IMG/VR virus record: IMGVR_UViG_3300032295_004003
Span: 1 to 36,111 of that record
Reading direction: 5' to 3' (one strand)
Length of the DNA stretch: 36,111 bases
Source: a virus
Taxonomy: Duplodnaviria > Caudoviricetes
In this document: positions 1 through 36,111 of the stretch, in pieces
Numbering within the stretch: the stretch's first letter is position 1
Layout of the letters: each line of letters begins with the position of its first letter
Program-made: the position numbers and the translations under genes
Notes under the pieces: generated by a model
The model's input: only the letters and a program-made list of their open reading frames with translations
Told to the model about the DNA's origin: nothing
The model's database searches: none

Positions 1-906
1 GTCTATAATTGTTTCTTCATAGTTTTTAAATTGAGAGTTCCAATTATAAATATGTTTTATTTTACTTGTATCTAAAGTACCTCTATCTTTTCCTGTAGGT
101 CCTGATTTATTTACAGTCTCTATATCGTAATTTAGTATTTCTTTGGCTTGTTTTTTTACTACTTCTTTATCTCTTTGATAGCCGGAGCTTATATTATAAA
201 CCCCACAACACCAGTTATTTACTATTTTTTCAATTATAGAAACTAAATCTTTAATATAAATACAATCAGCTTCTTCTACAGTTACAGGTTTATTTTTATC
301 AGCCTGTCTTTCTATATTCATAGGCATTGGAAACTTTCCATCCCCATAACCATAAACATGCATAGGTCTTAAGATAACATCTTTATTTAAATCTAGTAAT
401 GACTCACTAGCTTTTTTACAAGCTCCATATAAATCTACTGGGTTTTTCTCTCCATCCTCTTTTATAGGTCCGTTCCAGCTTCCGTAAACCATAGAGCTTG
501 AAAAGTGTAATATAGGACAATTATACTTATTTACTAGTTTATTTAGCCCATCTAATATAGATTTTTCTGTAAAATCTTGAAAATATTGAGATAAAATTGC
601 TTCAGATAGACTACCACAGTTTATAATTAAATCAAAATCATTATCTAAATCACAATCGTCAAAGGTCCAGTATTTAACTACTTTGATATCTTTAATCATA
701 GAATCTCTATATTTTTTAGCAGCTAACCTGTGAATAGTTTCTATACCATTTGTTAACTGTAAACCGTCTTTACCTCTATGAATATATTTATATCCAGGAT
801 ATTCATAGCTCCAGTTATCGAGTATAACTATTTCATGTTTTTCTTTTAGTAGGTTTACAATATGTGAACCTATAAAACCTTTTCCACCAGTAACTAATAT
901 TTTCAT
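1..906 (-). CDS. NAD-dependent epimerase/dehydratase (extended SDR), runs off the left edge
   Basis: Not in the ORF track. ATG at 906 reads MKILVTGGKGFIGSHIV (GxxGxxG), with YxxxK in 'DLYGACKK'. The same frame is still open at position 1. Start overlaps the DegT stop. Confidence 0.9.
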   Translation of the reverse strand, partial: MKILVTGGKGFIGSHIVNLLKEKHEIVILDNWSYEYPGYKYIHRGKDGLQLTNGIETIHRLAAKKYRDSMIKDIKVVKYWTFDDCDLDNDFDLIINCGSLSEAILSQYFQDFTEKSILDGLNKLVNKYNCPILHFSSSMVYGSWNGPIKEDGEKNPVDLYGACKKASESLLDLNKDVILRPMHVYGYGDGKFPMPMNIERQADKNKPVTVEEADCIYIKDLVSIIEKIVNNWCCGVYNISSGYQRDKEVVKKQAKEILNYDIETVNKSGPTGKDRGTLDTSKIKHIYNWNSQFKNYEETIID

Positions 907-2012
907 GCTAAGGCCTCTGCTATTCTATTTAACTCTTCTTTTTCTAAATACTGATGACAAGGAATCATTATAGTATTTTTAACCAGTTTTTCAGCTCCAG
1001 GGCATTTTTTACTATTTTCATAGAAACTATAGGTATTTAAAGATTCATTAAAATATTTTTTCGCTAGGCAATTTGCGTTTTTTAATTGATTTAATACCTC
1101 CGAAACCTTGTATTCTGAAACTTCTATCAAGAATTTCTCAGAGATATAATTTTCTCCGGGTATCCTTTTATAGGGTAGATTGTTGTCTAACCATGAAGCA
1201 TTATAGCTGCGAAGCTTTCTATACTCATTTTTTTCAAAAATCTCAATCTCTTTTAAAAGAACTGCGCAAGAGGTATTATCTAAATAAGATTTTGTACCAA
1301 TATTAATTGGTTGTTTGGCTTTAGAAGCTCCGTGGTTAGTTGTGATATATATTCTATCGGCAACATCCTCAAATCTAGTAGCAATTCCTCCACCACTACC
1401 AAGAGTTCCGGGGTTTTTAGTAAAATCAAAGGAATAACAAACTACATCAGAAGATGATCCTGGTATATAGTCTGTAGGTTCGTTCATATAAAATGCTTGA
1501 GCAGCGTCTTCTATTATAGAAGTTGTAGTCCAATTATTATTAACTAGAATATCAGATATTTTTTTACAATTTACAATAGTTCCAAAATTATGCACAACTA
1601 TTATAGCCGTTGCTGGTTCTTTTAGCTCTTTACATAATTTATCTAAAGAATCTAAACAAATAGTACCAGTTTCATCAACATCAACAAACTCTATCTTTCT
1701 ATTCATAAAAGCTACAGCATTTGTAATAGCTCTCCAGCCGTATGCGGGAACTACTACAGTATCTCCGGGATTTGTGAGGCAATGAACTGCTATTTGAAGA
1801 GAATCTGTACAGCAGTTAGTAAACGTCCAATAAGGAAGGCCTGATAGCTCTATACACTTTTCTTGGAGTTTTCTTTGGATAGGAGATAAGCTTTTACCAT
1901 CTTCTGCTTGAAAAGGGTAATCTAGTGCTTCGTTTATTGCTTTTAAATATTCTACTCTATGTCTTGCTAGTCTACGTTTGTGAGGAATAAATGTTATTGG
2001 TCTAGCTTCCAA
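903..2012 (-). CDS. DegT/DnrJ/EryC1/StrS PLP-dependent sugar aminotransferase
   Basis: Motifs VVVPAY, IIEDAAQA and YSFDFTKNPG (PLP lysine). Likely start is TTG at 2012 after GAGGG; the track extends the ORF to 2030. Confidence 0.85.
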   Translation of the reverse strand: MEARPITFIPHKRRLARHRVEYLKAINEALDYPFQAEDGKSLSPIQRKLQEKCIELSGLPYWTFTNCCTDSLQIAVHCLTNPGDTVVVPAYGWRAITNAVAFMNRKIEFVDVDETGTICLDSLDKLCKELKEPATAIIVVHNFGTIVNCKKISDILVNNNWTTTSIIEDAAQAFYMNEPTDYIPGSSSDVVCYSFDFTKNPGTLGSGGGIATRFEDVADRIYITTNHGASKAKQPINIGTKSYLDNTSCAVLLKEIEIFEKNEYRKLRSYNASWLDNNLPYKRIPGENYISEKFLIEVSEYKVSEVLNQLKNANCLAKKYFNESLNTYSFYENSKKCPGAEKLVKNTIMIPCHQYLEKEELNRIAEALA

Positions 2013-2275
2013 TTTAACCCTCTTATCCAAGCATCATAGGTTTCCCAAGATTGCTTTCCAACTACTGTTTGAAATGGTTGATCATATTTGACAGCTGCAA
2101 ACAAAGGTACGTTTTCCCACCCGTATAATGCTACACGAGGGTCATTAAAATCAAAATATTCTACAGCAAGATCATGTTCTTCGTTATCGACTTCCGCTTC
2201 CATACGTGCGCCAGTCTCACGAGTCCATTGTTCAAGTTGCGGAATATATACCGCCCATAGTTTAAACTGTGCCAT
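1994..2275 (-). CDS. small protein, possibly thioredoxin-like fold without CxxC
   Basis: TAATG-coupled to the upstream ORF. 'LYGWENVPLFAAVK' resembles the thioredoxin cis-Pro region. Weak assignment. Confidence 0.5.
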   Translation of the reverse strand: MAQFKLWAVYIPQLEQWTRETGARMEAEVDNEEHDLAVEYFDFNDPRVALYGWENVPLFAAVKYDQPFQTVVGKQSWETYDAWIRGLNWKLDQ

Positions 2276-2526
2276 TAATCTTCCCAAAAGTTTCTTTCTC
2301 GTTTAATATATAAAGGTGAACGGCTTCCATCTTCAAATTCTAAGAATGATTTAGAATTTTCACTAGAATATGGGGTTGCGTGAATATCGCCTCTAAAAAT
2401 AACAATTATAGTATCGTCGCTATCTCCATTCTTAGAAGATAGGTATTCAAACCCTTCTTCTGAATATTCAGCGAGAGTCTCTTGAAAATATTCTTTTAGA
2501 ACTGTTACTTCTATTAAACTTTTCAT
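2275..2526 (-). CDS. hypothetical protein
   Basis: ATG at 2526 (MKSLIEV); its stop overlaps the next start. Confidence 0.6.
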   Translation of the reverse strand: MKSLIEVTVLKEYFQETLAEYSEEGFEYLSSKNGDSDDTIIVIFRGDIHATPYSSENSKSFLEFEDGSRSPLYIKRERNFWED

Positions 2527-2649
2527 AGAATATATGCTAACATACGTACAAAGCACAGTCAATTAAAATATAACAATAAAGAGCTGTTTGCTAATTTTTT
2601 ATTGTCAAGCGCTTAAAAATTTCATATAATAATAAAATGGAGGTTAAAC

Positions 2650-2907
2650 ATGGCAAGACTTATATCTTATAAAGTTTATTATCGTCCTATTAATTCTTGG
2701 TATTGGCGCATTTTAAAAGATGTGATAGAAGATGGATTTATTGAGGGCACAGAAATTAGATACTTTGTTAATAAAAAGAGAGAAAGGATTGAGCTACCTT
2801 GTTCAGCTATCGAACTTAAGTTTTCAGAAGATCGAGTTGAAGCTATTGAAGCACTAAATGCCAGACGAGCAGAATCTATTAAGTCTGGCCTACCTATGTC
2901 TCTATAA
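2650..2907 (+). CDS. hypothetical phage protein
   Basis: GGAGG SD upstream; first gene of the rightward block. Confidence 0.75.
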   Translation: MARLISYKVYYRPINSWYWRILKDVIEDGFIEGTEIRYFVNKKRERIELPCSAIELKFSEDRVEAIEALNARRAESIKSGLPMSL

Positions 2908-2923
2908 AGGAATTGTAATTATA

Positions 2924-3112
2924 ATGGGAATCTATCTAACAGCAAAAGAATATCTAATTGAGCTAAGGCGGCAGGGTAACTTTGTCGCTGAAGAACTGTT
3001 AGAAGAATATGAAGAAATCAAGGCTCAAAGTGGAGAATTTATTGCTGCTAAATATCTAGCAGACATCTATCGTGAATTTCAAGAAAGGTTAAAGGACGTA
3101 TCAAATGGATAA
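2924..3112 (+). CDS. hypothetical protein
   Basis: Likely ATG at 2924 (MGIYLTAKEY), within track ORF 2858-3112. Confidence 0.65.
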   Translation: MGIYLTAKEYLIELRRQGNFVAEELLEEYEEIKAQSGEFIAAKYLADIYREFQERLKDVSNG

Positions 3113-3299
3113 AACTTTTTTAGTAGGAGCATTTGCAGTAGTTGCTGTTATTGTAACCTTTGCAACTTCTCTAACTACATTTAATATTCATGCTATGGAA
3201 ACTCAAAAAGTATTAATGTCTAAGTGTATTGAAGCAAAAAGCATTTGGATTGCTAACACCACATCGTCTTATGGCGGTCATTGTATTAATAAGGACTAA
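3105..3299 (+). CDS. small membrane-anchored hypothetical protein
   Basis: N-terminal hydrophobic helix, C-terminal Cys pair, AAGGA SD. Confidence 0.65.
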   Translation: MDKTFLVGAFAVVAVIVTFATSLTTFNIHAMETQKVLMSKCIEAKSIWIANTTSSYGGHCINKD

Positions 3300-3302
3300 A
3301 TT

Positions 3303-3599
3303 ATGGTTAAGAAGAAGACAAACGATTCTGCCTCTCTAGGCTTTTCTCATTGGGATACAAACGACTATATTCGTGAATGTCCTAATATTGTACGTTGGAA
3401 TGCTCGTCTAGCTATTAAGTGGATGGAGAGCATTACTTCTAGGGTTTGGAGTCCAACCCAAATTCGTTACTACAATCAAGCTGTTCGTGATATTAATGAT
3501 TATCTAGATAAGCTTGAAACATATCGTTTCTATGACAAGCATGAAGTTTGGGACAATGATCGTGTTCAACGTCTCACATTGCTTGAAACCTTTGACTGA
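3303..3599 (+). CDS. hypothetical protein
   Basis: AAGGA SD; tightly packed in the operon. Confidence 0.7.
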   Translation: MVKKKTNDSASLGFSHWDTNDYIRECPNIVRWNARLAIKWMESITSRVWSPTQIRYYNQAVRDINDYLDKLETYRFYDKHEVWDNDRVQRLTLLETFD

Positions 3600-3690
3600 G
3601 GCACACTGCAAAATCAAATGCAGTAATTAAATGAAATTTTAATTTGCACAGATCAAAAAGTTGTGCTATTCTATATTGGTGAATAAATAA

Positions 3691-4053
3691 ATGATGATTC
3701 GTTGGAAGAATAAAAATCCTTATATTAACTTTTTTCGTGAGTGTTCAAGAGTAATCCTCTCAGATGAAACACCTGATGAAAAGATTTATACTATTGAATC
3801 TTTGATCAAGCGTGACTACTCTGGATCTTGGTTGTACTCTTGTCCTACTATTAAGCATATTGGGAACGAAGTTCCACAGCCGGATGACGACGTTTCTAAG
3901 AATCCTTTCTATCAGTTTTTGGAATTCGCTCGAAGTGTGCTTCAAAAACAGGGAGATGCTATGTATAAGGTGAATGAAATTCACAAAGAGTTGGCTTGGG
4001 TCACACCTATCTTAAAGTCTCCATCTGCTCAATCATGGGTATATACTGAATAA
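3691..4053 (+). CDS. hypothetical protein with an internal duplication (KNPY/F...F)
   Basis: Upstream promoter TTGCAC-N17-TATTCT. Halves 'KNPYINFFRECSRVI' and 'KNPFYQFLEFARSVL' are similar. Confidence 0.7.
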   Translation: MMIRWKNKNPYINFFRECSRVILSDETPDEKIYTIESLIKRDYSGSWLYSCPTIKHIGNEVPQPDDDVSKNPFYQFLEFARSVLQKQGDAMYKVNEIHKELAWVTPILKSPSAQSWVYTE

Positions 4054-4061
4054 TTAAGAAG

Positions 4062-4088
4062 TGGGGGCTTTGTGCCCTCATTTTTTTT
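4062..4088 (+). terminator. intrinsic terminator
   Basis: TGGGGGC-TTTGT-GCCCTCA followed by T8. Confidence 0.75.
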
Positions 4089-4100
4089 ATAAGGAAAGCT

Positions 4101-4490
4101 ATGAATAAATTAGAAAAACAAGTTTTAGATATATTTTCAAGAACTCCTATTGATATTCTAGAAGAAGACGAGTATCAGCAGTCTGTAATGGCATCAGAAA
4201 GATGGTACTTAAGCACTCCTAGACCTGATGGTGTATCAAAAGGTTCTACAAAAATAGGTTATTTTAATATATGGGTAGCTGTTAAATTAATCGCAGATGC
4301 TAATAAAAAAGCATTTGACGATGAAAGTAATGTTGACACTCTTGCTACAATATGCGATAATCTAACTAATTATGGAGTTCTAAGAGAACTTCCAAAATAT
4401 AAACGAGAAAAGTTTAAACTTATTACTAACGAGGAACTTGATGTCAAAAGAAAAGCAAGAAAAGATTCAAATCAATCCAGCAATGATTGA
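4101..4490 (+). CDS. hypothetical protein
   Basis: AAGGA SD; 129 aa ORF. Confidence 0.7.
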   Translation: MNKLEKQVLDIFSRTPIDILEEDEYQQSVMASERWYLSTPRPDGVSKGSTKIGYFNIWVAVKLIADANKKAFDDESNVDTLATICDNLTNYGVLRELPKYKREKFKLITNEELDVKRKARKDSNQSSND

Positions 4491-4752
4491 TAAAGAAGAG
4501 TTGATGAATTTGTTCAATAAGATTACAGATAATCTTTTGCAAATGGAATCTTATAGAGAAATGAATAATGATCTTGTAAAGGAGATAAAAGATAGTTTTG
4601 GCTTTAAGCCAAGTGCTATTCGTGCAGCTGCTTCTGCTATGTATAAACGCAAGAGAGAAGAGCTAGAAGAAAAGCAGGAAGAAATTTTCACTATCTTGAA
4701 TTTGGTAGAAAGTGCAAAAAGACGATCCTCTTCCGACACATCTGATCTATGA
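4438..4752 (+). CDS. phage dsDNA-binding protein (T4 DsbA/GapR-like helical protein)
   Basis: Pattern 'DLVKEIKDSFGFKPSAIRAAASAMYK...EELEE' resembles the DsbA-like family. Confidence 0.55.
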   Translation: MMSKEKQEKIQINPAMIDKEELMNLFNKITDNLLQMESYREMNNDLVKEIKDSFGFKPSAIRAAASAMYKRKREELEEKQEEIFTILNLVESAKRRSSSDTSDL

Positions 4753-4897
4753 CAGGTACTCTAACGAGTCCTGGGATCAATATATTGTACGTAAATTAAA
4801 AGAAGAAAGAGAGTACTATGCCGGAAGGTCCAGAGTGCACAATTGTAGCACGTCAATTAAACTCCGTAATTCAAAACAAAACGATAGAGAACATTGA
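4712..4897 (+). CDS. possible small hypothetical protein overlapping both neighbours
   Basis: GTG start; fills the 4752-4818 gap (ESWDQYIVRKLKEE) but overlaps Fpg/Nei by 80 nt. Confidence 0.3.
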   Translation: MQKDDPLPTHLIYDRYSNESWDQYIVRKLKEEREYYAGRSRVHNCSTSIKLRNSKQNDREH

Positions 4898-5681
4898 AAT
4901 TCTATCTGGTAGATATCTTAAGAAAGAACCAGAGGGGTTTACTACCTTTTTAGATTATGCTGTAAATGTAAAAGATCAAACCGTATTAGGTGTTGATAAT
5001 AAAGGTAAGTTTATCTATTGGATTACTACCTCAGGAGTTATATTTAGTACCTTAGGCATGACTGGTACGTATAAAACACAAGATAATAATTATGCTAGAG
5101 TTCGTTGGGATTTTAGCGATGGTACTTCTGTTTACTACTCTGATATGAGAAACTTTGGTACTTTAAAGTTCTTCTCTGGATCTTCTGCTATGCCATCTCT
5201 CAATAAAAAGTTATCTGAGATTGGACCAGATATGCTAAATAATCCTTGTGATGAGCTTACTTGGTTAAAAATTTGTGAAAAAGCAAAAAACCATTCTTTA
5301 GTTAAATTTTTAATGGAGCAAAAATATGTATCAGGTGTGGGAAATATTTACAAATCCGAGGCTTTGTTTTTATCTGCAATTGCGCCTCATAGAAAAGTCA
5401 GTAGTTGCTCTAAAGAAGAGCTTATTAGGTTATATAAATCAGTTAAAACTGTACTTAAAAACTCACTTGAATCTGGTGGCGCTACCATTAGAAACTATTC
5501 TGACTTATATAATAATCAAGGCTCATATGTAGCTTTTCCTTCTAAAGCAGATGAGATGATGAAGGCTCGTATAGGAGTTATGGTATACTCTCAAAAAACA
5601 GATCCTTACGGAAACCCAATTGAAAAAATTCGTTTAGACGATGGACGAACAACTCACTGGTCTCCTGCCATCCAAAAATAA
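4818..5681 (+). CDS. Fpg/Nei DNA glycosylase, zincless-finger type
   Basis: N-terminal MPEGPE, KGK, LGMTG, D-R-FG and H2TH motif 'SGVGNIYKSEAL'. C-terminal 'GRTTHWSPAIQK' has no Cys4 finger. Confidence 0.92.
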   Translation: MPEGPECTIVARQLNSVIQNKTIENIEILSGRYLKKEPEGFTTFLDYAVNVKDQTVLGVDNKGKFIYWITTSGVIFSTLGMTGTYKTQDNNYARVRWDFSDGTSVYYSDMRNFGTLKFFSGSSAMPSLNKKLSEIGPDMLNNPCDELTWLKICEKAKNHSLVKFLMEQKYVSGVGNIYKSEALFLSAIAPHRKVSSCSKEELIRLYKSVKTVLKNSLESGGATIRNYSDLYNNQGSYVAFPSKADEMMKARIGVMVYSQKTDPYGNPIEKIRLDDGRTTHWSPAIQK

Positions 5682-5723
5682 ATAATTTTTGCTTGCTATA
5701 ATGTAAAAAATTATATAACATAT

Positions 5724-5785
5724 ATTATGAACCTGCCTAAAGGAGGTTCATAATAATCTTGCTTAATAAAGGAGAAATTTACATG
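5724..5785 (+). promoter_or_regulatory. ROSE-like RNA thermometer in the hsp20 leader
   Basis: Hairpin ATTATGAACCT/AGGTTCATAAT, then TCTTGCTT-AAT-AAAGGAGA, which places UUGCU opposite the SD. Upstream promoter TTGCTA-N17-TAACAT (5693-5721). Confidence 0.6.
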
Positions 5786-6229
5786 GTAAATTTAAATAAC
5801 GCACATTCATATCTTCCAGGTCTTTTAGATATCAACAGGGTAACACCTTACGCTGTAGGCTTTGATAGACTTTTCGACCAGCTAAAAAGCTACGCTGAAC
5901 ATCAGGTACAATCTAGCGGTTTTCCTCCATACAACATTCGTAAGGAAGGTGAGAAATACTTCATTGATCTAGCCTTAGCAGGTCTAGCAAAAAAAGATTT
6001 AGAAGTTGAAGTAGCTGACGGTGTTTTAACAGTACGTTCTACTTATGACTCAGCTCAAAATGAGAATATCTTACATAAAGGTATTTCTTTTAAGAAGTTT
6101 ACAAGAAAGTTTACACTAGCTGATAATATTATTGTAAACGGCGCTGAGTATAACAATGGTATGCTTACCATTGAACTTGAACTAGTTCTTCCAGAAGAGA
6201 AGAAGCCAAAATTAATTCCTATTAAATAA
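5783..6229 (+). CDS. hsp20: small heat-shock protein Hsp20/IbpA-like
   Basis: 'GFDRLFD', 'FPPYNI', 'HKGIS...F.R.FTLAD', 'NGMLTIEL...PEEKKPKLIPI'. ATG at 5783 follows AAGGAG. Confidence 0.95.
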   Translation: MVNLNNAHSYLPGLLDINRVTPYAVGFDRLFDQLKSYAEHQVQSSGFPPYNIRKEGEKYFIDLALAGLAKKDLEVEVADGVLTVRSTYDSAQNENILHKGISFKKFTRKFTLADNIIVNGAEYNNGMLTIELELVLPEEKKPKLIPIK

Positions 6230-6239
6230 AAAAGAAAGT

Positions 6240-6264
6240 TAAGGGGGCTGAACAAGCCCCCTTA
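6240..6264. terminator. GC-rich hairpin, probable terminator
   Basis: TAAGGGGGCT-GAACA-AGCCCCCTTA with an A-tract upstream. Confidence 0.65.
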
Positions 6265-6274
6265 GTGTATTTTA

Positions 6275-6943
6275 ATGATTGATTATAATATTACGACAAG
6301 TGTAACAGCTGAGACTCTTACTACAGGTAGAACTTATTTTACCCCTGATGGCGCTTATCCAAGCATAACCACCTTGTTAGGTAAAACTTCCGCTAGCTTA
6401 GTTTGGTTACAGAAATGGAAAGATAAAGTAGGAGAAGAAGAGGCGGCCCGTGTTTCTAAAGAAGCTACTGATAGAGGAACTGCTGTCCATGAATACTTAG
6501 AAAAATACTGGAACGGAGAAGATATTTTATCTGATCTAGCAAAAGAACCATCTAACGTAAGATATCCAGCAAAAGCGTTAATTAATGGAACTTCAAAAAA
6601 TGTTACTGAAGTTTGGGCGCAAGAAATTCCTGTATGGAGCCCTACTCTTAAATTTGCTGGTAGAGTAGATATGATCGGTCTTTGGAATGGAATCCCATCC
6701 ATAATAGATTTTAAAACATCTAAAAAAGTTAAAAAGGGAAAAGATATTAAAGATTACTTTCTTCAAGCATCTGGATACGCTTATGCTCATAATGAATTAT
6801 TTGGTACTAGTATCCAAAAAATAGTAATTATTGTAGCAGTTGATGGAGAAGAAGAACCCCTAATTTTTGAACAAAAAGCGGCTATATTTATACCAGAATT
6901 AAAAAATAGGATATCAACATATTACAAACTCAATGACCGTTAG
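6275..6943 (+). CDS. PD-(D/E)XK exonuclease (Cas4-like phage exonuclease)
   Basis: YPSITT, RGTAVH, 'AGRVD...IIDFKTS', 'YFLQ..GYA'. Confidence 0.88.
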   Translation: MIDYNITTSVTAETLTTGRTYFTPDGAYPSITTLLGKTSASLVWLQKWKDKVGEEEAARVSKEATDRGTAVHEYLEKYWNGEDILSDLAKEPSNVRYPAKALINGTSKNVTEVWAQEIPVWSPTLKFAGRVDMIGLWNGIPSIIDFKTSKKVKKGKDIKDYFLQASGYAYAHNELFGTSIQKIVIIVAVDGEEEPLIFEQKAAIFIPELKNRISTYYKLNDR

Positions 6944-7124
6944 AAAAAAGAAAAAACGATTACCTCATAACTATTTAGAGAAGTATTTAGGTATAGAGTT
7001 ACATAAAGCTGATTATGAATTTATAGTTGGTTGTTTAAAACATCAAAAAAATTATTTTCAATTAAACAATATTCAATGGGATATTATAAAGAAAATAGAG
7101 AAAAAGTATTTAACTAAAATTTAA
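6933..7124 (+). CDS. hypothetical basic protein
   Basis: Overlaps the exonuclease stop; 63 aa. Confidence 0.55.
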   Translation: MTVRKKKKRLPHNYLEKYLGIELHKADYEFIVGCLKHQKNYFQLNNIQWDIIKKIEKKYLTKI

Positions 7125-7136
7125 AAAATTAAAAAT

Positions 7137-7187
7137 TTGACTCCTTTATATGTATATGCTACTATATACATATAAAGGAGTTTTTTT
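7137..7187 (+). promoter_or_regulatory. endolysin promoter embedded in an 18-bp perfect inverted repeat that covers the SD
   Basis: TTGACT(7137)-N17-TACTAT(7160). Arms ACTCCTTTATATGTATAT (7140-7157) and ATATACATATAAAGGAGT (7164-7181), then a T-tract. Confidence 0.75.
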
Positions 7188-8066
7188 ATGTCTGAATTTA
7201 ATTTTGAATTTTCTATTGAGAAGTTAGAAGATATTTTAACTGGTAATAAAAAGGTTGAAGAATTTTATGAGGCTTTATGTAAAGCACTTCCTAAATTTGA
7301 CATAACTACAGAGAATAGAGTAGCTGGCTTTTTGGCTCAGTGCGCTCACGAGTCCAATAACTTTAAAGTTTTACAAGAAAATTTAAATTACTCAGCTGAT
7401 GGTTTACGCAGAATATTTCCTAAATATTTTAAAGACGCTGATCCAAACGATTATGCTCGTCAACCTGAAAAAATAGCTAACCGTGTTTATGCTAGTAGAA
7501 TGGGTAATGGAGATGAAGACTCTGGTGATGGTTGGAAATATAGAGGAAGAGGTGTAATTCAGCTAACTGGTCATGATAATTATTCAAGATTCGCTAAAGA
7601 TATGGACATGTCTATAGAAGAGGTCATTGACTATTTAGAAACTGTAGAAGGTGCTATAATGTCAGCAGCTTGGTATTGGAACTCTAGAAAAATAAACGGA
7701 GCAGCCGATGCTAATGACATCGTTAAGATGACTAAGTTAGTTAATGGTGGGACTATCGGATTAGAAGATAGAAAGAAGCATTACGCTCATATTTTAGAAA
7801 TATTTGATACAGAATATGAAGAATCAGAGGAAGATCAAGATACAGAAGAAGAAGAATCTGATGATGAAGCAATTAATGTAAATCAAATTTTAAAAAGAGG
7901 TTCTAAAGGACCTACAGTTGCAGCATTACAAGAAGCTTTAGGAGTAGATGCTGATGGGTCTTTTGGAGGCGGTACTGAAAAAGCGTTAAAGGCTTGGCAA
8001 GAAGAAAACGGACTAACTGCAGATGGTATAGCTGGCCCAAAAACCTTAACAAAATTATTAGGATAA
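7188..8066 (+). CDS. GH19 (chitinase-like) endolysin with acidic linker and C-terminal peptidoglycan-binding domain
   Basis: 'FLAQCAHES', 'ENLNYS', 'YRGRGVIQLTG', 'VNGGTIGLEDR'. PG_binding_1 motifs 'ADGSFG..T' and 'GLTADGIAGPKT'. Confidence 0.93.
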   Translation: MSEFNFEFSIEKLEDILTGNKKVEEFYEALCKALPKFDITTENRVAGFLAQCAHESNNFKVLQENLNYSADGLRRIFPKYFKDADPNDYARQPEKIANRVYASRMGNGDEDSGDGWKYRGRGVIQLTGHDNYSRFAKDMDMSIEEVIDYLETVEGAIMSAAWYWNSRKINGAADANDIVKMTKLVNGGTIGLEDRKKHYAHILEIFDTEYEESEEDQDTEEEESDDEAINVNQILKRGSKGPTVAALQEALGVDADGSFGGGTEKALKAWQEENGLTADGIAGPKTLTKLLG

Positions 8067-8069
8067 AAA

Positions 8070-8435
8070 ATGACAAAGTATCTTATAATAGGAGTTATAG
8101 TATTACTTGGAATTTTTGGCTGGTATTATAGAGACAGCCAAAAAAGGCTACAGCTTTTAACACAAAATAACGCAAAGTTAGAAGTAGCAAACCAAACTAA
8201 TAAAGAAACTATTGATACTTTACAAAAAGATGCTGAAAGATTTAGTGAATTAAATAACAAATTACAAAAAGATTTACAATCTGCTGAGTCTTATACTGAT
8301 GATTTAAGAAAAAGATTAAATAATCATAATTTAACTAAGTTAAGTAAAGAAAACCCTACAGCTATAGAAAAGAGAATAAACGATGCAACAAAGAAACTAT
8401 TTGAAGACATTGAAAAAGATACTTCCAATAAGTAG
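8070..8435 (+). CDS. i-spanin (Rz-like)
   Basis: N-terminal TM helix plus coiled coil, directly after the endolysin. Confidence 0.75.
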   Translation: MTKYLIIGVIVLLGIFGWYYRDSQKRLQLLTQNNAKLEVANQTNKETIDTLQKDAERFSELNNKLQKDLQSAESYTDDLRKRLNNHNLTKLSKENPTAIEKRINDATKKLFEDIEKDTSNK

Positions 8436-8766
8436 TTTTTTATTATTAACAGCTTGTGCACCACAAGAAAAAATAGTTGTTCAAACTCAAGTAATAAAAA
8501 GTGAAATTCCTGTTCAATCTAGACCTAAATCAGTAAATTTATCAAATATTAAATTCTATGTTGTTACAAAAGATAATCTTAATAACTTTTTAAAGACATT
8601 TGAAAATGAACATACTGATATTGTTTTTTATGCTATGAGCGTTAAAGATTATGAAAAAATGGCTTTAAATATAGCAGAGCTGAGAAGATACATTAATCAA
8701 CAAGATAAAATTATAGTTTATTACGAGACTGCAGTAAAAAAACAAGAAGAAAAACCTAATAGATAG
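8383..8766 (+). CDS. o-spanin (Rz1-like lipoprotein)
   Basis: Lipobox LLLTAC; overlaps the 3' end of the i-spanin. Confidence 0.75.
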   Translation: MQQRNYLKTLKKILPISSFLLLTACAPQEKIVVQTQVIKSEIPVQSRPKSVNLSNIKFYVVTKDNLNNFLKTFENEHTDIVFYAMSVKDYEKMALNIAELRRYINQQDKIIVYYETAVKKQEEKPNR

Positions 8767-8781
8767 TAAGATTAAATCTCA

Positions 8782-8824
8782 ACCACCAGTAAAATATTTA
8801 AAATTTTACTGGTGGTATTTTTTT
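8782..8824 (+). terminator. intrinsic terminator after the lysis genes
   Basis: ACCACCAGTAAAAT / ATTTTACTGGTGGT 14-bp stem plus T-tract. Confidence 0.75.
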
Positions 8825-8886
8825 GTAAAAAATGCTACTATAAATATAGATAGGGGTCATGTCAATATTATGAGAGAGTAAATTTT

Positions 8887-9165
8887 ATGGATTTTTTTAA
8901 GTTAGTAGCTGAAGTAGGATTTCCAATAGCCGCAGCCTGTGCTGGTGGCTATTTTGTGTTTCTAACTATGAAATTTATTCTTGCAGGTGTTATGAGTTCT
9001 GTTAAAGGCTTAAGTAGTATTATTACAGCTCTTGATAACAGAGTTAAAACAATGAATCACGACATAGTTCGTATTGATACTTTAATGTCTACTGCTTTAG
9101 GTATTAGACCAGATTTAGATAGAATAGCTAGAGCAGATGGTAAAAATGACGCAAGAAGAGATTAA
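8887..9165 (+). CDS. small membrane protein (TM plus coiled coil; YvrJ/holin-like), paralog 1
   Basis: 'VGFPIAAACAGGYFVF' then 'ALDNRVKTMNHDIVRID'; similar to 9714-10001. Confidence 0.75.
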   Translation: MDFFKLVAEVGFPIAAACAGGYFVFLTMKFILAGVMSSVKGLSSIITALDNRVKTMNHDIVRIDTLMSTALGIRPDLDRIARADGKNDARRD

Positions 9166-9168
9166 AAC

Positions 9169-9723
9169 ATGAGTCTTGGATTTACCCTTTTAAATCAAAT
9201 TAGAAAAAACGCAGAGAAAAATAATAACTCTGGCGTTTCTAAAATTAAAAGTAAAACAGCATTAATAATTAGTATATTTGCTGCTATATTCTCATTTAAT
9301 GCTTTTATACAAGCACAATTAAATAATTCTGTATTAACTACTACAATAAAAATAAATGACACTTGGGCCTTTTATCAGGCAAAAAGTATAAAACAAACTC
9401 AATACGAATTAGCAGCTGATGATGTAAAAGACAAAGATCAAAATAGATATTTACGATATAGGGCTACCGTAGAAAGATACGAGAATGAGCCAGTAGAAGG
9501 AAAAAAAGACTTATTAAAACAAGCTAGATTTTTAGAAAGTGAAAGAGATTTAGCTAAAAAAAGATTACCCTGGACAGGTATAGGCGGTAGTACTATGCAA
9601 ATAGCTATAGTTCTTTTAACCGCTAGTATTTTAAGCTCAGGTATTTTAATATTTTATACTGGTATATTTACTGCTTTTATTAGTATTATTTTAATGAGTC
9701 AAGGATTATTTTTATGGATATAG
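9169..9723 (+). CDS. DUF4337-like membrane protein
   Basis: 'NDTWAFYQAKSIKQ' signature; one N-terminal and two C-terminal TM segments with 'QIAIVL..ASIL'. Confidence 0.7.
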   Translation: MSLGFTLLNQIRKNAEKNNNSGVSKIKSKTALIISIFAAIFSFNAFIQAQLNNSVLTTTIKINDTWAFYQAKSIKQTQYELAADDVKDKDQNRYLRYRATVERYENEPVEGKKDLLKQARFLESERDLAKKRLPWTGIGGSTMQIAIVLLTASILSSGILIFYTGIFTAFISIILMSQGLFLWI

Positions 9724-10001
9724 CTGAATTAATTAATAAATATGGGTTTCCTATAGTTGCTGCTGGTGGTATGGGATACTTAATATTTTATATATGGAAA
9801 TGGGCAACTCAAGAAATTAAACCTGTTTTGTCAGAGGCAAATACTGTTTTAATAGCCCTTATAGATAGAATTAGAATGTTAGACAATGACTTAATAAGAC
9901 TTAATCAAAAATTAAACGTAGTTTTAATGTTAAAAGGTGATAGACCTAAAGAGAGTGCCAATGAAAAAACTATTATTGGTAATACCGATAGTACTCAGTA
10001 G
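9714..10001 (+). CDS. small membrane protein (TM plus coiled coil), paralog 2
   Basis: 'YGFPIVAAGGMGYLIF' then 'ALIDRIRMLDNDLIRLN'. Confidence 0.75.
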   Translation: MDIAELINKYGFPIVAAGGMGYLIFYIWKWATQEIKPVLSEANTVLIALIDRIRMLDNDLIRLNQKLNVVLMLKGDRPKESANEKTIIGNTDSTQ

Positions 10002-10398
10002 TGCTCAAGCATCTGAGATTCAATTTAAATTTAAAAGTCCTTCTTTTTCGGGAGAAGGATACTCTGCGCACGTTTTAACTATAGAAAACTTAGAACACAC
10101 TCGTCGTCAAAAACTAGCTGAAGATAAAAAAGCGGCTGCTATAAAAGAAGCTCAAGACGCTAAAAATACTAATTTAGCTAAGTTTTTAAATAATCTAGAA
10201 AGTAGGATATACGCTACACTATCTCAGAAAATAGCAGAAGAATTATTTAAAGATAATGGTCAAACTTCGGGTAGTTTTGATATTGCAGGTAATCATATAC
10301 AATGGTCTAACAATGGATCCACTATTACTTTAAGAATAACAGACCCTGCAGGGTCTATTACTGAAATAGAGGTTCCTTATGGGAGTTTAGCATGGTAA
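9961..10398 (+). CDS. csgF: curli assembly protein CsgF-like
   Basis: Signal peptide then 'SEIQFKFKSPSFSG'; 'FLNNLESRIYATLS'; C-terminal 'ITDPAGSITEIEVP'. Adjacent to CsgG. Confidence 0.85.
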   Translation: MKKLLLVIPIVLSSAQASEIQFKFKSPSFSGEGYSAHVLTIENLEHTRRQKLAEDKKAAAIKEAQDAKNTNLAKFLNNLESRIYATLSQKIAEELFKDNGQTSGSFDIAGNHIQWSNNGSTITLRITDPAGSITEIEVPYGSLAW

Positions 10399-11192
10399 CA
10401 GTATTACTTGTAGCTACTTTAAGTTTATTTTTAGCTTCTTGTACTGCAGATTCCGTTAAAGAAAGATCTCAGTCTGGAATGGATGTTCCTGAGATTATTA
10501 CTAAAAAAAGACTTAACGACTTAGTTAGTATACCCCCTGTTGACGGACCTAAAATTCCTATTGCTGTGTATCGTTTTCCTGATATGACTGGTCAGCGTAA
10601 ACCAGCTACTAATTTTGCTAGTTTAAGTTCTGCTGTTACACAAGGAGCTGAGGTATTTTTAATTAAAGCACTTCAAGACGCAGGAAGAGGTTCTTGGTTT
10701 CAAGTTGTAGAAAGAAGCTCTTTAGAAAATTTAGTAAAAGAAAGACAACTAATAAGGTCACAAAGAGAATTATATGAAAGAGATCAGGCTAAGCCTTTAA
10801 CACCTTTAATAGTAGCTGGTGTTATGATAGATGGCGGAGTAATAGGATATGATTCTAATATAGGAACTGGCGGTATAGGAGCAAGATTTTTAGGCATTGG
10901 TGCAAATCAAGAATATAGAAAAGACGAAGTTACTGTAGTTTTACGTTTAATATCTGTTAATACAGGAGAGGTTTTATTATCTACAGGAGCTTCAAAAACA
11001 GTTTTAAGTACTGGTGCAAGTGCTAACGTTTTTAAGTTTATAGATGTTGGAACTAAATCTGTAGAATTTGAAGCAGGAACTTCTATAAACGAACCAACTA
11101 CTTATGCTGTTAGAATAGCAATCGAAGCTGCTGTAGCAGATATGATTAGAGAAGGTAGTAAGAAAAAACTTTGGATTATGGGGAAGAAATAA
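10392..11192 (+). CDS. csgG: CsgG/HfaB-family outer-membrane lipoprotein secretion channel
   Basis: Lipobox LFLASC; 'AVYRFPDMTGQRKP', 'SSAVTQGA', 'WFQVVER..LENLVKERQLIR', 'GGVIGYDSN', 'NEP...AVRIAIE.AV'. Confidence 0.93.
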   Translation: MVTVLLVATLSLFLASCTADSVKERSQSGMDVPEIITKKRLNDLVSIPPVDGPKIPIAVYRFPDMTGQRKPATNFASLSSAVTQGAEVFLIKALQDAGRGSWFQVVERSSLENLVKERQLIRSQRELYERDQAKPLTPLIVAGVMIDGGVIGYDSNIGTGGIGARFLGIGANQEYRKDEVTVVLRLISVNTGEVLLSTGASKTVLSTGASANVFKFIDVGTKSVEFEAGTSINEPTTYAVRIAIEAAVADMIREGSKKKLWIMGKK

Positions 11193-11195
11193 ACC

Positions 11196-11873
11196 ATGAA
11201 GAAAGGACATATTTTAAGTTTAATAGCTTTTATTTATGCAACAAGTGCTTATGCACAACAAAACTCTATATATGTTGATCAGGTAGGTTCTGGTTCAACA
11301 ATTAGTCTGACACAAACAGGTGTTGGTAATATAATAGGAAATTCCACTACTAAAGCAGTTTTTAATGGTAACAATAATTCTGTAACAGTAGATCAAATTG
11401 GAAACTCAAATATATTAGCAATAAACGTACAAGGAACTGGTACTACTATAACTTCTAGCACTACCGGAGACGGTAATGATGTAAGTATCTCTTGTGGTGT
11501 TGGAGGTGACTGTACTAACTCACTAATTACTAATACTATAGTTGGGGATGGTAATACGGTTGTTCAAAATACTGAAGGTCTAACTATATCAACAGTATCT
11601 ATAAACTCAGATAATAATACAGTAACCATAAATAATACTTCTACTGCTGTATCAGGTACTAAATCAAATGTAGATATTAGCGGAGGTGGAGGTAACCAAG
11701 TAGCTATCACACAAGCTGGAGCAGCTGGGTTAAACGGTCATGACGCTTCAATAGTAATAATAGGTGCTACAAATGATGTTGATATAAGACAAGGTGGTAA
11801 TAATGACTCTAAGGTTATCTCAACAATTACAGGTTCTGGTAATACTCTTATTGTTAAATCCAACCATCAGTAA
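11196..11873 (+). CDS. secreted curlin-repeat (CsgA/CsgB-like) protein
   Basis: Signal peptide; repeated x-Q-x-G-x-x-N units (IYVDQVGSGS, ISLTQTGVGN, VTVDQIGNSN, VDIRQGGNND); N/G/T/S-rich. Confidence 0.8.
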   Translation: MKKGHILSLIAFIYATSAYAQQNSIYVDQVGSGSTISLTQTGVGNIIGNSTTKAVFNGNNNSVTVDQIGNSNILAINVQGTGTTITSSTTGDGNDVSISCGVGGDCTNSLITNTIVGDGNTVVQNTEGLTISTVSINSDNNTVTINNTSTAVSGTKSNVDISGGGGNQVAITQAGAAGLNGHDASIVIIGATNDVDIRQGGNNDSKVISTITGSGNTLIVKSNHQ

Positions 11874-12903
11874 TGCTGATGTTGGAAAATTTACAGAGTT
11901 AACAGGGTTAACAGAGATAAAAAGACAATCTGATGTCATCGCCGGATCTTTACAGTCTTCTGTAGAGATGAGAGATGTTATTACTACAGCAAACTCTAAA
12001 GCGGGTATTACTTTTAAAGACGATACTAAGGTACAAATAACAGAGCATTCTAAGTTAGTTATAGATAATTTTGTCTATGATGATAATAAAAAGACAGGCA
12101 AACTTGGAATGAAAATGGCGTTAGGAACTATTAAATATGCGTCTGGTCAAATTGCTAAAAGCGATCCACAACAAGTTATGGTTGAGACCCCAACAGCGAC
12201 TATTGGAGTACGTGGAACAGACTTTTCAGGGACAGTCGACGAAACTGGCCGTAGTACTATTATCTTATTACCTTCTTGTCCAGCTGGTTGGGGTAATATC
12301 GAACGTGATTGTGTTGTTGGTGCCATAACTGTTACTACAGACATGGGTACTATACTACTAACAAAACCATTTGAGTCTGTAACAGTTAATACTACAATAG
12401 ATAGACCTAAATCTGCTATATTAAATTTATCTATTGATCAGATTAATAATTTAATTATTGTGTCGCCTCCTAATACTGTAAGAGCAGAGGCTACTTATAC
12501 TAGAAAAAGTAATTTTTTAGATGAAGACTTTTTATCTAAAGATTTTTTAAAATATGATGAATTAGATAAAAATAAACTTGATGAATATAAAAAGTTAGAT
12601 CAAAAATTTTTAGATACCGACTTTCTATATAATTTTTTAGACGTAATGTCTAGTCAATTGCTAACTAATGAGTTGGCTGAGTTTAACGCTATGCTTCCAA
12701 AGTATGACGCTAGAAGTGGTTTAAAATACTACGTCGAAAACGAAATGCTAACTTTGTATAGAGAAACTGTTAATGCTTATGCAAGTGTCACGGTTCCTAT
12801 GTATGATAGTATGACTCTTCGTTTAACTCAAGAAGGACTAGAAATAAAACAAGTTGTAAATTATACAGGCACTACTACTATTACTATAAAGCAAGGTAAT
12901 TAA
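11803..12903 (+). CDS. periplasmic FecR-domain protein with long linker and curlin-like C-terminus
   Basis: Signal peptide; FecR motifs 'ITFKDDTKVQITEHSKLVID' and 'VETPTATIGVRGTDF'; ends 'TTTITIKQGN'. Confidence 0.85.
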   Translation: MTLRLSQQLQVLVILLLLNPTISNADVGKFTELTGLTEIKRQSDVIAGSLQSSVEMRDVITTANSKAGITFKDDTKVQITEHSKLVIDNFVYDDNKKTGKLGMKMALGTIKYASGQIAKSDPQQVMVETPTATIGVRGTDFSGTVDETGRSTIILLPSCPAGWGNIERDCVVGAITVTTDMGTILLTKPFESVTVNTTIDRPKSAILNLSIDQINNLIIVSPPNTVRAEATYTRKSNFLDEDFLSKDFLKYDELDKNKLDEYKKLDQKFLDTDFLYNFLDVMSSQLLTNELAEFNAMLPKYDARSGLKYYVENEMLTLYRETVNAYASVTVPMYDSMTLRLTQEGLEIKQVVNYTGTTTITIKQGN

Positions 12904-12904
12904 A

Positions 12905-13180
12905 ATGAAAATATTAATATCTTTAATATCATTTACATTATTTTATAATTATGCCCTAGCACAACAAACTAATAATGCTACGGTAAATATAATAGGAAAT
13001 ACTCAAAATGTTATTATCACTCAGTCTGGGAATAATCATAATACTAACCTTAACTTTGTTGGCGATGGAATTTCAGCAATCATCAACCAGTCAGGAACTA
13101 TTCCTAAGACTTTTAATCTTAATGTCACTTGTTACAGCAATTGTCCAAGCAATCCTTATGTGGTCAACCAATACGAATGA
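12905..13180 (+). CDS. small secreted curlin-like protein
   Basis: Signal peptide; 'VIITQSGNNHN', 'AIINQSG', Cys pair CYSNC. ATGA overlap with the cyclase. Confidence 0.7.
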   Translation: MKILISLISFTLFYNYALAQQTNNATVNIIGNTQNVIITQSGNNHNTNLNFVGDGISAIINQSGTIPKTFNLNVTCYSNCPSNPYVVNQYE

Positions 13181-15240
13181 ACAAACTAGAGCAAATACTA
13201 ACAAGTACTTTAATAACTGTTATCTCAGCGATAATCCTCGTGGGGTTATATGCGTCGAACGTTAGTTATTTAGAAGTATTAAAATTAAAAACATTTGATT
13301 ATTTTATAACTTCTTTAGAGACAAAAAAATCAGATGAGATTGTACTTGTTGAATTCGGTGAAAAAACAGTTAAAGAATTTGGTCAATGGCCTTTTGACCG
13401 AAAAGATATTGCAGTTACTATTGACAAAATTCGTGAAGCCGGCGCAGCAATCATTGTCGTCCCTATACTTTTTAGCGAAAAAGACCGTGCCGGTAATGAT
13501 AAAGCTTTGGAAACTTCTATTGAGTCCGGTGGTGTTATTATATCACAAACACCAACAACTCAGTCAAGAGAAGCAACTGCTGTTCGCAGAGGGTTTGCTG
13601 CTATTGGTAATGCTCCTGATCCATGGTTATATACTTGGAGAGGGGCTATCTCTCCTTTACCATCTCTGGCAGGAAAGTCCGAAGGTGTCGGGCTTCTCGC
13701 TGTGGCACCTGAGCTTGACGGTGTTGTTCGTAGGTTGCCTATGCTGGCTCGCATTGGGAATACATTGTATCCTTCACTTGTTTTGGAAACCTTACGAGTT
13801 GTGGCTGGAGACCCATCTTACCAAATCAAAACCTCAGAAGCAGGTGTTGAATTTGTCCGTATCCCAGCCTTCCCGCCGATTAACACCGACGAAAAAGCCA
13901 GAGTCTGGGTATCCTGGAACTCGGAATTTGAAAAAGTCGAAGCCACAGAAATTACCGAAGAGAAAATAAACGGAAAAATAGTAGTTTTAGGTCTTACTAT
14001 TGAAGGTGTAGGAGGTATAATAGCTACCCCAATAGGAGAAAAATGGTCTCACGAAATTCAAGCTAAGACTCTACAAACTTTAATAGATGGAAATTCTATT
14101 ACTAGATTATCTTATGCTAATGTAGTAGAGTATATTGTTTTGTCTATTTTATTAGCAATCTTAATAATTCTAGTTCCTAGAACGTCTGTTAAACTAACTG
14201 TTCCTTTATATTTTACATTTATATTCGTTATTTATTATGTGTGCGATTATTTATTTAAAGAGTATTATCAATTATGGAATTTTAGTTATTTAATACTGGC
14301 TAGTTCTATACTTTTTGCTCACTTATTATTTAATAATTTTGCTCGTGAATTTAGATTAAAACAACAAATTAAAAAGCAATTTGGAACATATCTATCACCT
14401 GCTCTTGTTGAAAAACTTCAGAAGAACCCTGAGCTATTACGACTAGGGGGAGAAACTCGTGAACTTTCAATTATGTTTACTGATGTGCGCGGCTTCACTT
14501 CTATTAGTGAGCATTATGGATCTGACGTTCAAGGTCTTACTAAGATAATGAATCGTTATATGACAGCAATGACTCAAAAGATACTTGATAATAATGGAAC
14601 TCTAGATAAGTATATAGGCGACGCACAAATGGCTTTTTGGAATGCACCTCTTGATGAGCCAAATCACGCAAAACAAGCTGTTAAAACTGCGCTTGAAATG
14701 CTTGGAGATTTAGATGCTTTTAACAAAGAAATTGCTGTCGAAGGCGTACCGCCATTTGGTATGGGTCTTGGTATTAATACTGGGTCTGTCGTTGTTGGAA
14801 ACATGGGATCTAGTCAAAGGTTTGATTATACTTGTTTGGGAGATTCTGTTAATCTTGCTTCGCGTTTAGAAGGGCAATCTAAACCCTACTGTGTTAAACT
14901 GATTATAGGCGAAAAAACTTATGAACATATAAAAGAATATTATTCTTGTGTAGAACTTGATTGTATCGCTGTTAAAGGCAAAACAAAAGGTATTAATATA
15001 TATACCATAGTAAATGGTACTGGGATAGATAAAGAATATTTAACTGTACATAAAAAATTTATTAAAGCGTATCGTAATCAAGATTGGGATAGCGCACTTA
15101 TTCTTATAAATAGTTTAAAAAACGCTTTTAATAAAGATTTAAATGATTATTACGAAATGATGAGACTAAGAATAGAAGAACTAAAACATTATAATCTACC
15201 TTCAGACTGGGACGGTGTTTATCATGCCACTTCTAAATAA
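13177..15240 (+). CDS. CHASE2-domain class III adenylate cyclase
   Basis: CHASE2 motifs ('FGQWPFDR', 'DGVVRRLP') and 3 TM segments. Catalytic motifs 'FTDVRGFT', 'DKYIGDA', 'DYTCLGDSVNLASRLE' include the ATP-specifying K and D. Likely ATG at 13177. Confidence 0.93.
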   Translation: MNKLEQILTSTLITVISAIILVGLYASNVSYLEVLKLKTFDYFITSLETKKSDEIVLVEFGEKTVKEFGQWPFDRKDIAVTIDKIREAGAAIIVVPILFSEKDRAGNDKALETSIESGGVIISQTPTTQSREATAVRRGFAAIGNAPDPWLYTWRGAISPLPSLAGKSEGVGLLAVAPELDGVVRRLPMLARIGNTLYPSLVLETLRVVAGDPSYQIKTSEAGVEFVRIPAFPPINTDEKARVWVSWNSEFEKVEATEITEEKINGKIVVLGLTIEGVGGIIATPIGEKWSHEIQAKTLQTLIDGNSITRLSYANVVEYIVLSILLAILIILVPRTSVKLTVPLYFTFIFVIYYVCDYLFKEYYQLWNFSYLILASSILFAHLLFNNFAREFRLKQQIKKQFGTYLSPALVEKLQKNPELLRLGGETRELSIMFTDVRGFTSISEHYGSDVQGLTKIMNRYMTAMTQKILDNNGTLDKYIGDAQMAFWNAPLDEPNHAKQAVKTALEMLGDLDAFNKEIAVEGVPPFGMGLGINTGSVVVGNMGSSQRFDYTCLGDSVNLASRLEGQSKPYCVKLIIGEKTYEHIKEYYSCVELDCIAVKGKTKGINIYTIVNGTGIDKEYLTVHKKFIKAYRNQDWDSALILINSLKNAFNKDLNDYYEMMRLRIEELKHYNLPSDWDGVYHATSK

Positions 15241-15365
15241 AGTTTTATATACTTTATCTAGTATATTTTTTCTATTTTTAGGATTATTACTTTGGTATAA
15301 ATATGGACACATTATTTATATTGAATTGCTACTTAGCTCAATAATGTGTTAGTAGGAGACTTACT

Positions 15366-16667
15366 GTGAAATATGATCATAATAAAAATGAATTACTATC
15401 GCCAACTGCCGAACTACCTGTAGTAGTATCTGCAACTGATATAGGGTTATATTCTAAATACGGAAATACAAATTTATCTAAAGATGCTTTTGGAAGAAAC
15501 AGGGTTTCAGCTCCTTTTACACTATTTGATTCTAATTTTAGATATGGAGATGTTCCTATTAAATGGAATTCTGGAAATACTGGAAGCTCTTCTATTACGC
15601 ATTTAGCTAATGCTTCTACCATGGCATTAACTGTTGGAACAGCATCAGGAAGTTCTGCAACTAGAGAAACTACTAGAGTTATGCACTATCAACCAGGTAA
15701 AAGTTTATTAACTATGAATAGCTTTTGTATGGCTCCTGCACAAAATAACTTAAGACAGAGAATAGGTTATTTTAACACAAAAAATGGTATTTTTTTAGAA
15801 CTATATAACTCTACTCTTTACATCGTAAAAAGATCTTATGTTACAGGAGTTGCTGTAGATACAAGAATACCTCAAAGTGATTGGAATATAAATCGACTTG
15901 ATGGAAGTGATAAAAATTTAAGTTCTATTACCTTAGATATAACTAAAACACAAATATTTTGGTCTGATATAGAATGGTTAGGTGTGGGTTCTGTACGTTG
16001 TGGTTTTATAATTAATGGACAGTATATAGTATGCCATGCTTTTCATCATGCTAATGTAGAATCAGATGTTTATATGACGACAGGATCTTTACCTATTAGA
16101 TGTGAGATAGAAGCTACTAATACTCTTACTTCTAATGCTACTTTTAAACAAATCTGTAGTACTGTTATTTCTGAAGGTGGTTATGAATTAGCAGGTACCC
16201 CAAGAACAATAGGACTACAAGTAAGTAATCCTAAAATTTTACCTTTAAAAGATACTTTATATCCAGCAGTATCTTTGAGGTTAAAAGCAGGTAATTTAGA
16301 CAGTATTGCTCTTCCAAAACAACTTTCTTTAGTAGGAACTACTGCAAGTGATTTTAGGTATGTTTTTATTTCTAATGCAGATATTATAGGAGCTAATTGG
16401 CAGCCTGTAGGAAATAATTCAATAGTTGAGTATAATGCTAACGCTAATGCTACTATGTCGACAGCTAATGCTACTAATTTAATACAAGGGTACTTTGTAT
16501 CTACAGGCAGTACTAGTCCTACTATAGAATTAGACTCTCAACTATTTAAATATCAATTGTTATCTAATAGTATATCTAATACAGCCACTACTATGACAGT
16601 AGCTATTGAGTCAATAGCTAATAACGATAAAGTATTAGCTGCTTTAGATTGGGAAGAGTTATCTTAA
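15366..16667 (+). CDS. beta-rich hypothetical protein, probably virion-associated
   Basis: GTG start after AGGAG; S/T/N-rich; 'DAFGRNRVSAPFTLFDS' and 'IEWLGVGSVRCGF'. Virion role is inferred. Confidence 0.7.
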   Translation: MKYDHNKNELLSPTAELPVVVSATDIGLYSKYGNTNLSKDAFGRNRVSAPFTLFDSNFRYGDVPIKWNSGNTGSSSITHLANASTMALTVGTASGSSATRETTRVMHYQPGKSLLTMNSFCMAPAQNNLRQRIGYFNTKNGIFLELYNSTLYIVKRSYVTGVAVDTRIPQSDWNINRLDGSDKNLSSITLDITKTQIFWSDIEWLGVGSVRCGFIINGQYIVCHAFHHANVESDVYMTTGSLPIRCEIEATNTLTSNATFKQICSTVISEGGYELAGTPRTIGLQVSNPKILPLKDTLYPAVSLRLKAGNLDSIALPKQLSLVGTTASDFRYVFISNADIIGANWQPVGNNSIVEYNANANATMSTANATNLIQGYFVSTGSTSPTIELDSQLFKYQLLSNSISNTATTMTVAIESIANNDKVLAALDWEELS

Positions 16668-16683
16668 TAAAAGGAGTATAAAA

Positions 16684-16971
16684 ATGGAAGAAGATAAAAA
16701 ACCAGAAGATTGGATGAATAGCAAATGGCGTCCAATGATGGGTTGGATGTATATGTTAGTGTGTACTATGGACATGATTATTTTTCCTATTTTATGGAGT
16801 TTATTACAAGCTATAGATAAGGGTGTTGTTAGCCAACAGTGGAATCCTTTAACTCTTCAAGGAGCAGGGTTATTTCACTTAGCTATGGGTGCAGTCTTAG
16901 GTATTGCAGCTTGGAGTCGTGGACAAGAAAAAATAGAAAATATAAAAGTTAAAAAAGATAAGGAAGACTAA
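16684..16971 (+). CDS. holin-like membrane protein (GTA 3TM holin-like)
   Basis: 'WRPMMGWMY', TM segments and '...VLGIAAWSRGQEK'. Confidence 0.6.
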   Translation: MEEDKKPEDWMNSKWRPMMGWMYMLVCTMDMIIFPILWSLLQAIDKGVVSQQWNPLTLQGAGLFHLAMGAVLGIAAWSRGQEKIENIKVKKDKED

Positions 16972-16976
16972 TAAAT

Positions 16977-17252
16977 ATGTTTGAAAACCCTTGGTTCTGG
17001 GCTTTTAGCAGCATAGCCAGTGCTTTGTTAGGAGCCGCTACTTTAGCATATGTTAAAGATACAAAAATTGGAATCAAGGGTTATCAACTTTTTGATTTTT
17101 TAATAGATAAGTTAAGAGATAAATATCATATACATGCTTTAGATCAACCAGTCGATGCTTGGCGTAATCAACAACCTGAACTAGCAGCCAAAATAGACCA
17201 ATTAGAAAATAGAGTAAATAAGTTAGAGGAGTTAGAAAAATTAAAAAATTAA
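16977..17252 (+). CDS. membrane-anchored hypothetical protein
   Basis: N-terminal TM helix, C-terminal coiled coil. Confidence 0.7.
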   Translation: MFENPWFWAFSSIASALLGAATLAYVKDTKIGIKGYQLFDFLIDKLRDKYHIHALDQPVDAWRNQQPELAAKIDQLENRVNKLEELEKLKN

Positions 17253-17267
17253 GGTAGGAATTTAAAA

Positions 17268-18023
17268 ATGGAATATTCTTTGGATTGTGCTAGATTATCT
17301 GCTATAGTTTACAAAAACGAATCAGATATTTATTCTGAAATTACTTCTCTTTACGGAGTAGATAGTTTTCAATTTTTTGATAAAAAGTCTACTCAAGCTA
17401 TGGCTTTTGTAACAGGTGAAATTTTATTTATAGCTTTTAGAGGTACTGAGCCTACTAAATTTTCTGATATAGCAGCAGATTTAAATTTTTTTCAGTTAAA
17501 AGATTCTAAATATAAAACTGGAAAAGTTCATGCAGGTTTTAAAAAAGCTTTAGATTTAGTGTGGGCAGATATAGAATCTTATCTATCTAAAAATTTATCT
17601 AATAAAAAAGTAATAGTCACAGGACATTCTTTAGGTGCGGCGTTAGCTACTCTTTGTGCTAATAGACTATCTAAAGATTATAACGCTGATATTATTTTAT
17701 ATACTTTTGGTTCCCCAAGAGTCGGAGATAAAAAGTGGGCAAGTAACTTCACAGTCAATGCTTTTAGATTTGTTAATAATAATGATATTGTTCCGGCAGT
17801 GCCCGGAGATATTATGTTTGATCATGTCGGTAAGTTAATTTACATTAACTTTTATGGTTTCATTAGAGATATGACCACATGGCAAAGAATAAAAGATAGA
17901 TGGAGAGGTTTTTGGAGAGCTATAGTTAAACTAGAAGGCGTAGACTTTTTTATAGACCATTCAATGAAAAATTATTTAACAAAGGTTGAAAAGAATATTG
18001 GCATATTACGTAGTGATAGATAG
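17268..18023 (+). CDS. class 3 lipase
   Basis: 'IAFRGTE', 'VHAGF', GHSLG nucleophile motif, 'YTFGSPRVG', 'NDIVP', C-terminal DH. Confidence 0.92.
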   Translation: MEYSLDCARLSAIVYKNESDIYSEITSLYGVDSFQFFDKKSTQAMAFVTGEILFIAFRGTEPTKFSDIAADLNFFQLKDSKYKTGKVHAGFKKALDLVWADIESYLSKNLSNKKVIVTGHSLGAALATLCANRLSKDYNADIILYTFGSPRVGDKKWASNFTVNAFRFVNNNDIVPAVPGDIMFDHVGKLIYINFYGFIRDMTTWQRIKDRWRGFWRAIVKLEGVDFFIDHSMKNYLTKVEKNIGILRSDR

Positions 18024-18189
18024 ATGTCCTTCTTGTACTAATTTACAAAAAAGATGGGTAATACCTTCATATAAACAGGAGAATGTATTAGTTTGTGTAG
18101 AGTGTAACAGTGAATTTTTAGATAGTTCTAGTATATATCAAATAGTAACTGATAATGTATCAGTTAAAAGTAAAACTATTTCTTTCTAA
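18013..18189 (+). CDS. small zinc-ribbon protein
   Basis: CPSC...CVEC; probable GTG start at 18013. Confidence 0.5.
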   Translation: MIDRCPSCTNLQKRWVIPSYKQENVLVCVECNSEFLDSSSIYQIVTDNVSVKSKTISF

Positions 18190-18197
18190 TAAATAGC

Positions 18198-18230
18198 AAT
18201 CCCTGCCTCATTAGAGGTGGGGATTTTTTT
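18198..18230 (+). terminator. intrinsic terminator
   Basis: AATCCCTGCCTC-ATTA-GAGGTGGGGATT plus T-tract. Confidence 0.75.
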
Positions 18231-18242
18231 AAGGAGAATTAC

Positions 18243-18923
18243 ATGGGTAAAAAAGTAAGTGCTAAAGTATATGAAATTTCTAATTTTAATAAAGCTGTAA
18301 AAGCTAAAAACGCAAATCAAGAACTATATTTAACTTATTTAAATGACTTTAGTAAAAATTATGTTTTTGCTACAGGACCGGCAGGAACAGGTAAAACTCT
18401 TTTAGCTGTTGAAAAGGGTATAGAGTTTTTTGAAAGAAAGCTTTATAATAAAATTATTATTACTAGACCTGCAGTAACTGTTGACGAAGATCATGGATTT
18501 CTCCCAGGAACTTTAGAAGAAAAAATGGACCCATGGGTTAGACCTATTTTAGATGTATTCAAAGAACATTTTAGTAAAGAGCATATTGATTATTTAATAA
18601 AAACCGAAAAAATAGAAATTTCTCCTCTTGCTTATATGAGAGGAAGAACATTTAAAAATGCTTGGATTGTTGCTGATGAAATGCAAAATGCAACTATAAG
18701 TCAAATGAAATTATTGTTAACTCGCTTAGGAGATAATAGTAGAATTATAATAACCGGAGATCTGCAGCAAAACGATCAAAAAACTATAAATGGTTTACAA
18801 GACTTTCTAGAAAAAGAGAGAAGAGTCAAATCTTCTTATATCAGCACTATAACTTTTAAGTCAAGTGATATTGAAAGACATCCTGCCATTAAGGACATAC
18901 TTCATATATATGGAGACGAATAG
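18243..18923 (+). CDS. phoH: PhoH-family ATPase
   Basis: GPAGTGKT, 'TRPAV', 'GFLPG', 'YMRGRTF', 'DEMQN', 'TRLG', 'GDLQQ.D', 'RHP'. Confidence 0.95.
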   Translation: MGKKVSAKVYEISNFNKAVKAKNANQELYLTYLNDFSKNYVFATGPAGTGKTLLAVEKGIEFFERKLYNKIIITRPAVTVDEDHGFLPGTLEEKMDPWVRPILDVFKEHFSKEHIDYLIKTEKIEISPLAYMRGRTFKNAWIVADEMQNATISQMKLLLTRLGDNSRIIITGDLQQNDQKTINGLQDFLEKERRVKSSYISTITFKSSDIERHPAIKDILHIYGDE

Positions 18924-19096
18924 TTTTTTTAAAAAAATAATTTTCTTGTAAAAAGCCTAGTATTATGTTATTATACATAATAATTAAATTTGGGTTTAAA
19001 TATCACACTGTCACAGTTATTTAATTGTAATGTTACAAAAAATGACATTTTGGATATTTATACCAAATAATCTTTTAACATACTAGAGATTTTACT

Positions 19097-19276
19097 ATGC
19101 AAAATTTTTGTAAAGTTTGTGGTGAAGAGTTTAGCGAAAAAAGAGCTAAACTAGGATATCGCACGTGTTTGGTTCATGGTGAGCCGCAAAAAAAGTTTAC
19201 TGTATCTATCCCTTATAACAAGGGACCATATCAACTTATCACTCGTGATAATGTTAAAAATATAGGTAGAAAATAA
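19097..19276 (+). CDS. small zinc-finger-like protein (59 aa)
   Basis: Not in the track. Reads MQNFCKVCGEEFSEKRAKLGYRTCLVHGE...YNKGPYQLIT (CxxC...CxxH). Confidence 0.7.
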   Translation: MQNFCKVCGEEFSEKRAKLGYRTCLVHGEPQKKFTVSIPYNKGPYQLITRDNVKNIGRK

Positions 19277-19365
19277 TGATTAGCTTTTTTAAAACATTAT
19301 GGCGTAGATATCAATTACGCAGAACTTTAAAAAAAATAAATAAAGAAGATCCTTTTATTTATTAA
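19276..19365 (+). CDS. 29-aa peptide
   Basis: TAATG-coupled MISFFKTLWRRYQLRRTLKKINKEDPFIY; exactly fills the gap to the next ATG. Confidence 0.55.
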   Translation: MISFFKTLWRRYQLRRTLKKINKEDPFIY

Positions 19366-19366
19366 A

Positions 19367-20017
19367 ATGTATAAGCATGAAGACCTATTAATAATAGGTG
19401 ATAGCTTTTGTTTGTATAGAGATTCAGAAAATCACTGGCCTTATATACTATCTAACTTATTGACAAGTAGTACTATTAAACCAAGAGGTGAAGGTTTTGC
19501 TGGAGCCTCTTGGTGGTCTACTAGAAAATTACTATTTGCAGAGTGTAAAACTCATAGTCCTAAAATACTAATTTTATGTCATACTAATCATTCTAGAATT
19601 CCTAATGATGATAATCTTGCGTTAAATCATTCGTCTGCTGTTAATGCAAAATTTTTATATAATAATTTGACCCCAGAAGCGGCAGCTTCTGGGTATTATT
19701 TTAAGTATTTGTATTCTGATGACTTTCATTTGTGGTCACAAAAATATTGGTTTTATGAGTTAGATGTATTTTTGAATAGCAATACCAATATTGAAAAAGT
19801 TTTGCATATTTATAATTTTTCTGTAACTCCTTTATATAAATTTAAAAAAGGAATTACAATCGCTGATAGATTAGATAATTACTATTCTATGGATACTAAA
19901 GATAAGATTTACTTTAATCATCTAAGTAATGAGATTAATAAAAAACTAGCTTTTTCTTTACATAAAATAATAAATAACTATGAAGATTCTTATGTGTATA
20001 AGAATAAACTTTTGTAG
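19367..20017 (+). CDS. SGNH/GDSL-like hypothetical protein
   Basis: 'IIGDSF', 'G.AGAS', C-terminal 'NHLS...N'. Confidence 0.6.
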   Translation: MYKHEDLLIIGDSFCLYRDSENHWPYILSNLLTSSTIKPRGEGFAGASWWSTRKLLFAECKTHSPKILILCHTNHSRIPNDDNLALNHSSAVNAKFLYNNLTPEAAASGYYFKYLYSDDFHLWSQKYWFYELDVFLNSNTNIEKVLHIYNFSVTPLYKFKKGITIADRLDNYYSMDTKDKIYFNHLSNEINKKLAFSLHKIINNYEDSYVYKNKLL

Positions 20018-20085
20018 TTTATTCTTGTGCTTTTCTATTATTATTGATATAATACTATATTGAATTAAAAATCAAAGGTTATAGT

Positions 20086-20637
20086 ATGAATAGTCTTGAA
20101 AAAGCTTCTTGGATTGCATGGGGTAAGAAACAAGTTTCTGATATGGAAGCTTATATTCAAACCTGGCCACACAAAGGTTGTTCTAGTTTTAAAATAGAAG
20201 ATACTAAGTTCGACTTTTCTAAACGTAGAACTACCTCAAAAGGTGGTATCTCTAATTTTCACGGATACTACGCTCCATTTATTGATATAGCTATGTATAA
20301 TTATGTTCAGCCTACCAATGTTTATCGTTTTTATGAGTATAAATCATACGACGAAAATAAAGTATTTGGTGGTTTTTATTCTGATAATATAGAGCATAGG
20401 ATTACAGCTGTTATATGTCATGAAATGGCTCACGCTGCTCAATTCTGGCATAAGTATTATAACAACCTCCAAAACGTGAAACCTCATGGCGAAGAGTTTA
20501 AAAAATATTATGCTGCTCTAAGACAGGTATTTCTAAATAATGATTTACCAGATCAGCAAGTTATGGGCGCACGATACAGAGAATTAAAAAAGATTGCCAT
20601 ATTTCAAGAACTCGGACCTATCAGAAGAGCCGCGTAA
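20086..20637 (+). CDS. SprT-like zinc metalloprotease
   Basis: HEMAH...PHGEEF. Upstream promoter TTGTGC-N17-TATAAT. Confidence 0.7.
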   Translation: MNSLEKASWIAWGKKQVSDMEAYIQTWPHKGCSSFKIEDTKFDFSKRRTTSKGGISNFHGYYAPFIDIAMYNYVQPTNVYRFYEYKSYDENKVFGGFYSDNIEHRITAVICHEMAHAAQFWHKYYNNLQNVKPHGEEFKKYYAALRQVFLNNDLPDQQVMGARYRELKKIAIFQELGPIRRAA

Positions 20638-20646
20638 AGGATTAAC

Positions 20647-20883
20647 ATGAAAAACCAACCAGATAATTTTGACAAGGGCAAGGCTGTTATGCAATTTGCC
20701 ATGCAAGACATTAATAAAATTGCGAATCAATATTATGAAAAGCACCCACATGCTACAGGAGCAGCTATGTTAGCGGTGACCAGAGATATTTATCTAAGAG
20801 CTTATGGTCCAGAGACAACTGCTATGATGTTTTATAAGTTAGCAGATGATTTAGCAGTGCAAGTACCAAAAAAGTATATTTAA
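20647..20883 (+). CDS. hypothetical protein
   Basis: AAGGA SD; packed in the operon. Confidence 0.7.
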   Translation: MKNQPDNFDKGKAVMQFAMQDINKIANQYYEKHPHATGAAMLAVTRDIYLRAYGPETTAMMFYKLADDLAVQVPKKYI

Positions 20884-21090
20884 ATGGACTTTTTGCTTGC
20901 ATTATTCTTTTTATATATGTTATTATCTATATGCTTCTCTTTAGGAAAAGCTGTAGAAATTATAACTTACAACTTGGTTAACCCAAATGAAAAAAGAACT
21001 GAGTTTCATTTCTATACTGAAAAAAATAACTCAAGACATAGAGTGTGTAGGCAACCAAACCCTCGCAGCGTGCGTAGTAAAAAGAAATAA
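20884..21090 (+). CDS. possible small membrane protein
   Basis: Starts directly after the previous stop and has a hydrophobic N-terminus, but overlaps the deaminase by ~100 nt. Confidence 0.4.
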   Translation: MDFLLALFFLYMLLSICFSLGKAVEIITYNLVNPNEKRTEFHFYTEKNNSRHRVCRQPNPRSVRSKKK

Positions 21091-21391
21091 AATTATTTCT
21101 TTTGGTCATAATAAAAATAAAACCCACCCTCTACAAAATAAATTTACTAAACATCCAGAAGCTATTTATCTTCATGCAGAGATAGATGCTATTAAAAATG
21201 CTTTGAAACGAGTTAGCACTGAGGATCTTTTGGGTTCTACTCTTTATGTGGTAAGAACCAAGAAAGATGGATCAGAAGGTCTTGCTAAGCCTTGTAAAGG
21301 ATGTATGCAAGCTATTGAGTCTTTTGGTATCTCAAAAGTAGTATATACTACTAATATTGAAGGACAGTATCAAAAATTGAAAAGGTATTAA
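20987..21391 (+). CDS. cytidine/dCMP deaminase-family protein
   Basis: HAE...PCxxC zinc motif (LHAEIDA, KPCKGC). Confidence 0.88.
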   Translation: MKKELSFISILKKITQDIECVGNQTLAACVVKRNKIISFGHNKNKTHPLQNKFTKHPEAIYLHAEIDAIKNALKRVSTEDLLGSTLYVVRTKKDGSEGLAKPCKGCMQAIESFGISKVVYTTNIEGQYQKLKRY

Positions 21392-21392
21392 T

Positions 21393-22163
21393 ATGATTAT
21401 TTATTGGAGGGTTTGCGAGAAGCAAGAAACCCAGAGTTTTGCTAAGCGTTGGGAAGGCAAAGATAAAAGAGAACTACTTAGAAAGTGTTGGTTATCTATT
21501 CAACCATCCATCACTCCTGAAGATGTTATTATAATTGCTTGGGATAAAGTTAGACAATCTACTTTAGATTGGCTAGTTTCTACATCAAAAACACCTAATA
21601 TTCAATTACAAGAATGTCCTATACCTTTGGTTGATCAATCTGTAGAGGATATGTTAGGTCCTGTTATGGACGGCAGACGTCACCATTATACTTCTCTAGC
21701 AAATCTCATAGATACTACAACAAGACTCTTTCCAGAAGAGATTCATTATCTATGTAATGATGATTTTTTACATTTACCCCATGCTATTGCTGCTATGAAG
21801 TCCGTTTATCGTAGTGGTTGGCGTGGTTTTGTTGCTGCATATGATTACCCAGATCGTTACACTTTAGACAGAGACAGACACTGTGAGGTAATGATTAATG
21901 AGTTTTCTCACTGGAGAACTATACCTTCTTGTACTGGTTGTACATCTGCTTTAGGTCACACATGGCAGGAGCATATTAAACTATTTAAACAGAACGCAAT
22001 TTATAATTCTGATAGCTTTACTTGGGAAATGTATGCTAAGTCTGGGGCAATTTGTCCTATACCTGGCATGGCTACGCATTTAACAGAAGGTTGTTTAACT
22101 CCTAGAATTGATTGGAAACAAATATATGATTCTATAGATTTAGGGTCAGAAAGATGGGATTGA
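21393..22163 (+). CDS. glycosyltransferase (GT-A/GT2-like)
   Basis: 'HYLCNDDFLH' DD motif, 'YDYPDRY', 'CPIPGMATH'. Confidence 0.6.
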   Translation: MIIYWRVCEKQETQSFAKRWEGKDKRELLRKCWLSIQPSITPEDVIIIAWDKVRQSTLDWLVSTSKTPNIQLQECPIPLVDQSVEDMLGPVMDGRRHHYTSLANLIDTTTRLFPEEIHYLCNDDFLHLPHAIAAMKSVYRSGWRGFVAAYDYPDRYTLDRDRHCEVMINEFSHWRTIPSCTGCTSALGHTWQEHIKLFKQNAIYNSDSFTWEMYAKSGAICPIPGMATHLTEGCLTPRIDWKQIYDSIDLGSERWD

Positions 22164-22164
22164 T

Positions 22165-22815
22165 ATGCAGAGTGTAATTATTATTGGAACTGGTAAAACA
22201 GCTGAGTTAGTTTATGAATACTTAAAAGACTCTTTTAATATTCTTGCGTTTGCTGAAACTACGCCACGAGTTCTCATTTTGAATGAGAAACCTGTATTTT
22301 CTTTAGAAAAAATCAAATCTTTTGATAGATCTTCTATTAAACTTTTTGTTGCTGTCGGAGTTAATAAACTTAATACTATTAGACAGAGTTTATATCTTGA
22401 CCTCTTAGATGATGGTTGGGATTTTATTACTTATATTCACCCTCGTGCTACAGTTGCTTCTACAGCCAGAGTAGGCAAGAACTGTATTGTTATGGAAGAA
22501 AATGTAATACAGGATTTTACTACTATTGGCGATAATAACATTCTATGGAGTGGTAACCATATTGGTCATCATTCAACTATAGGATCTCATAACTTTATAT
22601 CTTCACATGTTGTTATTTGTGGTAATTGTGTTATTGGAGATAACAACTTTTTTGGTGTTAACTCTTGTGTAGGAGATAATATCACAGTAGGAAATTACAA
22701 TTGGTTTAGCCCTCTTACTGCGACTACTAAATCTATTGCTGATGATAATTTACTTGTTATGCCAAAGACAGAGATATCACCTTTATCCACTAAAAAGGTG
22801 TTTAAAGTTTCATGA
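22165..22815 (+). CDS. sugar acetyltransferase (NeuD/PglD-like, hexapeptide repeats)
   Basis: N-terminal IIGTG, 'YIHPRA.V', left-handed beta-helix repeats with 'HIGHH'. Confidence 0.9.
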   Translation: MQSVIIIGTGKTAELVYEYLKDSFNILAFAETTPRVLILNEKPVFSLEKIKSFDRSSIKLFVAVGVNKLNTIRQSLYLDLLDDGWDFITYIHPRATVASTARVGKNCIVMEENVIQDFTTIGDNNILWSGNHIGHHSTIGSHNFISSHVVICGNCVIGDNNFFGVNSCVGDNITVGNYNWFSPLTATTKSIADDNLLVMPKTEISPLSTKKVFKVS

Positions 22816-23753
22816 AATGGAACAAACTAGGTTTAGTTTATAACCCAGCTGGTAGTGGTATCAGCTGGGCAAAAAGCCATGCTTATATTCCAACACCTAT
22901 ACTTCTTACAGAAGAACTAATAAGAGTTTTCGTAGCTTTCTGGGATGAGAAAAATATAGGAAGAATAGGTTATGTAGATGTTTCTGCTGAAAACCCCACT
23001 AAAATATTATCTGTAAGTAAAAAACCTTGTTTAGATATAGGTAATACAGGTAAGTTTGACTGTATGGGAGTTACCCCCATGTCCTACATAAGATCCGGTG
23101 ATACTATATATTTATTATATACAGGCTGGGGAGAAGATAAAACCTATCCATATACCTTATTCACTGGCTTAGCTGTTAGTGATGATTATGGTGTTAGCTT
23201 TACCAGAGTTTTTGATAAGCCTGTATTAGGTCCTATAAAAGGAGAAAGTTCTATAAGAACAGCTGCTTTTGTTCAGTATCAATCAGAATTAGATGAGTAC
23301 TGGGTTTGGTATGTTGGTGGGGATAATTGGTTTTATGCAGATAATAAATTAACTCCTACTTATGACCTTAAATTAATAAGAAGTGAGAGCTTATTTAATC
23401 TTGATGATAAGCTTCCTATAGAGTGTATGAAAGCAGATATTAATTTAAACGAGTATGGTATTGGTAGACCTTGTGTGATTAAAGAAAAAGATATATTTAA
23501 ACTTTTTTATTCTAGTAGAAGGTATAATCACGGTTATCAATTAGGTTATGCTGAGTCATTAGATGGTGTAAATTGGACAAGATTAGATAATTATTTAGGA
23601 ATAGAAAAATCCCAAATTGGTTGGGATTCTAAAATGCAATGTTTTTCTTATGTTTTGAAAACTAAATATGGAACTTATTTATTCTATAATGGAAATGAAC
23701 ACGGAAAGCAAGGCTTTGGAGTAGCTAAATATGAAAGTAATAATAGCGGGTAG
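22812..23753 (+). CDS. five-bladed beta-propeller glycosidase-like protein
   Basis: 'MKWNKLGL', 'YLLYTGW', 'GLAVSDD.G.SF', 'GYAESLDGVNW', 'YNGN.HGK.GFG.A'. Confidence 0.75.
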   Translation: MKWNKLGLVYNPAGSGISWAKSHAYIPTPILLTEELIRVFVAFWDEKNIGRIGYVDVSAENPTKILSVSKKPCLDIGNTGKFDCMGVTPMSYIRSGDTIYLLYTGWGEDKTYPYTLFTGLAVSDDYGVSFTRVFDKPVLGPIKGESSIRTAAFVQYQSELDEYWVWYVGGDNWFYADNKLTPTYDLKLIRSESLFNLDDKLPIECMKADINLNEYGIGRPCVIKEKDIFKLFYSSRRYNHGYQLGYAESLDGVNWTRLDNYLGIEKSQIGWDSKMQCFSYVLKTKYGTYLFYNGNEHGKQGFGVAKYESNNSG

Positions 23754-24072
23754 TAGACTTTTCGTACCCACTCATAGTGATGCTTTAGTACTAGATAAAT
23801 ATAAAAATAGTATTACTGAAGTCGTATCAGGGTGTGCCAAAGGAGGAGATGCTTTTGGAGAGTCATGGGCTGCTTGGAATAACGTAAAAATTAAAAAATT
23901 TCCTGCAAACTGGGATTTGTATGGAAAAGCTGCTGGTCATATTAGAAATAAAGAAATGGCTTTATACGCAGATGGATTAATAGCTTTTATGGTAAATAAT
24001 AGTAAAGGCACTAGTAATATGATAAAACAAGCAAAAGAACATAACCTTTGGGTAGAGATAGTAGAAAAATGA
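23731..24072 (+). CDS. YspA/DUF2493 SLOG-family protein
   Basis: 'IIAGSR', 'VSGCAKGGD', 'ANWDLYGKAAGHIRN', 'SKGT..MI'. Confidence 0.85.
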   Translation: MKVIIAGSRLFVPTHSDALVLDKYKNSITEVVSGCAKGGDAFGESWAAWNNVKIKKFPANWDLYGKAAGHIRNKEMALYADGLIAFMVNNSKGTSNMIKQAKEHNLWVEIVEK

Positions 24073-24842
24073 AAAATATTGTTATAGCAGGATATGGGTT
24101 TGTAGGAAAAGCCCATGACTCAGTTTTAAAAAATTATTTTACAATTTCAATAGTTGATCCTAAATTTAACTCTTACAGAGTATACGATTTTCCAACTGCA
24201 GATGGTATCATCATATGTGTAGCTACCCCTAAAAACGAAGATGGTAGTTGCAATATTAAAGCTGTAAAAAGTGTAATTAGAGATACTAGAATTTCAACTC
24301 CTATCCTAATTAAGAGCACAATATCTCTTGAAGGCTGGAGAAAAATTAAAGAATTATTTCCTACACATAGTATATCTTTTTCTCCTGAATTTTTAAGAGC
24401 TGAAACTGCTTTAGAAGATTTTGCCAATACTGAAAACTTATATATAGGTGGGGACAATACTGACTTTTGGAAAGATGTATTTGTCACAGCTTTTAAAGGC
24501 TTGATTGATGTTCAAACACAATTTTCTCCAGAAGAACTTATATTAACTAAATATTTTGAAAATTCTTTCTTAGCTACTAAAGTTGCTTTTTTTAATCAAA
24601 TCTATGATCTTTGTGATGCAACAAACATAAATTATGAGAACGTATCCTACTTAGTAGGATCAGATTCTAGAATAGGTTATAGCCATACTAAGGTGACCGA
24701 AGAACGTGGTTTTGGAGGACATTGTTTTCCAAAAGATACTAGTGCTATTTTACATACAGCAGACTCTTTTTCTATAGATTTAAGTATTCTGAGAGAGGCT
24801 GTTTCTTATAATAAAAAAATTAGAACTGTAAATGATGTATGA
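24069..24842 (+). CDS. UDP-glucose/GDP-mannose dehydrogenase-like (N-terminal and central domains only)
   Basis: GYGFVG, 'ICVATP', 'IKST', 'PEFLR', 'GFGGHCFPKD' (catalytic Cys). Confidence 0.88.
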   Translation: MKNIVIAGYGFVGKAHDSVLKNYFTISIVDPKFNSYRVYDFPTADGIIICVATPKNEDGSCNIKAVKSVIRDTRISTPILIKSTISLEGWRKIKELFPTHSISFSPEFLRAETALEDFANTENLYIGGDNTDFWKDVFVTAFKGLIDVQTQFSPEELILTKYFENSFLATKVAFFNQIYDLCDATNINYENVSYLVGSDSRIGYSHTKVTEERGFGGHCFPKDTSAILHTADSFSIDLSILREAVSYNKKIRTVNDV

Positions 24843-25777
24843 TTACTGTAAAATTTTATACTGAAAATGATAGAGTTTCTTGGGACAATCTTGTAGATAA
24901 TTCTTTTAATGGAACTTTTATGCATAAAAGAGGTTTTATAGACTATCATAAAGATAGATTTTTAGATTCTTCTTTAATCATATATTATAATAATATTGTT
25001 TGTGGTGTATTTCCTGCTGTAAAACTAGATAATAAGATTGTATCACACCCAGGGTTAGCTATTGGTGGATTAGTATACAGTGATAGGTTAAGAGGTTATG
25101 ACTTATTAGAAACTTTAATAAAAATTAAAGAAGCGTATGATTACTTACCAATAGTTTACAAAGCTACTCCAGCAGAGTTTCAAAAACACTGTGTGTCTGA
25201 CGATACATGGGCTTTATTTAATATAAAAGCAAAAAAAGTTTCTTGTGAGTTATCTTCGATATTAAATCCTTTAACCACTAACTACGAGTACTGGCCTGAT
25301 AAAAAAGATGAGTTAAATAATTTAAAGAATAATATTGTTTTATCTGCAATGGATTTATCTAATTTAGATTTAGTTAAAGAGTTTTGGGATAAAGTTTTAA
25401 TTCCTAATTTAAAAAAATATGGTATAAAACCTACCCATACACCAGAAGATATTCAATATTTATACACTAATTTTCCAGTTTTTATTAAAGGGTTATTGGC
25501 AAGACATGAGTCTGGTAAAATGCTTGGAGGATTAATTGTATTTAGATTTAACAAGTGTTATCATGTTCAATATTCTGTTACTAATTCTAAAGGAAGAGCC
25601 TTAAACGCTCTGACCCTACTTCACCATTATATGATTGAGCATCTACCTTCCGATGTTCATTATTATAATTTTGGTAAGTCTACAGAAGAAAATGGTTACA
25701 AGTTAAATTCTAATCTGTATTACTATAAAAATGGTTTTGGAGGAGGCTCTATGAATTATGACGTATATGAATATTAA
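24839..25777 (+). CDS. GNAT-family acyltransferase (FemAB-like)
   Basis: 'NGTFMH.R.F.DYH.DRF', 'SHPGL..GG', 'YYNFG.STE..G', 'K.GFG'. Confidence 0.75.
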   Translation: MITVKFYTENDRVSWDNLVDNSFNGTFMHKRGFIDYHKDRFLDSSLIIYYNNIVCGVFPAVKLDNKIVSHPGLAIGGLVYSDRLRGYDLLETLIKIKEAYDYLPIVYKATPAEFQKHCVSDDTWALFNIKAKKVSCELSSILNPLTTNYEYWPDKKDELNNLKNNIVLSAMDLSNLDLVKEFWDKVLIPNLKKYGIKPTHTPEDIQYLYTNFPVFIKGLLARHESGKMLGGLIVFRFNKCYHVQYSVTNSKGRALNALTLLHHYMIEHLPSDVHYYNFGKSTEENGYKLNSNLYYYKNGFGGGSMNYDVYEY

Positions 25778-26849
25778 ACTTAATGATTTAAAAGCTCAAT
25801 GGGATCTTATAAAGAAAGAAGCTCTTCCAGAGATAGAAGATTTTTTATCTTCAGGTCATTATATTAATAATCCTTACATTAAAAGGTTCGAAGAAGCTTG
25901 GAGTAAATATAGTAATTTAGATAACTCTATAATGGTATCTTCTGGTACAGATGCTTATAAAGTTTGTTTACAAAGTTTCCAATATAAACCAGAAGAAACT
26001 TGTGTGTTACTACAGAATAATAGCTGGGCTTCTATTTTATTTGTAACTAAATCTTTGGGTTATAATTATGATTTTATAGACTGTGATTCATATTTACAGT
26101 ATAATACAGAGCATTTAGATTTTTGGCTTAAAAATTATAGATCACAGTTTAAAAACATAATATTAGTTCCAACTCATATTTTAGGTCATCCTTGTAATAT
26201 GCCAGTAATATATAACTTGGCAAAAAAATATGAGTGTAAGATAATTGAAGATTGTTCTCAGTCTCACGGATCTGAACTTGTAGATGGGAGTAAGCTAGGG
26301 TTTTTTGGAGATATAGCCTTTTGGTCATGCTTTCCAGGTAAAAATTTAGGTGGAGTATCTGAAGCAGGTGTAGTATCTACTTTAAGTTCTTGTCTGTCTA
26401 CAACTGTAAAATCTTTAATAAACTGCGGTATGTATGAAAAATATAAATTTTCAACAGAAGGATCAAATCACAGACCTTCTGGAATATCAGCTATAGTTTT
26501 ATACCATAAATTAAAATATTTAGATGAGTGGAATGATAGAAGAGCAGTTATAGCAGATAAATATTCTAAGTTAGTTAAACTTCCTATAGCTCCCTACTGT
26601 AAAAAACATGTATATCATTACTATTATTTTTCTACAGAAAATAGGGATAATATTACAAAAATATTAGATAAAGCTAGTATACCTTATAATATTAATTACC
26701 CTTTTACTTTATCTGAATTTACAGATAAAAAAACTATATACCCACATTCAGAGGATATATCTGATACAATACTATGTTTACCCTGTCATCCATTTATGAC
26801 TGATGAACAAGTAGATTATATTATTGAAACCTTAAAAGAAGAGATATAA
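25758..26849 (+). CDS. DegT/DnrJ/EryC1/StrS aminotransferase
   Basis: 'VSSGTDA', 'IIEDCSQSHG', 'SCFPGKNLGG' (PLP lysine), 'LPCHP'. Confidence 0.9.
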   Translation: MTYMNIKLNDLKAQWDLIKKEALPEIEDFLSSGHYINNPYIKRFEEAWSKYSNLDNSIMVSSGTDAYKVCLQSFQYKPEETCVLLQNNSWASILFVTKSLGYNYDFIDCDSYLQYNTEHLDFWLKNYRSQFKNIILVPTHILGHPCNMPVIYNLAKKYECKIIEDCSQSHGSELVDGSKLGFFGDIAFWSCFPGKNLGGVSEAGVVSTLSSCLSTTVKSLINCGMYEKYKFSTEGSNHRPSGISAIVLYHKLKYLDEWNDRRAVIADKYSKLVKLPIAPYCKKHVYHYYYFSTENRDNITKILDKASIPYNINYPFTLSEFTDKKTIYPHSEDISDTILCLPCHPFMTDEQVDYIIETLKEEI

Positions 26850-26850
26850 A

Positions 26851-28002
26851 ATGTTAGATCCAAGAATTAAAAATGCTTTAGGTAAAGAAATAATTAGACA
26901 AGAAAATACTATTGAGCTAATAGCTAGTGAGAATTATACCAGCCAAGAAATTATGAATTTGTGTGGCAGTATTTTAACTAATAAATATGCAGAAGGCCTT
27001 CCAGGTAAAAGATACTACAATGGTTGTGAAAATGTAGACGATATCGAAAACCTAGCAATTGAATACGCGGCAAATCTATTTAAATGTAATTTTGCCAATG
27101 TTCAACCACATTCAGGCGCTAACGCTAATTTGGCTGTATTTAAAGCTTTTTTAAATCCTAATGATGTTGTAGTTGGAATGGATTTATCTTCTGGAGGACA
27201 TTTAAGTCATGGTTCTTCAGTTAACATTAGTGGTAGCTGGTTTTCAGCTTATCCTTATGGAGTAGATGAAAACGGTTTTATTGATTATGATGCTGTTGCT
27301 CAGTTAGTATTAGATTTTAAACCTAAAATTGTTGTGGCTGGCGCTAGCGCGTATAGCCAAGTCATTGATTGGAAGAGGTTTAAGGATATTGCAAATAGCG
27401 TGAACGCTTTACTATTAGCAGATATTGCTCATTACAGTGGTTTAATTGCCGGTGGAGAGTATCCTAGCCCATTTCCTTTTGCTGATATTGTTACAACTAC
27501 TACACATAAAGGTCTTCGAGGTCCGCGCGGCGGCATGATTCTTTGGAATAATTCAAGCTTCTCTAAACGCATTAATAGTGCTGTATTTCCCGGCACACAA
27601 GGAGGCCCTTTAATGCATATCATTGCAGGTAAGGCTCAGTGTTTTTATGAAGCTTTACAGCCTGATTTTAAAGACTATGCTAAACAAGTAAGATTAAATG
27701 CAGATGCAATGGTTAAAACTTTTATAGATTCTGGCATCTCTATAGTAAGTGGAGGTACAAAATGTCACATGTTTACTATTGATCTTAGTAATGAAAAGTT
27801 TAGTGGAAGGCAGTATGCCGATCTTTTAGAGGTTAATGGTATAACTGTAAATAAAAATGGAGTTCCAGGAGAGAAGAGAAGCTTTGTAGAAACTTCTGGA
27901 GTGCGTATAGGCGTTGCTGCTGAGACTACCAAAGGTCATAAAGAAGACTGGTTTATTGATTTAGCACATAGAATGATAAATATTTTGAGGGACAGTAAAT
28001 GA
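26851..28002 (+). CDS. glyA: serine hydroxymethyltransferase
   Basis: 'LIASEN', 'NKYAEG.PG.RYY', 'NVQPHSG', 'GGHLSHG', 'TTTHKGLRGPRGG', 'FPGTQGGP'. Confidence 0.97.
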   Translation: MLDPRIKNALGKEIIRQENTIELIASENYTSQEIMNLCGSILTNKYAEGLPGKRYYNGCENVDDIENLAIEYAANLFKCNFANVQPHSGANANLAVFKAFLNPNDVVVGMDLSSGGHLSHGSSVNISGSWFSAYPYGVDENGFIDYDAVAQLVLDFKPKIVVAGASAYSQVIDWKRFKDIANSVNALLLADIAHYSGLIAGGEYPSPFPFADIVTTTTHKGLRGPRGGMILWNNSSFSKRINSAVFPGTQGGPLMHIIAGKAQCFYEALQPDFKDYAKQVRLNADAMVKTFIDSGISIVSGGTKCHMFTIDLSNEKFSGRQYADLLEVNGITVNKNGVPGEKRSFVETSGVRIGVAAETTKGHKEDWFIDLAHRMINILRDSK

Positions 28003-28385
28003 CAAATTATGAAAAAGTAAAAGAGTTTATGAACACTTTTGGTCAAAATGTTAATAATAAACCAACTATGATTGATTATAAAACGGCAAAACTTAGATTA
28101 GATTTAATCTATGAAGAGTATACAGAGCTTGAAGAAGCTATTTTAGACGAGAAAGATATAGTTTCTGTAGCCGATGCTTTAACTGATATTTTATACGTGA
28201 CTTATGGAGCAGGTCTTGCTTTTGGCATAGACTTAGATAAGTGTTTCAAAGAGGTTCACCGCTCTAACATGAGTAAACTAGGTTTAGATGGTAAACCTAT
28301 ATATAGAGAAGATGGTAAAGTTTTAAAAGGTCCTAACTATACAGAACCTGATTTAAAGTCTGTAATTGATAAACAACTAGACTAA
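27999..28385 (+). CDS. MazG-like/PRA-PH nucleotide pyrophosphohydrolase
   Basis: 'LIYEEYTEL', 'DALTDILYVTYG', 'EVHRSNMSK', 'REDGKVLKG'. Confidence 0.9.
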   Translation: MTNYEKVKEFMNTFGQNVNNKPTMIDYKTAKLRLDLIYEEYTELEEAILDEKDIVSVADALTDILYVTYGAGLAFGIDLDKCFKEVHRSNMSKLGLDGKPIYREDGKVLKGPNYTEPDLKSVIDKQLD

Positions 28386-28455
28386 GTAATATATAACTTG
28401 TACAAACCTTATAATTTTGATATTATTATATATAACATAAATTGAAGAGGTAATT

Positions 28456-28689
28456 ATGTCTGACAATATTCTTGAGTTTCCGGGTAAGACTTATGGTAAG
28501 ATTAACCCTGAGAAAATTGCTAAAGCTTTGTTGGAGGAAATCAACGATTTTGACTCTGTGCTTGTTTGTGGTTTTACAAAAGATGGTGATTTTTATCTTG
28601 CCTCTTCTGAGGGAGAGATCAAAGAAAACCTTTGGCTTATTGAAAATGTAAAAATGCAGTTGTGGGATTCTATGGCTGGAGAAGACTAA
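28456..28689 (+). CDS. hypothetical protein
   Basis: Upstream promoter TTGTAC-N17-TATTAT and GAGG SD. Confidence 0.75.
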   Translation: MSDNILEFPGKTYGKINPEKIAKALLEEINDFDSVLVCGFTKDGDFYLASSEGEIKENLWLIENVKMQLWDSMAGED

Positions 28690-28976
28690 TGTCTGATCAG
28701 TATGTTATTAAAAATACAGATAAGTCAAATATTTTCGAAGTTGTAAAGTTTTCTGAAAAAGATAACTCTTTTGTGACTTATAAAGTAACTAAAGGTCATA
28801 ATTATTATCGCTGTGATTGTCCAGGGTTTTATAGACAAAAAGAAAAAAAGGAACATAAGCATAGTAAGCTTGTCCAGTTTTGGGAAGATAATCTAGATTC
28901 TGAAATAGGATATACCTTTTGGTTCGATGGACCAGATATTGAATACTCTAGAACATCTTCTTGCGAGGAAGTTTAA
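28689..28976 (+). CDS. SWIM-type zinc-finger-like protein
   Basis: 'YRCDCPGF...HKH'; TAATG-coupled start at 28689. Confidence 0.65.
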   Translation: MSDQYVIKNTDKSNIFEVVKFSEKDNSFVTYKVTKGHNYYRCDCPGFYRQKEKKEHKHSKLVQFWEDNLDSEIGYTFWFDGPDIEYSRTSSCEEV

Positions 28977-28988
28977 TAAATTTTTTTC

Positions 28989-29017
28989 TTGCTTATCTTA
29001 TTATTTTTTGATAAGAT
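28989..29017 (+). promoter_or_regulatory. sigma70-type promoter
   Basis: TTGCTT-N17-TAAGAT with TG extended -10. Confidence 0.7.
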
Positions 29018-29023
29018 ATAAAT

Positions 29024-29467
29024 ATCTTGGATATAAAGCCGTCGCACCGAAATTTCGGTTAGTAGGTGGTCTTGGCGCCTTTATATTGCAAGACGTATCT
29101 TTGATTGTTTATTTACGTTAATTATAAATAATTAGGTTTTTGAATATTTTTACTTTAAGAGAATATTCAATTCTTTCTTATCTTAGAATCCGAAAATCTT
29201 AGATAATTATAGAAAGACGATGAGTTACATTCTCGTTAGGTAACAGGTTAGAGGCTACCCAGGCTTTGAGTTATCAAGGTTAAATCTATACCTACAAGCC
29301 TCACATTTTATTACGAATGTGTAATAAAAACTCTATGTTTTTATTAGAGACTTTGTGGGAGTATTTTTTACTTCGCGATGAGGTAGTTGTTGGCAGATCA
29401 ACTAGTTAAAAAACTGCCTTTAGTTATCTTTACAAAGAGTGATGCTTTTTGTAAAGATAATTTTTTT
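29024..29467 (+). ncRNA. unidentified ~440-nt structured RNA
   Basis: Bounded by its own promoter and terminator, with no convincing ORF. Consecutive hairpins at 29025-29093, 29140-29170, 29306-29329 and 29381-29419. Confidence 0.6.
29424..29467 (+). terminator. intrinsic terminator
   Basis: TTATCTTTACAAAGAG / CTTTTTGTAAAGATAA plus T7. Confidence 0.7.
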
Positions 29468-29478
29468 GTTGGATAATA

Positions 29479-30714
29479 ATGGCACAGATTCCAGATATTT
29501 TTAATCAATCCATGCAGAAAAACCCTAATCACCCATTTATTGTGGGATTGAATGGTTTATTTGTATCTAGAGAAGAAGTAAACTATAAAGCAAACTCTAT
29601 AGTAAGAGCCTTGCTAAATAAAGGCATAAAAAGAGGAGACGTTATTGCTGTAGTAATGTCTCCTAGCGTAAAATCAATTATAGCGGAAGTAGCTTGCTTC
29701 TTAGGCGGTTACCCTTTAATCTCTATTAAGTCTCCCAAAAGTTTAAAAAGTGTTATAGACGGAACTCAGAAAAAAGTAGAAAAAATATACAGAACTACAA
29801 ACTACAGAGTTCAGTATATCATAACTGAAGAAGCTTATGATGACCTTTTAAAAGGTATAAAAGTAGATTCTATAATAGATTATCCCGAACCCTCAGACCT
29901 AATGTATTTTGGTCAAACAGCAGGAACCACTGCTGTAAAAAATGCAATCGGTAAAATAAGTTTATGCTCAAGAGAAAAAGTATATACACAAATAGTATTA
30001 AATACTAATGATAATTGTGTTATAGACGATGAAGACTGTTTGTGGTATGCTTTTGGAAATCCTTATTCTATATACCACTCCAGAACTTTACAGAGTATAA
30101 TGATAAATTCTGGTTCAGTAGTTTATCATAATCCAGAAATACAAACCCCAGATTCTATTGCTTCTTTAATAGAAGAGCTACAACCTACTAGATTTTCTTA
30201 TTTAAAACCTGTTCCTAGTAATGCTTATGATAGAGAAAGAGTATCTAAGATAAGCCCATTACTAGCAATAGATTTAATGGAAAGACCTAATCAAGATTTG
30301 CTTTATATATTTAAAAAAGCAAAAATGTCTAGTAAAAGACTTAAATCATTTAAAATGATTGGTGCATCTTCTATTAGAAATTCTATAGGTTTAATTGAAG
30401 AAATTGAGTCTTATCACCCATTACTAAAATTTTACAACTCTTTTGGCTCTTCAGAGGTAGCAATAAAACTTGCTTCTCCTTGGAATGACACCTTAGAGAA
30501 TAGAATTCATAAACACGGTAAGAATAAGTGGGGAGACGATGTTTTAAAGTTAGATGACAATGGTCAAATGTTAATTCATACTGATTATGCTTGTCCCTAT
30601 ACTGAGAATTATAGTTCCTTTATTAAGGATGATGTATGGTTTAAGACAGCTAATAAATTTAAGTATGATGAAAATGGGTACTTTGAATTTCTAGGTAGGA
30701 TTAGAGATGATTAA
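29479..30714 (+). CDS. divergent ANL-superfamily AMP-binding protein lacking the C-terminal subdomain
   Basis: 'GIKRGDVIAV', degenerate P-loop 'QTAGTT', 'FGSSE', 'WFKTA...DENGYFEFLGR..DD' at the very end. Confidence 0.7.
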   Translation: MAQIPDIFNQSMQKNPNHPFIVGLNGLFVSREEVNYKANSIVRALLNKGIKRGDVIAVVMSPSVKSIIAEVACFLGGYPLISIKSPKSLKSVIDGTQKKVEKIYRTTNYRVQYIITEEAYDDLLKGIKVDSIIDYPEPSDLMYFGQTAGTTAVKNAIGKISLCSREKVYTQIVLNTNDNCVIDDEDCLWYAFGNPYSIYHSRTLQSIMINSGSVVYHNPEIQTPDSIASLIEELQPTRFSYLKPVPSNAYDRERVSKISPLLAIDLMERPNQDLLYIFKKAKMSSKRLKSFKMIGASSIRNSIGLIEEIESYHPLLKFYNSFGSSEVAIKLASPWNDTLENRIHKHGKNKWGDDVLKLDDNGQMLIHTDYACPYTENYSSFIKDDVWFKTANKFKYDENGYFEFLGRIRDD

Positions 30715-31714
30715 ATATTTAAAAATCATAACTCTTACTCTACTTATAAATTCTCCGTCTCACGCTTCAGACTTTTATAAAGATAAAACTATAAGATTGT
30801 ATTCTAATAGTGCCGTAGGATCTTTTCCTGATCTAACTGCTAGAATATTAGCTAAGCATTTAGAAACACATATCTCAGGAGTTTCTAATGTAATAGTAGT
30901 TAATAAACCTGGTGGTAGTGGTGTTATTGGTCCTAATTATTTATTAGAAGCAGTTCCTAGTGATGGAACAAATATAGGTTATTTTTCTAATATTTTATTA
31001 TCAAAATTTATAAAAAGTGAAGCAGTTTTAAAACTAGATCCCCAAGATCAAGTTACTACTCTTTTTGCCAATGTTAGATCTTCTGCTATTTTAGTATCTA
31101 GTAACAAAGTTAAAACAGTTTTTGATCTAAGAGATACACAATTAAGATTAAATTTTGGTTTGACAGGTAATCCATCTGCTGTTAATATAGTAGAACGATT
31201 AGCTTTTGATCTATTGGATATAAAAACAAATTATATCCCAGGGTACAAAAGTAATAATGATATACTTAGATCTGTAGAACAAGGTGAGACAGATGTAGTT
31301 GTTCATAACGCTAATCAATATAATGGAAGTTTTTATAATAACTGGGTAAAAACAAAAAAACTTACTCCATTATGGGTATCAACCTTTCAAAAAAATGTTG
31401 ACATCCACTCTATAAATGAGCTATACTACATTATAAATAAAAGAGAGCCACAAGGACTTAAATGGGACTCTTATAAATTTTTAGAAAGTGTTCAAGGTCA
31501 ACAACTTGTAATTCTTTCCTCTTCTCCTGAAGATGCTAAAAAAGCCTTAATAAAAGCTTTTGATAGTATAAAAAACTCTGATTCTTTTAAAAAAGATTTA
31601 CAAAGTAATCTAGGAGACAATGTTATTTATTATCTTGGTTTAGATGCTGATGACTATATTAAATCTATCAAACCATCTAAAGAGATCATTACTTATTTAA
31701 ATAAGCATTGGTAA
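30707..31714 (+). CDS. Bug/TctC tripartite tricarboxylate transporter substrate-binding protein-like
   Basis: Signal peptide; 'FYKDKTIRL', 'DLTARILAKHL', 'VVNKPGGSG..G.N', 'SDGTNIG', 'GY', 'QGETD'. Confidence 0.8.
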   Translation: MIKYLKIITLTLLINSPSHASDFYKDKTIRLYSNSAVGSFPDLTARILAKHLETHISGVSNVIVVNKPGGSGVIGPNYLLEAVPSDGTNIGYFSNILLSKFIKSEAVLKLDPQDQVTTLFANVRSSAILVSSNKVKTVFDLRDTQLRLNFGLTGNPSAVNIVERLAFDLLDIKTNYIPGYKSNNDILRSVEQGETDVVVHNANQYNGSFYNNWVKTKKLTPLWVSTFQKNVDIHSINELYYIINKREPQGLKWDSYKFLESVQGQQLVILSSSPEDAKKALIKAFDSIKNSDSFKKDLQSNLGDNVIYYLGLDADDYIKSIKPSKEIITYLNKHW

Positions 31715-31734
31715 AAATTAAAATAATTTTTTTC

Positions 31735-31763
31735 TTGCTTGTTTGAAAAATCTTTGTTAATAT
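31735..31763 (+). promoter_or_regulatory. sigma70-type promoter
   Basis: TTGCTT-N17-TAATAT followed by ACATAAAGATTGG. Confidence 0.7.
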
Positions 31764-31768
31764 ACATA

Positions 31769-32110
31769 AAGATTGGTTGGAAACAGTTGAGACACAAACA
31801 ATCTTAAAGGCCAATACAGAGCCACTGACTGATCATCAAAATCTGTACCTAAGCGTGCACGCGCTCCATGGAGAAAATCTCTCGACTGAAGGTAGGTCGT
31901 AAAACAAATCTGGTTGATTACCTAACCAAAAATCCGAGGTTTTTACGTATTGTTTTTATCGTTAATAAAAACATTAAAGGTTAAGAAGATCCTTTAAAAG
32001 TGTTCCTTCACTTAAAAAAGGCCGGACGCTGGTAGCTCGTCAAAAAATAAAGCCTACCCTAGTTTCTAATCGTTGCGTGTCAAATCCGCCGTTAAAGAAT
32101 AGATTTGAAA
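31769..32110 (+). ncRNA. unidentified ~340-nt structured RNA
   Basis: Own promoter and no ORF in the track. 5' GGTTGGAAAC is complementary to 3' GTTTCTAATC, and GACAC to GTGTC. Internal stems TACAGA/TCTGTA, CGTAAAA/TTTTACG, TGTTTTTAT/ATAAAAACA, TTAAAGG/CCTTTAA. Confidence 0.6.
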
Positions 32111-32122
32111 ATGATTTTTATC

Positions 32123-32151
32123 TTGCTTTGAGCTGAAAAGTTTGGTAAGAT
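32123..32151 (+). promoter_or_regulatory. sigma70-type promoter
   Basis: TTGCTT-N17-TAAGAT followed by ATATAAAGATTGG, nearly the same as the 31735 promoter. Confidence 0.7.
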
Positions 32152-32155
32152 ATAT

Positions 32156-33017
32156 AAAGATTGGCGGCATAACGTCGATAGGATAAGTTAGGTAACTAAC
32201 CCAAAGCAAGGATTCCTACAACCTTGCGCTCGAAAGAGTCCACTTATGCAAGCACAAGTCTACGGCTAAACCGTGTGTCATTTGAAAAAATGGCAATAAA
32301 CACGACTAGTAGGTACAGGTCCGAAAGGATAGATCTCAGAGCCAAATCGGTGAGAGACAAATGAGCAGCAACTCATACCTCTACATGCAAACTACTATAA
32401 TGCGATGACTAATGTGTAACAACTAAATCCGACTATTCGCGTAGAAGGGTGTGTTGTATTGTAAAGGTTTTTGGTTAGACTTGTTCTAAACAAGACCCTG
32501 AAACAAAGTCTAGTATCCCGCAAGGAGAGGGACAGTTGGTGTGTTGTATTTTGTATCTAACAAGATATAAAGCAACAGAGGTAGCACATCAAAGTAGGTT
32601 GCAAGCGTATATAGCTCAACAGGTAGAGCAATTGTCTTTTGGAACAATAAGTTAGAGGTTCAAGACCTCTTATACAGTCACTCAAAAAACGCAAAGACTG
32701 CCTCGGTACTATATGAAAAGTGCTTAATACCTTACCGAAAGGAATAAGGTGCATCGAAAGCCGCAAGCTCTAGATGTTCGTTAAAAGAAATAACATAATC
32801 CTTTAGCGGGGATGAGCTGCTCGTAAGGCAGGTGTTACGTAAATTGACGAGTAGTATAGTATGACAGTGTACAGCATCACTTTAAACTGCAGCACTGATT
32901 ACTACTAGGATACTCTTGAAATAGAGGCTTAGTGGATAACGGATTAACTCTCAGAGAGCAAATGAGAAGGTACGGTCCAAAGGTAATCGTTGTTAGCTTT
33001 AATCTCAGGCTAATGCT
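32156..33017 (+). ncRNA. GOLLD-like giant ornate RNA (~860 nt)
   Basis: Size, phage context, many GNRA-capped stems (GAAA, GCAA, GTAA) and an embedded tRNA. Segments match my recollection of the GOLLD consensus (5' GGCGGC..GTCGATA, TATGCAAG, GCAAAG after the linker, AGTGGATAA, 3' TAATCTCAG). Not verified by a covariance-model search. Confidence 0.75.
32605..32679 (+). tRNA. degenerate tRNA (8-nt anticodon loop CTTTTGGA, identity ambiguous) embedded in the GOLLD-like RNA
   Basis: D-arm GCTC/GAGC, anticodon stem ATTGT/ACAAT, T-arm AGAGG-TTCAAGA-CCTCT. Acceptor stem imperfect; no CCA. Confidence 0.65.
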
Positions 33018-33038
33018 TTAATAAAGGTCACTTTATTA

Positions 33039-33068
33039 TTGCCAAGTATACTAAAATATAGTATACTT
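33039..33068 (+). promoter_or_regulatory. sigma70-type promoter overlapped by a palindrome
   Basis: TTGCCA-N17-TATACT; inverted repeat AAGTATACTA-AAATA-TAGTATACTT. Confidence 0.6.
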
Positions 33069-33203
33069 AGTTATAATAAAGATTCAGGGGGAATACAAAC
33101 ATTATTGTAACCTGTGCACGTAGTCAGTCGTGCCCCGCATATCTAATACACTATGAACCTGTTACTGGTTCTCACGATAAAGTGATAGTAATTCTTAGTG
33201 TAT

Positions 33204-33736
33204 GGCAAGACTCTAGTTGGTAAACCGAAAGGGATATAGCAGAAAGTAGAGTCACTATGTATAGCGGGATTGGGGGCTATACATAACTTTAATAAAAAGC
33301 AGATACCTCCTTTCCAAATTTTCTGTTATTATTAATATACCCGCTGTCGGTGCTGAGGGGAAGCACAGATGGACAACACTAGGACACCGTTCGAATCGGG
33401 AACAGCGGGTTAACAAAGTTTTTAAATAGGCAAGGTTCGTAAAAGGAGGCGCAATCATTCCTTGGTTGCGGGTTTGGTGACGAATCATATCGCAGGCGGG
33501 TGAGGGGCTGTGCGAGATTTAGAATAAACTACTTACTTGTGTGCACAAAGTCGAAATAGTAGTTTTGGGGTATAATAAGTACGTAAAAACCCCATCAATT
33601 TTATAGAACCTTAGACTGGCTTGAGTTTACTCGCTTCTAAGGTTGGGTAGGACTCTTATTAATTTAGTTTGGTTTTACCAGTTGCCAAACTAATTAAAGT
33701 AGAGTCACCGTTTATAGCGGGAAGGGGGCTATAAGC
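33204..33736 (+). repeat. three dispersed copies of an ~85-nt structured motif (33204-33285, 33429-33515, 33646-33736)
   Basis: GGYAR-G-stem...stem-C-AY, followed by a hairpin ending GC-GGG-N2-3-GGG(G)-GCT in all three copies. Confidence 0.7.
33339..33410 (+). ncRNA. tRNA-like element lacking a proper anticodon arm
   Basis: 9-bp stem ACCCGCTGT/ACAGCGGGT, D-like arm GTGCT-GAGGGGA-AGCAC, T-loop CCG-TTCGAAT-CGG; no CCA. Confidence 0.6.
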
Positions 33737-33750
33737 ATATCATCATGGTT

Positions 33751-33787
33751 AAAGCCAAGGCAAAATTACCTTTTGTCTTGGCTTTTT
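33751..33787 (+). terminator. intrinsic terminator
   Basis: AAAGCCAAGGCAAAA / TTTTGTCTTGGCTTT plus T-tract. Confidence 0.7.
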
Positions 33788-33831
33788 CTGCTTCAAGAGA
33801 AGAAGCATTAACTTAATGGAGGTAAAATGAA

Positions 33832-34197
33832 ATGGCATATTGGGGTTATCATCTCGTACTAGACTGCGCCGAACTCGATCATGAGGCTATTACTAGTTAC
33901 GATACAATTTATAAGTTTACTAAGCAGCTTGTTAACGATATTGATATGGTTGCTTATGGAGAACCACAGATTGTTAACTTTGGATCTGGTAATAAGGCAG
34001 GTTATACTTTAGTTCAGCTAATTGAAACTTCTAATATATGCGCTCATTTTGTTCCAGACGATGGGATGGGAGGAAACGCTATGTATCTCGATGTTTTCTC
34101 TTGTAAGGAATATGATGATCAGATTGTTATTAATCTGGTGAAACAGTATTTTGGAGCTAAGTATGTAAGGCCCAACTACCTAACTAGACAGGCTTAA
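33832..34197 (+). CDS. speD: S-adenosylmethionine decarboxylase proenzyme (viral type)
   Basis: 'GYHLVLDC', 'LIETSNICAH' (pyruvoyl-forming Ser), 'YLDVFSCK'; GGAGG SD. Confidence 0.85.
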   Translation: MAYWGYHLVLDCAELDHEAITSYDTIYKFTKQLVNDIDMVAYGEPQIVNFGSGNKAGYTLVQLIETSNICAHFVPDDGMGGNAMYLDVFSCKEYDDQIVINLVKQYFGAKYVRPNYLTRQA

Positions 34198-34199
34198 GG

Positions 34200-34230
34200 A
34201 GCTGGGGTTAGAAATAACCCCAGTTTTTTT
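34200..34230 (+). terminator. intrinsic terminator
   Basis: CTGGGGTTA-GAAA-TAACCCCAG plus T7. Confidence 0.8.
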
Positions 34231-34232
34231 AT

Positions 34233-35126
34233 ATGCAGATTATATTAAAAACAAAACAAGAATCACGGCTTCATATAGACTGGGATATTAATTATAATTG
34301 CAATTATCGTTGCAGTTATTGCAAAACATATGAAACAGGTTGGAGTGCTACTTCTTTTGAAAAAGCTATTGTAGCAATAGATAACTTATATGGTTCTGTA
34401 CTAAAAAAGTCTTCTTTACCTATTACTATCTGGTTTAGTGGTGGAGAGCCCTCTATTCTACCTTGGTTTAAAGATTTTTGTATGTATATTAAAGGATTAG
34501 CTCCTGATATATACTTAGCTATGACTTCTAATGGTAGTCAACCTGTAGAACTATATTCAGAGCTACTCAAGGATAACTGGCTAGATTATATTTCTTTTAG
34601 TCTACATTTTGAGTTTGCTAAGCCATCTCACTTCTTAAATAAAATTCATTATCTAGTTGATAGGCATGGATTAGAACGTCTTTCTGTTATAGTGATGCAT
34701 GAAAAGCAATCTAGCGATCAAGCTTCTGATATACTGCTATCTTTAAAATCTTCAGATATAAAATCATCTACTCATTTAATTAGGGGCGATGATTATAAAA
34801 ACGATAGCAAGAGTGAAGAGTTTGTTCTCAGTAAGTATGATTCTAACATAAAAGATGTAGATATAAACGGTACGCATTATAATTCAGGATATATACTAGA
34901 TTTAATGCACTTTAATAAACACTCTTTTAAAAACTGGAAATGTTGGGCAGGAGTTGATCATTTTTATATTACAAAAGATTTTGATTTACTAGCAGCTTCT
35001 TGTGGTATAAAGTGTTTTGGAAACCTACTAGAGGATATATCTTACGATAGTGCTCCTATAATTTGTGATGGTAGATCCTGCATATGTAGCGCCAACGTTA
35101 AAATTAAGAAAGAGTATACTAAATAA
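34233..35126 (+). CDS. radical SAM protein with C-terminal SPASM/twitch-like cysteines
   Basis: CNYRCSYC, GGEP, 'TSNGS', 'CWAG...SCG...FGNL...C..C.C'. Confidence 0.9.
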   Translation: MQIILKTKQESRLHIDWDINYNCNYRCSYCKTYETGWSATSFEKAIVAIDNLYGSVLKKSSLPITIWFSGGEPSILPWFKDFCMYIKGLAPDIYLAMTSNGSQPVELYSELLKDNWLDYISFSLHFEFAKPSHFLNKIHYLVDRHGLERLSVIVMHEKQSSDQASDILLSLKSSDIKSSTHLIRGDDYKNDSKSEEFVLSKYDSNIKDVDINGTHYNSGYILDLMHFNKHSFKNWKCWAGVDHFYITKDFDLLAASCGIKCFGNLLEDISYDSAPIICDGRSCICSANVKIKKEYTK

Positions 35127-35141
35127 TTTTAAATTAAAGTT

Positions 35142-35170
35142 TTGGTATTTTTGTAAATCTTTGCTATAAT
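35142..35170 (+). promoter_or_regulatory. promoter
   Basis: TTGGTA-N17-TATAAT with TG extended -10. Confidence 0.6.
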
Positions 35171-35176
35171 TATAAA

Positions 35177-35266
35177 GTGAGTTGGTTATACAGATAATAC
35201 TTAGCCGAAAGGTTAGTTTGTGAACTGCCTTCAGACAAATCCTACATTTGTCACTGACCAACTCAC
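35177..35266 (+). ncRNA. ~90-nt three-way-junction RNA or structured leader
   Basis: Closing stem GTGAGTTGGTTA/TGACCAACTCAC; inner arms TTAGCC-GAAA-GGTTAG and GACAAAT/ATTTGTC. Begins at the predicted transcription start. Confidence 0.55.
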
Positions 35267-35275
35267 GTTAATTAC

Positions 35276-35698
35276 ATGTCATATTATGTAGCAGATAAAA
35301 AGAATATCATCAAGTTCGTAGCCGATCAACTTCGAGCTAACGTAACTCCTAATGTTTTTGAAACATTTAAGTGGTTAGATCAGATTAATGATTTTCCTAC
35401 TATTTGTTTACATATTGAAACAGATTATAAGTCTCACGCAGAATCATCTCCTAACGTAGTAGGAGGCGACTTTAATATGATCATTCGAGGTTATATTCAC
35501 TCTGAAGATGTAGTAGGAGCTGGTGATGATCTTATTCAACAAATAGAAGATACAATAAATTCTATTACTGCGGTAAACGCAATTCAGATAGATGATATAC
35601 ATATAAATTCAGTTGAACATGACGAAGGGTTATTTGAACCATATGGTACAGTTACAGTCAATGTGGATATTGCTTACAGACACGCTGATATTGCATAA
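35276..35698 (+). CDS. probable tail terminator/completion-like protein
   Basis: Acidic 140-aa protein with 'WLDQINDFPTICL', 'IIRGYIHSED', 'DEGLFEPYG'. Function inferred. Confidence 0.55.
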   Translation: MSYYVADKKNIIKFVADQLRANVTPNVFETFKWLDQINDFPTICLHIETDYKSHAESSPNVVGGDFNMIIRGYIHSEDVVGAGDDLIQQIEDTINSITAVNAIQIDDIHINSVEHDEGLFEPYGTVTVNVDIAYRHADIA

Positions 35699-35759
35699 AT
35701 TTTTTACAGCTATCCGTGGATTTCCAATAGGCGGTCCTCCTACGTAAGAGAGAAATATA

Positions 35760-36111
35760 ATGGCAACTACAAAAGATACAGAAAGAACTCCGGGAGGAGT
35801 AAAGTATCGTGGAGAAACATTTCCAGGATTTAATAAGCCAAAGCGTGCACCAGCAGACTCTGCAAAGAAGATGCGTGTGCTTGCTAAAAAGGGCGATGAA
35901 ATCAAGGTAGTCGAGTTTGGACAAAAAGGCTATGGCCACAACTATAGCGCTGAGGCTCGTGCAAACTATCTAGCTCGTTCCGGTGGAATACGTTCAGGTT
36001 CAGGATCACTTACAAAGAACGATAAGTTCTCAGCGAACTATTGGGCACGTAAGGTTCTATGGGCAGGTCCATCAGGATCAAAAGCTAATCCAAAGCCTGG
36101 AGGACCACGCA
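35760..36111 (+). CDS. basic hypothetical phage protein, runs off the right edge
   Basis: Not in the track. ATG at 35760 reads MATTKDTERTPGGVKYRGETFPGFNKPKR...KVVEFGQKGY...DKFSANYWARKVLW, open to the end of the window. Confidence 0.8.
   Translation, partial: MATTKDTERTPGGVKYRGETFPGFNKPKRAPADSAKKMRVLAKKGDEIKVVEFGQKGYGHNYSAEARANYLARSGGIRSGSGSLTKNDKFSANYWARKVLWAGPSGSKANPKPGGPR

Follow-up and report, generated by a model that had tools for sequence, protein, structure and literature searches.

Do the three similar elements near the 3′ end of the window encode one structured RNA, and if so, what might this RNA do? The window, the whole stretch of 36,111 nucleotides of viral DNA analysed here, has a gene content (curli CsgG, PhoH, sugar-nucleotide enzymes, and tail terminator) that fits a large T4-like phage. 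Its CsgG shares 47–49% identity with the CsgG proteins of Pelagibacter phage HTVC008M and Methylophilales phage Melnitz. Positions 10392–15240 hold a row of phage-borne csgG, curlin-repeat, FecR, and CHASE2-adenylate cyclase genes. Twenty RNA runs, labelled mostly freshwater, contain part of the stretch.

The original prediction placed copies of an unrecognised RNA motif at 33204–33285 (copy A), 33429–33515 (copy B), and 33646–33736 (copy C). All three are present there with the stems it described, on the plus strand. In copy A, the leader GGCAA (33204–33208) is followed by helix P1 (33209–33215 paired with 33247–33253), which encloses an insert (33216–33246). The junction AC (33254–33255) leads to helix P2 (33256–33265 paired with 33276–33285), which is capped by a G-rich loop (33266–33275). 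In copy B, P1 is formed by 33434–33440 and 33480–33486, P2 contains a bulged G, the loop spans 33498–33506, and the insert presents AGGAGG at 33444–33449. Copy C starts with the leader GGTAG, followed by P1 (33651–33656 with 33701–33706) and P2 (33710–33718 with 33728–33736; loop 33719–33727). Each copy is supported by its sequence, its fold, and orthologues in other records: copy A in L038, L448, L727, and L813, with compensatory changes; copy B in L038, L465, and L448/L408, where GGAGG is found at the same place of the insert in 3 of 3; and copy C in L448 and L465, where the loop ends with GGA. The complete A–B–C set thus recurs in L448/L408, L465 carries B and C in its available stretch, and L038 carries A and B only, with no counterpart of copy C.

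Two hairpins are predicted on the plus strand for every copy, with fold z-scores of −2.6 (A), −2.1 (B), and −4.2 (C). The G–U pairs of copies B and C favour the plus strand, and copy B folds poorly on the minus strand (z-score −1.0). The loop pattern GC-GGG-N2-5-GGG-GC occurs three times in the window, always on the plus strand, versus a mean of 0.00 in 100 shuffles. With the covariance model, no further copy emerges in the window: the next best match scores 10.8 bits, versus 60–73 bits for copies A–C, all three of which were in the seed of that model.

Homologues were sought with pattern scans of viral contigs, one metagenome pattern scan, and two protein-anchored scans, and were filtered by stem pairing and covariance models (loci L368–370, L479–489, L597–616, and L807–817 lie outside the model scoring). 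Pattern matches are mostly due to chance; in one viral-contig scan, for example, 4 of 37 were accepted. The curated set comprises 36 copies from large-phage records and about 15 insert types, several copies being near-identical relatives. Elsewhere, most records carry a single copy. Two seed sequences of the first model, L317 and L257, were dropped, their context resembling GC-rich coding DNA. Candidates in L341, L275, L473, L764, L723, and L744 were dismissed as chance, as was a match of 17 bits in Melnitz. Possible weaker relatives of 22–25 bits, with a compensatory change between them, are found at L728:1191–1257 (minus strand) and L732:1213–1279. Both sit directly after a TATAAATA site, which we take to be a T4 late promoter. 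In three pairs (L899/L900, L904/L905, and L934/L935, three records), a copy with a GAU loop is duplicated 878 nt apart; one of these duplicates comes after a frame that, judging by its look, may encode a homing endonuclease.

The motif also occurs in a cultured phage. One motif-bearing record is a 330-kb phage with a capsid closest to that of Sinorhizobium phage Phosso (76%), and Phosso itself carries a copy at 433819–433912 (35.6 bits), within its tRNA region at a point where the annotation leaves a gap. This copy was found by the model alone, Phosso having been reached via a GOLLD-like sequence and not via the G pattern. That sequence, L872:2335–3382 (Phosso ~33000–34050), is an unannotated 1-kb gap with 69% identity to part of the GOLLD RNA of the window; by sequence similarity, this cultured phage probably has a GOLLD that its annotation lacks. 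Blastn with the Phosso copy returns only the self-match, and blastn of the cluster or of single homologues against cultured phages returns short chance matches or none. HTVC008M and MD18 have no copy. Nine of nine further cultured jumbo phages lack the motif as well; therefore, it is not essential to jumbo phages. No convincing cellular copy is found in a GTDB pattern scan of 120 loci, 100 of them scored by the model with a best score of 30 bits; the candidates are mostly GC-rich, and the four alignments inspected have broken or short stems.

The homologues define a constant core of two helices with conserved unpaired bases and a swappable insert. The leader is 5′ GG-Y-AA, with variants GGAAA, GGAA, and GGUAG, and is followed by G. 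P1 opens with a G–C pair (24 of 24 parsed copies), followed mostly by R–U, and encloses an insert of 13–44 nt (24 parsed copies) that is conserved inside a lineage and unrelated across lineages. The junction between the helices is 2 nt, A-N. P2 has 9–10 bp, its 5′ strand measuring 9 or 10 nt in all 24 parsed copies, and its top is R–Y, G–C, C–G. The fourth base of the P2 3′ strand is a purine in 23 of 24; this base bulges out when the 5′ strand has 9 nt and is paired when that strand has 10 nt. The core of the P2 loop across the family is G...GGR. The invariance of the core is partly built in by the search patterns; even the relaxed scan described below required GGTAAG, TCAY, RGCG, and GGRGC.

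That the stems change while pairing is kept, as originally proposed, holds across the family. In an alignment of 18 less redundant copies, 12 of 15 pairs, in both helices, show double changes, 91.9% of 258 cells pair versus 64.4% after shuffling, and the covariation score is 0.73 versus at most 0.18 for slid controls (which pair at 26–44%), figures that overstate the significance, since the shuffles ignore kinship and the copies were partly picked for pairing. Judged from the sequences, the main support for the helices is the breadth of unrelated stem sequences, not the shuffle statistics. Directly 3′ of the copy, L071 (635–790) and L190 share ~150 nt of non-coding sequence, so that in these two loci the motif may form the 5′ domain of a longer RNA.

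The family is a real, apparently uncatalogued, tRNA-sized, and modular RNA of large phages. No Rfam 15 family matches the copies, at the gathering score or at E-values up to 10, and none matches the motif in homologous loci; together with the covariation, this bears out the claim of an unrecognised RNA family. ARAGORN reports no tRNA on the window copies. We find no description of the motif in the literature. Six loop motifs have no match in the readable tables of PMC10690425, and the motif may be unnamed among the 10,006 viral alignments of that study. The closest parallels are two orphan RNAs that phages and prophages encode, GOLLD (RF02032) and ROOL (PMC12286853). Like them, the two-helix RNA is phage-encoded, lies near tRNA islands, and has an orphan function; like GOLLD, which is directly upstream in the window and has a linker as its variable part, it combines a conserved and a variable part. 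However, GOLLD and ROOL measure 600–800 nt or more, whereas the two-helix RNA has ~70–100 nt and two helices only and occurs without GOLLD; the models of GOLLD (RF02032) and ROOL (RF03087) do not match the motif. RNA C and RNA D of T4 (rnaC and rnaD; NC_000866) are likewise small and stable and lie in the tRNA cluster of a T4-like phage. In contrast to the motif, they differ in sequence and predicted folds, and our model matches neither of them, its best score of 6.7 bits falling at another place in the T4 stretch searched. YrlA, a small Y RNA-like molecule encoded near tRNAs, is modular: one part binds protein and another varies. The motif shares the modularity and the tRNA neighbourhood but has no tRNA-like domain, and the YrlA model (RF02553) does not match it, the weak matches falling on tRNAs. 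Theta (HDV-like) ribozymes are phage RNA motifs beside tRNA genes; unlike them, the motif has no double pseudoknot and no fixed position at tRNA 3′ ends. The family belongs with the orphan phage RNAs of tRNA islands, matching none of those tested.

Of the 36 curated copies, fifteen have a tRNA on the same strand no more than 20 nt away (12 detected by ARAGORN and 3, in L011, L172, and L831, by Rfam), and the remainder lie in tRNA regions or ncRNA clusters. The copies are 5′ of, 3′ of, or between tRNAs, at no fixed distance: close gaps are 5–17 nt on either side and 5–11 nt where the tRNA is close upstream, and the distances elsewhere are 52 to >800 nt. In L297 and L831, reading by eye places the copy after a promoter-like sequence and before a tRNA. 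At L448:400–1600 and L819:700–2800, islands that are kilobases long and poor in ORFs carry repeated sigma-70-like promoters (TTGCT...TAAGAT), and every such promoter precedes a structured sequence without an Rfam match. A second conserved motif, likewise without an Rfam match, shares ncRNA clusters with the two-helix RNA; downstream of its GATCAT/ATGATC stem come CAACGGAG and a short hairpin that covaries, and this second motif is found at L448:980–1080, ~310–240 nt 5′ of the copy in L190, and ~20–140 nt 3′ of an A-type copy in L819.

Moderate evidence indicates that copy A is transcribed. RNA-library contigs cover it in 3 of 8 metatranscriptome runs (3 of a first 4), these three being freshwater libraries from three studies; the contigs span 33114–33409, 33165–33316, and 33193–33406, with one mismatch each, and give neither strand nor ends, and such libraries can contain DNA. 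Copy A has no contig in the other 5 of the 8 runs, and copies B and C have none in any of the 8, which is no evidence of absence.

The neighbourhood of the cluster holds further elements, among which the GOLLD RNA, the promoter and terminator candidates, the ACCTCCTTTCCA element, and the hairpin 3′ of copy B are on the plus strand. The 3′ half of a GOLLD RNA (32536–33011; Rfam RF02032, 166 bits) lies outside the motif and ends 190 nt before copy A; within its linker is a tRNA (32605–32678) that has an 8-nt anticodon loop here and is tRNA-Lys(ttt) in the relative L038. The full GOLLD likely extends over ~32165–33011, and a single RNA-library contig covers 32173–33008. A sigma-70-like promoter candidate for the cluster, with 10 of 12 consensus matches, is at 33039–33067 in a stretch kept in L038; the promoter scan as a whole is at chance level (6 sites versus 7.5 in shuffles). 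A conserved ACCTCCTTTCCA element is found 3′ of copy A (33305–33316), kept in L038 and L448, and its 7-mer core has its sole plus-strand occurrence in the window there. Between copies A and B (33339–33411), a stem CCCGCTG/CAGCGGG encloses a T-loop-like GTTCGAA hairpin; two RNA contigs stop within this stem, at 33406–33409, and L038 and L448 carry a different hairpin there. A conserved hairpin 3′ of copy B (33526–33562), with the palindrome GTGCAC (33541–33546) in its loop, is kept in L038, L465, and L448. Finally, an intrinsic terminator candidate (33751 to ~33790), a 15-pair stem with a T tail, closes the cluster before the AdoMet decarboxylase gene, which starts at 33832; a comparable hairpin with a T run occupies the same place in L038, L448, and L465.

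This arrangement would fit a tandem riboswitch that regulates the AdoMet decarboxylase gene (speD) via the terminator at 33751, and the order copies–terminator–gene is kept in the window, L038, L448, and probably L465. However, when the 80 loci that carry the closest AdoMet decarboxylase genes are examined, 79 have no copy within 3 kb, and 50 of 50 whole records of such genes (mostly fragments) have none either; copies elsewhere sit between tRNAs, and none overlaps the terminator stem. The riboswitch reading is largely refuted and, to us, highly improbable; the association with AdoMet decarboxylase reflects synteny within a single clade. A G-quadruplex was proposed from the two G3 tracts per loop; it could be a three-tier structure between copies or a two-tier one completed within a copy by the leader GG. 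The conservation of the GGG-N2-3-GGG loop stands for the three window copies and fails across the family. The loop starts with GGG in all three window copies and in 26 of the 36 curated copies and ends with GGG in 34 of 36, but most of the 26 came from patterns requiring GGG: the first scans demanded it on both sides of the loop, which makes the invariance of the tracts there circular. In 10 of 36 curated copies the first tract is not GGG. Copies found without this demand differ, those of type C in L448 and L465 ending with GGA and that of Phosso starting with GUG. A relaxed G...GGR scan gives 45 loci, with 23 model matches of 30–59 bits; 22 of the 23 start with GAU, GAA, GCG, or GGA and have tRNA neighbours, P1 paired at 5–6 of 6 positions, and P2 at 7 of 7, and 20 of these non-GGG matches are close relatives, so that they represent two or three lineages. 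Since the first tract varies (GAU, GAA, GCG, GGA, or GUG) while the stems are intact, a quadruplex of two G3 tracts is excluded as the mechanism of the family; GAU or GAA copies have too few G pairs even for two tiers. By these comparisons, a quadruplex is mostly eliminated as a mechanism for the family at large and very unlikely as the module that explains the RNA, and the three window copies could form one themselves.

Three further explanations take the conserved core as their starting point. The folded core could act as a nuclease roadblock, shielding its own 5′ end, the insert, or adjacent tRNA precursors from exonucleases with no specific partner; the conserved leader at the 5′ end could be sequestered, and copies flank tRNAs at 5–17 nt. 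Viral xrRNAs, which block nucleases, use a Watson–Crick pseudoknot or a three-way junction, neither of which is seen in the motif, and the copies lie 5′ of, 3′ of, between, and far from tRNAs, which makes a roadblock unlikely. Comparably unlikely are two other roles: an aptamer that would sequester a small ligand, for instance a nucleotide alarm signal, or one building block of an oligomer made of RNA only, of the kind that GOLLD and ROOL form. A purine-rich conserved core on two helices would resemble aptamer layouts, GOLLD is adjacent in the window, and short RNAs can build higher-order assemblies (10.64898/2026.07.01.735769); against this, known riboswitch models do not match, the core has no conserved self-complementary loop, and most loci have no GOLLD match nearby. 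A self-cleaving ribozyme that processes tRNA precursors, akin to theta ribozymes, would account for the conserved unpaired core, the variable peripheral insert, and the tRNA adjacency. We regard it as quite unlikely, given that there is no fixed register to tRNA ends (5–17 nt on either side and hundreds of nucleotides elsewhere), no match to any Rfam ribozyme model, and no visible nested pseudoknot.

Sequences beside the copies offer hints of translation. The ACCTCCTTTCCA element presumably resembles the anti-Shine-Dalgarno end of 16S rRNA, of which we take ACCTCCT to be the core. ACCTCCT lies inside or within 40 nt of 5 of 32 copies, versus 0.08 expected, in a test chosen post hoc after the element had been seen and with three independent placements only. 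Three relatives have it 3′ of copy A; it also occurs just 5′ of L483 and, in the unrelated L922, within the loop of the insert. Complementarity between inserts and the element looked striking, but it is not above shuffles and was rejected as real pairing; in the tests of the A insert with the C insert and of the ACCTCC element with the B insert, 98–134 of 1000 shuffles match (134, 123, and 98). GOLLD is reported to be bound to ribosomes in pull-downs (PMC12286853). The constant core may dock on the host ribosome or an initiation factor, with exchangeable inserts or tails that redirect translation or decoy host defences, a rather unlikely reading in which the inserts and tails would be anti-Shine-Dalgarno-like, Shine-Dalgarno-like, and others. 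If true, the RNA would be an RNA-only counterpart of plug-in effectors.

The best explanation, which we hold tentatively, is that the three copies are paralogues of a small structured RNA of large phages, with a constant two-helix core and a lineage-specific insert, that acts in trans as a stable scaffold binding one conserved partner. The notion of a constant scaffold with variable cargo gains from the P1 inserts (13–44 nt), which are conserved within and unrelated between lineages; that of a decoy array is weakened, as most other records have one copy, and a decoy role in trans is possible. In the scaffold model, processing of tRNA or ncRNA precursors would yield the copies as separate RNAs of ~70–100 nt. 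The 5′ GG-Y-AA leader would fold back along P2 and dock on its conserved top, where R–Y, G–C, C–G, the fixed purine, and the G...GGR loop likely form non-canonical purine pairs. The fixed P2 length and the conserved bases at the leader and the P2 top suggest such a tertiary contact; both sides are nearly invariant, and no covariation is seen between them. The docked surface would likely be recognised by a host RNA-binding protein or the translation machinery, and the RNA would titrate or recruit that partner, the insert adding a lineage-specific pairing sequence. No protein family is common to more than 5 of 12 motif-bearing records (mostly fragments), and a Ro/TROVE gene is absent from 5 of 5 (four incomplete).

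Large phages hold islands of orphan RNAs, among which the two-helix RNA is small and strongly covarying and has many unrelated inserts. For a small RNA of phages, it is unusual to combine a constant core with inserts that can be exchanged. The family is directly testable, since a cultured phage carries it and the host of that phage, Sinorhizobium meliloti, is harmless and genetically tractable, and if the core accepts foreign inserts, it may serve as a stable RNA scaffold.
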